Shown here: piece after piece, positions 1 to 64,000 of the stretch
Position numbering within the stretch: the stretch's first letter is position 1
Layout of the letters: every line of letters starts with the position of its first letter
Made by a program: the position numbers and the translations under genes
NCBI GenBank assembly: GCA_001802865.1
Contig: MHAF01000172.1
Span: forward strand, 2,157 to 66,156
Direction: 5' to 3'
DNA length: 64,000 nt
From: Ignavibacteria bacterium RBG_16_34_14
GTDB lineage: Bacteria > Bacteroidota > Ignavibacteria > Ignavibacteriales > Ignavibacteriaceae
The notes under the pieces: model-generated
Database searches by the model: none
What the model saw: the letters and a program-made list of their open reading frames with translations, nothing else
What the model was told of the DNA's origin: nothing

Positions 1-718
1 AATCTAATTCCTTAATTATATCACCGGTTATGGAATCAATAATTGAAAGCTTTTCAATCTCATCGTCCCAGAATTCTGCTCTTATTGCTTCTTCATACTG
101 ATAAGCAGGAATTATCTCAACAACATCACCTCTCGCTCTGAACGTTCCCCGGCTAAACTCAGAATCATTTCTTATATAATGTATTTCTATTAATTCTCTT
201 AAAAGTTTTTTCTTTGATACCTTCTCTCCTTTCCTTAAAAAAATTATCTGCTGAGCAAATTCGGATGGAGCACCAATTCCATAAATACAGCTTACACTCG
301 CAACTACAATAACATCCCTTCGTCCTTCGATTAAAGCTGTTGAAGCTTTTAATCTCAGCCTGTCAATCTCTTCATTAACGGAAAAATCTTTTTCGATATA
401 AAGATCGCTCGATACAACATAAGCTTCCGGCTGATAATAATCATAATAGCTTATAAAGAACTCAACAGCATTATTAGGGAAGAAAGCCTTAAACTCAGAG
501 TACAATTGGGCAGCAAGAGTTTTATTATGCGAGATAATAAGAGTCGGTTTATTTATCTCTTTAATTACATTTGAAATGGTAAAAGTTTTACCACTGCCTG
601 TAACTCCAAGGAGAGTTTGATATTTATCACCGCGTTTTATTCCTTCAACAAGTTCTTTAATTGCTTTGGGTTGATCCCCTGCCGGCTTGTATGAGGAAAT
701 AAGTTCAAATTTATTCAT
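1..718 (-). CDS. uvrB: Excinuclease ABC subunit B (UvrB), N-terminal part; the gene continues past the left edge
   Basis: My own translation from the ATG at 718 gives [27 protein letters not shown]...[17 protein letters not shown] (Walker A)...[15 protein letters not shown], the canonical UvrB N-terminus. It is absent from the ORF track because it is edge-truncated. Confidence 0.9.
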
Positions 719-722
719 TAGT

Positions 723-1064
723 TTAATCAAGCACTACATCGTGAGCATGAAAACCACCCTGGCTCGAATGTCCTTTAAGTGTAACAATCCCAGCTGATTC
801 AAGTCCTGGCGAAATTTTATCTGCATTAACCTGAACAACAGTATTATTTTTATCTGCTGCAAAAAATACTGCACCTCCTTCCGGTGTTTTGGTAATTCCC
901 TGTTCCTGTACGATTTTTACGCGAATATCTTTTACAGCATTATTATTAGGATCGAAATCACTAAATGAGCCAAGCCCTTCTTTTGGAGAGAAATAAAGAA
1001 AATAAATCAATCCGATTACAATTATAATCAGAAGCGGTAGAATTAATTTTTGAATGGTTTTCAT
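723..1064 (-). CDS. Small membrane-anchored protein, possibly CcmE-like OB-fold (tentative)
   Basis: It has an N-terminal TM helix ([19 protein letters not shown]) followed by a ~80 aa beta-rich domain ending [16 protein letters not shown]. The architecture resembles short CcmE-family proteins, but no diagnostic motif was verified. Confidence 0.35.
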
Positions 1065-1139
1065 TTTTATTCTTATAATTCCTTTAATAAATTTTTCAAA
1101 TGTAGCTATTTTTCTTCTAACTATTCAACATAAATTACT

Positions 1140-1509
1140 ATGAGTATTTCCAAAATCTTTAAGAGACTAAATTGTCAAACAATAAAAAATGGATTTTAAT
1201 TGCCAGCCTCTTTGGATTTACAGGCGTGGCACTTGGTGCATTCGGTGCTCACATTATTTCCGATAAAATACCTGAAAATCTATAAGAAACTTATAAAACC
1301 GGAGTTTTATATTATATAATTCATTCTGTTGTAAAGACTTTAATATTTCAGCTCTCTTCTTTTCTATTGGAATAGTGCTTTTCTCATTTTCACTTTATGT
1401 ACATGCACTAACCGGGAACTCTTTATTTGCTATGATTACCCCAATTAGAGGAATTTCTTTTCTTGCAGGTTGGGTTTTACTATTGTGGAAAACTGTTTCA
1501 AAAAAATAA
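1140..1509 (+). pseudogene. Decayed DUF423 (YgdD-like) membrane protein gene
   Basis: Pieces in different frames read KWILIASLFGFTGVALGAFGAHIISDKIPENL, then TAA at 1283-1285, then [15 protein letters not shown] frame change follows, then [53 protein letters not shown]. The GAFGAH and ITPIxG motifs are typical of DUF423. Confidence 0.7.
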
Positions 1510-1512
1510 CCA

Positions 1513-2064
1513 TTACTTAACAACTCTTAATTTAAAATAAACTTCTTCTGGCGAGAAAATCCCTGCAAAAAATCTTTCATAAATAACGGGTTCAATATTC
1601 ACTATAAAATCCATCCACTTTAATACAGCAAAGTGAGAGGTTATAAATCTCTTTTCCAAAACCTCAAATTGAGCTTTACCTCTATAGTTTGTTCTGTGGT
1701 TAAGCTTCCATTTTTCGTAAAACTTCAGCTTGCGGTTTCCTATATATTCGTAATTATCAAAAGACCTTATTGAGAATGGAATTTTATGATCAGGTTCCCC
1801 AAAGTATTTTGTATTAAGAAAAAATGGCACATAAACCTCAATTATAGCATTGGGTTTACAAATCCTGTACAACTCTGTAACAGCCTTATGAAAACTGTCT
1901 AAATGTTCAAGAACATGAGAAGCATAGACTTCATCAAAAGTACTTTCCGCAAATGGATAGGGGAATGAATTCAGGTCGTGAACCTGGTTACCTCCATAAT
2001 CCACAATATCGAGATTAATAAAACCTGGTTTAATATCATTTCCACAGCCAAGATTAAGTTTCAT
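1513..2064 (-). CDS. Class I SAM-dependent methyltransferase (Methyltransf_11-like)
   Basis: It has the MKLNLGCG... motif I and the VYASHVLEHL post-I region. Substrate is unknown. Confidence 0.7.
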   Translation of the reverse strand: MKLNLGCGNDIKPGFINLDIVDYGGNQVHDLNSFPYPFAESTFDEVYASHVLEHLDSFHKAVTELYRICKPNAIIEVYVPFFLNTKYFGEPDHKIPFSIRSFDNYEYIGNRKLKFYEKWKLNHRTNYRGKAQFEVLEKRFITSHFAVLKWMDFIVNIEPVIYERFFAGIFSPEEVYFKLRVVK

Positions 2065-2144
2065 TGAATAATAGAGATCTTCTATAGTTTAAAATATAAG
2101 ATGATATCAAATTTAGTAATTCTGAACTTACCTTTTACATTTAA

Positions 2145-2171
2145 AACAAAAAAGCCCCCTTAAAGGAGGCT
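2145..2171 (-). terminator. Rho-independent terminator downstream of the rlpA-like gene
   Basis: On the minus strand the hairpin AGCCTCC-TTTAA-GGGGGCT is followed by TTTTTTGTTTT. Confidence 0.6.
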
Positions 2172-2191
2172 ATAAGATTTAATTATATCAA

Positions 2192-2683
2192 TTAATTAAG
2201 AGTAACAACCGGCAGGTTTATACCTTTAATTGTAATCTCTTCTACTTTCAGCCTTGCAACACCTTTTGCTATCATTTCAAGTTCCATTGCAGCGGCTTTC
2301 GAGAGATCAAGCTGTCTGCCAAGTGTAAAAGGACCACGGTCATTTATCCTAACAATCACTGATTTATTATTCGTAGGATTTGTTATCCTCAATATTGTTC
2401 CAAATTTCAACTTTTTGTGGGCTGCTGTAAAAGCCATTTGGTCATATACTTCTCCATTAGCAGTTAACCTGCCGTGAAATCTAGGCCCATACCAGGAGGC
2501 TTTCATAGTACCTTTGTCTATAAACTCAACTAAAGATGTTTTGGTTAAAGATTCATCGTCATTAACATTTACTATTTCAGAATTATTCACTGGTTCTGTC
2601 ATTACCTCTTCATTTGCTATATAAGTGAAACCTACCAGTGATATCATGACCAATATTATAAATGCTTTGGTTAATGATTTCAA
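2192..2683 (-). CDS. rlpA: Septal ring lytic transglycosylase RlpA family (DPBB domain)
   Basis: The sequence ASWYGPRFHGRLTANGEVYDQMAFTAAHKKLKFGTILRITN...VRINDRGPF is the RlpA double-psi beta-barrel signature. An N-terminal signal/TM segment is present. Confidence 0.85.
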   Translation of the reverse strand: MKSLTKAFIILVMISLVGFTYIANEEVMTEPVNNSEIVNVNDDESLTKTSLVEFIDKGTMKASWYGPRFHGRLTANGEVYDQMAFTAAHKKLKFGTILRITNPTNNKSVIVRINDRGPFTLGRQLDLSKAAAMELEMIAKGVARLKVEEITIKGINLPVVTLN

Positions 2684-3130
2684 TATTACCTCGTTTTTTG
2701 TTATTGATGCATTACAAAGATAAAATCATTATCGGGTTGTTTCAATAAAGAATACCTGCAAAGAAGAACATCAGAAGTTTAACAAACATCCGACTTTATG
2801 AGTATTAAAGTCGGAAATTAAGTCTCTTAAATGTGCAATATTTCAGTTATTAAAAGTTCAAAGACAGAATGTAAGACACAACGAAAAATTTTTTGTCAAC
2901 CCTCACACAATACGTTTGGAAAAACTTAATTAAGATTCAAAAAATCCTTCTCAAATATAAGAAGCCATTCTTCTTAATAATGATAAGCAATTCTCATGAA
3001 TTATCCTTAAACCAGATAAAAACCGCAACTCTTTGATGGCATATATGTTGCCTTACTCCCAAAAGTTGAAGAAATTTTATAGATGATGAATTTCTCTACT
3101 TAAAAAAATTTTAATAAACAGGGGTCTATT

Positions 3131-3400
3131 ATGAAAGACAAACAAGTGAATTGCCAGCATACCTGCAGGAATACTTGTGCAATGTTAAATGAAGCTCTCA
3201 GGAAAGAAACATCCCTCGTGATGTTTTATAAAAGCACACTTGAAGAATGTAATATACCTGAAGTAAAGAATTTTATTAACGATTTAGTAGAAGAAAAAAG
3301 CAAAATTATATTACAGATTATTCAGAAGCTGAATGAAATTCATCTTCGATCACAAATAATGGATGGAGTTGTATCAAGTTTTAATAATATAGACGGGTAA
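3131..3400 (+). CDS. Hypothetical small Cys-rich/helical protein
   Basis: This is an 89 aa ORF with an N-terminal CQHTCRNTC cluster. I recognise no family. Confidence 0.4.
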   Translation: MKDKQVNCQHTCRNTCAMLNEALRKETSLVMFYKSTLEECNIPEVKNFINDLVEEKSKIILQIIQKLNEIHLRSQIMDGVVSSFNNIDG

Positions 3401-3453
3401 GAATCTATTTCATTCAAAAACTACTTTAAAACTAAAGGTATATACCAGCCTTA

Positions 3454-3482
3454 TTGACATACCATTTTAGATTAACTATATT
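3454..3482 (+). promoter_or_regulatory. Near-consensus sigma70-type promoter for the tRNA gene
   Basis: TTGACA (3454-3459), a 17 nt spacer and TATATT (3477-3482) lie about 15 nt upstream of the tRNA 5' end. Confidence 0.6.
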
Positions 3483-3497
3483 TGAGCCCTTAAATAT

Positions 3498-3570
<73 letters not shown>

Positions 3571-3575
3571 CTAAG

Positions 3576-3612
3576 AAAGCCTGAATATAATAAGTATTTG
3601 GGCTTTTTGCTT
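3576..3612 (+). terminator. Putative terminator after the tRNA
   Basis: AAAGCC (3576-3581) pairs with GGCTTT (3601-3606) and is followed by TTGCTTTT. The long AT-rich loop has partial internal pairing. Confidence 0.45.
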
Positions 3613-3639
3613 TTAAATTGGAACTTGAAAAACTTGATT

Positions 3640-3692
3640 TGATTACTGATTGATTACTTTAAATCAGAAATGAGTAATCAAAATAGTAATCA
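3640..3692. repeat. Cluster of four GTAATCA/TGATTAC heptamers (possible recombinase arm sites), left end of the element
   Basis: TGATTAC is at 3640-3646 and 3651-3657. GTAATCA is at 3674-3680 and 3686-3692, a 12 nt register. Confidence 0.5.
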
Positions 3693-3998
3693 ATTTTTTA
3701 TCTATCCTTTTTCAGTAATTAAAAGAACTTTAAAACGAAATAGCCCGAATGGACAATTCAAGGGAGTCGATGCCCTATTAAAACCACCCAAGCTAATTTC
3801 AGTTTTAAACTTTATGTTCATTTCAACTTTCAGAATTTTATTGCAACTTAACTCATCAATCATTCAATATCAAATCGAAAGATTTTTCTTGCACTTGTAA
3901 GTAATTAATTTTAAATAGGTTACAGCGATAAAAAAATATTTTTTTTGTCTAATTGAGTATACACTTTAGTAATATTAAAAATCTAATAGGAGGGTGCA

Positions 3999-4262
3999 AT
4001 GAATCTTAGTAAGAGAGCTCTCGGTCTTTCATTTGGGTTAGTGTGGGGTTTTACAGTTTTATTAGCAACTTGGTGGCTAATAATAATTGATGCATCTGGG
4101 ACTACAATTTCTACCCTCAGTAAATTCTATTTCGGATATACGTTCAGTTGGTTAGGTGGGTTAATTGGTTTCATTTGGGGATTTGTTGATGGATTTATTG
4201 GTGGTGTTATAATAGCTTGGCTTTATAATTTATTTAATAAAGGTAAAATAGCTACTGCATAA
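3999..4262 (+). CDS. Hypothetical small membrane protein (2-3 TM, Gly/Trp-rich)
   Basis: The 87 aa ORF is preceded by AGGAGG 7 nt upstream of the ATG. Hydrophobic segments include LGLSFGLVWGFTVLLATWWLIII and WLGGLIGFIWGFVDGFIGGVIIAWL. Confidence 0.55.
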   Translation: MNLSKRALGLSFGLVWGFTVLLATWWLIIIDASGTTISTLSKFYFGYTFSWLGGLIGFIWGFVDGFIGGVIIAWLYNLFNKGKIATA

Positions 4263-4438
4263 AAATTCTATTTGATTATTGGAAAACTTGACGAAAATTT
4301 CTAACCATTTAGAGGGGTATGCACCTTAGAAAGAGAGGGTGGGGTTGTTGGTGAAAAGCTTCATACATTATTAAACAAAAATCTTAAACGAGTTTTGTTT
4401 TTATTCTATATTTCAATCAAAAAGATTATTAATACGAT

Positions 4439-4774
4439 TTAATCGAAAGATAGAATTTTTAATTTCATATAAAGGATAGTTATTAGTAAAACAAATGTGA
4501 AAAAAATAAATATACTCCAATAAATTGCATTCACTTTCTTTTCTTCTTTTGAAGTGTCTTCAAAATATTTTCCATATCCTGAGTCTTCTTTAATAAACTC
4601 TTTTAATCTTACATAAAATATTATTGAATATACTGGAACAATTGCAACTAAGGTAGCCTAAAATGATATTGAAATGAAAACGTTCTTAAAATCTTTATCT
4701 ATCTCAATTAATACTATAACCAAGAAGGGAATTATTTGTAGAAGAATAAACAGGATTTTTTTTGTAATGGACAT
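4439..4774 (-). pseudogene. Small membrane protein gene interrupted by an in-frame TAG
   Basis: My translation from the ATG at 4774 gives MSITKKILFILLQIIPFLVIVLIEIDKDFKNVFISISF, then TAG (4658-4660), then ATLVAIVPVYSIILYVRLKEF...LITILYMKLKILSFD*. The frame stays coherent across the stop. Confidence 0.5.
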
Positions 4775-5002
4775 ATTAGATGTCCTATTTAGTGTAACTG
4801 AAAACAGAAGTTTATATATTCTTACTTTTCTCTAACATAACAAAATTAAATAACTTATAAAATAAATTTCCTTTTAAACTTCTAAGAGCTTTCTTTCTGA
4901 TTAGATGATAATTTCTTTATATCGCTTTCTTCTTTAGCTTTCAAGAAATTTTCCTGAAGGTTACTTGTTACTTTTAATTGGAATCCAAAGGATTCATACC
5001 TT

Positions 5003-5149
5003 TTAACTTTTGCCGGGTCCAGAGAATGAGCTTAAAAATTTAATAGCTTCTGTTTTAAGTTTGGATTTGGTAGAGATACAAGTCCTCTTAACATTTTCCT
5101 TTTCATAGAACACATAATAAGTTCCATTAGAACGCTTAGAAAGAAACAT
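5003..5149 (-). pseudogene. Tyrosine integrase N-terminal (arm-binding) fragment, truncated
   Basis: MFLSKRSNGTYYVFYEKENVKRTCISTKSKLKTEAIKFLSSF... matches the recurring KRSNGxYY...STKxxxKxEAxKFL N-terminus of FCB-group site-specific integrases. It stops after 48 codons and no catalytic domain follows. Confidence 0.5.
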
Positions 5150-5188
5150 TGAAGTTTCTCCTTTCCAAGCTCGAAAAATTGCTTTTTA

Positions 5189-5207
5189 GTAATCAGGATA
5201 GTAATCA
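5189..5207. repeat. Two GTAATCA heptamers, right end of the element
   Basis: GTAATCA is at 5189-5195 and 5201-5207, the same 12 nt spacing as at 3674/3686. The flanks are also similar (AGTAATCAnnATAGTAATCAA). Confidence 0.5.
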
Positions 5208-5226
5208 AATTTCCCTAAGTCCTCAT

Positions 5227-5308
5227 AGCAATTGGTAACTCGTCGGGCTCATAACCCGAAGGTTGCAGGTTCAATCCGCCAAGGCGGACTGCCCCTGCTA
5301 CTAAGAAA
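5227..5308 (+). repeat. Relic partial copy of tRNA-Met (D loop to 3' end) carrying a 14-15 nt hairpin insertion in the T loop
   Basis: The copy reads agcaattggtaActcgtcgggctcataacccgaaggttgCaggttcaa[TCCGCCAAGGCGGA]ctgcccCTgctactaagaaa. It lacks the 5' acceptor/D stem, so it is not a functional tRNA. Confidence 0.8.
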
Positions 5309-5310
5309 AA

Positions 5311-5340
5311 ATCCTCATTTAAATGAGGATTTTTTATTTT
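5311..5340 (+). terminator. Rho-independent terminator (probably the original tRNA terminator)
   Basis: The perfect palindrome ATCCTCATTT/AAATGAGGAT (5311-5330) is followed by TTTTTATTTT. Confidence 0.7.
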
Positions 5341-5393
5341 AAATGATATGAAATACTTATGTTTATGTCATTGAAAGTAAAGAAGGTTTAATT

Positions 5394-7469
5394 ATGAAAA
5401 AACTATACTTCATTCCATTGTTCCTATTACAAATCTTTAATTATCTGGCATTCTCTCAAAACTCAGAATATAAAGTAAATTCTCCTGATGAATCTATAGA
5501 AGTGAATTTTCTTTTAACAAAAGGTGGACAGCCGGATTATTTAGTAAACTTTAATGGTAAAAGAATTATTGATACTTCTTCCTTTAGCTTCGATTTTAAA
5601 AATGTAAAGTCTTTTGGGAAAAATTTAATGGTTGCCAATTCATCCAATTCTTCATTTGATGAAACGTGGGAAACTGTTTGGGGAGAACAACGATTCATCC
5701 GCAATAATTATAATGAGCTGAAAGTTAATCTTGAAGAAAAAGAAGAACTTAAAAGAAAATGTTCAATTGTATTCAGAGTTTTTAATGATGGTGTTGGTTT
5801 CAGATATGAATTCCCCCAACAAGAAAATCTCAAAGACGTTATAATCATTGATGAAAACACCCAATTCAATTTAACCGGTGATCATACTTGCTGGTGGACT
5901 CCCGGAGATTGGGACATTACCGAACATCTGTATAATACAACTCGTATTTCTGAAATTGATGCTTTATCTAAACGCGGGCACCCAAATCTTATATCAACTT
6001 ATATTCCTGAGAATGCAGTTAACACTCCTGTTACAATGAAAACGGACGATGGAATTTATATAAGTTTTCTTGAGGCTAATTTAACGGATTATTCCAGCAT
6101 CACATTAAAAGTAGATAAAGAAAATCTTCTCTTTCAAACTGAGCTTGTTGGAAATGATGCGGAAATAAAAGTAAAAACAAAAACTCCTTTTGCTACTCCC
6201 TGGAGGTTAATTTTAATTGGTGATGAAGCAAAGGATTTAGTTGAATCGAGAACAATTTTGAATTTAAATGAACCTTATGTTCTTGATGATGTATCTTGGA
6301 TAAATCCAACAAAATATATGGGCATCTGGTGGGAAATGCATATTGGTAAAAGTACGTGGGATATGGCAAGCGGAAAACATGGCGCAACAACTGAAAATGC
6401 TAAACGTTATATTGACTTTGCATCTGCAAATAGAATAAAAGGTTTATTGGTCGAAGGATGGAATACAGGCTGGGAAAGATGGATAGGTTTTGAAGACCGT
6501 GAAGGTGTTTTCGATTTCGTTACTCCTTATGCAGATTATGATATTAAAGAGGTCGTTCGCTATGCAAAAGAAAAGGGTATTAATATAATTATGCACCACG
6601 AGACATCTTCTGCGGTAAAAACTTATGAACAACAAATGGATACAGCATTTGCACTTTGTAAAAGTCTTGGAATCCATGCGATAAAAACAGGATATGTTGG
6701 TCCCATAATTCCCAAAGGTGAATACCATCAGGGGCAGTATATGGTCAATCATAACAGGAAAGTGATTGAGAAAGCTGCTCAAAATCAAATTATGGTTGAT
6801 GTTCACGAACCGGTAACTCCTACAGGATTAAGAAGAACTTATCCTAATCTTATGAGTGCCGAAGGATTAAGAGGACAAGAGTTTAACGCCTGGAGTATCG
6901 ATATGAATCCGCCAAAACATCTTACGATTGTTCCTTTTACAAGAATGCTTGCAGGACCAATAGATTATACTCCTGGAATTTTTGATATAAAGTTTGATAA
7001 ATACAAAGATAAAAACCAAGTTAATACCACATTGGCACATCAACTTGCATTATATGTTGTTATTTATAGCCCCTTACAAATGGCTGCAGATCTCCCTGAA
7101 AATTATGAGGGGCATCCGGCGTTTCAGTTTATAAGAGATGTGGGCGTTGATTGGGATACTTCTATAGTGATTAACGGTGAGATTGAAGAATACATCACCA
7201 TAACTCGTAAAGAAAGAAATACAGACAAATGGTTTTTAGGAAGTGTCACAGATGAGAATGAAAGATCATTTAATATTTCATTAGATTTTTTAGATGAAGG
7301 GAAAAAATATGTTGCTGCCATCTATTCTGATAAAGAGGATTCCCATTGGGATAAAAATCCTACGGCTTATAAAATAGAAATACTGACCGTTGATAAAACA
7401 ACATATTTAAATTTACAATTAGCACCTGGTGGCGGAACTGCAATAAGCTTTATACCTGTTTCCGAATAA
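5394..7469 (+). CDS. Glycoside hydrolase family 97 (alpha-glucosidase/alpha-galactosidase type), secreted
   Basis: It has a signal peptide. LLVEGWNTGWERW, MHHETSSAVKTYEQQMD, HEPVTPTGLRRTYPNLMSAEG and PFTRMLAGPIDYTPGIF closely match the GH97 catalytic core as I remember it from Bacteroides SusB-type enzymes. Confidence 0.85.
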   Translation: MKKLYFIPLFLLQIFNYLAFSQNSEYKVNSPDESIEVNFLLTKGGQPDYLVNFNGKRIIDTSSFSFDFKNVKSFGKNLMVANSSNSSFDETWETVWGEQRFIRNNYNELKVNLEEKEELKRKCSIVFRVFNDGVGFRYEFPQQENLKDVIIIDENTQFNLTGDHTCWWTPGDWDITEHLYNTTRISEIDALSKRGHPNLISTYIPENAVNTPVTMKTDDGIYISFLEANLTDYSSITLKVDKENLLFQTELVGNDAEIKVKTKTPFATPWRLILIGDEAKDLVESRTILNLNEPYVLDDVSWINPTKYMGIWWEMHIGKSTWDMASGKHGATTENAKRYIDFASANRIKGLLVEGWNTGWERWIGFEDREGVFDFVTPYADYDIKEVVRYAKEKGINIIMHHETSSAVKTYEQQMDTAFALCKSLGIHAIKTGYVGPIIPKGEYHQGQYMVNHNRKVIEKAAQNQIMVDVHEPVTPTGLRRTYPNLMSAEGLRGQEFNAWSIDMNPPKHLTIVPFTRMLAGPIDYTPGIFDIKFDKYKDKNQVNTTLAHQLALYVVIYSPLQMAADLPENYEGHPAFQFIRDVGVDWDTSIVINGEIEEYITITRKERNTDKWFLGSVTDENERSFNISLDFLDEGKKYVAAIYSDKEDSHWDKNPTAYKIEILTVDKTTYLNLQLAPGGGTAISFIPVSE

Positions 7470-7485
7470 GATTTACTCTGGTTTA

Positions 7486-7683
7486 TTAACTATAAAAATT
7501 TACCGGGATTATTTTTGAGAGTGGATATAAACCAAAGAAATCCAAAGCCCAGATTATAGTAACAATTCCCAGTACTGTATTGATTACTATCCTAAGAATT
7601 GTCTGAGGTTTCATCATCCAGGTAATTGCATAAAGAACTCCGATTACCGTGACCGCCAGAACTTTCTCATCTATTATGCCCAC
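7486..7683 (-). CDS. Hypothetical small 2-TM membrane protein
   Basis: This is a 65 aa hydrophobic ORF with no recognisable family. Confidence 0.35.
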   Translation of the reverse strand: MGIIDEKVLAVTVIGVLYAITWMMKPQTILRIVINTVLGIVTIIWALDFFGLYPLSKIIPVNFYS

Positions 7684-7752
7684 AACACCTCCGTAATTAT
7701 TTTTTTTAGTGCCTGAAAACAGCAGAGAGAAAGAATAAAAGAAATAGTTTTT

Positions 7753-8667
7753 TTAATTAAAAAGATCTATATCATCAAAAATAAATTTAACCGGATCTTG
7801 TTTAACTCCATTATGCTCAACTTCATAGTGAAGATGGGGACCCGCTGATAATCCAGAATTACCAGTTATTGCTATCGGATTACCGCGTTCCACCACCTCT
7901 CCTATTTTAATAAGAGACTTCGAAAGGTGACCATACAAAGTTCTGTACCCAAAACCATGATCTATCTCTATTGTGATACCATAGGATCCTTTATATCCAA
8001 TAAAAACAACTTTACCTTTACCCGGGGCAATAACCTTCGTTCCAACATCTGTTATGATATCAATTCCTTCATGCATTCTTATTTTATTTAATATAGGATG
8101 CATTCTCATTCCAAAGCCATGATAAGCAAGCGAACCTGGGCAAGGTTTAAGAGCCGGCATAGAAGAATAAAACTCTTTGTTTTGATTAAGTTTATTTTCA
8201 ATTTCATTATAGTTCGATTTTTCGAAGTAGATTTTCCTGGTCAATTCTTCTGTAAGTTCCGTTGCCTTTTTAATTTCGATAGAGTTGGGTGAGTTTAAAA
8301 ATTCAAGTGAATTATCAAAAGAGCCACCACCAAAACCGAGTAATCTTTCTTCTTCAGATATTGGAGGAAGATTCGTTGCTATTCTTAATTCTTCATTTTG
8401 AGCAATAAGACTATCCAGTTCTTCTTCCAAATTACCATAAAGTGATACAATTTCAGCAAGCTTTCCTTTAAGTATTTCGTTCTCACTTCTTAAAAGGTTA
8501 ACATCACGATGAGAATTTATTAATGAAAAGAAGTATGAATAACCACCGCACAAAATAAAACTAATTATTACAATTGCTAAACTAATAGTTACAGCAAGCT
8601 TAAATTTAAAATTTCTTATTTCAACAAATTGCAGCTTTTCTTTGGAAAAGTAATATACTTTCTTCAT
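7753..8667 (-). CDS. M23 family metallopeptidase with N-terminal TM and coiled coil
   Basis: HEGIDI...GNSGLSAGPHLHYEV is the LytM/M23 zinc site. A coiled-coil region (LKGKLAEIVSLYGNLEEELDSLIAQNEELR) is also present. Confidence 0.85.
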   Translation of the reverse strand: MKKVYYFSKEKLQFVEIRNFKFKLAVTISLAIVIISFILCGGYSYFFSLINSHRDVNLLRSENEILKGKLAEIVSLYGNLEEELDSLIAQNEELRIATNLPPISEEERLLGFGGGSFDNSLEFLNSPNSIEIKKATELTEELTRKIYFEKSNYNEIENKLNQNKEFYSSMPALKPCPGSLAYHGFGMRMHPILNKIRMHEGIDIITDVGTKVIAPGKGKVVFIGYKGSYGITIEIDHGFGYRTLYGHLSKSLIKIGEVVERGNPIAITGNSGLSAGPHLHYEVEHNGVKQDPVKFIFDDIDLFN

Positions 8668-8983
8668 AGTGACTCCGATTGTATCATACTAAAACTTTAT
8701 TTATTGAACAGCTTGTTTTTTTCACATTCTAAAATGAAAAGAAGAAAATTGTACAGGAAAATTTTACCCATACGTTACCCTTTTTGCTATTCAATATTCT
8801 TGAGTATTTGTATCTCTGATCAGATTAAACCTAAAATTAATGCATAAGCAATATTTTGAGCAGAGAAGTACAGCGTTTATTAACATAGAAATGCAAACTT
8901 GATACCAGTAGATATTTAAGAGTGTATCAAATTTAAAAATGGAGAATTATTATGAGAGTTTGAATAAATCTGAGATTTATTTT

Positions 8984-9361
8984 TTATCTATACAACTCCT
9001 TTCTCACTGAAAAGGCATTCATTAAACCTAGTTTACCTGCTTTAAGAAAATCTTTTTGCCCTTCTTCAACTTTACCTTCATTCATTCTCGTAATACCCCT
9101 GTTGATTAGAGCCTCAGCAAAGTATGGTTTCAACTCAATAGCTTTATCATAATCTCTTTGAGCTCCATTAGTATCATTCAAAATTAATTTTGTATTTGCC
9201 CGTTTAAAGTAAGCTTCCGCAAACTTAGGATTATATTTTATTGCCATGGTAAAATCAGCAATTGCTCCTTTATAATTGTTAAGCAATTTTTTACAGTTGC
9301 CCTTACTGTAATATTCAAGAGCTTTCTGGTATAATTTGTTGGCTTTAGATTTTATTTTCAT
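8984..9361 (-). CDS. Tetratricopeptide repeat protein
   Basis: Three TPR-like units are visible (AIADFTMAIKYNPKFAEAYFKRA, AQRDYDKAIELKPYFAEALINRG). Confidence 0.75.
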   Translation of the reverse strand: MKIKSKANKLYQKALEYYSKGNCKKLLNNYKGAIADFTMAIKYNPKFAEAYFKRANTKLILNDTNGAQRDYDKAIELKPYFAEALINRGITRMNEGKVEEGQKDFLKAGKLGLMNAFSVRKELYR

Positions 9362-9459
9362 TCAGAGTTTCTCCTTTTAATCAGGTAAGATAATCCCCTT
9401 AGAATGTTTCGGCATTAATGAAGATGTAAGAGATTTGACAGAGTATAAAATAATCAAAT

Positions 9460-9705
9460 TTAATCCTCAGTATTCTCATAACATCCTGAAGCTCCTTCAG
9501 GTGCAGGTATTTGCAAAGCATCTTTATCAATCAAAAGATTCCAGATTTTATTAGATATGGAACGTGAATCTAATAATCCTTTGTTAAGAGCATTTTTATA
9601 TTCAAGTTCAATAACTTTTTTTATTAACTGACGAACTTCTTCCATTTTTTGTCCGACGTACATTTGAGTCTCTCTTTTGTTTAACTCTTTTAATTCTTTT
9701 TTCAT
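9460..9705 (-). CDS. Hypothetical protein
   Basis: This is an 81 aa charged helical ORF with no family recognised. Confidence 0.35.
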   Translation of the reverse strand: MKKELKELNKRETQMYVGQKMEEVRQLIKKVIELEYKNALNKGLLDSRSISNKIWNLLIDKDALQIPAPEGASGCYENTED

Positions 9706-10123
9706 TTCAAATAGTAAAACACATGAAGTATGCCAGCACTCTTATTTTCTATTTACATAAAAGCTTAGTTTTATTGCGCTCTATCTGTATCAAATTGTTA
9801 TGTTTTATACATTTGGGTCAAGAGATAAGAATTTAATTGCTAATTATTTACGAAATATTTTTCTATGATGAGGCGTAAAATTTACCCCGACTATCAATTC
9901 AACTTAAACAATCTCTAATGAAAGAGAAGTATCTCAGACCAGGTTTTAATGAACAAGGTTTTTATGGAAGGCTCAGAAACTTTAAATAATTTTAAATGTA
10001 CTTTCATTGAAGAGTCTTCATTTTAAAGAAGATAGTTGATATTACTTATTTATTTTCTTATTAAATTAAAAGTGTTTAATAATATTCCTTCGTATTTGAA
10101 AAAAGGTTTGGAGAAGATACTAA

Positions 10124-11278
10124 ATGAGTAAAATTCTGCCGCCGAGCGGATATAAAAAAGAAGATACTGAAAAAAGAAAAACCTGGCTGGAAAACAAAAC
10201 AGGTTTTCATCTTAATGAAGCTGGTCCCGACAGCCCGGAAGATTTTAGAGGGATAATTGAAAATCATGTTGGTTTCATGCATCTTCCTCTGGCTATTACA
10301 GGGCCATTGTTAATCAATGGTACATATGCTAAAGGAGAATTCTATATTCCTCTCTGCACTCTCGAGGGAACTTTAACAATGTCTATGACGAGAGGATTAT
10401 TTCTTACACATCTTTCCGGAGGAATCAAGACAAATCATATAAAACAGGAATTGTCAAGATCACCTATATTCATCTTTAAAGACATTGATAAGAGTAAACA
10501 ATTTATTTCCTGGATAAATGAGAATTTTGTTGAGATCAAAAGAGAAGCAGAATCAACAACAAATCATGGCAAGCTTTTAAGAATTGATAAATACCCTTCC
10601 CAAAATAGTGTTATTCTGGATTTTGTTTATAATACTGCCGAGGCTTCCGGGCAAAATATGGTTACAATAGCAACACACAAAGCCTGCAAATATATAAATG
10701 ATAACTATAAATGCGATTCCGGCTTCAGATATTATATTGAAAGCAATTTTAACGGAGATAAAAATCCTGCTTATAAATCGTTGCTTCTTGGGCGAAGTCA
10801 TTATGTTGTTGGAAGTGCACTTATTGAAGGAAGGTTTCTCAAGCGAATCCTTAGAGTTAGTTCAAAAGAATATGTTGATGGCTGGACACAGTGTACAAGG
10901 GGTTCACAGGAAGCAGGTATATTCGGAATGAATATGCATGTAGCAAATGCTCTTACCGCTATTTATTTGGCAACTGGTCAGGATGTTGCAAGTGTTGTCG
11001 AGAATACAGGCGGAATTATTTCCTATGAAGTAAGAAACTCTGACGATCTCTATGCAACTATTACAATGCCTTCAATAACAGTTGGAACAGTTGGCGGCGG
11101 GACTAGATTAAAGCAGGCAAGAAAAAATCTTGAGCTTTTAGGATGTACCGGCAAAGATTCTTCAAAGAAGCTTGCGGAAATTGTTTGTGCCTGTGCCCTT
11201 GCGCTTGAGTTATCTCTTGGCGGTGCAATTGTTTCAGATGAATTTGCTTTTTCTCATGCCAAGTATGGGAGAAAGTGA
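10124..11278 (+). CDS. Hydroxymethylglutaryl-CoA reductase-like (class I catalytic domain) oxidoreductase
   Basis: IENHVGFMHLPLAITGPLLINGTYAKGEFYIPLCTLEGTLTMSMTRG and ...TVGTVGGGT are HMGR catalytic-domain signatures. Its TGA abuts the GTG start of the next gene. Confidence 0.75.
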   Translation: MSKILPPSGYKKEDTEKRKTWLENKTGFHLNEAGPDSPEDFRGIIENHVGFMHLPLAITGPLLINGTYAKGEFYIPLCTLEGTLTMSMTRGLFLTHLSGGIKTNHIKQELSRSPIFIFKDIDKSKQFISWINENFVEIKREAESTTNHGKLLRIDKYPSQNSVILDFVYNTAEASGQNMVTIATHKACKYINDNYKCDSGFRYYIESNFNGDKNPAYKSLLLGRSHYVVGSALIEGRFLKRILRVSSKEYVDGWTQCTRGSQEAGIFGMNMHVANALTAIYLATGQDVASVVENTGGIISYEVRNSDDLYATITMPSITVGTVGGGTRLKQARKNLELLGCTGKDSSKKLAEIVCACALALELSLGGAIVSDEFAFSHAKYGRK

Positions 11279-12019
11279 GTGATTTCAATTCGTTCCGAAC
11301 TGGAGACTGCCATAGTTCCTCCTGAGTATTCTCACGTATTACAAAAGCCCGATCTTATAAGTATATCAATAAAGAAAATTTTTGAAATCTACTGTAAAAT
11401 TCTTTTTACGATTTATTGTCCTTTGAAAATAATTGGGAGGGAAAATATCCCCAGGTCTTCTTCATTTATTTTTTGCAGCAATCATAACAGCCATATGGAT
11501 AGTGGAATTTTGATGGTTGCATCAGGTCTCCCTTTTAAAAATTTTGCAATGATGGCAGCAAAGGATTATTTTTTTGATAATGATAAGCGGAAATATTACC
11601 TTAACCTGCTTATGAACTTAATACCTATAGATAGAGATTCCGACAGGAAATCTATGATTAATTATCTTGCGGCTTGCAGAGAATTTACAAGAGCCGGCAA
11701 CCGCAACCTTATTATTTATCCTGAAGGAACCCGCTCATTAACAGGGAAGATACAACCATTCAAAAAAGGACCTGCGATGATCTCTGCAGAACTTGGTCTT
11801 CCAATTGTTCCTGCACTTATTAAAGGATCATTTAATGCCTGGCCTAAAGGAAAAATTTTTATGAGGCCTTCAAGAATAACAATAAGGATTGGTAAACCTA
11901 TTTTACCAAATGACTACATTTGTAATGGTGACCGGGAAGGAAATAACTTCCAGGCTTATAAAAAAATAACAGAAGAACTAGAGAAAAGGGTTCACGAATT
12001 AAAGAATGCCGGAGCTTAG
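11279..12019 (+). CDS. Glycerolipid acyltransferase (PlsC/GNPAT family)
   Basis: The HX4D motif (NHNSHMDS) and YPEGTRS motif are present. The gene overlaps the next gene by 14 nt. Confidence 0.8.
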   Translation: MISIRSELETAIVPPEYSHVLQKPDLISISIKKIFEIYCKILFTIYCPLKIIGRENIPRSSSFIFCSNHNSHMDSGILMVASGLPFKNFAMMAAKDYFFDNDKRKYYLNLLMNLIPIDRDSDRKSMINYLAACREFTRAGNRNLIIYPEGTRSLTGKIQPFKKGPAMISAELGLPIVPALIKGSFNAWPKGKIFMRPSRITIRIGKPILPNDYICNGDREGNNFQAYKKITEELEKRVHELKNAGA

Positions 12020-13775
12020 AATGCTTAATGTTGAGCAGATGAAATGGTGGGGATGGGGAGGTGAAAATATTGAATTTAATATGGATGATAAACCTGAACT
12101 TTGGCCATATATTAAAGATATCGTAGGAATTGAAGGCGAAGTTAAATTTACTCCCTCATTTAAATTTGATGATATCGAACTTACTCAGCAAACATTAAAC
12201 GATAAGTTTATTAATCATGTAAAATCTTTTATTGATCCTGAACGATTTAAATTTGATAAAAAAGAAAGACTAATTCATTCTTATGGAAAAAGTTTTAGAG
12301 ACCTTTGGAGAATAAGAAACGGTATTGTAAACGCTTCTCCTGATTGCGTGATTTATCCTTTATCTGAAAATGAAATATTAAACGTAATAAAAGCCGCTCT
12401 GGATTACGATGTTGTGATGATTCCTTTCGGTGCAGGTTCAAATATTGCAGGATGCCTTGAAGCCAATAATGGCAGTGGGAGAATGATTGTTTCTCTTGAT
12501 ATGAAGCTTATGGATAAAGTTATCAGTGTTGATAAGCAATCAAATACCGCAAGGATACAAGCCGGTGCCTTAGGTCCTATGCTGGAAAAACAGCTTAATT
12601 CTCATGGTTTTACTCTTGGTCATTTCCCGGATTCATTTGAATATTCTACCATTGGCGGATGGATTGCAACAAGGTCTGCAGGAATGCAGAGCGATAAATA
12701 CGGTAAGATTGAAGATATGGTCCTCTCACTCCGAATGGTAACTCCAACAGGTACAATAGTTACACGTACTGTTCCTAAGTCTTCAAACGGAATTGATGTT
12801 AACCATATTTGTATAGGAAGCGAAGGAACTCTTGGTGTTATTACCGAAGCAGTAATGCAAGTACATAAACTTCCTAAATATAGAGTTCCCTACGGATATC
12901 TTTTCCCGGATTTTGAAAGCGGAGTTAATGCAGTCTATGAATGTGTTGAAAAATATTGTGCCCCTATAGTAACAAGACTGAATGATCCTGGTAAAACAGC
13001 TCTTTCTTTTGCATACAAATCAAAATCTTCACCTCTTAAATCTTTACTTGGTAAAGTTGTTAAATCTTATTTAAAGAATATTAATAAGTTTGATTTCGAT
13101 AAAGTTTGCCTTTTGCTGACTGTATTTGAAGGTAATAAAGAAAACTTTTCTGAAATGAAAAGGAAAGTCAATAAAATTTACAAAAAGCATGGTGCCTTTA
13201 ACCTTGGAACAGAACCAGGTAAAGCTTTTGAAAAAGGCAAATATGATTTCCCTTACCTGCGGGATTATGTAATGGATAGAAATGTAATGGCTGATGTGAG
13301 TGAGACTTCAACTGTATGGAGTAATCTTCTTCCTTTATACTATTCAACAATGGAATCAATTGATAAAGCAATGAAGTACCGCTTTAGCGGGATTAAAAAA
13401 GGTTTTTTGGGATGCCATATAAGTCATACTTATCATACCGGCGCAAGCTTATATTTTACTTTTGGTTGCCAACAGGTTCCAGGATATGAGCTTGAACAAT
13501 ATCTTCTTATAAAAAAAGCCGCCGAAGATGCTTTTATAAAGGGTGGGGCTACATTGTCTCACCATCATGCTGTTGGTTTTGAGCATATGCCCTGGATTAA
13601 AGATGATATTTCTGAAACTGGAATAAAAGCGGTGAGAGGATTAAAATATTCTCTTGATCCAAATAATATTATGAATCCTGATAAAATTATTCCTCCACTT
13701 GAGAAACCTTTTAACTGGGGTTTAGAAAAGAAGGATTTAGAGAAACTTGAAAATGGATACAATGTTCTTAAATAA
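12006..13775 (+). CDS. FAD-linked oxidase, alkyldihydroxyacetonephosphate synthase (AGPS)-like
   Basis: The N-terminal MKWWGWGGE recalls the AGPS KWNGWGY motif. The PCMH FAD domain shows PFGAGSNIAG and FPDSFEYSTIGGWIATRSAGMQSDKYGKIEDMV. LSHHHAVG near the C-terminus recalls the AGPS HHHGVG motif. Confidence 0.7.
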   Translation: MPELRMLNVEQMKWWGWGGENIEFNMDDKPELWPYIKDIVGIEGEVKFTPSFKFDDIELTQQTLNDKFINHVKSFIDPERFKFDKKERLIHSYGKSFRDLWRIRNGIVNASPDCVIYPLSENEILNVIKAALDYDVVMIPFGAGSNIAGCLEANNGSGRMIVSLDMKLMDKVISVDKQSNTARIQAGALGPMLEKQLNSHGFTLGHFPDSFEYSTIGGWIATRSAGMQSDKYGKIEDMVLSLRMVTPTGTIVTRTVPKSSNGIDVNHICIGSEGTLGVITEAVMQVHKLPKYRVPYGYLFPDFESGVNAVYECVEKYCAPIVTRLNDPGKTALSFAYKSKSSPLKSLLGKVVKSYLKNINKFDFDKVCLLLTVFEGNKENFSEMKRKVNKIYKKHGAFNLGTEPGKAFEKGKYDFPYLRDYVMDRNVMADVSETSTVWSNLLPLYYSTMESIDKAMKYRFSGIKKGFLGCHISHTYHTGASLYFTFGCQQVPGYELEQYLLIKKAAEDAFIKGGATLSHHHAVGFEHMPWIKDDISETGIKAVRGLKYSLDPNNIMNPDKIIPPLEKPFNWGLEKKDLEKLENGYNVLK

Positions 13776-14589
13776 GAATATTGTTATTACCGGGGCATCT
13801 TCAGGACTTGGTGCCGCACTCGCAAAAGAACTTGCTTCACATAAACCAAATCTTATTCTCTTTTCCAGGAATATTGATAAGCTTAAAGAAGCTGCAAAAT
13901 TCTGTAATGAAAAGGGAGCTAATGTAATTTCCGTTCAGGGAGATGTAACTAAGCTTGAAGATTGTAAAAGATTAGTTGAAACAACAATAAATAATTTTGG
14001 CTCTGTTGATCATCTTGTTCTTAATGCTGGTATAAGCATGTGGGCTAAGTTTGATGAGGTAACCGACCTTTCTTTATTCCAAAAATTAATTGAAACAAAT
14101 TACCTGAGTGCTGTTCGCTTAGTTCATCTTTTCCTTCCATATCTAAAAAAAAGTAAAGGTCTAATAACTGCTATCTCATCTATCCAGGGCGAAATTGCCG
14201 TACCTTATCATTCAGGATATGTTGCATCCAAGCATGCTTTAACCGGATTTTTAAATACGTTAAGAATGGAGCTTTCCGCCAAAGGCGGATCCGTTGGAAA
14301 AGATAAGGGTGTGGATGTTATGCTTGTTAAACCTCACTGGCTCAGAGGGACCGACCTAAGAAAAAATGCTTTTGATAAAAATGGAAATAAGATTGGTGAA
14401 ACAAAGAAAGAGCACAGCAAAGAATCAATTAGTCTCCAGGAATGCAGCAGAAAAATTCTTAAAGGAATGGTAAACAGAAAAAGAGAGTTAGTAATTCCTG
14501 GAAAATTAAAATTGTTAACAATACTGAGCTTGCTGTTGCCTAATTTAGCAGAGAAGATTGTTTTAGGGAAGCTAAATGAACAAGAATGA
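13747..14589 (+). CDS. Short-chain dehydrogenase/reductase with hydrophobic C-terminal tail (acyl/alkyl-DHAP reductase candidate)
   Basis: TGASSGLG, NAG and YxxxK (YVASKHAL) motifs are present. The track start at 13747 is TTG, with ATG alternatives at 13753 and 13762. The gene overlaps the end of the AGPS-like gene. Confidence 0.8.
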   Translation: MKMDTMFLNKNIVITGASSGLGAALAKELASHKPNLILFSRNIDKLKEAAKFCNEKGANVISVQGDVTKLEDCKRLVETTINNFGSVDHLVLNAGISMWAKFDEVTDLSLFQKLIETNYLSAVRLVHLFLPYLKKSKGLITAISSIQGEIAVPYHSGYVASKHALTGFLNTLRMELSAKGGSVGKDKGVDVMLVKPHWLRGTDLRKNAFDKNGNKIGETKKEHSKESISLQECSRKILKGMVNRKRELVIPGKLKLLTILSLLLPNLAEKIVLGKLNEQE

Positions 14590-14674
14590 GATTGACTCTT
14601 CAAATTAAAAACCATCCAAGGGATAATTACTATCTTGTCAAATATTGTGGTATGGTTGACTTATTTAATGTAAA

Positions 14675-15835
14675 TTGCGTCAGTTAAATGACGGATTTTA
14701 TATGAATATAGTCAGAGTAGCTCAAGATCTCATTACTAAAAAAATCAAACCCGGGAAAGTAATTGTTATTCTTGGTGCGAGAAGAGTCGGAAAAACCTTT
14801 CTCCTTAAAGAATATGTTAAAGAAATTAAAGAAAAATATATTTTCTGGAACGGAGAAGATTTCGCAGTTCAGGAATTATTGAAACGAAGGAGTGTTCAGA
14901 ACTATAGAAATGTCCTTGGGAATGCTGAGTTACTCATTATTGATGAAGCTCAAAAAGTTCCAGAGATCGGGAGTATATTAAAACTTTTAGTTGATTCATT
15001 TGAGGAACTGAAAATTATTGTAACAGGCTCATCGGCATTTGATATAACAAATTTGACTGGAGAACCGCTAACAGGAAGAAAGTATGAAATTCAATTATTC
15101 CCGGTTTCTGAAAATGAGTATTCGCAATTTGAAAAACCTGAAGAAAAAAAAGATAACCTAAGACAACGACTAATTTATGGTAATATGCCCGAATTGAGTA
15201 ATTATCAAGATCAAAAAGATAAAAGAGAATATCTAAGGGATTTGATCAATTCTTATTTGCTTAAGGATATACTTGTATTAGAAAATATCAGAAACTCTGC
15301 AAAGATATTCGACCTCCTTAAACTGATCGCATTTCAAACTGGGAATGAAGTTTCACTGCAGGAAATCGGAAGTCAGCTATCAATATCTAAAAATACAGTT
15401 GAAAAATACTTGGACCTTCTTACAAAAGTTTTTATAATATACAGATTGAATGGCTTTAGTAGAAATTTAAGGAAAGAAATAGTTAAAAATTCAAAATGGT
15501 ATTTTTATGATAACGGAGTCAGGAATGGAATCATTGCAAACTTCAATCAGCTCGGTTTAAGAGATGATGTTGGACTGCTATGGGAAAATTATATGCTCGG
15601 TGAAAGAATTAAACACCAGCATTATTCCGGGATGACAGTTAATAATTATTTCTGGAGAACCTACGACCAGCAGGAAATTGATCTTGTTGAAGAACGGGAT
15701 GGAAAATTATTTGTTTATGAGCTTAAATGGAAACAGGGTAAAACTAAAATACCAGTCGCCTGGCAAAATGCTTATCCCGATTCTCAATTCAAAGTAATTA
15801 CACAAGAAAATTATTATGAATGGTTAACGGAATAA
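14675..15835 (+). CDS. AAA+ ATPase with DUF4143-type C-terminal domain (COG1373-like)
   Basis: Walker A is GARRVGKT and Walker B is LLIIDEAQ. The C-terminal region reads NYFWRTYDQQEIDLVEE...YELKW. A more likely ATG start is at 14702. Confidence 0.75.
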   Translation: MRQLNDGFYMNIVRVAQDLITKKIKPGKVIVILGARRVGKTFLLKEYVKEIKEKYIFWNGEDFAVQELLKRRSVQNYRNVLGNAELLIIDEAQKVPEIGSILKLLVDSFEELKIIVTGSSAFDITNLTGEPLTGRKYEIQLFPVSENEYSQFEKPEEKKDNLRQRLIYGNMPELSNYQDQKDKREYLRDLINSYLLKDILVLENIRNSAKIFDLLKLIAFQTGNEVSLQEIGSQLSISKNTVEKYLDLLTKVFIIYRLNGFSRNLRKEIVKNSKWYFYDNGVRNGIIANFNQLGLRDDVGLLWENYMLGERIKHQHYSGMTVNNYFWRTYDQQEIDLVEERDGKLFVYELKWKQGKTKIPVAWQNAYPDSQFKVITQENYYEWLTE

Positions 15836-15838
15836 TGC

Positions 15839-16014
15839 ATAGCAAAGAATCAATTAATCTTGAAGAATGCAGCAGAAAAATTATAAAAGGAATGGTAAAC
15901 CGAAAAAGAGAGCTGGTTATACCAGAAAAATTAAAACTCCTAACACTGCTGAATTTACTTTTTCCTAGTTTAGCTGAGAAGATTGTTATGGGGAAAGTTA
16001 AAGAACAGGAGTAA
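15839..16014 (+). pseudogene. Relic second copy of the SDR gene 3' end (last ~58 codons)
   Basis: HSKESINLEECSRKIIKGMVNRKRELVIPEKLKLLTLLNLLFPSLAEKIVMGKVKEQE* aligns with the SDR C-terminus HSKESISLQECSRKILKGMVNRKRELVIPGKLKLLTILSLLLPNLAEKIVLGKLNEQE*. It begins immediately after the ATPase stop codon. Confidence 0.8.
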
Positions 16015-16074
16015 TATTATCTTTTCAATTCCTAAATGAAAAATTAAATAAATGCCAACTAAAGGAAGGTTTGA

Positions 16075-17545
16075 TTAAACTTGTGCTGCTATGAGAGTTG
16101 TATTCTGATAGAAGTAGGATTTTTGTTTTTCTTTAAGAGGTGATGATTTAGGTAATTGATAGAATTTCATCAATGATACTACTGACTTACTAGTAGTTCC
16201 ATTGAAACTGAAAAAATCATTAGAAAGTACAATTTTTTTAGCTTCTTCAAGCTGTTGGTTTGTGAGATTTTTTAATTGGTTACGCCACTTATTAGTCAAG
16301 TTTATATTATCATAATGGTTACGCCACAAAATAAATGGCTCAGGCATCATAAGTATTTCAAAGTATTCTTCTATATTTTTTCCAAAAGCTCTCTCAAAGA
16401 AAGATGTTCCTGGCATTCCTATTCCTCTTGTAACATTTAAAACACATTGTACTGCCCTTAAATATTTTCTATTCCAATGTTTGCCAATATATTTTCGATC
16501 AAGAGATTCATATCCATATAGTGGGATAAATTTCATTGGGAAGGAAAAATTATTTGAATTTAATTCTTTATGTAAATCAACATTAATTTTTAAACGTTCC
16601 CAGAGATGTTCAGGTTTATCCACATAATTGAAGAGTATATAATTTGATAATTCCTTAACCCCCATATTTGTCTGCCAATCTGATTGCGTTTTCATACTTT
16701 TCTTTTAAAGAAATATGATCAAAAGCAATTCGCATTGGTCTTATTGGAATTTGACTTAATAATTTCATTTTCTCTTCATCAACATATCTGCAATCTATAC
16801 CTTGATTGAAGTCCACATATCTATTTTTAGGTGTTTTGAGACGATATTTTTCCACATAATAATTTAATTCATCTTTGGATTCAAGAATCAATTCTTTCTT
16901 TATATTCTCTTTTTTATTAATTCCGTATAAAGTCAATAAAGATAAGTAATTTAACTTATCTTCTTTTTTAGTAATTCTGTTAAAAATATATTCGTTTAAA
17001 TATTCATAAATTCTTTTCTCATATCTGCTAATATTCAATTGATCTTTTTCATTCTTTATATAATTGCAAAGAATATCAAATTTATTTGGCGGAGTAAATT
17101 TAGAGCCGACACCAAATCCCATTTCAACAATTTCTTCAATTATCTTGGGAAATAATGGTGAGCCTAAAACATTATTATCCATCAGGATTAAATCTTTTCG
17201 ATCACCATGTTTTTTCTTTATTAGGTCGAGCTGCTGATTTATTGATATTTTATCTTTGTAAATCGGTTCAAGTTTAGGTACAGCGCAAAAGCTACATGTT
17301 CTTGTACAACCTCGTGTCATATATGTTAAATATCCGGTGTCGAGTGGATATTTATGATCAATGGTTTCGAGAATGCTATAATCTGGTGTTAACTCATCAA
17401 TATTTATTTCATTATCATCCAGAATACCAGGTTTATCTAATAAGCCAGTGATAATATTTTTTCCTACTATTAAATCTGCCTCTTTTGCGATTATATCCGG
17501 TATAATGATGCTGCAACACCTCCGTGATATATTATAGTTGTCCAA
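16075..17545 (-). pseudogene. Large radical SAM enzyme (~489 aa if repaired), split by a frameshift in a G5 run
   Basis: The CX3CX2C motif is GCTRTCSFCAVP. ORFs 16655..17545 and 16075..16695 join seamlessly if one G of the run at 16659-16663 is removed: ...AIRLADKYG-VKELSNYILFNYVDKPE... Confidence 0.75.
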
Positions 17546-17581
17546 ATTATTTAGAGAATAGGCAAGTATTGAAATAAAATT

Positions 17582-18463
17582 TTATATGCGATAGTCTAAA
17601 GAAAGAATGATAAAAGGAATATTAAAAATATTTTTTATGTATGGAAATTCGGTTTTTGCTTTATTAAAATCCATCATTCCAGAATATTTAGATCTAATTT
17701 CCATCACAGTTTTATAAGCATTACTACTACCAAGCACACATAAATGTCTTGCAAATTTTGTTGAAGGAACAATTAGGCCACCTAGCTTAATTAAACCAGA
17801 ATTATAGGACATAACAAACTTTACTATATCCTGATAATATGTTCTTGCATTGCCAAACTCAGCTTCCAATTGAAAATATTCTTTTCTATAATCGCATTTT
17901 AGTTTAATCCTATTGTCATTAACAACCTTTTGTTCGTTGAGCCATCCTGAGTTAGAGAGTTGTTCTTTTAATCTTAGATTATAATGCATCTGTCTTTTGT
18001 CTTCTTCATAAGGGATATTTCTTACGGCTTGGATAATTTCTAAAATTCTTTGATCATATGACAATATACTCTTATCGAGCTTATGAATTATTATATCAGA
18101 GAAGAACAAGTTATTATCTGATGATATTGGGAATCCTTTGATTAGAAAGTTGTCATTATTGAGTATTTGCACTTCAATAAATTCATTGAGAGCTGGTTTT
18201 TCTTTTTGGAAGGTTTCTTTAAATGTATTTTTGAGCCAGCTACTAAAAGTATTCCCAAATTTCCCATCATATCTAATCTGTAAATGTCCGGGTGAGTTAT
18301 TTAAGCGACATAACCAACCAATAGAAGTTTGATTATCTCCAAAAACCAAATTGATTTTTCTTCTATTGCCCTTCTCGGGAACAGTCAAATTAGAATACAT
18401 TTTTTTAGGTATCGTGAATCCATATCTAAATGTAGATTTACCTATAATATGTTTAAAAGTCAC
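17582..18463 (-). CDS. Restriction-endonuclease-like protein: N-terminal barrel-like DNA-binding-type domain plus C-terminal BglII/BamHI-like PD-(D/E)XK domain (tentative)
   Basis: D191-X8-E200-A-E202 (KCDYRKEYFQLEAEFGN) followed by K215 and GGLIVP has the same D-X8-E-X-(E/Q) spacing as BglII. The N-terminal FRYGFTIPKKMYSNL resembles B3/EcoRII-N or AbrB-like strands. The GTG start overlaps the upstream stop (GTGA). Confidence 0.45.
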   Translation of the reverse strand: MTFKHIIGKSTFRYGFTIPKKMYSNLTVPEKGNRRKINLVFGDNQTSIGWLCRLNNSPGHLQIRYDGKFGNTFSSWLKNTFKETFQKEKPALNEFIEVQILNNDNFLIKGFPISSDNNLFFSDIIIHKLDKSILSYDQRILEIIQAVRNIPYEEDKRQMHYNLRLKEQLSNSGWLNEQKVVNDNRIKLKCDYRKEYFQLEAEFGNARTYYQDIVKFVMSYNSGLIKLGGLIVPSTKFARHLCVLGSSNAYKTVMEIRSKYSGMMDFNKAKTEFPYIKNIFNIPFIILSLDYRI

Positions 18464-19500
18464 GATACTTTCCTATAATATTTTTTAAGTTTATCCCCGC
18501 TATCATCATAACAACAAGTTACATTTCGCTCTTGCAAAATTGCAGCAGATATTTCATCTATTAAATCTGTTTCAAAACCATCTTGCTTTTCTTTTTCGGT
18601 AACTGCTATTTTCTCAATTTTAATTATCCCTTCAAGTGGTCCCCGTGTATATTTTTTTTCTCTTATTCTTAAATACCATGCACCAATTACTGTTTTAAAT
18701 TTCCTCCCACTTTGTGGTTCATATCTATAAACAGGTGTTCTCTCACCATATTTTAATGCAGTCAAATAACTTCCAATTTCTTTGCTCTTTGTTTTTAAAA
18801 TACCTTGCAAATTTGGATTAAAAGATTTTGAAACCCCAATTACATTATGAAATATATATTCTTGCTCTAATTTAATGTTTGTGTATTGAAGTGAACCATC
18901 AATCATTAAGATTTCACCAGTATTCAATAAATTCGATGTTACCATTTTGTCAATTAAAACTATTTCTTCATCTAACATTTCTTTCTGAATTTTTGCTATA
19001 GCAAGATTTTCAGGTGGCCTTTGCATATTTGTTTGATGTTTATATTCAACAACTCTTTCAACTCTAATATTATTCTTAACAGTTTTATTTATTTCATTCC
19101 TAATATTTTCAAATTCACCACCAGTTCTATCTGGTAAAGCAATTATATTAAATTTTATTAAGTGCAGATTTTTTATTGACTTATTTTCTCGTTTACATAC
19201 CGCAGTTCCAATTTGTCCTGCTACAATTGGTAAATATTTCCCATCAGTTGATGCAAAATCAACAACTTTATAAGTACGCCTTGAACCATCAAGAAAATAT
19301 TTAAATAAAGATATATCCGTATAGAACTTTGTAATTTTTCTTTTCTCTGGAACTTTATTTGTTTCAAATATTTTTGAAGTGTTAAACTTTTCATCCTTAT
19401 CTTGGTACTCGTCCGGGTTTATATCGTCTAAATGAAGTTTGTTGGAAGGGAAACACTTACCCCCACTAAATTTTTCAACAACTTTAAGAATCGTTCCCAT
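18460..19500 (-). CDS. NurA-like (RNase H-fold) nuclease candidate with two DGS motifs (tentative)
   Basis: FLDGSRR (D71) and LMIDGSLQ (D201) flank an acidic helix (QKEMLDEE), as in NurA-family nucleases. No ATPase/HerA partner is adjacent. Confidence 0.35.
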   Translation of the reverse strand: MGTILKVVEKFSGGKCFPSNKLHLDDINPDEYQDKDEKFNTSKIFETNKVPEKRKITKFYTDISLFKYFLDGSRRTYKVVDFASTDGKYLPIVAGQIGTAVCKRENKSIKNLHLIKFNIIALPDRTGGEFENIRNEINKTVKNNIRVERVVEYKHQTNMQRPPENLAIAKIQKEMLDEEIVLIDKMVTSNLLNTGEILMIDGSLQYTNIKLEQEYIFHNVIGVSKSFNPNLQGILKTKSKEIGSYLTALKYGERTPVYRYEPQSGRKFKTVIGAWYLRIREKKYTRGPLEGIIKIEKIAVTEKEKQDGFETDLIDEISAAILQERNVTCCYDDSGDKLKKYYRKVS

Positions 19501-19746
19501 AAAGATTATTTTTATTCTTGATAAATAATTTTAAATATCTCAATTTATTATTCATCAAATCATTCCCCCAGCAGCTTAGAAAAGAAAGATGGAGGAAGTA
19601 AAATTACAGTTGCGTTCTTCCTGTGCCATTATTAACGTTCAAAAAATACTAATAAGTCTTTTCAGTTAAAATAACTTTTCTAAAAAAGTAGAAATAGGCA
19701 GGAAATTTAAAGAAGCGCTTCCCCCAAAATCCACTTTACAATAATT

Positions 19747-20007
19747 TTATAATTCCCTCTCTTTCTTTTTCTCTTCTTGCAATACTTTAAGCAAACTGCT
19801 CTTTCCTTTCAAAAACCCTCTATTTTTATCAATTAATTGCGGTGTTATGGTAATAATCTTTATCCCATCCTCTCCTTGCGAAATATTCACACGAGTCCCT
19901 AGCTTTATTCCATATTTTTTTCTGAGCTTAACAGGAATTGTTAAACGTCCTTGAGATTTTACAAAACCAATTTCCAATCTATTTCTCCATATCTTTAAAA
20001 TATTCAT
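19747..20007 (-). CDS. AbrB/MazE/SpoVT-family DNA-binding protein (antitoxin-like)
   Basis: GRLTIPVKLRKKYGIKLGTRVNI is a swapped-hairpin SpoVT/AbrB motif. No toxin gene lies downstream. Confidence 0.6.
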   Translation of the reverse strand: MNILKIWRNRLEIGFVKSQGRLTIPVKLRKKYGIKLGTRVNISQGEDGIKIITITPQLIDKNRGFLKGKSSLLKVLQEEKKKEREL

Positions 20008-20239
20008 CCATTCTCTTCAAAATCTTTTCCTTTTCTTCATCAGAAAAATCATTTTCATAGAAGCGGAGGAACAATCTTTTTCTTATTTCATTTTCGGGAA
20101 GGTTTTCAGGGAATGATGAAAGAACAATCTTTCTGGCAGTTTCAAACATTTCAAGTCCCATTAATAATCTTTCTTCACCGGAAAGTTTAGCAAATAATTC
20201 ATCCTGAATTTTTTTTGCTTCGGGGCTGGTATCATTCAT
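19979..20239 (-). CDS. Hypothetical small helical protein, partner of the nucleotidyltransferase-fold gene
   Basis: This 86 aa ORF overlaps the upstream gene by 8 nt and the downstream gene by 29 nt, an operon-like arrangement. Confidence 0.4.
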   Translation of the reverse strand: MNDTSPEAKKIQDELFAKLSGEERLLMGLEMFETARKIVLSSFPENLPENEIRKRLFLRFYENDFSDEEKEKILKRMDEYFKDMEK

Positions 20240-20774
20240 CTTTTACACTCATAAGAAAATCATAAAGATCTAACTTTTTTGCCCATTCAAATAAGTATTC
20301 TTTATCGTAAGTTGAAGTTAATAAATTTTTAATATCTCTTTTCTGTAATTCTGAATCAGAATCTTTTGCCCAGCTTAACTTTGAAAGGATTAAATCTTCT
20401 TTACTAACAATAAAAAGTTCAATACCAGAAAACTTTACTTTTCTTCTTCTGTTAAACTCAACAATCCTATATTCTTCTGATTTCCGGATAACAAAATCAA
20501 TTTTAATTGAGCTTCCCAAATGAATAAGATTAAACATAAAAGGATGTTCAATTGAATCTTTGATTGCTTCTGGTGAAATATAATATCCATTTTCAAAGAT
20601 TCTTACAAAATTTTCTATCTGAATTTTACTTAATTCAATAACTATATCAATATCTCTCGTCATTCTCGGTTGAGAATAATACATCATTGCTAATGAACCC
20701 GTTAACATATAATGAACATTTAAAGAAGAAAGATTTTCTGTTACATCTTTAAGTATGTCAAGCTCCGTTTTCAA
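20232..20774 (-). CDS. Nucleotidyltransferase-fold protein (GS-X-DxD type, TA/abortive-infection-like)
   Basis: LTGSLAMMYYSQPRMTRDIDIVIE is a minimal NTase hG[GS]...DxD motif. A paralog lies at 46503..46976. Confidence 0.55.
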   Translation of the reverse strand: MKTELDILKDVTENLSSLNVHYMLTGSLAMMYYSQPRMTRDIDIVIELSKIQIENFVRIFENGYYISPEAIKDSIEHPFMFNLIHLGSSIKIDFVIRKSEEYRIVEFNRRRKVKFSGIELFIVSKEDLILSKLSWAKDSDSELQKRDIKNLLTSTYDKEYLFEWAKKLDLYDFLMSVKDE

Positions 20775-20784
20775 GATTATTATT

Positions 20785-21210
20785 TTATTGTAATGATAAA
20801 TTTATGGAGGATTCGGCATAATCATCTGCACTTTCATAAATCCGGACAGATACTTTATTGATATTTTTTGGCAGGCTTATCTTCTTTATCTCATTAAGAA
20901 AATATTTACATATATTTTCTACTGTTGATTGAAATTCAACAATCACCATTTTTGATTTCATCTTTTCAAGGAATGAGATTATCTCTTTATCTTGGTTATA
21001 TACCATAAAAGCATGATCCAGTTTTTCAATTATTGGATTAACTATTTTCTTTACATCATAATAATCCATCACCATTCCCGATTCAGCCACATCACCTTCA
21101 AGTTCAATAATCATTTTATAAGAATGTCCATGAATATTTTTGCATTTATCAAAATGTTCCGGTAAACGATGCCCCATTTCCCAATGGAATTCTTTTGCAA
21201 TCTTCATCAA
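20785..21210 (-). CDS. queD: 6-carboxy-5,6,7,8-tetrahydropterin synthase
   Basis: FHWEMGHRLPEH...CKNIHGHSYK is the zinc and catalytic motif of the QueD/PTPS family. The gene overlaps queE by 4 nt. Confidence 0.85.
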   Translation of the reverse strand: MMKIAKEFHWEMGHRLPEHFDKCKNIHGHSYKMIIELEGDVAESGMVMDYYDVKKIVNPIIEKLDHAFMVYNQDKEIISFLEKMKSKMVIVEFQSTVENICKYFLNEIKKISLPKNINKVSVRIYESADDYAESSINLSLQ

Positions 21211-21845
21211 ACACCTTTAGCAGTTGGAACCCAGATAAACTTATGCATCTGAAGTTGGAATCTTGCATTTAATTTATCCTCAAGTATCCACTCGACTAAT
21301 GTTACTGGTTCAAGTTCACCAAATACAACTGAGAAAAGAATGCTGCATTTGTTTGTGAGATTATATTTTTCAATTAACTCTTTAGACCAATCATAATCTT
21401 CCCTGTTTCCAATTACAAACTTTATTTCATCGGTTGGTTTTATAAAATCAATATTGTCGTAAAGATTTTTTTTCAGCATTCCACTTGAAGGGCATTTAAG
21501 ATCCATTATAATCATTACTCTCTGATCAACACTTTTTATGGAAAGACTTCCACCCGTTTCCAGCATAACTTTGTAACCTTCATCAGATAATCTTTTCAAC
21601 AGGTCAATACATTCATCCTGGACAAGAGGTTCCCCCCCTGTTACTTCCACCAATTTACAATCATACTTTTTTACCTCATCAATTATTTGCTCAATTGTAT
21701 AATCTTTTCCCTCATAAAAAGCATATTCGGTATCGCAATAAGTACAACGGAGATTACAGTAAGTTAATCGTACAAAAATACATGGTAATCCGGCTTTGGA
21801 ACTTTCTCCCTGAATGGAGAAATATATTTCGTTTATTTTAAGCAC
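21207..21845 (-). CDS. queE: 7-carboxy-7-deazaguanine synthase (radical SAM)
   Basis: INEIYFSIQGESSKAGLPCIFVRLTYCNLRCTYCDTEY is the QueE signature. The start codon is GTG. Confidence 0.85.
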   Translation of the reverse strand: MLKINEIYFSIQGESSKAGLPCIFVRLTYCNLRCTYCDTEYAFYEGKDYTIEQIIDEVKKYDCKLVEVTGGEPLVQDECIDLLKRLSDEGYKVMLETGGSLSIKSVDQRVMIIMDLKCPSSGMLKKNLYDNIDFIKPTDEIKFVIGNREDYDWSKELIEKYNLTNKCSILFSVVFGELEPVTLVEWILEDKLNARFQLQMHKFIWVPTAKGV

Positions 21846-21938
21846 GTTAGTTCTTCATATTAAAATGCAGAGACTGAAGTCTTTGTGCATGTTTTCATTT
21901 AACCATTAAAATTAGTATAAAATTACAAAAACATATAT

Positions 21939-21967
21939 TTGACATCAAACGGGTGAATGGATATATT
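21939..21967 (+). promoter_or_regulatory. Near-consensus sigma70-type promoter for rpsT
   Basis: TTGACA (21939-21944), a 17 nt spacer and TATATT (21962-21967) lie 35 nt upstream of the rpsT ATG. Confidence 0.6.
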
Positions 21968-22001
21968 TGGGCTCAATTTTTCAATAAATTAAGGTTAGTT
22001 A

Positions 22002-22271
22002 ATGGCATCGCATAAATCAGCAAAGAAAAGAATTCGTTCAAGTGAAAGGAAAAGTGAGGTTAATAAAAGAGTTGAATCAAGAATAAAAACTCTTTACAAA
22101 AAAACACTTAATACTACTGATGCGGCAGAAGCAGAAAAATTATACAAAGAAGCTGTTTCAATCCTGGATAGAAGTAGTGTTAAAAATAAAATTCATAGAA
22201 ATAATGCTTCACGTAAAAAAGCTGCTTTAACACGCCATCTTAATAAGCTGCAAAAAGAAACCTCAAAGTAA
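22002..22271 (+). CDS. rpsT: 30S ribosomal protein S20
   Basis: MASHKSAKKRIRSSERKSEVNKRVESRIKT... is the typical S20 N-terminus. Confidence 0.9.
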   Translation: MASHKSAKKRIRSSERKSEVNKRVESRIKTLYKKTLNTTDAAEAEKLYKEAVSILDRSSVKNKIHRNNASRKKAALTRHLNKLQKETSK

Positions 22272-22275
22272 TTTG

Positions 22276-22359
22276 GTCATGCTGTCCGCCTAAAGCGGAT
22301 TGTTTCAGCAACCCCTTATAGATCAATATTCCGATCCCGCAAATGCGGGACGGAATGAC
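22276..22359. repeat. Composite palindromic REP-like element (copy 1) with mini-hairpins nested in both loops
   Basis: The element reads GTCATGCTG[TCCGCCTAAAGCGGA]TTGTTTCAGCA...ATTCCGA[TCCCGCAAATGCGGGA]CGGAATGAC. It has the same outer units as 55725-55786. Confidence 0.7.
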
Positions 22360-22364
22360 ATTTC

Positions 22365-23870
22365 TTATAAATCTTCAATTGCATCAATACCTTCAGGCAT
22401 AGGAAGATAAAATTTTATCGGTTGTACAACACCTGTTTTTTTTTCTAATCTTTCAACTTTCTTCCTGATAATTACGCTATGTTCTATATGAATTCCATCT
22501 TCAATGATAGAACCAAAAACATAGCTCGTTCCTTTAATTAAAACTCCCTGCCCTATTCGCAAAGGATATTCATCACTGCCGGTCATATTAACACTTGATT
22601 CTATCCTTGTCCCCTCTCCTATGACTATATTTCCTTTTATGATATCTCCCGAAAGTATTTGAACATTATTCCCGATTTTAAATGTTTGGTTGGAAAAGCA
22701 TGAAAGATGAACGTTTCGCCCAACCTCAACATTCTGCCCGAAATGAACATTCCCACTAACATAAACATTTTTATGCAGTACAAGATTATAATTAAGCTTA
22801 ACCCCTTTACCAATATGAACACCCCTTCCAATATATATATCGAGAGGAATGTTCTGATTATCCATTTTAATTATATCTTCAATAACACTTTCATGAATAA
22901 AGAAATCATCTGGGTCATTTATTTCAATTATATCCTTTAACTTTTCATAAACCTGGCTGCGGGCTAAATTTTCCATTTCTTTAAGCACGGATTTATTATT
23001 AAAACCCATTACAACATGAGGTTTGGCCGGACTAATTGCTTTTACCGAATATCCCTTCTTATTAAAGAGAGATATCATTTCAGTTATATAAATTTCATTC
23101 TGAACATTATCGCTTGAAAGTGAATTTATCAGTGATGTAAGTTTTTTGAAATCAAAAGCGTAAACACCTGAGTTGAATTCGTTATTCTCCAGCAGTTCCT
23201 TTTTTATATATGAGTATGTTTTTCCATTGAATTTAATTTTGTATGGTTTGTTATCGTCGAGGGCGAGAATGTCCTTATGTTCCATAATCTCAATAACCTT
23301 TGCTTTATCATTACCGGAAGGATTTCCTTTTTCATCAAAATCTTTAGCTCTAATTATTCTCCCATAAAAATTTTCGTGAGGGTTTCCTTCGAAGTGTCCG
23401 GTTAAAACAAGCATATCAGATTTTGTTTTTATAAATTCATCACGAAGCATTACCATAGTTTCTTTATCAATCAGTCCCATATCGCCTGGCATTACATAAA
23501 CAATTCCATCTTTAAAACTATTATTTAATTTTTGTAGTGCAACCTGAACTGCGTGACCGGTTCCATTCTGGTTCTCCTGGTAAGCAAAAAGAGTTGATTC
23601 CCTTTTTCCAATAACTTGAATTACATCCTTAGCTTTTATTCCCAGAACAACAATTATATTTACTCCATCAATAGCCTGCTTACAAGCATTATACACACGT
23701 TCAACTGTTGGAACATCCCAAATTTTATGCAGCATTTTAGATTTTTGGGATTTTATCCTTTTTCCGTGACCAGCAGCAAGAATGATTACTGTTTCTTTTA
23801 CATCTTTATTAACATCTGTAGAAAGCTCATTAATAAGCTGATTGATTTTTTCTTTATCATTATCCGGCAT
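22365..23870 (-). CDS. GlmU-like bifunctional sugar-1-phosphate nucleotidyltransferase/acyltransferase (N-terminal NTP-transferase plus C-terminal left-handed beta-helix)
   Basis: IILAAGHGKRIKSQKSKMLHKI and QENQNGTGHAVQ match GlmU motifs. The C-terminal hexapeptide repeats read IGRGVHIGKGVKL...VSGNVHFGQNVEVGRNV. Confidence 0.7.
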   Translation of the reverse strand: MPDNDKEKINQLINELSTDVNKDVKETVIILAAGHGKRIKSQKSKMLHKIWDVPTVERVYNACKQAIDGVNIIVVLGIKAKDVIQVIGKRESTLFAYQENQNGTGHAVQVALQKLNNSFKDGIVYVMPGDMGLIDKETMVMLRDEFIKTKSDMLVLTGHFEGNPHENFYGRIIRAKDFDEKGNPSGNDKAKVIEIMEHKDILALDDNKPYKIKFNGKTYSYIKKELLENNEFNSGVYAFDFKKLTSLINSLSSDNVQNEIYITEMISLFNKKGYSVKAISPAKPHVVMGFNNKSVLKEMENLARSQVYEKLKDIIEINDPDDFFIHESVIEDIIKMDNQNIPLDIYIGRGVHIGKGVKLNYNLVLHKNVYVSGNVHFGQNVEVGRNVHLSCFSNQTFKIGNNVQILSGDIIKGNIVIGEGTRIESSVNMTGSDEYPLRIGQGVLIKGTSYVFGSIIEDGIHIEHSVIIRKKVERLEKKTGVVQPIKFYLPMPEGIDAIEDL

Positions 23871-23921
23871 TAAATTCTCCGATTATTCTTTTGTAAAAAT
23901 AACAAAATTCGTTCCTAATCT

Positions 23922-25154
23922 TTACGTAATAAAAGAAGTCCTGCGATTATTTTTATATATTTCAGATGTCATCAATGAACACAAAAAAGAAAACTCAATT
24001 GAAAGTATTGGTGAATCTATAAAGCCGGAGAAAAAAGCAGATAAAAAAAGCGCCGTAACTGATAATATTACACCAACCACAATAAGTTTATTTTCCTCCT
24101 CTGCTTTGCTTTTTAAGAATTTATATCCTGATTTAAAAACAACAAACAATAAAATTAAATAAGCTGCCAAACCTATAAATCCGCTTTCAAAATAAACCTG
24201 CAAAATCTGATTATGCCATCCGCCAATTCCTTTGTCAGCAAATTCTTCTTTGAAAGGGAATATTTTTTTGAAAGTTCTGGGACCATATCCAAACAAAGGA
24301 TGTTCCCAAACTAATTCGATTGTTCCTTTATAAATTATATCCCGATCCGATAATTGTGCCGGAGTTTCCATTCTTTGTGTAAAACCGCTGGTATTATTAG
24401 AAAAAGATAGATATGAAACTGCCGCGGAAATTAAAGCGATAAAAACAAACTGTTTCGGATTTATCTTTTTTATTATTAAAGAAATGAGAAGGACCAAAGC
24501 TGAAATAACAATATTAGCTCTTCCGAGTGAGGTTAATATACCGGCAAGAATGATTCCTACCGCTATAATATTCAGGTAAGAATATTTTTTTCTAATTTCA
24601 TTAAAACCAAAAGCAGATATAGCAATACCTAATACAGCCGCAAGATATCCCGAAAAAGCAGTGTATCCTGTTGAAAGAGATTCTGCTCTTTCAACAATAC
24701 CAAAATTGAAGCGAATTAGTCCTATTAAAGAATTTAGAACAGCACCCCCAATAAAAACATAGATTATAATGCGAATTCTTTTATGATCAAATGATTTTAA
24801 ATAAAACCCTATAGAAAAAACACTTAAGTAAAAGAGTGCTTCTTTATAAAGTGTATGAATACTAACCCCGGGATATTCAGAGAGAATAACTGATATTAGT
24901 CTTGCAAATCCATAAACTAATACTGCAATTATAAAACTATCAATGGCTTTTCTTTTCTCAGAATTTTTTTCTAACAACCAGAGAATTACAAGCACCCCGC
25001 AAAATAATTGCAATAAAAAAATAGAAAGCACATAGCTGACAGATAAAAAGAGCAAAATATAAAAAGGAATTCGGGGGTTTAATCTGGATGTCATTGTTAA
25101 TAAATGAATTTGAATAGATAAATTAAAAAATAAAAATCTAAACCAAACAAACAT
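23922..25154 (-). CDS. O-antigen ligase/polymerase-like (Wzy_C) polytopic membrane protein
   Basis: It has ~10 predicted TM helices and a central periplasmic loop region. It sits in an LPS-related neighbourhood. Confidence 0.55.
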   Translation of the reverse strand: MFVWFRFLFFNLSIQIHLLTMTSRLNPRIPFYILLFLSVSYVLSIFLLQLFCGVLVILWLLEKNSEKRKAIDSFIIAVLVYGFARLISVILSEYPGVSIHTLYKEALFYLSVFSIGFYLKSFDHKRIRIIIYVFIGGAVLNSLIGLIRFNFGIVERAESLSTGYTAFSGYLAAVLGIAISAFGFNEIRKKYSYLNIIAVGIILAGILTSLGRANIVISALVLLISLIIKKINPKQFVFIALISAAVSYLSFSNNTSGFTQRMETPAQLSDRDIIYKGTIELVWEHPLFGYGPRTFKKIFPFKEEFADKGIGGWHNQILQVYFESGFIGLAAYLILLFVVFKSGYKFLKSKAEEENKLIVVGVILSVTALFLSAFFSGFIDSPILSIEFSFLCSLMTSEIYKNNRRTSFIT

Positions 25155-25195
25155 ATTAAATAAGAAGTAAGTATTTTTACCTGTAAAATTTATGC

Positions 25196-27022
25196 ATGCT
25201 AATGAAATTTTTCTGGCGATTCTTTAAATATCTGAAACCTTATATAAGATCAATGCTTAGTGCAAACCTGTGCATGCTTCTTTTCGTCTTATTCAATCTC
25301 CTGTCAATTGGTCTTATAATGCCTTTTATTGATCTGCTGTTTAACCCGGCAAAACCTGACTTCAAACCAGAACAAGATATAAGTATACTAGATATTAAAG
25401 ATTATCTCACTTATAAACTGAATGAATATTTAGTTCAGTATGACAAGCTTGATCTTCTTGTATATCTCTGCATATTAATTGTTTTAGTTTTCACACTAAA
25501 AAATCTTTTTCAATACCTGCAGACATATTTTATGTCACCAGTTGACCAGGGAGTAATCAGGGATATTCGTCTTGATCTTTATGCCCACTTCCACAAACTC
25601 TCACTTGGATACTTTACAGAAGAGAAAAAGGGAATTTTAATTTCCAGGATTATGAATGATGTACTTATAATACGTGATGCAATAACCGCTGTAATAAACA
25701 GTTTTTTCAGGGATCCTCCTTCAATCATCTTATTTACTATTGTGTTATTCATCTTCAATTGGAAATTAACTATTTTAATATTTGCAATGCTTCCAATTAT
25801 TGCTTTTTTTCTTGCGAGAATCGGAAAATCATTAAGACGAAAAAGTACACGCTCCCAGGAAAGAATTGCAAACACAACTTCAATGCTTGACGAGACTTTT
25901 GGTGCTATGAGAATTGTTAAAGCTTTTGGCACGGAAGAATATGAGGTGAGCAGGTTTAGGGAGAGTGAAAAAAACTACTTTAATCTCATAATAAGCCTTG
26001 TTAGGAGAAGAGGTCTTGCATCTCCAATTACTGAAGTGATAGGAGTCTTTGCAGTTGCAATAATACTTTATTTTATAGGAACGCAGATTATTACTGGTCA
26101 GAGTGATATGACTCCGGGAGCTTTTTTAGTTTATCTGGGGATTTTCTTTCAATTGATGCCTACCCTAAAATTACTCGGACAGGCTTTTATCCAGGTGCAG
26201 GAAGGAAGAGCAGCTTCCGAAAGAGTATTTAATATCTTGGATACTGAACCAAAAATCTTTGATTCTCCGGATGCTGTTGAAATAAAATCCTTTAATGAAA
26301 GTATTCAATTCAAAGATGTAAATTTCAAATATGAAAAGAGTGACAGCATTCTTAAAAATACTAGTCTGGAAATCAGGAAGGGTGAAATAGTCGCTATTGT
26401 GGGCCCAAGCGGGGCTGGCAAATCGAGTCTGATAGATTTAATTCCACGTTTTTATGATGTTGAATCAGGAACAATATTAATTGATGGTGTTGATATTCGG
26501 AAAATCAGGATAAAGTCCTTAAGAGAATTAATGGGGATTGTTACACAGGAAACTATTCTTTTTAATGATACAATACGAAATAATATTGCTTATGGAATTA
26601 AAAATCCATCTATTGATAAAATAACTGGGGCTGCAAAAGCTGCCAATGCACATAACTTTATTTCCGAACTTGAAAGTGGTTATGATACTTTAATCGGTGA
26701 CAGAGGTGTTAAACTTTCCGGCGGAGAAAGACAAAGATTATCTATCGCCCGTGCCTTGCTTAAAAATCCTCCTATACTTATTCTCGATGAAGCCACTTCT
26801 TCTCTCGATACCGAATCTGAAATCCTTGTGCAGCAGGCAATAGAAAGATTGATGGAGGGAAGAACTTCAATTGTAATTGCTCACAGGTTAAGCACTGTTC
26901 AGAATGCAGACAAGATTATTGTTCTGAATGAAGGAGTACTTGTTGAACAGGGTACACACATCGAACTACTGAAACTTAATGGTCTTTATTGCAAGCTTTA
27001 TAACATGCAGTTTAAATTATAG
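25196..27022 (+). CDS. ABC transporter, fused permease/ATPase (MsbA-like lipid exporter)
   Basis: It has a six-TM N-terminal half, Walker A GPSGAGKSS, signature LSGGERQR and Walker B ILILDEATS. Confidence 0.85.
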   Translation: MLMKFFWRFFKYLKPYIRSMLSANLCMLLFVLFNLLSIGLIMPFIDLLFNPAKPDFKPEQDISILDIKDYLTYKLNEYLVQYDKLDLLVYLCILIVLVFTLKNLFQYLQTYFMSPVDQGVIRDIRLDLYAHFHKLSLGYFTEEKKGILISRIMNDVLIIRDAITAVINSFFRDPPSIILFTIVLFIFNWKLTILIFAMLPIIAFFLARIGKSLRRKSTRSQERIANTTSMLDETFGAMRIVKAFGTEEYEVSRFRESEKNYFNLIISLVRRRGLASPITEVIGVFAVAIILYFIGTQIITGQSDMTPGAFLVYLGIFFQLMPTLKLLGQAFIQVQEGRAASERVFNILDTEPKIFDSPDAVEIKSFNESIQFKDVNFKYEKSDSILKNTSLEIRKGEIVAIVGPSGAGKSSLIDLIPRFYDVESGTILIDGVDIRKIRIKSLRELMGIVTQETILFNDTIRNNIAYGIKNPSIDKITGAAKAANAHNFISELESGYDTLIGDRGVKLSGGERQRLSIARALLKNPPILILDEATSSLDTESEILVQQAIERLMEGRTSIVIAHRLSTVQNADKIIVLNEGVLVEQGTHIELLKLNGLYCKLYNMQFKL

Positions 27023-27023
27023 A

Positions 27024-27767
27024 TTAAAACCTCCCCTGCTTTTCCCATATCTTTACATAAGTTAGCATATTACTTACTGAATAAACAAACGAAATTATTA
27101 ATCCATGCATACCATCTTTAAATCCTTTAAGCGATATATAATATCGGAGGAATGCAGAAACGGCATGAGAAATAATGGTAAAAGCTGTCACTTTATTCTT
27201 CGATTTATAAACTTCTTCGGCTCTTAGAGTTGTATATTCATTTACTTTCTTCAGATAATTATGAAATGAGGAGAATGTATTATGAACAATAACGTTTTTA
27301 AGTATTCCTATTTTTCCATTTACTTTAAATCCCTCATCAACAGATCTTTCAAGCAACTCTGTTTTTGTTCTTTTGAAAAGACGCAATTGAAAATCTTTAT
27401 TCCATCCACAAGTTGTTATCTCTTTACCAAAGAAATAATTTTTTCTTCTTATAAAAAAACCATCCAGACTATCAGGTTCTTTATTAATAATTTCTTCTTT
27501 TAGTTCGGACGATATTCTTTCATCTGCATCAATATTAAAAACCCATTCATAGCTTACAAGGTTGAGGGCATATTTCTTTTGAGGAACATAGCCTTCCCAC
27601 TTTTTTATAAATACTTTATCTGTAAACTTTTTTACGAGTTCAACGGTTTTATCTTCACTTTCTGAATCAACAACAATTATTTCATCAGCCCAACTGATAC
27701 TTTTCAGACATTGCTCAATATTCCTTTCTTCATTTTTTGTAATAACTATTGCAGAAATATTTTTCAT
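27024..27767 (-). CDS. Family 2 glycosyltransferase (LPS core type)
   Basis: SAIVITKNEERNIEQCL...IIVVDSESEDKT and a DADE-type motif (NIDADERI) are present. Confidence 0.8.
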   Translation of the reverse strand: MKNISAIVITKNEERNIEQCLKSISWADEIIVVDSESEDKTVELVKKFTDKVFIKKWEGYVPQKKYALNLVSYEWVFNIDADERISSELKEEIINKEPDSLDGFFIRRKNYFFGKEITTCGWNKDFQLRLFKRTKTELLERSVDEGFKVNGKIGILKNVIVHNTFSSFHNYLKKVNEYTTLRAEEVYKSKNKVTAFTIISHAVSAFLRYYISLKGFKDGMHGLIISFVYSVSNMLTYVKIWEKQGRF

Positions 27768-27779
27768 CAGGATTAACCT

Positions 27780-28784
27780 TCAAAATGAGGAATTAGGGAT
27801 GTTTTTTAACCCGCATCCATGTTTAATTCTTATTTCATCATAAATCTTTTTGTACTTCAAATCATAAATGGCGATATGTGAGTCGTTACCAAAACCGTTA
27901 TCAAAAATTAATAAATCACCTGCCACAAAAAAATTTTTTACACCTCCGCCGCCCCATATCTTTAAAATATCCTTCTGTTCTAAGGAGTAAATAATTAATT
28001 TTGAAATTTCCGGATCTTTAGCGTTCAGGTCTTCATTAATTGGTTTTATTTTGACTGTCGAAAGGAACAAAAATTCATTCTCCCACTCTATCTGCTTAAT
28101 TTGCTGATCGCTTTTGTATATTAATTCCCCTTTTCCATCTTCTATAAGATAAACCCCGATTGAATCATCACCTCTGCTTTCAATTGAATACTTCTGTTTA
28201 GGGGAGAAATAATTTATTTTCTTTTGGGAAAGATGCGGATATCCTTGTTTTGTAATATCAAAAGTTTGAGTAATATCTTCTAACCTCTTTCCGTAAATAT
28301 TATAAAGTATCTTCCTGTGGTTAACATAGTTTGCAACTGTTTTATCAAATGAGTTAATAATGATTTTGAAATCATTCTCGTCTGCCCATTGAGTAAAAAC
28401 CTGCAGTCCATTTCCAATCTTTTCAATAAAGTTTACTCTTCCTGTTTTGGGATTTATTAAATACAACTTAATATTATTGATAAATGGAAATGCCCCTGCC
28501 ATTCCAAAGTTTTTTGAAGTTATGAAAAAAACATTCCGGTTTTTTTCGGAATATGATAACTCAACAACCTCTTCCTTTTCATCTGACCACCAGAGCTTAA
28601 AAGATTTTTTATCAAATTCATACTTATATAAACCGGCTTTATCTTTTATCATTCCCACAAAGAGAAAATCTTTAAGTTTAGGTTCAGTTGAATTAAGATT
28701 GGTTTTTTGTTCCTCTTTTTTATTGTTACAGAACTGAAGGAAAAGAATCGAAAAGACTAAAATAGCAACACGGCAAGATATCAT
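27780..28784 (-). CDS. Hypothetical secreted/lipoprotein, beta-rich
   Basis: A signal peptide ending in FC (lipobox-like LQFCN) is present. No family is recognised. Confidence 0.45.
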   Translation of the reverse strand: MISCRVAILVFSILFLQFCNNKKEEQKTNLNSTEPKLKDFLFVGMIKDKAGLYKYEFDKKSFKLWWSDEKEEVVELSYSEKNRNVFFITSKNFGMAGAFPFINNIKLYLINPKTGRVNFIEKIGNGLQVFTQWADENDFKIIINSFDKTVANYVNHRKILYNIYGKRLEDITQTFDITKQGYPHLSQKKINYFSPKQKYSIESRGDDSIGVYLIEDGKGELIYKSDQQIKQIEWENEFLFLSTVKIKPINEDLNAKDPEISKLIIYSLEQKDILKIWGGGGVKNFFVAGDLLIFDNGFGNDSHIAIYDLKYKKIYDEIRIKHGCGLKNIPNSSF

Positions 28785-29693
28785 TCAGCCTCTTGGATGA
28801 AAATCCCTGTGAACTTGTTTAATATAATCTCTGTCTATGTGAGTATAAATCTGGGTAGTTGAAATGTCAGCGTGTCCAAGCATTTCCTGAACAGCCCTCA
28901 AATCTGCGCCACCTTCAAGGAGATGAGTAGCAAATGTATGCCTGAATGTATGTGGATGAACATCTCTTTCAATTCCAGCTTCTTTTGTATAACGATCAAC
29001 GATTTTCCACACACCCATTCTTGAAAGTTTTGTTCCCCGGTTGTTAAGAAAAACTGCACCTTCACTCTTTAATTTTTTCTCAAGTAAAGGACGGCTTTTC
29101 AAAAGATACTCCTTCGTCCATTTAATTGCACTGCTTCCAATCGGCACTAATCTTTCTTTAGAACCCTTACCAAAAACTCTTATAATCTCTTCATCAAAAA
29201 AAAGATTTGAAATTTTTAGCTCAATTAACTCCGATACTCTCAGACCGCAGGCATAAAGCACTTCAAGCACACTTTTATCGCGAAGGCCAAGTTTATCATC
29301 CACAACAGGTATAGATAATATTTTATCCATCTCTTCAACAGTAAGTACAGATGGAAGGTTTTTAGACAATTTTGGAGGAGAAACTTTCTCTACAGGATTT
29401 GATTCCATATATTTATTTGAAAAAAGATAATTGAAAAATCCTTTTATAGAGGAATAATATCTTGCTGCTGACGTTCTGCTTAATCCTAATTCCTGCAATT
29501 TCTTAAAGAATGAATTAAGCAGCTTATAATTAACCTGCGAAAAATCATTTACCTTTGCCAATTCCAGATAGCCAATTAGAGAAACCAAATCATTCCGGTA
29601 AGATGAAATGGTATTTTCAGATAAATTCTTTTCTAACCTGAGAACGTTCAGGTATTCTTTAAGAAAGATGTTCATACCATTGTCACTGGTCAT
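28785..29693 (-). CDS. Tyrosine recombinase, XerC/XerD family
   Basis: LRDKSVLEVLYACGLRVSELIEL and HPHTFRHTFATHLLEGGADLRAVQEMLGHADISTTQIYTHI carry the R..HxxR..Y catalytic set. Confidence 0.85.
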   Translation of the reverse strand: MTSDNGMNIFLKEYLNVLRLEKNLSENTISSYRNDLVSLIGYLELAKVNDFSQVNYKLLNSFFKKLQELGLSRTSAARYYSSIKGFFNYLFSNKYMESNPVEKVSPPKLSKNLPSVLTVEEMDKILSIPVVDDKLGLRDKSVLEVLYACGLRVSELIELKISNLFFDEEIIRVFGKGSKERLVPIGSSAIKWTKEYLLKSRPLLEKKLKSEGAVFLNNRGTKLSRMGVWKIVDRYTKEAGIERDVHPHTFRHTFATHLLEGGADLRAVQEMLGHADISTTQIYTHIDRDYIKQVHRDFHPRG

Positions 29694-29788
29694 TGGTGGT
29701 CATTCAGTTGTTATCCATAGTTGCTGCATAATTGCTTCTTCCATTCCACATTTTCCATCTTCCATTCTCCATCTTCTATCTTCCGGAC

Positions 29789-31963
29789 CTATTCCCCTTT
29801 CTCAATCTCTTCCTGCTTTGGATATTTAATCCTTTTATGATGCTGCCCAAGCAAAATAGTTATAAAAGCTTCTTTTATTTTATTTATATCATTAAAAGTA
29901 ATAGGAGATTCATCAAGCTGGCCATCTTCAATTCTCGCTTTAAAAATATTATCAATAACATTTTCTACTTTAACTGAGTCGGGATCTTCAATAGATCTTA
30001 CTGCTGATTCACAACTATCAGCAAGCATAATAATAACTGTTTCTTTTGTATTTGGTTTAGGACCAGGATATCTGTAATCAATAATATCTACCTTCTCATC
30101 CCCATAAAGTTTTTTTGCCTTTTCATAAAAGAATGACATCGTCATTGTTCCATGGTGCATCGGGATGAAATCAATAATCTCTTTGGGAATGGCATATTCT
30201 TCTGCTAATTTTTTCCCTTCAGTAACATGCTGAAGGATTAATTTAACGCTCTGTTCAGGTGAAAGATCTTCATGAATATTCCTATTGTTTAACTGGTTCT
30301 CTACAAAATTCTGCGGTATTAATGTTTTACCAATATCGTGGTAATATGCACCAACTCTTGTAAGTAAAGGATTGGCTCCGATTTTTTCAGCAGCGGCTTC
30401 ACCTAATGTTCCTAATGTCATAGAATGATTAAATGTACCGGGTGCTTTCCTTGAAAGATCTTTTAATAAAGGTTTATCAAAATTAGATAGTTCCAGAAGA
30501 GTCAGATCCGTGGTTATTTTAAATAGTCTTTCAAAGAAAATAAGTAAGCCATAAGTAAGCACAGGACTTATTAAGGCGTTGCTGCCGGCAAATGCAAGTT
30601 CAACAAGGATATTATCCCATGATGCAAATCTTTCAAGACCAAATCCTATAACTGTTAAAGTATAACCACTCAGTATAAAAAGAAATGATCTGAATATTTG
30701 AGAACGGTTTTTAATATCACGCACAGTATAAACAGCAAGGGCACCGGCAAAAAGATTCATAACAACAAAAGTGTAATCATTGCCTCTTAAAGCTCCGGCA
30801 ATCAAAACCATAATTACTGTAGAATAAAATCCCACACGCGAATCAAACACAATTGTAAGAAGCATTGATGCTGCAGGAACAAAAATTAAATACTGCATGG
30901 GGGCGTTTATTGTTACATTGTTGATGAGGTAAGTAATAAACGCTATAAAAAGAAAATGAACTGAGATCAGAAGTATTTTCTGGTTATCATGAAATATTCT
31001 TTTCCTGAAAAGGAAAAGATAAATTGTAAGTAGTGTAATTAACGAGGTAATGTGAAGAAAATTCCCTAAGATCTGAATTAAAAATCCTTCCTCGCCTATA
31101 TTTTCTCCCTTAGCAATTTTATATGAATCAATCTTTAACTTAGCTTCTTTTGTAACGCGATCATGTTTTGCGATAATTCTTTCATTCTCATTAACTATAC
31201 CTGTATATCTTGAAACATTGTTTTTTACTTGTTCAATTTCTTCGGCAGTCTGTTCCCGGCTAAAAATAAGGTTAGGAAAAACAAAATGTGTTGCATACTC
31301 AGCAAGTGCACTTTTTATTTCAGATGAATAACCGGTTTTATTTATTAACTTAATCACCTCTTGGCTTGCTTCATTGATAGAAAAAAAATCTTCTGACGTT
31401 TCTATTTTATCTACATTCCCTTCCCTAACAGCAATGTTGTCTTTTTCAGGAACTTCACTCAAGATTCCCTTATTAGTAATCTTGCTTAAAATCTCCTGAA
31501 CTTTGTCGAATAAAGTTTTAAGATTGAATTCTTTCCCCTGCAAAAGATTAACCTCACGTCTCCTCAATCTTAATATTGCATTAAATGATTCTGTACTTAA
31601 AAAGGTAGGATTAATTACAGATGAAGTATCGGAATTGATTGTTTCATCAATTGTCCTTATTAGAAATACATTATATGAATTTAAAGAATCAAGAATTAAT
31701 CCCGAACTTCTTCTATCATTAAGATAAACAGGATAAACACTTTGCTCAGCAGCATGGAGTTGTTCATGATAAACAACCTCATCTTTTATAACCGGGAAAC
31801 TAAATGGGGCAATTAGATCATCGTGAATCCATATTGATCCTACTGCCACTTCAGATTCTATTGATTCACCTCTTGGGAACATAAAAGCAATAGCAAGAAC
31901 TGTAACCAATCCAAGCAGGATCTTTATTCTGAAACTTTTTCTGTAGTTGAATTTGTCCTTCAA
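29789..31963 (-). CDS. 7TM-receptor HD-domain phosphohydrolase (PgpH-like)
   Basis: It has an extracellular N-terminal domain, a 7-TM block and a C-terminal HD domain (HSMTLGTL...YHDIGK...HHG). Confidence 0.8.
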   Translation of the reverse strand: MKDKFNYRKSFRIKILLGLVTVLAIAFMFPRGESIESEVAVGSIWIHDDLIAPFSFPVIKDEVVYHEQLHAAEQSVYPVYLNDRRSSGLILDSLNSYNVFLIRTIDETINSDTSSVINPTFLSTESFNAILRLRRREVNLLQGKEFNLKTLFDKVQEILSKITNKGILSEVPEKDNIAVREGNVDKIETSEDFFSINEASQEVIKLINKTGYSSEIKSALAEYATHFVFPNLIFSREQTAEEIEQVKNNVSRYTGIVNENERIIAKHDRVTKEAKLKIDSYKIAKGENIGEEGFLIQILGNFLHITSLITLLTIYLFLFRKRIFHDNQKILLISVHFLFIAFITYLINNVTINAPMQYLIFVPAASMLLTIVFDSRVGFYSTVIMVLIAGALRGNDYTFVVMNLFAGALAVYTVRDIKNRSQIFRSFLFILSGYTLTVIGFGLERFASWDNILVELAFAGSNALISPVLTYGLLIFFERLFKITTDLTLLELSNFDKPLLKDLSRKAPGTFNHSMTLGTLGEAAAEKIGANPLLTRVGAYYHDIGKTLIPQNFVENQLNNRNIHEDLSPEQSVKLILQHVTEGKKLAEEYAIPKEIIDFIPMHHGTMTMSFFYEKAKKLYGDEKVDIIDYRYPGPKPNTKETVIIMLADSCESAVRSIEDPDSVKVENVIDNIFKARIEDGQLDESPITFNDINKIKEAFITILLGQHHKRIKYPKQEEIEKGE

Positions 31964-32169
31964 GTTAATTTCAATTTTTATTATTGAATATCAGTATTTC
32001 GTATAGATTATAATTACTCTTAACATAGCTTTCTTTAAAGAAAGTTTCAAATAAAAGTATAAAGGTATAGGATATAAGCATATTGATTTATTAAGATTCC
32101 AAAGGCGGCAACACCAGTAAGGTAGGAAATGATTATTATGTTATCGGCAAGATTGCCTTTCAAAAGGAT

Positions 32170-32523
32170 TTAACCTTTTTCGTTTTTCAGTTCTTCAAAT
32201 GCTTCATCAACTGTATCGCATACAGTAAGTACACGATCGAGTTGTGTAATCCTCATAAGAGAGGAAACTTTTTCACTTGGTGCGGCAATTCTCATGCTTC
32301 CACCAGTCGAGTTCAGAATTCTGTTTGCAACAAGGATAGCACTTAAACCGGATGAATCGCAGGACTCAACATCGCTCATATCAATAATAAGCTTTGTAGC
32401 ACCTTCAACTTTAAGAAGCAGGGTAAATTCACCTTTAACCAACCCTGATATATTCGTATCGAGTCTTTTTTCATTCAGTTTGAAAACTGTTATATCATCT
32501 ACTTTTTTTATTTCATAGTTCAT
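32170..32523 (-). CDS. STAS-domain anti-sigma-factor antagonist
   Basis: It is 117 aa, and DMSDVESCDSSGLSAIL is typical of SpoIIAA-like proteins. Confidence 0.75.
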   Translation of the reverse strand: MNYEIKKVDDITVFKLNEKRLDTNISGLVKGEFTLLLKVEGATKLIIDMSDVESCDSSGLSAILVANRILNSTGGSMRIAAPSEKVSSLMRITQLDRVLTVCDTVDEAFEELKNEKG

Positions 32524-33065
32524 TGAGTAAGTCCTGAAAACATTTTAAGGCAATTTAAGAAATTTTCATAAGAAATCTCAGGATTATCTTCCTCATTTAT
32601 TATCTGGAGATTATAAAATTTATCGGCATCCGGTTTGGCAAAACCTATTTTTAACGGAGCTTGAACCAGGTTTGAAGAGTAGCTGTAGAAAAGATTTCCT
32701 TTCCTGTTCAAATCAATAGAAACGTTAAACTGCATACCACTAAGTTTATCAGCCAGCCTTTTGGAAGGAAGTTTCCATTTATTAATATCTCTATCCGAAT
32801 ACTCAATTGCACGCCCCTTGTACTTTTGCGGAAGCAAACTCACTTTAAAGTCTTTTGTCATAACCATTGCACTTTTTTTATAGTCTGCAAGAAAATTCAG
32901 AACAGTAAGAGAATATGTAAAGTCTCTGTCATCTTGCGGCATTGCAATAAAAAAAGTAAAGGCTTTATCGAAAAAATCAGTAAATGTATGCGGTTCAAAG
33001 TGCTGCTCCTTTAGCTGCTTATCAACTACTATTTCAGCAATTTTATTTTTAAGAAAATCAAGCAT
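32520..33065 (-). CDS. Hypothetical protein
   Basis: The 181 aa ORF overlaps the STAS gene by 4 nt. No family is recognised. Confidence 0.4.
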   Translation of the reverse strand: MLDFLKNKIAEIVVDKQLKEQHFEPHTFTDFFDKAFTFFIAMPQDDRDFTYSLTVLNFLADYKKSAMVMTKDFKVSLLPQKYKGRAIEYSDRDINKWKLPSKRLADKLSGMQFNVSIDLNRKGNLFYSYSSNLVQAPLKIGFAKPDADKFYNLQIINEEDNPEISYENFLNCLKMFSGLTQ

Positions 33066-33071
33066 CCGGTT

Positions 33072-35925
<2,854 letters not shown>

Positions 35926-35985
35926 ATAATTTCCTTTAGGTTGCCCTCATGTGTATGAGGTAATTTGGATTAATTGGAAATTTTC

Positions 35986-37350
35986 CTATCCAACTCTCCA
36001 TAGTTTTGCTGCAAATGCACCATCCATCTGGTGAACATGAGGCAATGTTTGAATACATCCGTGTTCATCAATCAGCTCATCAGGGAAAATATCTCTTGCG
36101 TTGATAAGCTGGTAGTTTGAATTATTATTCAGAAACTTTTCAACAATACTGAAATTCTCTTCGGGTTCAATTGAACAGGTAGAATATACAAGATATCCAT
36201 CAGGCTTAACTAGTGTAGCCGCTTTTGTAATATACCTTAGCTGAAATTCATTCATCCTGCTTATATCCAGCAGATCTCTTTTCCATTTGATATCTGGTTT
36301 TTTAGAAAGAGTTCCGGTTCCTGAACAAGGAACATCTGCAAGGACTCTGTCAAACAGACCATTATTAAATTCCATTGCATCGGCAGCAAATATTTTTATT
36401 GATTTAAATCCTAACCTTTCCATATTCTTCTCAAGTAAATTAAGTCTGCCTTCAAATCTGTCTATAGCAGTAATCTCTCCTTCATCGTTCATAAGGCTGG
36501 CTATATAAGCTGTTTTGCCTCCGGGAGCTGCAAACATATCGAGAATTCTCATCCCCTGTTTTACATCAAGCAGTCGGCATGCAAGCCCTGCGCTCTCATC
36601 TTGAACATTGAAATATCCTTTGCTGTAATATTCCCATGCAGTAATGTTTGTCAGGTTTTGGAGTTTAAAAAATTCAGGCAGGTATTTTCCCGGAATAAAC
36701 CGGAGACTAACTGAATCGAGAAGGGATTTAAATTCAACAGGATTTGTTTTAACCGAATTAATTTTAAGAGTAAGAAATGGTTTTTCATTATTTGCATTAA
36801 GAAGTTTTTCTGTCTCTTCTTTACCAAATCTTGTTAGATATCTTTTTACCATCCAGGAAGGATGAGAATAGTAAGCACTGAGATAACCAACTAAATCATC
36901 ACTTGGATCGGGATAGCGGATACCATTTTTGCTTCTTACAATATTTCTTAAAATAGCATTGGTAAGATCAGCAGGTTTCTGCCCCTGAAGTTTTTTTACA
37001 AATTCAACTGCTTCATTAACAGCAGCATAATCGGGGACTCTGTCTAAAAATAAAATCTGGTAGAGAGCAACCCGCAGCCCATTTTTAAGATTTGGAATTG
37101 CTTTTGAGAATTGTCCTTTGTAGAAACCATTCAGTACCCAATCCAGTCTTCCCATCCACCTGATTACGCCATGTACTATTTCATAAAGTAAAGCTTTATC
37201 GGGGCCGCTAAGTTCCGAGTTCTTCATTTCATAATCAAGAAGCTTATCAAGGTAGCTGTCTGTTCTTTCAACACTATTTAAAATTTTTACTGCTAACCCT
37301 CTAACACCTTTGTATAAATCTTTTATTGTATGTTCTTCAAGTTGAGTCAT
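35986..37350 (-). CDS. rsmB: 16S rRNA (cytosine967-C5)-methyltransferase
   Basis: It has a NusB-like N-terminal domain, a SAM site DMFAAPGGKT and catalytic cysteines (DVPCSGTG, YSTCS). Confidence 0.85.
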   Translation of the reverse strand: MTQLEEHTIKDLYKGVRGLAVKILNSVERTDSYLDKLLDYEMKNSELSGPDKALLYEIVHGVIRWMGRLDWVLNGFYKGQFSKAIPNLKNGLRVALYQILFLDRVPDYAAVNEAVEFVKKLQGQKPADLTNAILRNIVRSKNGIRYPDPSDDLVGYLSAYYSHPSWMVKRYLTRFGKEETEKLLNANNEKPFLTLKINSVKTNPVEFKSLLDSVSLRFIPGKYLPEFFKLQNLTNITAWEYYSKGYFNVQDESAGLACRLLDVKQGMRILDMFAAPGGKTAYIASLMNDEGEITAIDRFEGRLNLLEKNMERLGFKSIKIFAADAMEFNNGLFDRVLADVPCSGTGTLSKKPDIKWKRDLLDISRMNEFQLRYITKAATLVKPDGYLVYSTCSIEPEENFSIVEKFLNNNSNYQLINARDIFPDELIDEHGCIQTLPHVHQMDGAFAAKLWRVG

Positions 37351-37354
37351 ATAA

Positions 37355-38623
37355 TCAGTTTGTCATTACACTATTTCGTTCTTTCTCCGTTAGTTCAAAT
37401 ATTTCCCTAAAAAGATTTTCTTCATCTTCACTCATTATTTTATTTCTTCTCCCCATAACTATTTTTGCTGTACTTATACCTTTCTCAACCTCATAAACTT
37501 TTGAGTCATCTGCCCCTCCCCAGGTAAATGATGGTACAAATTTATTTGGGAAACCTGAACTAAATATATTACAGGAGAATCCCACTACTGTACCAGTATT
37601 AAACATAGTATTTATTGCTGATTTGGAATGATCTCCCATAGTTAGCCCTAAAAACCGCGAGCCGCTGTCAATCATTTGTCCGTTTACATAAGTCTTAATA
37701 GTGCTGTAGTTATTTTTTAAATCGCTGTTGTTAGTATCGGCGCCAAGATTTACCCAGCTTCCCAGATATGCATGCCCTATAAATCCTGAATGCTGCTTAT
37801 TACTGTAAGGCATTATAATAACACCTTCAACTTCCCCGCCTACTTTGCAAACTTTGCTAACGCTGGTATTCTCATAAATAGTCGCTGCACTTTTAATCTT
37901 GGATGATTCGCCAATATATGCAGGCCCTTCAATTACAGCGTTAGGAAATATTTCTGCATTTTTATCAATAAAAACAGGACCGTTAGAAGCATCGATTACA
38001 ACTCCCGGTTTAACAACTGCACCTTTCTCAATTATAATTTCTTTCTTGTTAACTAAATGAACCCCATCAAAAATTTCACCCAATATCTTCTTCTGATTCT
38101 TTTTCTTTCTTTTATTGAATTGGATTTCAAACTCTTTAGTTAATTCTTTTCCATTAAGATTTATAATATCCCAGACATAATCGAAGGTTTTAACTTCAAT
38201 CTCTTCAATAGGGATCCCATCAAAATCTTCAATATCAATACAATCTTTAAGATTGTTTTTAAATGATTCTAATTTAGATCCTGATAGAAAAGCAGCGATA
38301 ACAGTATCACCAGAAACATATACAACATTTTCTTTTTTCTTTTTAGAAAAGATTTTAGCAAGATTGCTGTCGGCTACTATTCTACCATTAATAAATAAAC
38401 ATTCATCATCTTCAATAGAATTAATTAAAATGCCGGGATTATTTTGTGCCGAAACATTTTTTAAATAAGCTCTGCAATGTATTGAATGTTTTAAAGATGG
38501 GAATAATCTGAAGATCTTATTTTTTAATGAAGAATATCCGCAAATAAGATCGTATACAGGTCTTGAATAAGTTAATGGTAAAAAGTTGGAAGCTTTTTTA
38601 TCCTCGAAAATACAGAGTCGCAT
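37355..38623 (-). CDS. Putative sugar nucleotidyltransferase with left-handed beta-helix (alternative GlmU-like family)
   Basis: The N-terminus MRLCIFEDKKASNFLPLTYSRPVYDL and the C-terminal hexapeptide repeats match the architecture common in FCB-group genomes. Confidence 0.6.
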   Translation of the reverse strand: MRLCIFEDKKASNFLPLTYSRPVYDLICGYSSLKNKIFRLFPSLKHSIHCRAYLKNVSAQNNPGILINSIEDDECLFINGRIVADSNLAKIFSKKKKENVVYVSGDTVIAAFLSGSKLESFKNNLKDCIDIEDFDGIPIEEIEVKTFDYVWDIINLNGKELTKEFEIQFNKRKKKNQKKILGEIFDGVHLVNKKEIIIEKGAVVKPGVVIDASNGPVFIDKNAEIFPNAVIEGPAYIGESSKIKSAATIYENTSVSKVCKVGGEVEGVIIMPYSNKQHSGFIGHAYLGSWVNLGADTNNSDLKNNYSTIKTYVNGQMIDSGSRFLGLTMGDHSKSAINTMFNTGTVVGFSCNIFSSGFPNKFVPSFTWGGADDSKVYEVEKGISTAKIVMGRRNKIMSEDEENLFREIFELTEKERNSVMTN

Positions 38624-38736
38624 ATTGCCTTTTGGTATAAATTTTATTTACAAATTTAACATTTTTTGGAGTAAGAATCCCCACAGGTTTTATAGATCGG
38701 TTACAAGCTCCCCACAAAACAAGATATATTTTAAAA

Positions 38737-38763
38737 TAAAAAAAGCCAGTGTACAAACTGGCT
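38737..38763 (-). terminator. Rho-independent terminator after rpmE
   Basis: On the minus strand AGCCAGT-TTGTAC-ACTGGCT is followed by TTTTTTT. Confidence 0.7.
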
Positions 38764-38789
38764 TCCTGAATGCCAAAGTAAATTAAAAC

Positions 38790-39035
38790 TTATTTCTTAG
38801 AATATTTCCTTTTGAATTTCTCAACTCTACCAGCCGTATCAACTAGTTTCTGTTTTCCTGTAAAGAATGGATGAGAAGCACTCGAGATTTCCAACTTTAC
38901 AACCGGATATGTCTTTCCATCTTTCCATTCAATTGTGTCTGTAGTTTTAATTGTTGAACGTGTTAATATCGCAAAATCAGCAGAGGCATCCTGAAAAACT
39001 ACAGGCCTGTACTCCGGATGAATTCCCTTTTTCAT
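38790..39035 (-). CDS. rpmE: 50S ribosomal protein L31 (type B, no CxxC zinc motif)
   Basis: MKKGIHPEY...[13 protein letters not shown] is the L31 signature. Confidence 0.9.
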
Positions 39036-39132
39036 TAGATTCTAACCTTGTTAAATATTCAAAAATGTAGGGCTAAATATATAGATGTTAGAGATGAATT
39101 CCAATGGTAAAAATGTTAAAAATGCTAATAAA

Positions 39133-39702
39133 TCAATTATTCCCGCTGTTTTTCAAAAGCAACTTAAAATGTTCTTTCAATTCATTTAATCTCTGCTGCT
39201 CTTCTTTTGTAAGATTAACCTGCCTGAAGTTTAGTCCATTCTTATTAATCAAATAATAATCATTTGGGAGGTATAAATTGTCATCACTTTTTTGTGGAGT
39301 ATTGGTTTTTTCCTTTCTTAAATCAGCAATATTCGAGTAATCTTCCTCTTTATTTAATTGTTTGGTCTTATTATAATTCACTGGAATATAGATTACTAAC
39401 ATCTTTCCCGGATCTATAACATCTTCGCGGACTGTTGGTTCCATTAACAATGGATTTTCAGAATCATTATTTATACTTAAAATAAATAACAAAACAACAG
39501 CACTAACAGCAAGAGCCGCAGAAGGAATTAATCTTGACGGTAAAAATAATCTCTTCCAAAAACTTTGTTTCTCTTTATAAGTTTCAGAATTAATTCTTCT
39601 CATTAAGTCAGATTCAAAGTTCCTTGGAGCGTTAACTTTTGGAAGACCTTTAAGTGTATCTATAACATTCTTATATTTTAGTTCATCATCATTAAGTGCC
39701 AT
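39133..39702 (-). CDS. Putative anti-sigma factor (single-pass membrane protein)
   Basis: It lies immediately downstream of the ECF sigma gene and has a central TM helix (LIPSAALAVSAVVLLFIL). Confidence 0.5.
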   Translation of the reverse strand: MALNDDELKYKNVIDTLKGLPKVNAPRNFESDLMRRINSETYKEKQSFWKRLFLPSRLIPSAALAVSAVVLLFILSINNDSENPLLMEPTVREDVIDPGKMLVIYIPVNYNKTKQLNKEEDYSNIADLRKEKTNTPQKSDDNLYLPNDYYLINKNGLNFRQVNLTKEEQQRLNELKEHFKLLLKNSGNN

Positions 39703-39707
39703 AGCAG

Positions 39708-40298
39708 CTATTCCTTATAAATATCCTTTAACATTTCCTGCAGTTGAGCCCTGCCTCTATTAATTCTTGATTTTACTGTACCAATATTTAAGCCCGTTAT
39801 TTCGGAAATCTCTTCATAAGAGAGATCTTGTACATCACGAAGTATCACAACTTCTCTATATGCTTTTGAAACTTTCTGCAATGCATCCTGTATAATTTTA
39901 TCTTTAATTCCACTGTCGGTTATGTTATCGGGGCGATAACTTTCATCAGGTATGTCGTAAGTTTCATTCTTTCCTTCACCATCCGCATTTATTGAAAATG
40001 CTTTTCTCCTTTTCCTTCTCTGGTATTCTGTCCGTGCTAAATTTCCTGCAATAGTATAAATCCAGGTTGAGAATTTTGCAATCGAGCTATATGAATCTTT
40101 ATATCTGTAAACTTTTATCATTGTGTCCTGAACTATATCTACACAAACGTCATAATCGCCAATAAATCTAAACACGTAGTTTGTTAAAGGATTTTTATAT
40201 CTCTGAACCAGGATTTCAAAAGCTTTTATTGTATTGTTCCGTTGAAATTCAATGATCAATTCTTCATCAGAAAGATCATTAAGATTTTTATCCGTCAA
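39708..40298 (-). CDS. ECF-type RNA polymerase sigma-70 family factor
   Basis: It has a region 2 (FSTWIYTIAGNLARTEYQRR) and a region 4 HTH (LSYEEISEITGLNIGTVKSRINRGR). The start codon is TTG. Confidence 0.85.
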   Translation of the reverse strand: MTDKNLNDLSDEELIIEFQRNNTIKAFEILVQRYKNPLTNYVFRFIGDYDVCVDIVQDTMIKVYRYKDSYSSIAKFSTWIYTIAGNLARTEYQRRKRRKAFSINADGEGKNETYDIPDESYRPDNITDSGIKDKIIQDALQKVSKAYREVVILRDVQDLSYEEISEITGLNIGTVKSRINRGRAQLQEMLKDIYKE

Positions 40299-40598
40299 CT
40301 CGGTTTATACTTTCGGGTTTGTTAATTGTTTCCAGAATTAGACAATAAATTAATTAAAAACTTTGCCAAAGGCATGGATTTGCCATAATAATCGGAAATG
40401 AATCTAATTTTAAACTTTACAGAGGGACTTAACTGTCTATTAAACTGGAAACTATTTACATGACAACCCACGATAAGCCAAGGGTAAATTTAGATTATAC
40501 GGGTGCTACACTTCAGGGGAAAGTAAAAGAAAATATTAATCCATCTGCAATTTTAATGACAAATAAAATTCCCTCTTAAAGTCCGAAGGATATTTCTA

Positions 40599-41018
40599 TC
40601 AATAACCTTCAATTATCTTAATATATGATCTCCCTATCATATCTTCGTAAAAAGAATCAAATAGTTTTGACAAGTCAATAAGGGCATACTGATTGCCGCC
40701 AAACATAAGCGTAATTGTCGGGCGGTATAATCCCTCGATTTTAAATTCTTGTTTTGCGATAGGAATTCCCGAATCATTTTTAATGTTCATCAAAATGCTA
40801 GTGGAATATGATTTGGTACTTGTGGAATATGTTATCTTATCAAGAGATATGAGTGCCTTATCACATTCCCAATATTTAGCAAGTTGTGGGGGGACATCAT
40901 TCAAATATTGTGATGCTTCTTTTCTTAATCTGGCTTCCTTTTCAAGTTCAGATTTAAAATGTTTTGAGATTTCATCATATTTACTCATGTGGATTTTCTC
41001 ACTTAATTTAGTCAACAA
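40599..41018 (-). CDS. Hypothetical protein
   Basis: This 139 aa ORF is isolated between long intergenic regions. No family is recognised. Confidence 0.4.
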   Translation of the reverse strand: MLTKLSEKIHMSKYDEISKHFKSELEKEARLRKEASQYLNDVPPQLAKYWECDKALISLDKITYSTSTKSYSTSILMNIKNDSGIPIAKQEFKIEGLYRPTITLMFGGNQYALIDLSKLFDSFYEDMIGRSYIKIIEGY

Positions 41019-41159
41019 AATATAAGTTTAATTTTTATGATAAAGAAAACTCCCAAAAAGAAAAAGAGATCGGGCTTAGTGAAATTCTTTCCTGGGGGAA
41101 TTTAGAGATATTATATGAATTCGGATTTACTTGTTTCCATTAAACTGATTGATATAGAT

Positions 41160-42173
41160 TTACTCTAAAATTTCTGCTATAAGAATTGCGATTACATTTT
41201 TAGGATTGGAAGAGGTTGTTTTGGTTAAGAGGTCCGCTTTAAACAAAGCTTGTGCAGCAATAAAAATTTTTTCGTCCGAGTAAAGAGATCTTGCTTTCAG
41301 ATAACTATCGTAAAAAGCAAAATGTGTTCCTACAATTCTTGAAGCAGCGTAAACATTCAGCTTTTGTTCTTTAATTTCATTAACCCTGGAAAGCCCCGTA
41401 AAAAATTTTGTAAGCATATAAATAATGAAAGTGGGTTCTATTCCCGAATCCATTAATTTTAGTGCTATACTAAGAGAATTCTGTTTGTCCTTTTTTGCAA
41501 CTGCATTCTGAAGATCGAAAATTGAAAACTCCTTTAATGCGGATGTAACTTCATTTATTACTTTATGATTTATCTCCTTTTCTTCACGCAGGAAAGTAAT
41601 AATTTTTTCCACCTGGGTTTCAAGTAAATTCCTGTTCTCACCAGCAATATCAATTAAAAGCTGTGCATTATCTTCTTTTAGAACTTTACGTTTTGACTCA
41701 GCATAATCAATCAGCCAATCGACAAGATTTTTCCCTTTCAACTCTTTTGCTTCAAAAAGAAAACCGGCATCAATTAAATTTTTATATACTTCAGACTCAG
41801 GGTTAGATATTTTCCCATAATGAAGAAAGATCAAAACTGTAAATTCGGGTGGAGAAGCTGCATATGTCAAAAGACTTTTTTTATCCTTTATCTTTTCACT
41901 CTCTTTTACTACAACTAATTTTTTTGATGAACCAAACGGAAAGGCTGAAGCAGAATTCAAAATATCCGGTAAGGTTTTTCCTTCACTATAAATAATTTCT
42001 CTGTCAAAGTCAGAAGTTAAAAGTGGAGTTACCTTCTGCTCAAGCAATTTATACGCAGCATCAATACCAAATGAATCTTCACCTGAAAAGTAATAGAGAG
42101 GTTTGAGTTTTCCTTTTTTAATTTCTTTAACAGCTTCAAGTATGGATGGAATAAGTCTTTTGTTATTTGCCAA
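41160..42173 (-). CDS. holA: DNA polymerase III delta subunit
   Basis: The size (337 aa) fits. N-terminal ...LKPLYYFSGEDSFGID... and the overall helical C-terminal domain are typical of HolA. Confidence 0.7.
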   Translation of the reverse strand: MANNKRLIPSILEAVKEIKKGKLKPLYYFSGEDSFGIDAAYKLLEQKVTPLLTSDFDREIIYSEGKTLPDILNSASAFPFGSSKKLVVVKESEKIKDKKSLLTYAASPPEFTVLIFLHYGKISNPESEVYKNLIDAGFLFEAKELKGKNLVDWLIDYAESKRKVLKEDNAQLLIDIAGENRNLLETQVEKIITFLREEKEINHKVINEVTSALKEFSIFDLQNAVAKKDKQNSLSIALKLMDSGIEPTFIIYMLTKFFTGLSRVNEIKEQKLNVYAASRIVGTHFAFYDSYLKARSLYSDEKIFIAAQALFKADLLTKTTSSNPKNVIAILIAEILE

Positions 42174-42350
42174 GTTATTTATCCCTTTCTCTCACTACAA
42201 AGCACGAATCACAAAATAAAACTCATTAAATCTAAAGAAATAAAATTCTAGTTGTTTAATGATTTTGAAAAGAAAGTTAAGGAAAGGAGTTTATTATTCA
42301 AAAAGTGAAACTCAACTTAAAGTTGAGTTTCACCATAGAATATTACTCTG

Positions 42351-42986
42351 CTATTTGGAAGAATCTCTTCTTTCAATTGTTACTTTTTCCATCACAACAT
42401 CTTTAACAGGTTTATCATTAGGACCAGTTTTTCCCCTTCCTATCGCATTTACTACATCCATTCCATTAATAACTTTTCCAAAGATCGTATGGTGCCCATT
42501 AAGATGGGAAGTTTTTACGGTTGTAATAAAGAATTGGCTTCCATTTGTATTAGGTCCGGCATTAGCCATAGCGAATAATCCCGGCTTATCAAATTTCAGT
42601 GTGTCAACTATTTCATCTTCGAAAGCGTCTCCCCACAAACTTTCACCACCTCTGCCGGTTCCTGTTGGATCACCACCTTGTATCATAAAGTTATCAATCA
42701 CTCTATGGAATATTATTCCATTATAATATCCTTTCTTTGCAAGTCCGATGAAGTTTTCAACTGTTTTTGGTGTTTGCTTTTCATATAACTCAATTTCAAT
42801 GGTTCCCATATTTGTTTTAATTACGGCTATAGGCTTAGCAAGATCATTTACTGTTGAATCAATCATCGTATCTTCCTTACTATTATTTTGAATGTTGTTT
42901 TTATTTTGAGATGAATCAGAGTTTTTACACCCGAGAACAAAAAAAACAAAAAGAACAAAAAGAAACGATAAGAATATTGACTTCAT
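42351..42986 (-). CDS. Cyclophilin-type peptidyl-prolyl cis-trans isomerase, lipoprotein
   Basis: A lipobox LGC is present. [27 protein letters not shown] and NGSQFFIT are cyclophilin motifs. Confidence 0.9.
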
Positions 42987-43055
42987 TTTTCCTCCTTTAA
43001 TATGAAAAGATTTTAAATTAATATTTTGTTTTCATGCAATCATATCCATACTGCA

Positions 43056-43916
43056 TTATTTTTGAATTATCCCGGAAGAAATTAAAATAATAATCCCTAT
43101 GCCTAAAACTATTCTATAATAGATAAAAACAAAGGTTGTATTTTTTCTTAAAAACTTAAGAAGAAAATCTATTGCTAAATATCCGCTGATTCCTGAAAAA
43201 ATAGTTGCTACAATAAGATTCAAAGCAATTGATGAATCAATAAATTTCAATGCTTCATAAAGCTGAAGCAGTCCGCTTGCAAGAATTGCAGGAACACTTA
43301 GCAGGAAAGAAAACCTTGCTGCAGATTCCCTGTTCAATCCTGCAAACAATCCTCCTGTAATTGTTGTCCCTGAACGCGATGAACCGGGAATTAAAGCAAA
43401 TGCCTGGGCAAACCCGATAACTAATGAGTCTAAAATTGTAATATCTTTCATCTCTTTTCTGAACCTTGCTGTCTTTTCTGCAACGGCAAGTACTAATGCT
43501 AAACCGATAAGGCTTGCTGAGATAACATATAAATTTTTTGTTAGTGAACCTTCGATTATATCTTTAAATAAAAGACCAATAACTACAACAGGAATTGTTC
43601 CTATAATAATAAACCACCCTGTTCTTGAATTATAACTTTGACTTGAAAAAGATTTTTTTTCTTTAAGATTCTCTTTTAGAAAATCTTTGCTGATATTCCA
43701 TAAATCTTTCCGGAAATAGATTAGAATTGAAACCAGTGTTCCCAGTTGAATCACAGCAATAAATGAGGTCCATTGCTCAGGTGCTTCATATGAAATGAGA
43801 TTCATTAATTTTCCGGCAACAGTTAAATGCCCTGTACTGCTGATTGGCAAGAACTCTGTGAATCCCTGGAGAATTCCGAGAAGTATGGCCTCAAAAAGAT
43901 TCAATAATCCCTCCAA
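43056..43916 (-). CDS. uppP: Undecaprenyl-diphosphate phosphatase
   Basis: GILQGFTEFLPISSTGHL and PGSSRSGTTI are the BacA/UppP motifs. Confidence 0.9.
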   Translation of the reverse strand: MEGLLNLFEAILLGILQGFTEFLPISSTGHLTVAGKLMNLISYEAPEQWTSFIAVIQLGTLVSILIYFRKDLWNISKDFLKENLKEKKSFSSQSYNSRTGWFIIIGTIPVVVIGLLFKDIIEGSLTKNLYVISASLIGLALVLAVAEKTARFRKEMKDITILDSLVIGFAQAFALIPGSSRSGTTITGGLFAGLNRESAARFSFLLSVPAILASGLLQLYEALKFIDSSIALNLIVATIFSGISGYLAIDFLLKFLRKNTTFVFIYYRIVLGIGIIILISSGIIQK

Positions 43917-43972
43917 ATAAACCGTAACGCAGATTAATAATCTGTACTATGCTTACATTTACATAAATATTT

Positions 43973-44617
43973 TTAAAATATGTAAGATACACCAAGACTT
44001 AATCCTATAGAGAGGGAATTGAAATCAACATTTTCATTAGCCGCATTATTATAAAGAGGGGTTCCACTATTTTCGGGTTCGCCATTTAAGTCGTAGCTTG
44101 CCTGAGCACCTATCTTTGCATATACATTACCACCAAGTAAAGTGTTACCTTCAGCTCTTAATAAAAATCCGTACCCAAAAGAAGAAAAAGTTTGTTTTAT
44201 TCCTGTAGCCGGGCGTTTCTCATCGGCACTGAGAAAACGTAAACCTCCTCCGCCACCGAATTTAAAGTTATATCCATCCCCGGCTATTACATAATAATTG
44301 ATAATTGAAAACATCATGTTACCATAAGACATTTCATATTGTCCATTCAAACCTGATAATGTATAAGAATTAATAAGGTAACCAATTTCAATTGCCGGTT
44401 GATAATTTTCATTAACATTATATCCAGCCTCTCCCAAAAAGATTACGGAAGAATTAAAACCTTCTATAATTTCTCCTTGATTATAATTTTGATTTATATA
44501 ATCATAAAGAGAAGGTGAATTAATAAAATCAATTCCCATTGACACACTTAATTCAACCTGAGCCATTGAAAAACCGCTTAGAATAAAAACTATAAACAAG
44601 GAATAGACTAATTTCAT
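43973..44617 (-). CDS. Outer-membrane beta-barrel protein (porin-like)
   Basis: It has a signal peptide, alternating-hydrophobicity strands and a C-terminal ...LGVSYIF. Confidence 0.55.
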   Translation of the reverse strand: MKLVYSLFIVFILSGFSMAQVELSVSMGIDFINSPSLYDYINQNYNQGEIIEGFNSSVIFLGEAGYNVNENYQPAIEIGYLINSYTLSGLNGQYEMSYGNMMFSIINYYVIAGDGYNFKFGGGGGLRFLSADEKRPATGIKQTFSSFGYGFLLRAEGNTLLGGNVYAKIGAQASYDLNGEPENSGTPLYNNAANENVDFNSLSIGLSLGVSYIF

Positions 44618-45669
44618 AATTCTTCTATTTCTGTTTCCACAACTTTTAAAAGATTATCGTGCTGCTTATTCAACACAAAGAAAATTATAAGTGAAAAGAA
44701 GATTGCAAAAAAATATGAAATTATATGTGTGATAAATGCATATGCAAGACTAATTGCCTCACCAAAACCAAAAAGCAAAACAAGTGTTGATTTCGCTAAA
44801 GTATGATATGAACCCGTACCACCAGGCGTTGGGATTACAATTCCAATTGCACTTATGCTCATAACTATCCAGCCCATTTGATAGTTTACTTCTTTTATAT
44901 TCTGTAATCCAACAATAAAAAATCCGACATATGAACCAAAGGCATAAAGAATAATTAATAATGCACTTAACAGGAACGAAATAAGATAATTTTTTCCTCC
45001 TTTAAGGCTGCTAAATCCCTCTCCAAGCATTTGAATCATGTCAGCTATCTTATGAGCAAGCTTTTCAGAAAAGCGACTGAAAAATCTAACGACGAAATTA
45101 TTAAATTTTTCTCTATGCCTTATAGCCATGTAAAAAAGGAATATAATTAAACTAATAAATATGATTGTAAAATAGAGAGTGGATTGAAGCCAGGGAAAAT
45201 TTAAAAGCAGGCTCTCACTATATATTAGTATAGCTATAATTACTGCAAAACCAAGGAAAATTACATCTATAACTCTTTCAAGAATTATTGTTCCGAACAT
45301 TGAAGAACGAGAAAGATTTTCCCATTTACCTATAAGAACTGCTCTTGTTACCTCACCAAGTCTCGGTACTACACAGTTAACTCCATATCCAACCATCAAA
45401 GCGCCAAACAAATATTTAATGGAAGCTTCCGGTTTAACCGAATGCAAAATAATTTTCCACCTCAGAGACCTGATATAATGAGCAAACATCTGAACAATTA
45501 TAAAAATTATCATCCAGATTATGGAGGAATCAGAAACAATTCTGAAGACTTCATTAATATCAACTCCTTTAAAAGCAATATAAAGGAACAAAGCAGTTAA
45601 AAGAAGAGAGAGAGTATAATTTAATACTCCCTTTAATCTGCTTTTCTTTTTTAATTTACCTGAGATCAA
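44614..45669 (-). CDS. UPF0104/LPG-synthase-TM family flippase-like membrane protein
   Basis: The polytopic topology and the RSLRWKIIL and GEVTRAVLI motifs are typical of the family. Confidence 0.6.
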   Translation of the reverse strand: MISGKLKKKSRLKGVLNYTLSLLLTALFLYIAFKGVDINEVFRIVSDSSIIWMIIFIIVQMFAHYIRSLRWKIILHSVKPEASIKYLFGALMVGYGVNCVVPRLGEVTRAVLIGKWENLSRSSMFGTIILERVIDVIFLGFAVIIAILIYSESLLLNFPWLQSTLYFTIIFISLIIFLFYMAIRHREKFNNFVVRFFSRFSEKLAHKIADMIQMLGEGFSSLKGGKNYLISFLLSALLIILYAFGSYVGFFIVGLQNIKEVNYQMGWIVMSISAIGIVIPTPGGTGSYHTLAKSTLVLLFGFGEAISLAYAFITHIISYFFAIFFSLIIFFVLNKQHDNLLKVVETEIEEL

Positions 45670-46285
45670 TAATAGAGCTTCCTTCCGGCGGGGAGAACCT
45701 AAATTTTAAATCTTCTAAATTCTGGTTAAGCTTGTAATTTGAAAAGCTAACTTCAATATTTTCTGCTGAAATTCCTTCCAAAATAATTTTATTAATAAGA
45801 TTATCTTTACTGATCCACAGTTTAGCTTTACTAAAATTTAAGTCCGAATTTTCTTTCGGAGTTAAAACCAGAACTTCACCATTTTGTTCAGAGGTTAAAT
45901 AGCAATGGTCGGGATAATCATAAATAATTCTGCTGAATGAAAAGAAAGATGGATCCGATTCATCAACATTATTAATAATTACTTTGTTTTCCTTCTTATT
46001 GAAATTCCAGATTGTTGAGCCATCTGAAACTATAAGGTTGTTTTTTAAATCCAGATGAAATCTATTTTCTTTTTTATAAGATAGTTTTCCTGATAAAACT
46101 TCTTTGCCGCCAGATTTTTGAATAACATCAACAGTTAGATCATTTATTGTTTGAAATTTATTCTGAATAGATTTTAACAGTTGGCCACTTATATCCTGAG
46201 AACCTAAGTTTAAGGATAACATAACCACGATTAGTAGTAAAAATACAACGATCAAAAACGATTTTTTAATAATAATTAAATTCAT
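45656..46285 (-). CDS. LolA-like outer-membrane lipoprotein carrier family protein
   Basis: It has a signal anchor and a beta-rich ~180 aa domain (DLTVDVIQKSGGKEVLSGKLSYKKENRFHLDL...). Confidence 0.55.
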   Translation of the reverse strand: MNLIIIKKSFLIVVFLLLIVVMLSLNLGSQDISGQLLKSIQNKFQTINDLTVDVIQKSGGKEVLSGKLSYKKENRFHLDLKNNLIVSDGSTIWNFNKKENKVIINNVDESDPSFFSFSRIIYDYPDHCYLTSEQNGEVLVLTPKENSDLNFSKAKLWISKDNLINKIILEGISAENIEVSFSNYKLNQNLEDLKFRFSPPEGSSIIDLR

Positions 46286-46503
46286 TGCTTTTTTGATGCT
46301 GCATTTATTATTGCATTCATTTTATGTTCTTCTGCTTCCTCAAAAGTCCGGAATTTGAATATTCCTTTTGGATATGAGAATTTAGAAAGTTTAGCAAAAA
46401 GCTTATAAAAAGCTCTCACTCTATCATAATATTCCTTATCAGGATTAAAATTCCATAAAGCTCTCTCAGCTTCTTCAAAGCTATTAAACTTTTGAACTGG
46501 CAT
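46282..46503 (-). CDS. Hypothetical small protein
   Basis: The 73 aa ORF starts at an ATG that overlaps the upstream stop (TAATG). Confidence 0.4.
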   Translation of the reverse strand: MPVQKFNSFEEAERALWNFNPDKEYYDRVRAFYKLFAKLSKFSYPKGIFKFRTFEEAEEHKMNAIINAASKKQ

Positions 46504-46976
46504 TATTCTTTAGCCTCTATTAATTGTTTCAAAAAAATCAGATCTGTTTTGTCAATTGCTCTGAAGGTTTTCTCCTTCAACTTATAAAGTGTTTCAACAG
46601 AAGCAATTTTTATTTGATGGCCGTCAACACTTATCACTTCATATTTTTAATCTTCAAAAGAAAATGCGGTTCCCAGCTTAGATAGAACATCTATATAAAA
46701 TCCCTCTTCTGTACCATAACGAACCACACTGTAATCTTTAAGTTCAGAATGATTTATTTGAAAAACATTTTTATCATTAAAAACAGTAAATAAGGCTTTT
46801 TGAAGCTTCTGAATATTTTCATAATGAATTTTTACGAAAATATCTAAGTCCTGAGTTGCCTTTGGCATTCCATGAAGAACCATTGCAAATCCACCAATTA
46901 AAATATAATCTACTTTTTCTTTTTCCAGGGCATCAATAACATCTAAAAATCTTTTAAACAGATCATCTGTTTGCAT
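46503..46976 (-). pseudogene. Nucleotidyltransferase-fold gene (paralog of 20232..20774) interrupted by an in-frame TAA
   Basis: DYILIGGFAMVLHGMPKATQDLDIFVK...FSFED is followed by TAA (46647-46649). The frame then continues KYEVISVDGHQIKIASVETLYKLKEKTFRAIDKTDLIFLKQLIEAKE*. That tail is the expected family C-terminus. Confidence 0.65.
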
Positions 46977-46988
46977 TATAATTCTTTT

Positions 46989-49412
46989 TTATAAATTTCT
47001 TAATATTGTTTCAAGCTGTTCTTCATTTTCAACAATTACGGTGCGGGCTTTGCTGCCGTCATTTGGTCCTACAATACCGGCTTCCTCAAGCTGATCAACA
47101 ATTCTTGCTGCTCTTGAATAACCAAGCTTTAATCTTCTTTGAAGAAGAGATACGGAACCTTGTTGGTGTCTTACAATAACTCTTGCAGCATCTTCAAACA
47201 TAGGATCGAGATCTGCAAGAAATCCACCGGACGTACCTTTCTTCTTTTCATAAATAGAAGGAAGATAATAAGGTTTTGAATACCCCTGCTGAGAATAAAT
47301 AAAGTTAGTTATTTTTTCTACTTCATCTGTTGATATAAAAGCATTCTGTATTCTTATCGGTTTTGGAGAACCGGTTGGAAGAAAAAGCATATCACCTTTA
47401 CCAAGAAGCTGCTCTGCACCATTCATATCAAGAATAGTTCTTGAATCAACTTTAGTTGCAACCTGGTAAGCAATTCTTGCGGAGAAATTTGCTTTTATAA
47501 CACCAGTAATAACGTTAACAGAAGGACGCTGTGTTGCAAGAACAAGATGAATACCCACTGCTCTTGCTAATTGTGCAAGCCTTGTAATTGGCTCCTCAAC
47601 ATCTTTCCCTGCAGTTATCATAAGGTCTGCAAGCTCATCAACTATAACAATTATGTAAGGCATTGGATGATGTTTCATCTCATCTGTATCTTTTGGTCTC
47701 CTTGAAGGATCAGAAATTTTTTTATTGTAATCAACAATATTTCTAACTCCTGTTTTTGCAAGCTTATCATACCTTTTTTCCATCTCCATTTCAATAGATT
47801 TTAAAAGAAGAACAGCGTTTTGAGGAGCTGTAATAATTTCTTCGTCAAGATCGGGACAGACTGCAAGAAAATGTTTTCTCAATTTTTTATAGAAAGAAAG
47901 CTCAATCTTTTTAGGATCAATCATGGCAAGCTTTACTTCCAACGGATCTTTAGAATAAAGCAGGCTGCTGATTATCATATTTATCCCAACACTTTTACCT
48001 GAACCGGTTGAACCAGCTATAAGCAGATGAGGCATTTTTGCCAGGTCTGTTATATAAACATCGCCGCTTATTGTTTTTCCGAAAGCCATTGGCAGTTCAT
48101 ATTTTGATTCCGGAACCTTGACCAAAACAGAACGTGCATTAACAAGAGAAGCTTCAGCATTTGGTATTTCAACACCAATTGCACTTTTTCCCGGAATTGG
48201 TGCAATTATTCTTATTCCCCTTGCAGCAAGAGCGAGAGCAATGTCATTCTCAAGTCCAACTATTTTGCTGATTTTTACTCCCGGGGCAGGAACAATTTCA
48301 TATAGAGTTACGACGGGTCCCGGTGTTACAGAAATATCCTGAATCTCAATATCAAAAAGTTTTAATTTTTCTTTAAGAAGTTCGGCGTTCCTTTTCAGCT
48401 CTTCTTCGGCAACAACAAAATCTTCCAGTGGATTTGGTTCCAGAAGATCGAATGAAGGTTTTTTATAATTTATATTTTCTTCCCATTGATTTGGTAAAGC
48501 AGATTCATCATCCTTGTCATATTCAGGTTCGGGTATTTCGCCAACTTTTTGAAGATCAACTTTTTTTATTTCCTCTTCATGAACGGCATTTTTAATCTGC
48601 AGCTCAGGTTCATCCTTTCTTATAATTCTTATTCGTGTCTGCTCTTCAGATTCTTCATCCATTAGATCTACCCCGGTTAAAGCGGGTTCTCTTTCACGTT
48701 TAACTTTTTTCTTTCTGCTTTCATTCAGTTCTTTTATCTTCGCAAGATTTAAACTTTTTTCGTCAGCAGGTTCTTCTTTATCAGTCAGATTACTTTCAAA
48801 AACATTCTTTATAAAATCAATAATATCATCAAGTTTAATATTAAAAGTGAAAATAATAAGAGCAGCAAAGCCTCCGGTAAGAAAAATAATGCCACCTATG
48901 GGCCCAAGAAGATTTCCAATAACTTTACCCAGGTAGTTCCCTACAGAACCAGGCTCAATCATTGCAGAGAAGAAATTAAATGGCTTGGTTCTCAAAAGAC
49001 CAAAAAAAGCAGATAGAATTAATCCAAAAAGAAGAAGAAAATTAGAAGTTTTTATGAGTGTTTTATAATTGATTTTAAAGGAAAGAGCAACTCCCCACAG
49101 CATCAAGAGTAAAGGGATGACCGTTGAAAATATGCCGAGAGTTGATTTTATGAAGAAACTCGAAATGTGTGCACCAACAATTCCCAGCCAGTTCGTTACC
49201 CCTTTATAATCACTGCTTCCACTTAGAGAGGCAAATATATCCTTAAAGAATTCAGAAGTTTTATCATTATCATTATATGAAACAATGCTCAATAAAAGAA
49301 GAAGAGAGAAAAAGATAAGGAGTATGCCCAGCATTCTTTTCTTCTGGATAACGGAAAAGATTGATTTATTTTTTCCGTTGCCGTTTTGTTTTATTTTAGA
49401 CTTTCTTTTCAC
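46989..49412 (-). CDS. ftsK: DNA translocase FtsK
   Basis: It has N-terminal TM helices, a linker, a motor domain with Walker A AGSTGSGKSV and a C-terminal gamma winged helix (SVSLLQRRLKLGYSRAARIVDQLE). Confidence 0.95.
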   Translation of the reverse strand: MKRKSKIKQNGNGKNKSIFSVIQKKRMLGILLIFFSLLLLLSIVSYNDNDKTSEFFKDIFASLSGSSDYKGVTNWLGIVGAHISSFFIKSTLGIFSTVIPLLLMLWGVALSFKINYKTLIKTSNFLLLFGLILSAFFGLLRTKPFNFFSAMIEPGSVGNYLGKVIGNLLGPIGGIIFLTGGFAALIIFTFNIKLDDIIDFIKNVFESNLTDKEEPADEKSLNLAKIKELNESRKKKVKREREPALTGVDLMDEESEEQTRIRIIRKDEPELQIKNAVHEEEIKKVDLQKVGEIPEPEYDKDDESALPNQWEENINYKKPSFDLLEPNPLEDFVVAEEELKRNAELLKEKLKLFDIEIQDISVTPGPVVTLYEIVPAPGVKISKIVGLENDIALALAARGIRIIAPIPGKSAIGVEIPNAEASLVNARSVLVKVPESKYELPMAFGKTISGDVYITDLAKMPHLLIAGSTGSGKSVGINMIISSLLYSKDPLEVKLAMIDPKKIELSFYKKLRKHFLAVCPDLDEEIITAPQNAVLLLKSIEMEMEKRYDKLAKTGVRNIVDYNKKISDPSRRPKDTDEMKHHPMPYIIVIVDELADLMITAGKDVEEPITRLAQLARAVGIHLVLATQRPSVNVITGVIKANFSARIAYQVATKVDSRTILDMNGAEQLLGKGDMLFLPTGSPKPIRIQNAFISTDEVEKITNFIYSQQGYSKPYYLPSIYEKKKGTSGGFLADLDPMFEDAARVIVRHQQGSVSLLQRRLKLGYSRAARIVDQLEEAGIVGPNDGSKARTVIVENEEQLETILRNL

Positions 49413-49430
49413 TGTGGTTTAAATTTATTT

Positions 49431-50165
49431 CTACTCTTTTGATTTTTGCCATACCTTAAGAACATTAGCAGAAAAATATGGAATAATATCGGAACTGTTT
49501 AAGCTGCTGCAAAATTTTAAATCCTCTTCAAAACCATTCTCAAGAAGAATTTTTCCATGTTCTGATTCTTTTAACATCTTAAAAGTATTTTTACCGAAAG
49601 TTTTATTCAATGCTAAACATGCTTTAGAGGAATCGGATAATTCAACATTTTCTTTCAGCTTTTGAACTTCGGATGCCAGCTTTCCTGCACAAATAGAATC
49701 TTCCATAGAATAATAATTATTTCTCCCCGAACATAAAATTTCAAAATCCTTATCAAGCTTAACAAGATGTTTAGCCAATGCTCCAAGATTAAGGAACGAG
49801 CAGACAAAAAGATTTTCAGAAAATTTTGCTTTTACAATTGCTTTGGTGCCGTTTGTTGTATAAAGAATGATTGTTTTTCCTGTCACGACTTCAGGTGTAT
49901 ACTCAAGGGGGGAATTACCAAGTGCAAATCCCTCAATCTTTTTTGTGTTTCTTTCACCTCCGAGTAAAGTCTGTCCACCAAACATTCCACCCGAGACCTT
50001 AACTGCAAATTCAACTGTTGCAACAGGAACAACTTCACGTGCACCGTTAGAGAGAGCTGCTACAATTGTACTTGATGCTCGAAGCACATCAATAACAACA
50101 GTTGTCCTTCCGGTAAATGAAAGTTCATCTGCACCGAGAGGAGAAAAAAGAACATTTATTTTCAT
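49431..50165 (-). CDS. 2-phosphosulfolactate phosphatase (ComB) family protein
   Basis: TTVVIDVLRASSTIVAALSNGAREVVPV is typical of the ComB family. Confidence 0.7.
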   Translation of the reverse strand: MKINVLFSPLGADELSFTGRTTVVIDVLRASSTIVAALSNGAREVVPVATVEFAVKVSGGMFGGQTLLGGERNTKKIEGFALGNSPLEYTPEVVTGKTIILYTTNGTKAIVKAKFSENLFVCSFLNLGALAKHLVKLDKDFEILCSGRNNYYSMEDSICAGKLASEVQKLKENVELSDSSKACLALNKTFGKNTFKMLKESEHGKILLENGFEEDLKFCSSLNSSDIIPYFSANVLKVWQKSKE

Positions 50166-50209
50166 ATTTTACAACAATTCAAAATCTAAGGTGTCTTTTA
50201 CTTCAAAAA

Positions 50210-51295
50210 TTATTTTTTAATAAACGGTAATTTAACAACTCGTGCTGGTACTTCTTTTCCCCTGATTAAAATACCGACTTCACTTCCTTCATTGGAAAAT
50301 TCTTTGTCAACATAACCTAATGCAATTGGTTTTTCCAAGATAGGGCTTACGGTTCCACTTGTTACTTTACCAATGATCTTTCCGTTACTGTTGATATTAT
50401 ATCCATGTCTTGGAAAAGCTTTTTCCTCACTGACCAAACCGCAAAGTTTTTTTGTTAAGCCTTTGCTTTTGATTTCTAATAATTTTCCTTTACCAATGAA
50501 ATCAACTTTATTCAGTTTTGTAATCCAGCCAAGACCAGCTTCAAGAGGATTTGTTGTTTTATCAATATCATTTCCATACAAGCAGAATCCCATTTCAAGT
50601 CTTAGAGAATCTCTTGCAGCAAGTCCCGCGGGCTGAATATCAAAATTTTTTCCGGCTCCAAAAACCTTTTCCCAAATTTCTTCGGCTTTCTTTTCAACTC
50701 CGGTAAAATATAATTCATAGCCAAGTTCACCTGTATAACCAGTTCTTGAAAGGATCATATCTGTTCCTGCAAACTGAGCCTTTATAAAATGATAATATTC
50801 AATGTTTTCAAGATCTGCATTAGTCAATTTTTTTAAAACTTCTTTCGATTTAGGACCTTGAACTGCGAGTAAAGAATATTCATCGCTCCTATTATCCAAA
50901 GTAACTCCGAATTTATTATTATCACTCATCCATTGAAAATCTTTATCAATATTCGATGCATTTATAACAAGCAGAAATTCATTTTCAGCAAGCCTGTAAA
51001 CAAGAAGATCATCAACAATCCCTCCATCGGGATAACACATTGCTGAATATTGTACTTTTCCCGGATTTAGTTTTGACGCATCATTAATGGTTATATACTG
51101 AACAAAATCGAGAGCGGCATTTCCTGAAACAAAAACTTCACCCATGTGGGAAACATCAAATACACCAACTGAATTTCTTACGGCTTTATGTTCTGCAATT
51201 ATAGAAGAGTACTGGACAGGCATTTCATATCCGGCAAACCCAACAATTTTTGCTCCAAGTTTTTTATGAATATTATAGAAATTTGTTCTTTTCAT
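50210..51295 (-). CDS. gcvT: Glycine cleavage system aminomethyltransferase T
   Basis: HKKLGAKIVGFAGYEMPVQYSSIIAEHKAVRNSVGVFDVSHMGE is the GcvT signature. Confidence 0.9.
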   Translation of the reverse strand: MKRTNFYNIHKKLGAKIVGFAGYEMPVQYSSIIAEHKAVRNSVGVFDVSHMGEVFVSGNAALDFVQYITINDASKLNPGKVQYSAMCYPDGGIVDDLLVYRLAENEFLLVINASNIDKDFQWMSDNNKFGVTLDNRSDEYSLLAVQGPKSKEVLKKLTNADLENIEYYHFIKAQFAGTDMILSRTGYTGELGYELYFTGVEKKAEEIWEKVFGAGKNFDIQPAGLAARDSLRLEMGFCLYGNDIDKTTNPLEAGLGWITKLNKVDFIGKGKLLEIKSKGLTKKLCGLVSEEKAFPRHGYNINSNGKIIGKVTSGTVSPILEKPIALGYVDKEFSNEGSEVGILIRGKEVPARVVKLPFIKK

Positions 51296-51305
51296 TCTGA
51301 TTCTG

Positions 51306-52895
51306 TTAGTTCGTTTCTAATGTAATTTCTTTACCGGTTTTCCTGGAAATAAACATAAACTTATCCGGCGGTATTGCGTCATCAGCCTGAAGCTTTAAGG
51401 TAATGAAATATTTAAAACGTAGTTTGGTTATAGTTTTGAAAAAACCTTCGGTTAATTTATCTGCTACTATAGAATGACATTTAATTGTGAAAGACCTTTC
51501 TTTTGTCTGACGTTTTAACTTTTTAATTAAATCTTCAAGATTATAAACAAGATGAGAATGCTTGGTTAACAATCCGGTACCTGAACAGTAGGGACAAACT
51601 TCTTTCATCGCCTGCATAATATTCTGGCGAATCCTTTGTCTTGTAATCTGGATTAGTCCGAAATCAGACATAGGTAGAATAGAAACTTTTGCCCTGTCTT
51701 TTCTAAATTCTTTTTTTAGCTCATCATAAACTTTCTTCCTGTTCTTTTCATCTTCAAGATCAATAAAATCTACTACGATTATTCCACCAATATCTCTAAG
51801 GCGTAATTGTCTTGCAATTTCTCTTGAGGCCTCAAGATCTGTTTTAAGAGAATTTTGTTCCTGCTCTTTGCTTTTTGCATACCTGCCGCTATTCACATCA
51901 ATAACTACCATTGCTTCAGTATGCTCAATAATAACGTAACCTCCGCTTGGCAAGGGCACTTTTCTTCCCATCAGCATTTTTATTTGCTCTTCAATTTTAA
52001 ATGAATCAAAGATCGAATCGGAAGTGCGGAAATTTTCTATTTTGTCTACAACTCCAGGTTGTACAAGCTGAACATAATTCTTAATCTGTCTGTATAATTT
52101 TCTTGAATCAATAAAAACCTTGGTAACATCAGCAGAGAAAAGATCCCTGATAACACTTGATGTAGTATTCAAATCCTGATAAACCAATGCAGGCGGCGTT
52201 TCAGATTTTGCCGTGTCTTCAATATCAGCCCAGGCTTTCATCAGGTTTTTGAGATCGTCATGCAATGCTTCTTCCGTTTGGTTTCTGGCAACTGTCCTTA
52301 TTATCAAGCCATAATTCTTAGGAAGAATACTTCTCGCTATATGCCTGAGTCGTTTTCTTTCTCTAAAGTCAGATATTCTTTTTGAAACTCCAACCTTATT
52401 ATCGAATGGAAGAAGAACGCAAAATCTTCCGGGGATTGATATTGAAGATGTAACCCGTACGCCTTTATTATTAACAGGTTCTTTAATTATCTGAATAAGA
52501 ATCTCCTGTCCTTTACTAAGTCTTGGAACGGGAAATTGTTCTTTTGGAGTTTCACTTTGAGGTTTAACTTCAGGTTGGATAATCTTATCTGTACCGTTAG
52601 AACTTTCATCCTCATCCTCATCCACTTCGGAATCATCATCTCCCAGCATTTCCTGGAACTGCTGAGTTCGCTCGCCTATATCCGAAAAATGAAGAAAGGC
52701 ATCATGCTTCATCCCGATATCAATAAAAGCCGCTCTTATACCCGGCAGCACTCTTGCAACTTTCCCCAGGTAAATATCCCCCACCATACGGCGGTTTTCA
52801 GGATAGTCGACAAAGAAGTCGACAAGGTTTCCATCTTCGGTTATTGCAACGCGTGTTTGTGACGAAGAGGAATTGATTATAATTTCTTTTATCAT
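51306..52895 (-). CDS. rng: Ribonuclease E/G family endoribonuclease (RNase G-like)
   Basis: It has an S1 domain (GDIYLGKVARVLPGIRAAFIDIG), a DNase-I-like core (VIDVNSG) and a Zn-link CPYCSGTG. Confidence 0.85.
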   Translation of the reverse strand: MIKEIIINSSSSQTRVAITEDGNLVDFFVDYPENRRMVGDIYLGKVARVLPGIRAAFIDIGMKHDAFLHFSDIGERTQQFQEMLGDDDSEVDEDEDESSNGTDKIIQPEVKPQSETPKEQFPVPRLSKGQEILIQIIKEPVNNKGVRVTSSISIPGRFCVLLPFDNKVGVSKRISDFRERKRLRHIARSILPKNYGLIIRTVARNQTEEALHDDLKNLMKAWADIEDTAKSETPPALVYQDLNTTSSVIRDLFSADVTKVFIDSRKLYRQIKNYVQLVQPGVVDKIENFRTSDSIFDSFKIEEQIKMLMGRKVPLPSGGYVIIEHTEAMVVIDVNSGRYAKSKEQEQNSLKTDLEASREIARQLRLRDIGGIIVVDFIDLEDEKNRKKVYDELKKEFRKDRAKVSILPMSDFGLIQITRQRIRQNIMQAMKEVCPYCSGTGLLTKHSHLVYNLEDLIKKLKRQTKERSFTIKCHSIVADKLTEGFFKTITKLRFKYFITLKLQADDAIPPDKFMFISRKTGKEITLETN

Positions 52896-53104
52896 AAAGA
52901 ATAAACTCTTTGATTGAAATAATCCCGCTTAAGCGGGAAAACAATTCTTTTAATGGAAGGATATAGCTGTAGGATTTGTTATTTCCAGCATAGGGGATAA
53001 ATCCCTCAATCATAAGGAAAGAAAATATTAAAAGAAATTTTCCCACAGTTAATGCTTCCTTTTGTTTAACTAAAACTTAATAGCACCCTGCTACGCAAAT
53101 CTTT

Positions 53105-53181
53105 GGAATAATGGAGTATCTGCCTGGCGGCAGACAGGTTGAAATTTTGAAATGATTTTTTTGAAATTTTTCCATTATTCC
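53105..53181. repeat. Nested inverted repeat in the pnp-rng spacer
   Basis: The 11-bp arms GGAATAATGGA (53105-53115) and TCCATTATTCC (53171-53181) enclose the mini-hairpin TCTGCC-TGGC-GGCAGA (53119-53134) and TTGAAATTTT direct repeats. Confidence 0.6.
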
Positions 53182-53236
53182 AGATATTAAATAATATGAA
53201 TAATAATAAAATGAACTTACTCTGTTACAGTCCGCC

Positions 53237-55354
53237 TCAGTCGGATTTTGCTTCCTCAACAGGTTCCTTTACAGTACCTTCTTTAAGAAGCTCTTTACGG
53301 CTTAAAGAGTATTTTCCATTTTCAAGCCTGATAAGCTTAACTGTAACTTTATCACCTTCTTTAAAATAATCAGAAACTTTTGCTACACGCTTATTATCAA
53401 TTTGTGAAATATGAAGCAATCCTTCCTTGCCGGGAAGGATTTCCACAAAGGCACCAAAATCCATTATCTTGGTTACCACACCATCATAAACTTCACCAAC
53501 TTCAGGAGTTGCTGTCATTTTCTTGATATGCTCTTTACATCTTGCGGCGCTTTCCCTGTTAGGTGATGCAATACTAACCGTTCCATCATCTTGAATATTA
53601 ATATCAACACCAAATAATCTTTGCATACCCTGAATAGTTTTTCCGCCAGGACCAATTATTAACCCAATCTGATCCTGCTCAACTTTCATTGTAAGAAGCC
53701 TTGGTGCATAAGGAGATAAATGTTCTCTTGCAACAGCTATTGCATTGTTCATTACACCAAGAATATATATTCTTCCTTCTTTAGCCTGTTGGAGAGCTTT
53801 CTCCATTATGTCGAACGAGATGCCTTTTATTTTTATATCCATCTGAAAAGCAGTTATACCGTCGTTTGTTCCGGCAACTTTAAAATCCATATCACCAAGA
53901 TGATCTTCATTTCCAAGAATATCTGATAGTATTGCATAGCGGTTATCTTCTTTTACAAGACCCATTGCAATTCCTGCAACAGCTTTTTTAATAGGAACTC
54001 CTGCATCCATTAGAGCAAGAGATCCTGCACACACAGTTGCCATAGACGATGAACCATTTGATTCAAGTATATCTGAAATTAATCTTACTGTATATGGAAA
54101 AGCAGATTCCTCAGGAAAAACCATCTTTAAGGATCTTTCGGCAAGATTACCATGACCAACTTCTCTCCTGCCAACTCCCATCATTCTTCCAACTTCACCA
54201 ACACTGAACGGAGGAAAATTGTAATGAAGCATAAATTTCTTGGAATATTCATCTACCAAACCTTCAATAGTTTGCTCATCATTCTTTGTTCCAAGGGTTA
54301 CTGTTGTTAAGCTTTGTGTTTCTCCTCTTGTAAAGAGAGCAGAACCATGAGTCCTTGGAAGTACAGTAGTTTCAATTGAGATATGACGGATTTGTGTTGT
54401 ATTTCTTCCATCAAGCCTGATACCCTCTGAAAGAATTCTTTCACGCATCAGCTCTTTTTCAATATCATGCAGTAATGCTGCAATAACTTTTTCTTTATCA
54501 GGATATTTTTCTGCGAGTTCACTCTGAACAGATGCAATAAGCTCTTTATTTCTGCGGCCTCTCTCTTCTTTTGTTAAGATAGAATAAACTATTTCTTTGA
54601 ACTTATCAAAAGCAAGATTATAAACATCTTTCTTAAGATTTTCATCTGCTGCAGGAGCGGCAACTTCCACTTTCTTCTTATTAACTTCTCTTACAAGATC
54701 TAACTGAAGCTGAACAAGCTTCTTTATCTCTTGCTGTGCATATTTAAGAGCAGAGAGCATATCATTTTCGCTTATTTCTTTTGCTTCGCCTTCAACCATT
54801 AATATTGAATCAGTAGTACCGGCTACAACAAGCTCAAGTTCACTTTCCTGAAGCTGCTGATGTGTGGGATTAACAATAAGTTCGCCATTAATTCTGCCAA
54901 TTCTTACTTCAGCAACCGGACCTTCAAAAGGGATGTCTGAAATTGATAATGCCGCTGAAGCACCTGTTGCAGCAAGAACATCGGCATCATTTTCACCATC
55001 ATAAGAAAAGACGAGAGCAATTACTTGTGTTTCATTATTATAATTTTCCGGGAAGAGCGGCCTGATTGGTCTATCAATTAATCTTGCACTAAGAATTTCT
55101 TTCTCAGTTGGTCTCCCTTCTCTTTTTATATAACCACCGGGAATCTTTCCTGCGGCAGATGTTTTCTCCCTGTATTCAACCTGAAGTGGGAAATAATCTA
55201 TATCTTCGGGGACACTTTCTGCAGCAACAGCAGTAACAAGAACCATTGTATCACCGTATCTAACCATAACAGCCCCATTTGACTGCTTTGCAAATCTTCC
55301 TGTCTCGATAGAAAACTTTTTTCCACCAATATCTGTTTCTTTAATTAAAACCAT
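53237..55354 (-). CDS. pnp: Polyribonucleotide nucleotidyltransferase (PNPase)
   Basis: It has two RNase PH domains plus KH and S1 domains (GEVYDGVVTKIMDFGAFVEI). Confidence 0.95.
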   Translation of the reverse strand: MVLIKETDIGGKKFSIETGRFAKQSNGAVMVRYGDTMVLVTAVAAESVPEDIDYFPLQVEYREKTSAAGKIPGGYIKREGRPTEKEILSARLIDRPIRPLFPENYNNETQVIALVFSYDGENDADVLAATGASAALSISDIPFEGPVAEVRIGRINGELIVNPTHQQLQESELELVVAGTTDSILMVEGEAKEISENDMLSALKYAQQEIKKLVQLQLDLVREVNKKKVEVAAPAADENLKKDVYNLAFDKFKEIVYSILTKEERGRRNKELIASVQSELAEKYPDKEKVIAALLHDIEKELMRERILSEGIRLDGRNTTQIRHISIETTVLPRTHGSALFTRGETQSLTTVTLGTKNDEQTIEGLVDEYSKKFMLHYNFPPFSVGEVGRMMGVGRREVGHGNLAERSLKMVFPEESAFPYTVRLISDILESNGSSSMATVCAGSLALMDAGVPIKKAVAGIAMGLVKEDNRYAILSDILGNEDHLGDMDFKVAGTNDGITAFQMDIKIKGISFDIMEKALQQAKEGRIYILGVMNNAIAVAREHLSPYAPRLLTMKVEQDQIGLIIGPGGKTIQGMQRLFGVDINIQDDGTVSIASPNRESAARCKEHIKKMTATPEVGEVYDGVVTKIMDFGAFVEILPGKEGLLHISQIDNKRVAKVSDYFKEGDKVTVKLIRLENGKYSLSRKELLKEGTVKEPVEEAKSD

Positions 55355-55365
55355 TTCAAATCCTT

Positions 55366-55629
55366 TTATTTTCTGATATTTAATTCTTTAATTATACTTC
55401 TGTATCTCTCAATATCTTTTTTCATTAGATAATCGAGAAGTCTTCTTCTTTTACCAACCATCAGCATTAAACCTCTTCGCGAATGGTGGTCTTTTACATG
55501 TTTATTAAAATGATCGGTAAGATCATTAATCCTTTTGGTAAGTAAAGCAATCTGTACTTCAGATTTTCCTGTATCGTTCTCGCCAGCACCATATTTTTTA
55601 ACTACCTCAAGCTTTTCTTCTTTTGTCAT
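55366..55629 (-). CDS. rpsO: 30S ribosomal protein S15
   Basis: [34 protein letters not shown] is the S15 signature. Confidence 0.95.
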
Positions 55630-55724
55630 TTAACTATCCTTTTATTTTGTTGTATGATATAATCCCAGAATCTTGTCCGCCCATTGGCGGAAACCGGGAT
55701 TAATTAATTAAACTTTTATTTTAC

Positions 55725-55786
55725 GTCATGCTGAACTTGTTTCAGCATCTTCCACATAAAAGATTCCGAAACAAGTTCGGAATGAC
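55725..55786. repeat. Composite palindromic REP-like element (copy 2, simple loops)
   Basis: The element reads GTCATGCTGAACTTGTTTCAGCATC...GATTCCGAAACAAGTTCGGAATGAC. The two 25-nt units are inverted relatives of each other. A TCCGCC-CATT-GGCGGA mini-hairpin lies 35 nt upstream at 55676-55691. Confidence 0.7.
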
Positions 55787-55789
55787 ATC

Positions 55790-56743
55790 TCAAATTTTTC
55801 TTAAAATTTCCAGTCCTGCTTCTTTATCTTTATTCATTTGTATGACCAGGTTTTCTACAGAAGAAAATTTTTCTTCCCCTCTTAGTCTTTCAATAACGTT
55901 CACCGTTACGAATTCATCATAAATATCTTCATCAAAATCATATACATAAACTTCGGGAATTATGTTTCCTTCATTATAAAATGTTGGTCTTTTTCCTACA
56001 CTTAATAAACCGTAATATTTATTACCTTTAACAAAAAATTCAACAACATAAATACCCAGAGCAGGCAGAAGCTTGTCTTCATCATCTATTTTAATGTTTG
56101 CAGTTGGAAATCCAAGTGCTCTGCCTCTATTATCCCCGTGAACCACAATTCCGCTAAAGGAATAATATCTTCCAAGTAATTCATTAGAGTACCGGATATT
56201 TCCATCAGTTAGAGCTTTTCTGATTTCAGTACTGCTGATTTTATCTTTGTTAAGAGCAACTTCTCCAACTTTATACACTTTAAAGTTATTTTTTTCTCCC
56301 ATTTCAATTAAAGTTTCGATACCTCCACCTCTTCCACGTCCAAAACGAAAATCATAACCAATTACAATTTCTTTTAATCCAATACCATTTATTATATAAT
56401 CAGAAAAGAATTTTTCTGCCGGAAGCTGAGAAAATTCTTTAGTAAAGTTGATAACAAACAAGTTTTCAATTCCTAGTTTTTCCAGAACCTGTTCCTTTTC
56501 ATTCAATGTACTCAAAACCTTAAGGCTGCTTTGTCCTGTTAAAACATTCCTCGGATGCGGATTAAAAGTAACAAGAAAACTTCTTGCCCTTAATTCGACA
56601 GCTTTTTTCCTTACTTTTTCAATAATTTCCTGGTGACCCAAATGAATACCGTCAAAAGTTCCGATTGTTACAACAGTATTTTCATCCTTCTTTATGGAAA
56701 ACAGGTCATTATATACTTGCATATTCCGGTTTATTGGGTACAA
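55790..56743 (-). CDS. ribF: Bifunctional riboflavin kinase/FAD synthetase
   Basis: It has TIGTFDGIHLGHQ and a C-terminal riboflavin kinase domain (GRALGFPTAN). Confidence 0.9.
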   Translation of the reverse strand: MYPINRNMQVYNDLFSIKKDENTVVTIGTFDGIHLGHQEIIEKVRKKAVELRARSFLVTFNPHPRNVLTGQSSLKVLSTLNEKEQVLEKLGIENLFVINFTKEFSQLPAEKFFSDYIINGIGLKEIVIGYDFRFGRGRGGGIETLIEMGEKNNFKVYKVGEVALNKDKISSTEIRKALTDGNIRYSNELLGRYYSFSGIVVHGDNRGRALGFPTANIKIDDEDKLLPALGIYVVEFFVKGNKYYGLLSVGKRPTFYNEGNIIPEVYVYDFDEDIYDEFVTVNVIERLRGEEKFSSVENLVIQMNKDKEAGLEILRKI

Positions 56744-56809
56744 ATAGCGTGTAAATATAACTGAATTATGACTTAAAGTGAAATTGATTAGGCGTATGAT
56801 GTATTACTA

Positions 56810-57517
56810 TTATTGTAAGTATTTTGTTGTTAATTTTTCTATAAACTCATCAACCCTCATTGTATCTTCAACAGAATAACTTCCAATCTTTGTTCTTCTT
56901 AAGGAACTAAGCAGCCCACCGCAGCCGAGCTTTTTTCCAAAATCATCTGCAATTGCACGAATGTAAGTTCCTTTAGAGCAGGTTATTTCAAAATCAACGT
57001 CAGGAAGATTAATTTTAGTAATTATAAAATCATATACTGTAACTTCTCTTTCTGACCTTTCAACTACTTTCCCTTTTCTTGCAAGATGATATAAACTCTT
57101 ACCTTTGTATTTTACCGCTGAATACATAGGAGGAATCTGTTTAATTCTACCAATAAACTCATCTCTCACTTTGTCAATATCTTCTTCAGAAATATGATCA
57201 AAAGATTTTTCAGACGTTATTTCCGTTTCAAGATCCATTGATGGGGATGTTTTGCCGAGAGTTATTGTACCGGTATAAGTTTTCTCAAGAGCCTGATATT
57301 CATTAATAGATTTTGTTTTTTTACCTGTGGCAACTATCAGAAGACCGGTAGCCATTGGGTCAAGAGTTCCGGCATGACCGACTTTCTTAACCCCGATTGC
57401 ATTTCTTACTTTTCTTATAACTTTGAAAGAGGACCAGCCGGCAGGTTTATCTACAAGAATTATTTCTCCGGCTCTGAAGTCAATTCCGGAGAGATCATCT
57501 GTTCTCTTTGTTATCAT
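56810..57517 (-). CDS. truB: tRNA pseudouridine(55) synthase
   Basis: KVGHAGTLDPMATGLL is the catalytic Asp motif. Confidence 0.9.
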   Translation of the reverse strand: MITKRTDDLSGIDFRAGEIILVDKPAGWSSFKVIRKVRNAIGVKKVGHAGTLDPMATGLLIVATGKKTKSINEYQALEKTYTGTITLGKTSPSMDLETEITSEKSFDHISEEDIDKVRDEFIGRIKQIPPMYSAVKYKGKSLYHLARKGKVVERSEREVTVYDFIITKINLPDVDFEITCSKGTYIRAIADDFGKKLGCGGLLSSLRRTKIGSYSVEDTMRVDEFIEKLTTKYLQ

Positions 57518-57851
57518 TCTTATGGATTTCTTTTATCAATCCATCAATTTTCTCAACGTAATCAAGCGTGTCATCAATAAAAAATTTCAATTCGGGTACA
57601 AATTTAATTCTTATTTTTGAAGCAAGCTCTGATCTGATAAATCCTGATACAGATTTAACTCTCTCAAGAACAGATTCTCTTTTATCTTTTTCAAATACAG
57701 AAATGTAAACTCTTGCGATTTTGAGATCGGGGCTTATTTTTACATTTGTCACTGTAAGGAATCCAAATGCCGGATCCTGAAGCTTCCGGAGAAAGATTAA
57801 ACTGACTTCCTGCTTAATAAGATTTTCAACTTTTTCTACTCGGTGAGGCAT
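57495..57851 (-). CDS. rbfA: Ribosome-binding factor A
   Basis: RVEKVENLIKQEVSLIF...LTVTNVKISPDLKIARVY is the RbfA signature. Confidence 0.9.
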   Translation of the reverse strand: MPHRVEKVENLIKQEVSLIFLRKLQDPAFGFLTVTNVKISPDLKIARVYISVFEKDKRESVLERVKSVSGFIRSELASKIRIKFVPELKFFIDDTLDYVEKIDGLIKEIHKNDNKENR

Positions 57852-57936
57852 TTTACGAAATCCTTTCTGAAAAGAAGTATGAGAACCTTAAAAGTTAGCG
57901 TGTGGTTAACTACATCTTAACTTCGAAGGTTATAAA

Positions 57937-60477
57937 CTATGCAAGCTTTTTCCTGGTTTCTACAAATTTGTAGGCTTCAATCACGTCACCAACTTTAACA
58001 TCATTATAATTTGCAATGTTCAAGCCGCATTCATAACCTGCATCTACTTCTCTTACATCATCTTTAAATCTTCTTAGTGACCCTATTTCGCCATCGTGAA
58101 CAACAATTCCATCTCTTATTAACCTGATTTTACTGTTTCTTGTGATTTTACCTTCCTGCACATAACATCCTGCAACCGTTCCGAATTTAGGAACTTTAAA
58201 AGTATCTCTAATTTCAAGTGTAGCAATAATTTCTTCAGAAACTATCGGTGAAAGAAGACCTTCGAGAGCTGATTTAACCTCATTAATTGCATCATAAATA
58301 ACGTTATATAAGCGAATATCAACTTTCTGAGATTCGGCAAGTTTTCTTGCATTAAGATTGGGTCTTACATGAAAACCAACAATAATTGCATTGGAAGCAG
58401 ATGCAAGAAGAACATCACTTTCCGATATTCCGCCGACTCCTTTATGAATTACTTTTACAACAACCTCTTCAGTAGATAATTTCATTAATGAATCGGAGAG
58501 AGCTTCAACCGAACCATCAACATCACCTTTAACAATAAGAGCCAGCTCTTTAACACCGCCAACACTTATATTTTTAGCAATTTCATCAAGAGTAATATGA
58601 TGAACCTGTTTCTGATCCTGTTCTCTTTTAAGCTGCTGTCTTTTAATAGAGATTTCTCTTGCATCTCTCTCAGATTCTACAACAATAAAATTATCGCCAG
58701 CCTGGGGTGCACCTTCAAATCCAAGAACAAGTACAGGAACAGAGGGGTAAGCTTCATACACTTTTTTACCCCTTTCATCAAACATTGCTCTTACCTTCCC
58801 AAAATAAACTCCGGCAACAAAAGGATCTCCAATTTTTAAAATTCCTTTCTGCACCAAAATGGTTCCTGTTATTCCTTTCCCCTTATCAAGCTCTGACTCA
58901 ACAACAGCACCTCTTGCTTCCCTATCTGGATTTGCTTTTAAATCAAGCAGTTCTGCTTCCAATAATATTTTCTCCAGAAGCAAATCAACATTCTTACCTA
59001 ACTTAGCAGAAATTTCTATACACTGGTTTTTCCCTCCCCATTCTTCAACAAGGATATTTCTATCTGCAAGCTGCTGTTTTATTTTCTCCGGATTAGCACC
59101 CGGCTTATCAATTTTATTTATTGCTATCACAATCGGTACATTTGCCGCCTGTGCATGATTAATTGCCTCAACAGTCTGGGGCATCACTGCATCATCGGCA
59201 GCAACAACGATAACAACAATATCTGTTAATTGGGCCCCTCTAGCACGCATTGCTGTAAATGCTTCGTGACCCGGAGTATCCAGAAATGTAATAAATTTAT
59301 TATCTCCGATGTCTACACGGTAAGCCCCGATATGCTGCGTAATTCCACCTGCTTCTCCAGCAACTACATTTGATCTTCTTATATAATCCAGTAATGATGT
59401 TTTCCCATGATCTACGTGACCCATTATTGTGACAACAGGTGGACGTGGTTTTAGTGTTTCGGAATCATCAGGAGTATCTTCAAGAACTTCCGATGTATAT
59501 TCCTTCTGAAATTCAACCTCAAATCCAAATTCATCAGCAACGAGAGTGATAGTATCAACATCAAGTCTCTGGTTTATTGATACCATTAATCCAAGCTCAA
59601 TACATTTTGAAATTACATCACTGACCTGGACATCCATCAGGTTTGCCATTTCGCTTGCTGAGATGTATTCATTAACTTTAATCTTTTTTTCTTCAATAAT
59701 TCTTAGTTCCTGCTGCTTTTCTTGTTCAGCTTCTCTCTCTTTCCTTTTTCTCTTTCGCTGTATAGCTCTGCCGGACATAACGGTTTCATCCATGCTGAGA
59801 AGAGTTTTTCTTATAGCTTCTTTAACTTCCTTCTGGTCAATTTCAAATTTCTTAATTTTCTTTCGCTTTTTAGCAACTACCGGGTCTTCAGGAACTGTTT
59901 CGGTAGGCTTTTTTCTTGGCTTTGGTTTCTTCTTCTTTTTAATAACAGATTCTTTTTCTCCCCCTTTTTCTTTAGCTTTTTCTTCTGCTTTTTTGTTATC
60001 TCCCCCCAGATCAATTTTCCCAACAACTTTAAGTCCTTTTCTTTTATCAACCTCAGCTTCTTTTGGAGTTTTAAAAGCTTTTTCTCCTTCTTTTATCTCT
60101 TCAGGCCTCTTTAAAATACCCTGCTCTCCGGGTTTGAACTCAACTTTCTCTTCAACCTGCTGAACCACAACTTCTTCAACAACAGTTCCGGTTATTTTTT
60201 CTTCAACTTTTCCAGCTTTTTCTTTTTCTTCCCGGTCAGCTTTTTCAGTTCTTTTCTTATTAAATTCAGCAACTTTTTTCTTATGCTTCTCAGCTTTTTC
60301 AATATCCTTTTTAAAATGATCATTAATGTCCTGGATCATTTCGTCGGAAAGCAAAGAATTACGGGATTTAACATCATGTCCTTTTTTCTGCAGAAATTCT
60401 AACAGATTTTCCGCAGAGAGATTATATTCCGAGGCAAGCTTAACTACTCTTAGTTTCTTTTCTTTTACTTCAGGCAT
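57937..60477 (-). CDS. infB: Translation initiation factor IF-2
   Basis: It has a K/E-rich N-terminal region and a G domain ([21 protein letters not shown]). Confidence 0.95.
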
Positions 60478-60488
60478 AGGCTGTCCGT

Positions 60489-61739
60489 TTATTCTTCCTC
60501 TTCTTCAAATTGTGATTTAATTATCTCAATGATCTCATTAATTTTTTCTTCGTTAAGAGCCTCTATTTCTTTCAGTTTTTCAGGACCTGCCGTTAAAACT
60601 TCAATGGCAGTATCATAGCGATGATTAATCAAAAGTTGATAAATATCTTCACCGAGTTCATCTTTAAGATCAATCAGTTCAATATCCTCTTCATACTCTT
60701 CAAACGGTTTTTCTTCCCTGATCACTTCGATATCATAACCTGTTAGTTTCATTGCAAGACGGATATTAACACCATTCCTTCCAACTAAGAGAGATACCTG
60801 GTCACTGTCTGCATTAACAGTAGCTTTTTTTATTTCCTCATCAATTTCGATCTTTTTTAGTTTTGCAGGAGCTAATGCTTTCTGAATAAAAGTATATGGA
60901 TCTTCGGAATAATTTATAACATCTATATTCTCATTGTTAAGCTCTCTTACAATTGCATGAATACGAACTCCTTTCATTCCAACGCATGCACCTACTGCAT
61001 CTATTCTTGAATCCTGCGATTCAACTGCGACTTTTGCTCTTTCACCCGGTTCACGGGCAATTGATTTAATTTCAATAATACCATCATATATTTCGGGGAT
61101 TTCAATCTCGAAAAGTCTTCTAAGGAACAGGTTATCTGCACGAGACACTATGATTACAGGACCGCTGCTGCCCTTTTTAACTTCTTTAACAATTGCCCTT
61201 ACAGTCTCTCCTTTTTTATAACGTTCAAAGGGGATTTGTTCAGAACGCGGGAGAACCAATTCGTTTTTATTATGATTAACAAGTATATCACTCTTCCTGA
61301 TTTGATAAATATCTCCAACTACAATCTCACCCAGCAATTCTTTATACTCATTATAGATTACATCCTTTTCAATCTCGCGTATCTTCTGATTTAAACTTTG
61401 TTTTGCAAGAGTTATAAGTCTTCTTCCTAATGAAATCAGTTCAATCTTTTCCGAATAATCATCACCGATATCCAATTCATCTTCATTTCCTTTCCTGTTA
61501 ACCTCTTCAAGGCTTACTTGTGTATTGGGATTCTCAACTGTTTCAACTATTTCACGTTCTATATATAACTCAATATCTCCTCTATCCATATTGACAACAA
61601 CATCATACTTTGCATCCTCGCCATATTTCTTTTTAATCAACAATCCAAATACTTCCTCAAGAATGCCTCCTAACACATCTTTATCAATGCCTTTTTCCCT
61701 TACCATCTGGGCAAAGGATTCAACAATGTCTACATTCAT
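60489..61739 (-). CDS. nusA: Transcription termination/antitermination factor NusA
   Basis: It has an N-terminal domain, an S1 domain, two KH domains (GACVGMKGVRI) and an acidic tail. Confidence 0.95.
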   Translation of the reverse strand: MNVDIVESFAQMVREKGIDKDVLGGILEEVFGLLIKKKYGEDAKYDVVVNMDRGDIELYIEREIVETVENPNTQVSLEEVNRKGNEDELDIGDDYSEKIELISLGRRLITLAKQSLNQKIREIEKDVIYNEYKELLGEIVVGDIYQIRKSDILVNHNKNELVLPRSEQIPFERYKKGETVRAIVKEVKKGSSGPVIIVSRADNLFLRRLFEIEIPEIYDGIIEIKSIAREPGERAKVAVESQDSRIDAVGACVGMKGVRIHAIVRELNNENIDVINYSEDPYTFIQKALAPAKLKKIEIDEEIKKATVNADSDQVSLLVGRNGVNIRLAMKLTGYDIEVIREEKPFEEYEEDIELIDLKDELGEDIYQLLINHRYDTAIEVLTAGPEKLKEIEALNEEKINEIIEIIKSQFEEEEE

Positions 61740-61754
61740 TTTATAATATCTCCT

Positions 61755-62213
61755 CTATGAAAAACTTAATAATACTTTTGCTTTAATAATATTTTTGAAT
61801 TTAACAATAATTTCTTTTTTATCCTTTGTTAGAAATTTTAGCTCATCAGCCTGAACTTCAATTAACTGAGCCTCTGTGTTTTTGGTTTCATCATCCTGCA
61901 GATAAGCGAGTTCAAATTTCTTATTTAAATGCTTTGGGAACTGCTCTATAAACTTTAATGGTCTGTCAACTCCAGGAGAAGAAACATCAAGCCTGTAAAA
62001 CTTATCCTGTCCAATAATATTTTGAATCTTATTGTTTAATTCCCGGCTTACCTTAGAGCAATCATCAGCATTAATATAATGCTCACCATCAATATAAACT
62101 TCAATCACCTGGTTTCTTCCATGACCTCTGAGATTGAAATCAATCAGGAAATAACCGAAGTTTGTGACAACTTCTTCTGTAATCTCTTTAATATTTCCTG
62201 CATTAATATTCAT
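61755..62213 (-). CDS. rimP: Ribosome maturation factor RimP
   Basis: It is the first gene of the conserved rimP-nusA-infB operon, and ...YRLDVSSPGVDRPL is the RimP motif. Confidence 0.85.
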   Translation of the reverse strand: MNINAGNIKEITEEVVTNFGYFLIDFNLRGHGRNQVIEVYIDGEHYINADDCSKVSRELNNKIQNIIGQDKFYRLDVSSPGVDRPLKFIEQFPKHLNKKFELAYLQDDETKNTEAQLIEVQADELKFLTKDKKEIIVKFKNIIKAKVLLSFS

Positions 62214-62215
62214 AG

Positions 62216-62243
62216 AAACAAAAATCGCCCTCTAGGGGCGAAA
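62216..62243 (-). terminator. Terminator-like GC hairpin directly abutting the rimP start codon
   Basis: On the minus strand TCGCCC-CTAGA-GGGCGA is followed by TTTTGTTTCT and then the ATG. Confidence 0.5.
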
Positions 62244-62460
62244 AAGAACTGTGTTAAAACTACAAGGAAATTAGTCAATATGCAAGGAACAGCCAGATTT
62301 GATCTTTATTCTAAAATCAATCAGGAATGTAAATCACTCTTTAATTAATTCTACCAAATCTTCCTTTTTATTGCCATCTTTTTTTTTCTTATTAATAAAA
62401 GTTGAAATAAAAATGCCCAAAATGATGCCGAAAACCAGGGTTACAGTGAGGAGAACAATT

Positions 62461-63363
62461 TTAGGAAGATTGTTTTTCTCCTGTTTGAATTAAAATCGGG
62501 GCTGAACTGCTTTTTAAATGAATATCTCTCTGCGGGAAAGGAATTTCCACTCCATTCTTTGCAAACTTTTCAAAAACTGCATAATATATCTGGCTTTTTA
62601 AGACTCCGGGCCGATTAATATACTCACGCGTCCATACCCTGAGATTAAAAATTAATGAGTTGTCACCAAAATTATCAAACAGTACATCCGGTTTAGGTTC
62701 TTTAAGAACTCCTTCATTTTCATGTGCAACTTCAAGTAAAAGCTTTTTTATTTTTTGAGGATCTTCTTTATATGAAACCCCAACCGGAAAATTCAAGCGG
62801 ATATTCCTGTCTACATGGCTCCAGTTAATCACTTTTGATGAAATAAAATCTGAATTAGGAACGATAATAGAAATATTATCATTAGTAATGATTGTGGTTG
62901 ATCTCATTGAAATTCTTACAACATCTCCTGAAATATCCCCAACTTCAATCCTGTCCCCGACTTTTATTGGGCGTTCAAATAAAATTATTATTCCGCTTAC
63001 AAGATTATTGGTAATATTCTGAAGACCAAACCCGATACCGATGCCCAAAGCACCTGCAAGAATTGTTACAGTGCTTAAATCAATTCCTACGGTTTGAAGA
63101 ACAATTATTAAACCTATAATAAGAATTATATATCTGAAAATTGTTCCTACAGCAACACGCACACCAAGATCAATTTTACTCTTGGCAAGAAGCTTATATA
63201 CAACCCATTTTCTTAGCTTGCTTGTTAAATAAAAAAGCAGAAATGTAAGAAAGATGAAATAAATAATTGTCCAGAGAGTGATTTCGGTTTTGCTAATAGT
63301 AATTATGGGAACATTAAGATATTCTCTAATCTGAATGAAAATATTTTTTAAATCCTTCCACAT
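62461..63363 (-). CDS. Mechanosensitive ion channel (MscS family)
   Basis: It has three TM helices plus the beta domain (PIKVGDRIEVGDISGDVVRISMRSTTI). Confidence 0.85.
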   Translation of the reverse strand: MWKDLKNIFIQIREYLNVPIITISKTEITLWTIIYFIFLTFLLFYLTSKLRKWVVYKLLAKSKIDLGVRVAVGTIFRYIILIIGLIIVLQTVGIDLSTVTILAGALGIGIGFGLQNITNNLVSGIIILFERPIKVGDRIEVGDISGDVVRISMRSTTIITNDNISIIVPNSDFISSKVINWSHVDRNIRLNFPVGVSYKEDPQKIKKLLLEVAHENEGVLKEPKPDVLFDNFGDNSLIFNLRVWTREYINRPGVLKSQIYYAVFEKFAKNGVEIPFPQRDIHLKSSSAPILIQTGEKQSS

Positions 63364-63399
63364 GTTCTGTTTAGATTCTTCTATATAAAATCTAATCCT

Positions 63400-63480
63400 A
63401 AAAAAAATATAGGTATAGGGTATAAAGGTATAAGGAAATATTATTATATTTTATACCATATACCCCTATACCTTTATACC
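63400..63480 (-). terminator. Long AT-rich hairpin built from GGTATA repeats plus a T8 tract; probable terminator of the RidA-like gene
   Basis: The arms are GGTATAGGGTATAAAGGTATAAGG (63412-63435) and TTATACCATATACCCCTATACCTTTATACC (63451-63480). On the minus strand the hairpin is followed by TTTTTTTT (63400-63407). Confidence 0.55.
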
Positions 63481-63547
63481 ATTTCAAATTACTTAAAAGC
63501 TTCATTAAAAAAAAGAAAAGCATTTTATAATGAAAGAATACTAGAAT

Positions 63548-63958
63548 TTATTTCCATTCCTCTATTATAATTGCAGTTGCTTCTATCTCAACAATCATAT
63601 CAGGATCAATAAGAGATTTTACTTCCACCATTGCTGTAGCTGGTTTTATATTCTTGAAGAATTCGCCATGTGCTTTTCCGATTTCTTCCCATTTGGAAAT
63701 GTCTGTTACATAAATTCTTGTTCTTACTACATCCTTCATTCCCGAACCAAGTGATTCAAGTGTCATTTTAATTTTTTCAATAATGAATTTTGTCTGTTCA
63801 TAGGCATTTCCTTTACCTATAACTTTTCCATTGTCAACAGCAGCAGTTCCGGAGATTTCAATAACATTCCCAACTTTTACTGCTCTTGAGTAGCCAACCA
63901 CATCTTCCCAGATTGTTCCTGCAGGAATATTAATTCTTTTCTTCATATCAGGCATCAT
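63548..63958 (-). CDS. RidA/YjgF family protein
   Basis: GYSRAVKVGNVIEISGT...RTRIYVTDISKWEE...ATAMVEV is typical of RidA/YjgF-like domains. Confidence 0.8.
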   Translation of the reverse strand: MMPDMKKRINIPAGTIWEDVVGYSRAVKVGNVIEISGTAAVDNGKVIGKGNAYEQTKFIIEKIKMTLESLGSGMKDVVRTRIYVTDISKWEEIGKAHGEFFKNIKPATAMVEVKSLIDPDMIVEIEATAIIIEEWK

Positions 63959-64000
63959 ATTTTCCCTTTCAGATATGCTTGTCTTTTTACCTCCGGAAAT

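What the first reader, a model, noticed from the sequence alone, without database searches (positions are those of the whole stretch)
10124..14589. Four-gene translationally coupled operon resembling a complete eukaryote-style ether-lipid (alkyl-DHAP) pathway, with an HMG-CoA-reductase-like enzyme as candidate fatty-alcohol-forming reductase
The gene order is HMGR-like (10124..11278), PlsC/GNPAT-type acyltransferase with HX4D (11279..12019), AGPS-like FAD enzyme (12006..13775) and SDR with a hydrophobic tail (13747..14589). All junctions abut or overlap. The AGPS-like enzyme has N-terminal KWWGWGGE, a PCMH FAD domain and C-terminal SHHHAVG. In the peroxisomal pathway the steps are DHAP acyltransferase, AGPS (which swaps the acyl group for a fatty alcohol), an SDR-type acyl/alkyl-DHAP reductase, and a fatty acyl-CoA reductase that supplies the alcohol. 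Three of the four activities have obvious candidates here. HMGR chemistry is a four-electron reduction of a CoA thioester to an alcohol, exactly what the missing fatty-alcohol step needs. No other mevalonate-pathway gene is in the window. A repurposed HMGR fold making fatty alcohol for bacterial alkylglycerol lipids would be new biochemistry.
Basis: inference. Interest (0 to 1): 0.7.

Follow-up and report, generated by a model that had tools for sequence, protein, structure and literature searches.

The report
Bacterial ether-lipid operon with FcrA reductase
Four tightly packed genes in an Ignavibacteria genome very probably make ether-linked (alkyl-glycerol) membrane lipids, and the fatty alcohol they need most likely comes from a repurposed HMG-CoA-reductase-like enzyme (FcrA) whose activity was shown in another bacterium in 2025; the conserved four-gene package looks undescribed, but the chemistry is not new.

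Summary
Four same-strand ORFs sit exactly at the stated coordinates, and their junctions abut or overlap.

- **Gene 3** is a true alkyl-DHAP synthase (AGPS). It scores E=1e-137 to Dictyostelium AGPS and keeps R419, Y578 and the HHH loop.
- **Gene 1** has the class-I HMGR fold and catalytic tetrad. It lacks the HMG-carboxylate binders (S684→E, K692→N, K735→Q, L862→F).
- That pattern is the published signature of FcrA, an HMGR homologue shown in 2025 to reduce long-chain acyl-CoA to fatty alcohol and not to reduce HMG-CoA (PMC11948995).
- **Synteny:** FcrA–acyltransferase–AGPS–SDR recurs in the same order in 63 of 84 fetched loci. Most of the remaining loci are cut short by a contig end. The carriers include Ignavibacteria, Caldithrix, Marinimicrobia, Planctomycetota, Gemmatimonadales and Verrucomicrobiota. 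The flanking genes differ between lineages.
- The 64-kb window holds no mevalonate, MEP or wax-synthase gene.

FcrA is characterised, and its authors already suggested it may feed AGPS. What I found in no paper is this conserved, self-contained cassette. It is a variant of the Myxococcus AGPS–FAR/GNPAT operon with a non-homologous reductase.

The acyltransferase and SDR substrates are inferred. Actual ether-lipid production is untested.

The parts
9706..10123 (+). AT-rich 418-nt upstream intergenic region. It is the presumed promoter region and carries a Shine-Dalgarno-like GGAGAA at 10110-10115, 8 nt before the ATG.
   Evidence: Sequence read directly. The sigma-70 consensus scan found fewer sites than shuffled controls and gave no convincing promoter, so the promoter is inferred only.
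10124..11278 (+). FcrA-type fatty acyl-CoA reductase. It has the class-I HMG-CoA-reductase fold without the N-terminal Lad domain. Predicted reaction: NADPH-dependent four-electron reduction of long-chain acyl-CoA to fatty alcohol.
   Evidence: PF00368 at 342 bits. TIGR00533 at 279.9, below the 441.8 cut-off. Catalytic E81/K213/D287/H378 correspond to human E559/K691/D767/H866. S684→E206, K692→N214, K735→Q256 and L862→F374 come from the alignment to 1dq8. E at 684 is present in 84/84 loci and F/W at 862 in 83/84. The residues are collinear with the N. pharaonis FcrA residues given in PMC11948995. The protein is nested among FcrA-like representatives.
11279..12019 (+). PlsC-type acyltransferase (HX4D = HNSHMD at H69-D74; PEGTR block at 148-152). 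Inferred role: DHAP acyltransferase that makes 1-acyl-DHAP. The alternative role is sn-2 acylation of 1-alkyl-G3P.
   Evidence: PF01553 at 80 bits. The only solved relative is T. maritima PlsC 5kym, E=7e-21. The motifs are invariant in 76-78 loci. The gene lies immediately after FcrA in 78/84 loci. All 120 best homologues are single-domain proteins, mostly about 245 aa. The substrate was not tested.
12006..13775 (+). Alkyl-dihydroxyacetonephosphate synthase (AGPS, EC 2.5.1.26). [quoted passage not shown]
   Evidence: E=1.4e-137 (463 bits) to Dictyostelium AGPS 2uuu over residues 48-562, and 1.7e-88 to guinea-pig AGPS 4bby. The next families (glycolate oxidase, D-LDH) score about 1e-24. R324/Y483/H519-521 correspond to R419/Y578/H615-617 and are invariant in 70/70 loci.
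13747..14589 (+). Classical short-chain dehydrogenase/reductase with a hydrophobic C-terminal helix. Inferred role: NADPH-dependent 1-alkyl-DHAP (acyl/alkyl-DHAP) reductase that gives 1-O-alkyl-sn-glycerol-3-phosphate.
   Evidence: PF00106 at 152 bits. NF004825 at 268, above the 215 cut-off. TGASSGLG, R41 after beta-2 (NADPH type), N93, and Y158-x3-K162 are conserved in 64 loci. The gene follows AGPS in 63 of 84 loci. Solved relatives are unspecific SDRs, including 11beta-HSD1. The substrate was not tested.

Best explanation
The four genes form one operon that builds the ether-lipid precursor 1-O-alkyl-sn-glycerol-3-phosphate by the AGPS ('peroxisomal-type') route. The route needs no oxygen.

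1. The FcrA-type enzyme (HMGR fold) reduces a long-chain acyl-CoA with 2 NADPH to a fatty alcohol.
2. The PlsC-type acyltransferase acylates DHAP to 1-acyl-DHAP.
3. AGPS swaps that acyl group for the fatty alcohol and forms 1-O-alkyl-DHAP.
4. The SDR reduces the C2 ketone with NADPH.

Housekeeping PlsC and head-group enzymes would then finish plasmanyl (alkyl-acyl) phospholipids.

**Shown here:** gene layout, family membership, active-site residues and conserved synteny.
**Taken from the literature:** FcrA-family activity and AGPS chemistry.
**Inferred:** the substrates of the acyltransferase and the SDR, and actual lipid production in this organism.
For: - **Layout.** Abutting or overlapping same-strand ORFs.
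- **AGPS identity and residues.**
- **FcrA signature.** The catalytic tetrad is kept. S684→E, K735→Q and L862→F match PMC11948995. The score is below the HMGR equivalog cut-off.
- **Family placement.** 127 of the 150 nearest 50%-identity cluster representatives carry the FcrA-like pattern. The true S/K/K/L HMGR pattern first appears at 233 bits. In a neighbour-joining tree the window protein sits in a compact clade with cassette-linked proteins, inside the FcrA-like radiation.
- **Published biochemistry.** Purified Pb-FcrA uses NADPH, reduces C14-C18 acyl-CoA to alcohol, does not reduce HMG-CoA and is not inhibited by statin.
- **Synteny.** The order FcrA→AT→AGPS→SDR is complete in 63 of 84 loci. 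The carriers are Ignavibacteria, Caldithrix, Marinimicrobia, Planctomycetota, Gemmatimonadales, Verrucomicrobiota and sponge-associated lineages. Gammaproteobacterial loci (Legionellales, Halothiobacillaceae) carry FcrA, AT and AGPS without a detected SDR. Most of the other incomplete loci end at a contig edge. No flanking gene family is shared by more than 11 loci.
- **Precedent.** M. xanthus has an AGPS–FAR/GNPAT operon, and deleting its AGPS gene blocks ether lipids (PMC13012113).
- **Window content.** No mevalonate, MEP or wax-synthase gene in the 64 kb.
Against: - Nothing from this cassette has been tested biochemically. The characterised Pb-FcrA carries an N-terminal Lad domain that this protein lacks. 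Its sequence was not on hand, so the relation rests on signature residues and an unbootstrapped neighbour-joining tree.
- The acyltransferase is a generic 246-aa PlsC-type enzyme. Its best solved relative is a lysophosphatidate acyltransferase. None of its 120 closest homologues is a FAR–GNPAT fusion. Its use of DHAP is purely contextual.
- The SDR has no specific similarity to a known alkyl-DHAP reductase.
- Three Planctomycetota loci carry the FcrA homologue without the other genes (L042, L046, L051).
- Whether the genome has a mevalonate pathway could not be checked.
- I found no lipid data for Ignavibacteria.
Confidence: 0.72

Rival explanations
1. Same pathway, but the cassette acyltransferase works at the other end. 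It acylates the sn-2 position of 1-alkyl-G3P, giving 1-alkyl-2-acyl-G3P. The 1-acyl-DHAP would then come from a housekeeping acyltransferase encoded elsewhere.
For: The closest solved relative is a 1-acyl-G3P acyltransferase, T. maritima PlsC. The protein is small and single-domain, unlike GNPAT or FARAT. The TIGR00530 AGP_acyltrn domain is hit, though below cut-off.
Against: Ten loci (Verrucomicrobiota and a few Marinimicrobia) carry a second PlsC-type acyltransferase after the SDR. That fits two distinct acyl-transfer steps, with the conserved first one feeding AGPS. AGPS needs acyl-DHAP, and no ordinary bacterial pathway is known to supply it in quantity (established knowledge). In Myxococcus and in eukaryotes the acyltransferase linked to AGPS and FAR is the DHAP acyltransferase.
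Confidence: 0.17
2. The HMGR-like enzyme mainly supplies fatty alcohols for wax esters or free alcohols, the role first shown for FcrA. Its position next to AGPS would then be secondary.
For: FcrA was discovered as the wax-ester reductase. About 26% of bacteria that carry WS/DGAT have FcrA. Three Planctomycetota loci have the homologue without AGPS.
Against: No WS/DGAT domain was found in the 64-kb window. The gene abuts or overlaps the acyltransferase, AGPS and SDR genes, and this order is kept across several phyla. The FcrA authors themselves note that FcrA often occurs without WS/DGAT.
Confidence: 0.07
3. Gene 1 is an ordinary class-I HMG-CoA reductase that makes mevalonate for isoprenoids, and it merely lies next to lipid genes.
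For: There is a strong Pfam HMG-CoA_red match, and source databases name its homologues 'hydroxymethylglutaryl-CoA reductase'. The catalytic tetrad and R590 are intact.
Against: S684, K692 and K735, which hold the HMG carboxylate, are E, N and Q. L862 is Phe. The score is below the TIGR00533 cut-off. There is no mevalonate gene in the window. Linkage is to AGPS, not to mevalonate genes, in about 70 genomes. A characterised family member does not reduce HMG-CoA.
Confidence: 0.03

Closest known systems
FcrA, the HMGR-related fatty acyl-CoA reductase (Pb-FcrA of 'Ca. Promineifilum breve'; the Natronomonas pharaonis homologue; ISME J 2025, PMC11948995)
   Same: It has the class-I HMGR fold and the conserved catalytic E/K/D/H tetrad. 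Glu replaces S684, Lys735 is lost, and a bulky aromatic residue replaces L862. The residue spacing is collinear with N. pharaonis FcrA at an offset of 154-155.
   Different: It lacks the N-terminal Lad or ACP domain of the characterised proteins. It has Phe rather than Trp at position 862. It sits in a tight operon with AGPS rather than being associated with WS/DGAT. In P. breve the AGPS gene lies nine genes away. The activity of this subclade has not been measured.
Myxococcus xanthus operon MXAN_1676-MXAN_1675-MXAN_1674 (AGPS plus the FAR–GNPAT fusion 'FARAT'; Lorenzen 2014, PMC13012113)
   Same: It is a bacterial operon that joins AGPS to an acyltransferase and a fatty-alcohol-forming reductase. 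The pathway logic is the same.
   Different: In M. xanthus the reductase is a FAR domain fused to the acyltransferase. Here it is a separate, non-homologous HMGR-fold enzyme. The acyltransferase here is a small stand-alone PlsC type. A dedicated SDR is part of the conserved core. No CarF/PEDS1 desaturase is nearby, so alkyl lipids rather than vinyl-ether lipids are expected.
Eukaryotic peroxisomal ether-lipid pathway (FAR1/2, GNPAT, AGPS, DHRS7B/PexRAP)
   Same: It has the same four activities in the same chemical order. The AGPS here is a close homologue of eukaryotic AGPS (463 bits, E=1e-137, to the Dictyostelium enzyme).
   Different: The reductase and the acyltransferase are not GNPAT-type or FAR-type. 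The genes are encoded as one operon. There is no organelle.
Other bacterial ether-lipid routes: ElbD (Myxococcus), and PlsA/PlsR and Ger (anaerobes)
   Same: The end products are bacterial sn-1 alkyl or alkenyl glycerolipids.
   Different: These are unrelated enzymes: a multidomain ACS-ACP-FAR-AT protein, or reductive conversion of an ester to an ether or vinyl ether. None of them uses AGPS or an HMGR-fold reductase.

Membership tests
FcrA (HMGR-related fatty acyl-CoA reductase, PMC11948995) | Class-I HMGR catalytic domain with the catalytic Glu559/Lys691/Asp767/His866 conserved | tested here: met
   PF00368 at 342 bits. E81/K213/D287/H378 align to the human residues. They are invariant in 83-84 of 84 loci.
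FcrA (HMGR-related fatty acyl-CoA reductase, PMC11948995) | Ser684 replaced by Glu; the conserved HMG-binding Lys (K735, printed as 'Lys795' in the paper) replaced; Leu862 replaced by a bulky residue | tested here: met
   E206, Q256 and F374. Across loci: E in 84/84, non-Lys in 82/84, and F/W in 83/84. Solved true HMGRs (human, Arabidopsis, M. thermolithotrophicus) show S/K/L in the same alignments.
FcrA (HMGR-related fatty acyl-CoA reductase, PMC11948995) | Branches in the monophyletic FcrA clade together with the characterised Pb-FcrA | tested here: inconclusive
   A neighbour-joining tree of 154 sequences places it inside the FcrA-like radiation, away from S/K/K/L HMGR representatives.
FcrA (HMGR-related fatty acyl-CoA reductase, PMC11948995) | Reduces C14-C18 acyl-CoA with NADPH; no activity on HMG-CoA; insensitive to statins | not testable with these tools
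   This needs enzyme assays.
FcrA (HMGR-related fatty acyl-CoA reductase, PMC11948995) | Host genome lacks the rest of the mevalonate pathway | tested here: inconclusive
   No mevalonate or MEP gene was found in the 64-kb window. The rest of the genome could not be searched.
Canonical class-I HMG-CoA reductase (TIGR00533 equivalog) | Scores above the curated equivalog cut-off | tested here: not met
   279.9 bits against a cut-off of 441.8.
Canonical class-I HMG-CoA reductase (TIGR00533 equivalog) | HMG-carboxylate contacts Ser684, Lys692 and Lys735 present | tested here: not met
   These are E206, N214 and Q256.
Alkyl-DHAP synthase (AGPS, EC 2.5.1.26) | PCMH-type FAD domain plus cap domain, with solved AGPS as by far the closest relatives | tested here: met
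   PF01565 plus PF02913. 2uuu at E=1.4e-137 and 4bby at 1.7e-88, against about 1e-24 for glycolate oxidase and D-LDH.
Alkyl-DHAP synthase (AGPS, EC 2.5.1.26) | Active-site Arg419, Tyr578 and the His615-His617 'HHH' loop (guinea-pig numbering) | tested here: met
   R324, Y483 and H519-521 align to them. They are invariant in 70/70 loci.
Alkyl-DHAP synthase (AGPS, EC 2.5.1.26) | Exchanges the acyl group of acyl-DHAP for a fatty alcohol | not testable with these tools
   This needs an enzyme assay or lipid analysis.
GNPAT / DHAP acyltransferase | GPAT/AGPAT-family catalytic motifs (HX4D and the PEGTR block) | tested here: met
   HNSHMD and YPEGTRS. PF01553.
GNPAT / DHAP acyltransferase | GNPAT-type architecture: a large enzyme, or a fusion to FAR as in MXAN_1675/FARAT | tested here: not met
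   It is 246 aa with a single domain. The best solved relative is PlsC 5kym. All 120 closest homologues carry PF01553 only and are mostly about 245 aa.
GNPAT / DHAP acyltransferase | Uses DHAP as acyl acceptor | not testable with these tools
   This is inferred only from position between FcrA and AGPS in 78 loci.
Acyl/alkyl-DHAP reductase (SDR type, e.g. DHRS7B, Ayr1) | Classical SDR with TGxxxGxG, catalytic Ser-Tyr-Lys and an NADPH-type basic residue | tested here: met
   TGASSGLG, S145, Y158, K162 and R41.
Acyl/alkyl-DHAP reductase (SDR type, e.g. DHRS7B, Ayr1) | Specific relationship to a characterised alkyl-DHAP reductase | tested here: inconclusive
   Solved relatives are generic SDRs at E of about 1e-22, with 11beta-HSD1 among them. 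No DHRS7B or Ayr1 sequence was on hand.
Myxobacterial AGPS operon (MXAN_1676-1674) | FAR domain fused to the acyltransferase (FARAT, PMC13012113) next to AGPS | tested here: not met
   The reductase here is PF00368 and is a separate gene.

The most novel reading that the evidence does not exclude
The FcrA–AT–AGPS–SDR cassette may be a self-sufficient, horizontally spread, oxygen-independent ether-lipid module. If so, it would be a major and so far unassigned genetic source of 1-O-monoalkyl glycerol ether lipids in uncultured marine and sediment bacteria such as Marinimicrobia, Verrucomicrobiota, Planctomycetota and Ignavibacteria. Ether-lipid supply, rather than wax-ester synthesis, would then be the primary role of much of the FcrA family. 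In addition, the two deep AGPS lineages that occupy the cassette (a Dictyostelium-like one and an animal-like one) would mark separate bacterium–eukaryote transfers of AGPS.
Probability: 0.25. Interest if true: 0.65.

Novelty: new variant of a known kind. Interest (0 to 1): 0.45.

Why it matters
Non-isoprenoid alkyl glycerol ethers are widely used environmental biomarkers, yet for most bacterial lineages the genes that make them are unknown. A compact four-gene cassette is present in at least about 60 species-level genomes from several mostly uncultured phyla. That gives a directly testable genetic marker for AGPS-type ether-lipid synthesis that needs no oxygen. One heterologous-expression experiment would test it. 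The cassette would also give FcrA a second physiological role beyond wax esters. It further shows non-orthologous replacement of the fatty-alcohol step in a pathway shared with eukaryotes. This bears on current work on the bacterial origin of eukaryotic ether-lipid genes.

Tried and rejected
- **Promoter and terminator scan of 9300-16000.** It found fewer promoter-like sites than shuffled controls and no convincing terminator after the SDR gene. It was uninformative.
- **Supplement of the FcrA paper.** I searched for Ignavibacteria, AGPS, Marinimicrobia and Verrucomicrobia and found nothing.
- **Literature on Ignavibacteria.** Searches for ether lipids and for mevalonate versus MEP usage gave nothing usable.
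- **Prior description of the cassette.** Only the FcrA paper links HMGR-like enzymes with AGPS, and only as a suggestion.
- **FAR–acyltransferase fusions among acyltransferase homologues.** I looked for these to tie the acyltransferase to GNPAT/FARAT. There were none among the best 120.
- **Extra conserved neighbours.** No neighbour is shared beyond lineage level, apart from a second acyltransferase in 10 loci.
- **Genome-level mevalonate/MEP check.** It was not possible.
- **Structure prediction.** I did not run it. The tools return no coordinates or pocket volumes, so it could not add to the residue-level test.
- **Bona fide HMGR reading.** I considered and rejected it on active-site and cut-off grounds.


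Full report
**1. Observation**

The ORF listing returns four + strand ORFs at exactly the reported coordinates:
- 10124-11278, 384 aa
- 11279-12019, 246 aa, GTG start
- 12006-13775, 589 aa
- 13747-14589, 280 aa

The junctions are tight. The stop codon of gene 1 is followed at once by the start of gene 2. Genes 2 and 3 overlap by 14 nt. Genes 3 and 4 overlap by 14-29 nt, depending on which start codon is used.

A 418-nt AT-rich spacer precedes gene 1. It carries GGAGAA 8 nt before the ATG.

Pfam assigns HMG-CoA_red, Acyltransferase, FAD_binding_4 plus FAD-oxidase_C, and adh_short. All quoted motifs (KWWGWGGE, SHHHAVG, HX4D, hydrophobic SDR tail) are in the translations.

**2. The FAD enzyme is AGPS**

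- Against all PDB sequences, the best match is Dictyostelium alkyl-DHAP synthase 2uuu (E=1.4e-137, 463 bits, residues 48-562).
- Next is guinea-pig AGPS 4bby (E=1.7e-88).
- Glycolate oxidase and D-lactate dehydrogenases reach only about 1e-24.
- NCBIfam GlcD scores 152 against a cut-off of 568.
- In the alignment to 4bby, the AGPS active-site residues Arg419, Tyr578 and His615-617 are matched by R324, Y483 and H519-521.

**3. The HMGR-like enzyme is an FcrA-type reductase, not an HMGR**

It scores 279.9 bits on TIGR00533, whose equivalog cut-off is 441.8.

Aligned to human HMGR 1dq8:
- The catalytic residues are kept: E559, K691, D767 and H866 correspond to E81, K213, D287 and H378. R590 is also kept.
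- The residues that hold the HMG carboxylate are changed: S684→E206, K692→N214 and K735→Q256.
- L862 on the closing C-terminal helix is F374.
- In the same output, the solved true HMGRs (human, Arabidopsis, Methanothermococcus) have S/K/K/L.

A literature search found ISME J 2025, PMC11948995. That paper describes FcrA, a class-I HMGR homologue.
- The purified enzyme from 'Ca. Promineifilum breve' uses NADPH and reduces C14-C18 acyl-CoA to fatty alcohol.
- It does not reduce HMG-CoA and is not inhibited by simvastatin.
- The authors define FcrA by three features: retention of the catalytic tetrad, Glu in place of Ser684, loss of the conserved HMG-binding Lys, and a bulky residue in place of Leu862.
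- The window protein meets all three.
- The N. pharaonis FcrA residue numbers given there (E236, E360, K367, G411, D441, W528, H532) are collinear with the window residues at a constant offset of 154-155. The window protein is therefore the FcrA core without the N-terminal Lad domain.

An exhaustive HMMER search of 1.84 billion cluster representatives found 689 relatives at E≤1e-30.
- Among the 150 best, 127 carry the FcrA-like pattern.
- Only 3 carry the HMGR pattern, the first at 233 bits.
- A neighbour-joining tree puts the window protein in a compact clade with proteins from other cassettes, nested in the FcrA-like radiation. The tree has no bootstrap and the Pb-FcrA sequence was not on hand, so clade membership is suggestive rather than proven.

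**4. The other two genes**

*Acyltransferase.*
- It has HNSHMD and YPEGTRS.
- Its only solved relative is the Thermotoga 1-acyl-G3P acyltransferase PlsC (E=7e-21).
- Its 120 closest homologues are all single-domain, mostly about 245-aa proteins, with no FAR fusions.
- It is PlsC-type. I infer DHAP as its acceptor from context only.

*SDR.*
- It has TGASSGLG, an Arg after beta-2 that is typical of NADPH-dependent SDRs, Y158-x3-K162, and a hydrophobic C-terminal helix.
- It passes NF004825 (268 against 215), a family with no assigned function.
- It has only generic solved relatives.

**5. Conservation elsewhere**

Look-ups of three homologues from different phyla showed the same four-gene order.

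A scan of one genome per GTDB species, using an alignment of homologues, returned 80 loci. tblastn with the four window proteins gave these results over the 84 loci held:
- All four genes are detected, in the order FcrA→AT→AGPS→SDR on one strand, in 63 loci.
- Most of the other loci are cut short by a contig end.

The carriers are:
- Ignavibacteria (up to 93% identity)
- a 'Bacteroidetes' MAG
- Caldithrix
- Marinimicrobia
- Planctomycetota
- Gemmatimonadales
- Verrucomicrobiota
- two sponge-associated lineages

There are a few exceptions.
- A Halothiobacillaceae MAG has FcrA, AT and AGPS, but no SDR was detected.
- A Legionellales MAG carries AT-AGPS-FcrA, a different order and with no SDR detected.
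- Three Planctomycetota loci with long flanks have the FcrA homologue alone.

Signature residues hold throughout:
- Glu at position 684 in 84/84 loci.
- Phe or Trp at position 862 in 83/84.
- The AGPS triad in 70/70.
- The acyltransferase and SDR motifs in nearly all.

Clustering of flanking ORFs found no family shared by more than 11 loci. The four genes therefore form the conserved unit.

**6. Surroundings**

Pfam scans covered every non-nested ORF of at least 150 aa except 61755-62213. They show housekeeping genes:
- GH97 and an M23 peptidase
- LigA, RsmB, FtsK, PNPase, IF-2, NusA and BacA
- a variable island at 14.7-21.8 kb

There is no mevalonate-pathway, MEP-pathway, WS/DGAT or CarF/PEDS1 gene.

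A 100%-identical fragment of the acyltransferase is deposited as a hypothetical protein of 'Ignavibacteria bacterium RBG_16_34_14'. That is probably the source organism.

**7. Mechanism**

The best-supported model is the AGPS route.
1. FcrA makes the fatty alcohol.
2. The acyltransferase makes 1-acyl-DHAP.
3. AGPS exchanges the acyl group for the alkyl group.
4. The SDR reduces 1-alkyl-DHAP to 1-O-alkyl-G3P.

General phospholipid enzymes would finish the lipid. AGPS chemistry needs no O2 and no desaturase is present, so saturated alkyl (plasmanyl) lipids are expected.

- *Shown here:* layout, family identity, active-site residues and synteny.
- *From the literature:* FcrA-family activity and AGPS chemistry.
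- *Inferred:* the substrates of the acyltransferase and the SDR, and lipid production in this organism.

The rivals are:
- the acyltransferase acts at sn-2
- FcrA mainly serves wax-ester synthesis
- gene 1 is a true HMGR

**8. Comparison with what is known, and novelty**

The closest system is the M. xanthus operon MXAN_1676-1675-1674. There AGPS sits next to a FAR–GNPAT fusion, and deleting MXAN_1676 blocks ether lipids (PMC13012113). The window cassette follows the same logic, but the reductase is replaced by the non-homologous FcrA. It also has a small separate acyltransferase and a dedicated SDR.

The FcrA paper already proposed that some FcrA feed ether-lipid synthesis. It noted that an AGPS gene lies nine genes from Pb-FcrA, and that a plsC-like gene lies beside fcrA in Coxiella.

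The enzyme chemistry is therefore known and the link has been anticipated. The tight, widely conserved four-gene cassette appears undescribed in the searchable literature.

It is a new variant of a known kind, of moderate interest.

Noticed in passing
window 12006-13775 versus L065:9858-11615 (Marinimicrobia locus): Two deep AGPS lineages fill the same slot of the cassette. The window type scores 463 bits to Dictyostelium AGPS and 301 to guinea-pig AGPS. The Marinimicrobia type scores 435 to guinea-pig and 265 to Dictyostelium. The two bacterial types are only 31% identical to each other, and both keep R419/Y578/HHH. Amoebozoan and animal AGPS thus each have a different closest bacterial relative.
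   Followed up: partly
L002 12425-13081, and 9 further loci (Verrucomicrobiota and some Marinimicrobia): A second PlsC-type acyltransferase (about 220 aa) lies just downstream of the SDR. It is a candidate sn-2 acyltransferase and would make a five-gene version of the cassette. It is absent from the window.
   Followed up: partly
window 14675-21845: A likely variable or defence island lies directly downstream of the cassette. It holds an AAA_14/DUF4143 ATPase (14675-15835, +) and a BglII-like restriction endonuclease (17582-18463, -). It also holds an unassigned 346-aa ORF (18460-19500, -) and two small ORFs at 19747-20239, one with an AbrB-like sequence by eye. The rest are a DUF6036 nucleotidyltransferase (20232-20774) and a radical-SAM protein (21207-21845).
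   Followed up: no
window 16075-17545 (- strand): Two overlapping ORFs (16655-17545 and 16075-16695) have no Pfam hit at 1e-5. The upstream one contains a CxxxCxxC motif (GCTRTCSFC) typical of radical-SAM enzymes. This may be one gene split by a frameshift.
   Followed up: no
window 11279-12019: The public record for what seems to be the same organism (Ignavibacteria bacterium RBG_16_34_14, locus A2V93_11380) annotates this acyltransferase as a 168-aa hypothetical protein (P0299, 100% identical over 68% of the query). The GTG start that abuts the FcrA stop codon was apparently missed.
   Followed up: no
representatives P0127-P0270: Many FcrA-like representatives are much longer than the window protein. 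Some are 500-600 aa with an N-terminal extension of 110-270 aa. Others are 650-1500 aa fusions. One subgroup has Ile/Leu/Val at R590 and Arg/Lys/Gln at S684. These look like undescribed architectural and active-site variants of the family.
   Followed up: no
L042, L046, L051 (Planctomycetota MAGs): FcrA homologues 56% identical to the window protein stand alone, with no acyltransferase, AGPS or SDR detected in the held DNA downstream (2.2 to 8 kb). The linkage is therefore not universal.
   Followed up: no

Follow-up and report, generated by a model that had tools for sequence, protein, structure and literature searches.

A first question raised by this locus is whether three adjacent genes encoding two nucleases and a radical SAM enzyme constitute a self-contained defence or DNA-modification system of novel composition, as the original prediction had it, or whether the cassette has been pieced together from something else.

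The three genes and their products

In the window, i.e. the whole 64-kb stretch of DNA analysed here, the three cassette genes are co-oriented as predicted, with all of them located on the minus strand according to both the ORF list and the sequence. Inspection of the ORF list together with Pfam and PADLOC searches revealed no methyltransferase in the window and no helicase or defence model, again as expected, and a scan for promoters and terminators gave no more sites than were found in shuffled sequence.

Gene 1 (18460..19500, minus strand; 346 aa) had been proposed to encode a NurA-like protein with an RNase-H-like fold, and a profile match, structure prediction and invariant alignment columns all place its product in this nuclease family. 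Its family profile matches D. radiodurans NurA 7f6d (7f6d_H; E=5.7e-4), and Foldseek searches with the AF2 model (pLDDT 77) retrieve solved NurA structures (7f6d_G, 3.1e-12; TM1739 (1zup), 1.1e-10; Sulfolobus NurA 2ygk, 3.8e-7); the Pfam NurA model does not detect the protein. Both of the DGS motifs noted earlier are present (FLDGS, residues 69–73; MIDGSL, residues 199–204), and the NurA-type residue set is complete, with D71 (19288–19290), E179 (18964–18966), D201 (18898–18900) and K225 (18826–18828), all on the minus strand, being invariant in 43 homologues (alignment A3). Matched by order and motif, without superposition, these residues probably correspond to D58, E116, D133 and K202 of the Sulfolobus enzyme. 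The reported lack of an adjoining HerA-type ATPase extends to the entire 64-kb window, where neither a HerA-like ORF nor a second copy of HerA or GHKL was found.

The stop codon of gene 1 overlaps the GTG start codon of gene 2 (17582..18463, minus strand; 293 aa) in a GTGA at 18460–18463, in agreement with translational coupling of the two genes. By Pfam, AF2 and Foldseek, gene 2 encodes a two-domain protein. The C-terminal domain (residues ~150–293, 17585–18016) is a PD-(D/E)XK nuclease of the BamHI/BglII type, which matches Pfam Endonuc-BglII (PF09195; E=4.8e-10, 39.9 bits against a curated cut-off of 26) and, as part of an AF2 model with a pLDDT of 80, OkrAI (1.7e-5), BamHI (3e-5) and BglII (7e-4) in Foldseek. 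The anticipated motif with BglII-like spacing proved to be D191-X8-E200-X-E202 (17891–17893, 17864–17866 and 17858–17860), and these three residues do not vary across 17 gene-2 homologues. For the N-terminus an effector-type DNA-binding barrel had been suggested, and residues ~1–127 (18083–18463) indeed adopt a B3-like pseudobarrel fold as in LlaJI.R1-N (6c5d; 2.4e-3) and BfiI-C (3zi5; 0.019), with plant B3 domains also among the Foldseek matches; these E-values are only modest, and the domain goes undetected by sequence models. The nuclease folds of both gene products were retained under structure prediction.

Gene 3 (16075..17545, minus strand) is split by an extra G into two ORFs lying in different frames, one for the 5' part (16655..17545; 296 aa) and one for the 3' part (16075..16695; 206 aa), with TTG at 17545 as a putative start codon; the 36-nt gap described between genes 2 and 3 stands if this TTG is accepted. 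Dropping one G from the G5 run at 16659..16663 gives KYGVKELSNYILFNY, as in all relatives, which read KYG(V/I)K at this position, so that the predicted radical SAM enzyme of ~489 aa exists once the frame is repaired (489 aa) but not in the raw sequence. Misassembly of this metagenome-assembled genome could also account for the frameshift; the trio would then be intact in the window. The cysteine motif GCTRTCSFCAVP (17276–17311) contains a CxxxCxxC (17285–17308) that is invariant in the family, and Pfam Radical_SAM (PF04055) reaches 26.1 bits, under its cut-off of 29.5. The enzyme had been thought to fall outside recognised radical SAM families and not to be viperin-like; no curated model in Pfam or NCBIfam covers it, and it shows no similarity to the PADLOC viperin models. 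A PDB sequence search with the family profile gave only a marginal match to RimO (E=0.96).

Derivation from a four-gene operon

Relatives of gene 1 are usually found in a larger operon. Gene-1 loci came from pattern-based scans of species-representative genomes; each scan was limited to its best 80 loci, and custom HMMs served to assign the genes. The order gene 1–HerA–GHKL–radical SAM is exact in 53 of these best 80 loci; counting duplicated or split genes, the four-gene operon is present in ~66/80, most of the others being cut by contig ends, and HerA occurs in ~70/80. Its components are a NurA-like nuclease, HerA, an Hsp90-like GHKL ATPase, whose profile matches HtpG/Hsp90 N-domains at ~1e-12, and a radical SAM enzyme of 620–650 aa, none of which has a model in NCBIfam. 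Hosts include Bacteroidota, Bacillota, Spirochaetota, Desulfobacterota, Beggiatoaceae, Verrucomicrobiota and Chloroflexota, as well as the archaea Methanomethylovorans and Woesearchaeota. Cultured carriers include Clostridium guangxiense, Clostridium mobile, Parabacteroides chinchillae DSM 29073, Carboxylicivirga mesophila JCM 18290 and Thermincola potens.

DNA homology of the cassette to the four-gene loci (blastn against L001, L002, L094 and L099, with gene tables and an HMM survey) breaks off at 18515 and restarts at 17531. Four-gene loci of Ignavibacteria hold ~5.1 kb here, comprising HerA, the GHKL ATPase, extra genes and codons 1–~155 of the radical SAM gene, in the place of which the window has a segment of 983 nt (17532..18514, minus strand) that carries gene 2. 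At the left junction (18460..18514, minus strand), where blastn breakpoints and alignments A1 and A6 place the end of homology to full-length NurA genes at ~18515, gene 1 diverges after residue 329, and its final 17 residues have no homology to the NurA-like family. The match to full-length NurA of the four-gene loci stops after ...ERNVTC in the window and after ...DRWAN in the sister trio loci, and the conserved NurA tail HLYPIYLTE..LK.SF.SD..FLNIF (...RWANHLYPIYLTE...) has been swapped for a short new one. Beyond the other end of the segment, gene 3 is 80–83% identical to residues ~155–620 of homologues of 620–634 aa, and the first ~155 residues of the family are missing. The final strand of the missing N-terminal domain has left a relic, GGVAASL (17503..17523, minus strand; alignments A4 and A5), in a frame different from that of the downstream ORF because of a 1-nt deletion.

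Judging by these alignments, the gene-2 segment clearly took the place of HerA, the GHKL ATPase, the radical SAM N-terminus and the C-terminal tail of NurA in an ancestor within the Ignavibacteriaceae. The idea of an independent composition was therefore not upheld: the cassette derives from a NurA–HerA–GHKL–radical SAM operon by replacement and deletion, and it is this deletion that accounts for the missing HerA, the missing B12-type domain and the lost NurA tail. Gene 3 in the window had been described as lacking a full B12 domain, and with the family's first ~155 residues gone it has none. In the parent operon, the full-length radical SAM enzyme has a B12-domain-like N-terminus; PF02310 (B12-binding) is not detected even in these full-length relatives, and the nearest, weak matches of the family are to B12-binding-type radical SAM families such as BchE, the ladderane enzyme and MJ_0865. 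A chimeric origin of the truncated gene, with its 5' part coming from a foreign copy linked to gene 2, was also considered and rejected, as sliding-window identity is closest to the local full-length forms throughout.

What was lost may point to which parts of these proteins touch each other. In Sulfolobus NurA, the segment I295–M307 holds Y298 and the I295/F300 patch that binds HerA (PMC3326311). By position and conservation, the tail lost from gene 1 is the likely equivalent of this segment, such that the truncated NurA of the trio may lack an active-site tyrosine and may be inactive. The tail is missing only where HerA is missing, i.e. in the trio and in L102, two independent cases of joint loss; L102 is a direct NurA–radical SAM fusion generated by the same kind of deletion without gene 2. 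Similarly, each of the four losses of the upstream GHKL gene (the trio, L007, L102 and L155) goes together with loss of the radical SAM N-terminal domain. These paired losses amount to testable predictions about partner-contact surfaces. At the L102 junction there is a microhomology, GCAA(A/T)T; no comparable repeat explains the trio.

Maintenance of the trio and distribution of gene 2

The trio also occurs elsewhere, at L004–6, L095 and L014/15, and the left junction and the GTGA overlap are common to the window, L004/L095 and L014/15. Among these lineages, which are ~25% diverged in nucleotides, NG86 dN/dS is 0.06 for gene 1, 0.08–0.13 for gene 2 and 0.05–0.07 for the radical SAM gene, values that are approximate because dS is saturated (>1.5). 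With dN/dS at ~0.05–0.13 in three diverged lineages, the trio has, by this measure, evidently been maintained by purifying selection.

Gene 2 itself has a wider distribution. Its commonest neighbour is the radical SAM gene, which follows immediately, in the same orientation, at 13 of the 32 non-redundant gene-2 loci with at least 1 kb of downstream DNA, followed in some of them by a GHKL gene; at the remaining 19 loci the gene-2 homologue stands alone. The association of the two genes is real. It might also be read as the trace of a selfish or independently mobile nuclease that has repeatedly landed upstream of a radical SAM core, the trio then being a scar in which only gene 2 matters. Gene 2 is indeed often solitary and never has a paired methyltransferase, no such gene recurring in the surroundings of 51 non-redundant gene-2 clusters; intact gene-2 copies are bordered by radical SAM and GHKL remnants that differ in extent; and the truncated radical SAM genes next to it are polyphyletic, with identities to full-length forms of 80–83% in the window, 69% to a different clade in L007 and 48% to any in L021. 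However, gene 1 and the truncated radical SAM gene have dN/dS values as low as gene 2 itself over the ~25%-diverged trio lineages, the GTGA coupling of genes 1 and 2 is conserved, and a deep clade of gene 2 with a short radical SAM gene (and GHKL) looks stable. Moreover, no repeats, integrase or target site delimit a mobile unit, and L102 underwent a like deletion without any gene 2. We thus regard a purely selfish gene 2 as unlikely.

Dispensability of the radical SAM gene

Two of the three trio lineages have a broken radical SAM gene, through the frameshift in the window and through loss of its 5' end in L014/15, with both nucleases intact; in L004/L095 its reading frame is unbroken. Next to intact gene-2 homologues, it is reduced to remnants of 103–272 aa in ~6/14 clusters. 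The radical SAM gene is dispensable.

This bears directly on the proposal that the radical SAM enzyme provides self-marking in place of a methyltransferase, i.e. that the cassette works autonomously, like a restriction system, with this enzyme marking host DNA or generating an antiviral product and the two nucleases attacking unmarked DNA. Such a system would be in line with the confirmed presence of two nuclease folds and a radical SAM enzyme without a methyltransferase, with the linkage of gene 2 to the radical SAM gene over diverse loci and with purifying selection on all three genes. Yet a nuclease that needs the radical SAM enzyme for self-protection could not outlive it, so that the decay of this gene beside intact, catalytically conserved gene-2 homologues at several loci, together with its inactivation in the window and L014/15, counts against self-marking. 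In addition, 19/32 gene-2 loci are solitary, and the radical SAM enzyme comes from an operon with ATPase partners and not from an association with the gene-2 nuclease. Self-marking is accordingly disfavoured, and the restriction-like system as a whole appears very unlikely.

A putative conflict system and its reduced derivative

The reading we lean towards is that the cassette is a reduced derivative of the widespread four-gene operon, the latter putatively being a conflict system, and that the radical SAM enzyme is an accessory in the trio. The parent operon would then be a DNA-targeting defence system with HerA–NurA as its ATP-driven DNA-degrading effector and with the GHKL ATPase and the radical SAM enzyme in a sensing, regulatory or modifying role. 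In the trio, the B3–BglII nuclease would provide DNA recognition and cleavage without a motor, the truncated NurA might act as a HerA-independent partner, and the radical SAM enzyme would contribute as an accessory rather than as an obligatory means of self-protection. In this particular genome, the cassette, if working at all, would be a two-nuclease module.

The neighbourhoods of related loci are compatible with such a role. L007 adjoins PglZ/BrxL, L002 and L003 adjoin integrases and HigB/HicB, and the flanks of canonical loci include DRT/AbiP2, a type IV REase, AbiEi, SoFic and PDC candidates, while the window itself has TA-like genes beside the cassette; as this rests on family counts from PADLOC and Pfam for 148 flanking ORFs, the defence-island context is descriptive. 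With tblastn of a gene-1 homologue there was no match in PLSDB and there were two weak matches only in a phage collection, i.e. no evidence of carriage by plasmids or phages. The cassette had been expected to be unassigned, and in PADLOC-DB v2.0.0 gene 1 and the radical SAM gene are unmatched and gene 2 gives a weak REase_II match only (0.0015); the parent operon yields just weak matches to mad8, HerA, TmtA and MzaB. No Pfam, NCBIfam or PADLOC model describes the trio or the four-gene architecture, and full-text literature searches found no description of either.

A broader version of this reading, which we put forward tentatively, is that the window holds a reduced form of an undescribed, phylogenetically broad immune system combining a DNA-degrading HerA–NurA motor with a radical SAM enzyme of B12 type and an Hsp90-like ATPase, and that the pair of B3–BglII nuclease and short radical SAM enzyme is a second, interchangeable module within one system family. 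If true, no earlier multigene defence family would have been built on radical SAM chemistry that acts on DNA or signals about it. Should the parent operon be an immune system, radical SAM chemistry and an Hsp90-like ATPase would join HerA-scaffolded defence, so far equipped with Sir2 or simple-nuclease effectors, and a natural reduction series (the four-gene operon, the HerA-less trio, the L102 NurA–radical SAM fusion and gene 2–radical SAM–GHKL) would show which parts are separable. Cultured hosts make a direct experimental test feasible. Of all members, the copy in the window tells the least, its radical SAM gene being broken.

Counting against a defence reading, HerA–NurA is a DNA-repair machine in archaea and Deinococcus. 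That the parent operon serves DNA repair or maintenance, by HerA–NurA end resection and radical SAM lesion reversal, with the cassette as a decaying repair locus, has in its favour the match of the HerA profile to D. radiodurans HerA (2.4e-55), that of gene 1 to its NurA partner and the precedent of spore photoproduct lyase as a radical SAM DNA-repair enzyme, but is highly improbable given a patchy distribution (419 matches among 185,579 species genomes, in distant phyla, the family forming only 644 of the 50%-identity clusters in a set of 1.84 billion representatives), heterogeneous neighbourhoods rich in mobile and defence genes, no adjoining Mre11/Rad50 and an operon that is readily deleted or replaced.

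Relationship to known systems

With the HerA–NurA end-resection complex of Sulfolobus, Pyrococcus and Deinococcus radiodurans (7F6D, 2YGK), gene 1 shares the RNase-H-like NurA fold and the D-E-D-K set, and its relatives have a close HerA homologue as the next gene. Unlike that complex, the window has no HerA and a NurA without the putative Y298/HerA-binding segment, and a GHKL ATPase and a radical SAM enzyme are extra components of the parent operon, which lacks Mre11/Rad50. HerA-based anti-phage systems, i.e. Sir2–HerA, DUF4297–HerA (8XAU-type HerA) and mad8 of MADS, likewise occupy variable genomic islands and join an effector enzyme to an ATPase of the HerA family; against PADLOC, HerA of the related loci matches mad8 at 1e-7 and the HerA models weakly. 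Here, however, the effector is NurA, GHKL and radical SAM proteins are added, no PADLOC system model applies and HerA has been lost from the window. In the parent operon, the GHKL ATPase contains an HATPase_c_3 domain and weakly matches Tiamat TmtA and MzaB, GHKL/MORC-type ATPases of restriction-like systems, but it is closest to Hsp90/HtpG N-domains and has HerA–NurA and a radical SAM enzyme as its partners; the window has no such gene.

Gene 2 has the catalytic core, the D-X8-E-X-E motif and the PF09195 match of the type II enzymes BglII, BamHI, OkrAI and BstYI, but differs from them in having no cognate methyltransferase at any examined locus, an extra N-terminal B3-like domain and a radical SAM gene as its usual neighbour. 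The pseudobarrel fold of its N-terminal ~125 residues is that of the EcoRII-, BfiI- and LlaJI.R1-type B3-like domains, whose fusion partners differ: a BglII-type catalytic domain in gene 2, a PLD domain in BfiI and a McrB-like GTPase in LlaJI. Gene 3 resembles pVips and other radical SAM enzymes of conflict systems in being a radical SAM enzyme in a likely conflict locus, but is dissimilar to the PADLOC viperin models and belongs to a family that is always found in a multigene operon.

Composition and flanks of the cassette

The AT-richness originally noted for the cassette is present, but the contrast is smaller than hand counts had suggested: G+C is 29.1%, compared with 33.2% for the whole window (s.d. 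1.9% for same-size windows, minimum 28.9%) and 34.9% for AGPS. Other stretches of the window have a G+C content as low as that of the cassette. The surroundings agree with the earlier description of an island bordered by an ATPase and the 3'-end relic of an SDR gene, with toxin–antitoxin-like genes: the flanks contain an adh_short SDR, an AAA_14/DUF4143 ATPase, the SDR relic, a MazE-like gene and a DUF6036/AbiEii-like nucleotidyltransferase. The relic is 192 nt long and 80% identical to the intact SDR copy.

Anatomy and protein identities of the cassette

The three-gene cassette of the original prediction is borne out on the minus strand of the window and consists of gene 1 (18460-19500; 346 aa, with the motifs FLDGS and MIDGSL), gene 2 (17582-18463; 293 aa, with D191-X8-E200-X-E202) and the radical SAM gene, gene 3, which is found as two ORFs (16655-17545 and 16075-16695). 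A GTGA at 18460-18463 combines the GTG start codon of gene 2 with the overlapping TGA stop of gene 1. The gene 3 ORFs join into a single one of 489 aa when one G is taken out of a G5 run at 16659-16663, a site at which relatives have AAA TAT GGT GTx AAA; if this run were an assembly error, the trio would be intact in the window. With a G+C content of 29.1% versus 33.2% for the window (sd 1.9%, same-size windows), the previously noted dip in the cassette is real, but modest and far smaller than a hand count had indicated. The cassette is also, as anticipated, without an assigned system, with PADLOC, NCBIfam and Pfam giving only a BglII match, i.e. Pfam Endonuc-BglII on gene 2 above the curated cut-off (E=4.8e-10), and a sub-threshold Radical_SAM match.

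By both sequence profile and predicted structure, gene 1 is a NurA homologue. A profile of 43 sequences matches D. radiodurans NurA chain 7f6d_H (E=5.7e-4), and an AlphaFold2 model (pLDDT 77) matches 7f6d_G (3e-12), TM1739 (1e-10) and Sulfolobus NurA (4e-7), with no significant structural match beyond NurA structures in the search with this model; D71, E179, D201 and K225 are invariant across the family. The predicted model of gene 2 (pLDDT 80) comprises two domains, for both of which the earlier guesses hold: the C-terminal domain is of the OkrAI/BamHI/BglII type (1.7e-5 to 7e-4), and the N-terminal ~125 residues match B3-like DNA-binding pseudobarrels (LlaJI.R1-N, 2.4e-3; several plant B3 domains; BfiI-C, 0.019). 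For the radical SAM protein, a sequence search of the structure database gave no close relative among solved structures, and its sole matches, which are weak, are B12-binding-type radical SAM families. Every component of the cassette comes from a known fold family.

A parent four-gene operon

On sequence comparison, the trio is derived from a larger operon. The radical SAM enzyme has homologues of 620-650 aa, and the window copy aligns with them only from their residue ~155 on. Loci with these full-length homologues begin with a gene-1 homologue of 364-371 aa, followed in order by a protein of 546-553 aa, an ATPase with an HATPase_c_3 domain, in some cases one more gene, and the radical SAM gene. 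The profile of the 546-aa protein identifies it as HerA (match to D. radiodurans HerA at 2.4e-55), and the ATPase resembles Hsp90/HtpG N-domains (profile match at about 1e-12). Among the best 80 of 419 gene-1 matches in 185,579 species-representative genomes, with genes assigned by custom HMMs, the exact order NurA-HerA-GHKL-radical SAM is present in 53 loci and, when duplicated or split genes are counted, in about 66, with contig ends interrupting most of the remaining loci of these 80. The hosts belong to many bacterial phyla and include a few archaea, and in Clostridia-type loci the fourth gene is likewise a radical SAM enzyme. The gene-1 family is small, with 644 clusters (50% identity) in 1.84 billion representatives.

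Some canonical operons have one more gene, coding for a further GHKL ATPase or for a protein of 332-439 aa without assigned function. Its place is either 3' of the radical SAM gene or between this gene and the first GHKL gene (L002, 5288-7953; L001, 6664-7983; downstream in L108, L130 and L162). Among four-gene loci, the one whose gene 1 is nearest to that of the window (87% aa identity) lies in an Ignavibacteria MAG (L099, CAWHVB010000008, 10000-18050), where every operon gene is split into several ORFs, which could reflect decay or long-read homopolymer errors. A gene-1 homologue (35% identity over 82%) also turned up in a phage collection (MT836743.1, 7329-8264), on an 8.9-kb human faecal contig, unannotated and labelled 'Bacteriophage sp.', which may in fact be bacterial, carry the operon and have been misfiled.

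HerA-scaffolded defence systems are already known. For the four-gene operon and the trio, we found no description in PADLOC v2, NCBIfam or the openly accessible full-text literature. Of the two, the parent operon is of greater interest, and the window copy is a degraded member.

Origin and maintenance of the trio

The window DNA is homologous to four-gene Ignavibacteria loci across 19500-18515 and 17531-16126, and the 983 nt between these blocks carry gene 2 in place of about 5.1 kb. This replacement removed HerA, the GHKL ATPase, the radical SAM N-terminal domain and the conserved C-terminal tail of NurA (...RWANHLYPIYLTE...), with an out-of-frame GGVAASL at 17503-17523 being a relic of the final strand of the lost radical SAM domain. 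In Sulfolobus NurA, the loop and final helix of the RNase H fold hold the active-site Tyr298 and the HerA-binding I295/F300 patch (PMC3326311); judged from position and conservation rather than superposition, the deleted tail is probably the equivalent of this segment.

The trio co-occurs elsewhere, in one lineage represented by L004-6 and L095 and another by L014/15, all on Ignavibacteriaceae-type contigs with differing neighbours and collinear with the window at about 75% nucleotide identity. Since these lineages share the left junction as well as the GTGA overlap, a single ancestral event generated the trio. Pairwise NG86 dN/dS values between the three lineages, with dS saturated, are 0.06 for gene 1, 0.08-0.13 for gene 2 and 0.05-0.07 for the radical SAM gene. 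Purifying selection has thus maintained the trio through most of its past, so that it is more than just a scar. Of the trio lineages, only L004/L095 has an intact radical SAM gene: the gene is frameshifted in the window, and in L014/15 a 5' loss of ~150 codons has taken the cluster motif with it.

A separate, clean deletion of about 3.9 kb without gene 2 is seen in a Thiomargarita MAG (L102, CAYFOB010000221, 5300-5450), where NurA ...GRWAN is fused directly to radical SAM codon ~140 (gggcaaatca|attaaatttgcaaa). Parental-type loci (L100, L111) show GCAA(A/T)T microhomology, and the left breakpoint is at most 2 nt from that of the Ignavibacteriaceae trio.

Linkage of gene 2 to radical SAM genes and possible functions

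In a set of 51 non-redundant metagenomic gene-2 clusters, just one neighbour recurs strongly, a radical SAM gene from the family of gene 3. Where at least 1 kb of downstream DNA was available (32 clusters), it directly follows gene 2, always on the same strand, in 13 and is missing from 19, and in about 6 of 14 cases the radical SAM neighbour is reduced to a remnant of 103-272 aa next to an intact gene 2. None of the loci examined pairs gene 2 with a methyltransferase. A GHKL gene lies 3' of the radical SAM gene in some gene-2 loci, and a ResIII/SNF2 helicase, a ParB_N-like protein, a SIR2_2 protein or an integrase is found near some. Short radical SAM genes beside close gene-2 relatives are polyphyletic, with a different clade of full-length forms closest to each (80-83% identity for the window, 69% for L007, 48% for L021), with more distant gene-2-linked copies forming a separate clade. 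An alternative to a functional replacement is that gene 2 is a selfish element repeatedly invading the operon.

The parent operon may be a DNA-targeting conflict system with HerA-NurA as the effector, which would accord with its patchy distribution and, on a descriptive view, with neighbourhoods in which mobile and defence genes abound; alternatively, it could serve in DNA repair. In a conflict system of this kind, the B3-BglII nuclease of the trio would replace the ATPase-driven part. That the radical SAM enzyme provides self-marking in place of a methyltransferase, as originally proposed, is disfavoured, because the nucleases outlive it in several lineages, making an obligatory self-protection partner unlikely.

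In L007 (1-8497), a 513-aa HerA-like gene, gene 2 and a short radical SAM gene adjoin a BREX-type locus, immediately upstream of genes for a nucleotidyltransferase, TumE, PglZ and BrxL. More distant gene-2 homologues occupy larger islands (L074, 1895-12950; L042, L082, L086). In L074, gene 2, a short radical SAM gene and a GHKL ATPase are accompanied by a SIR2_2 protein (1035 aa), a methyltransferase-fold protein, a ResIII/DEAD helicase and an integrase; in L082 and L086, gene 2 and a short radical SAM gene are accompanied by a helicase and a 932-aa protein. These islands may represent a second type of system built on the gene 2-radical SAM pair.

Surroundings of the cassette in the window

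Next to the cassette, in the stretch 13747-16028, the 3' end of an SDR gene (14412-14603) is repeated at 15837-16028 with only 80% nucleotide identity, with an AAA_14/DUF4143 ATPase gene (14675-15835) separating the two. Such divergence is too high for a fresh target-site duplication; the relic may have come from a related genome together with the island. Just past the TA-like genes, QueD (PTPS) and QueE (20785-21845), the latter a second radical SAM enzyme unrelated to that of the cassette, look like ordinary queuosine-precursor genes outside it.
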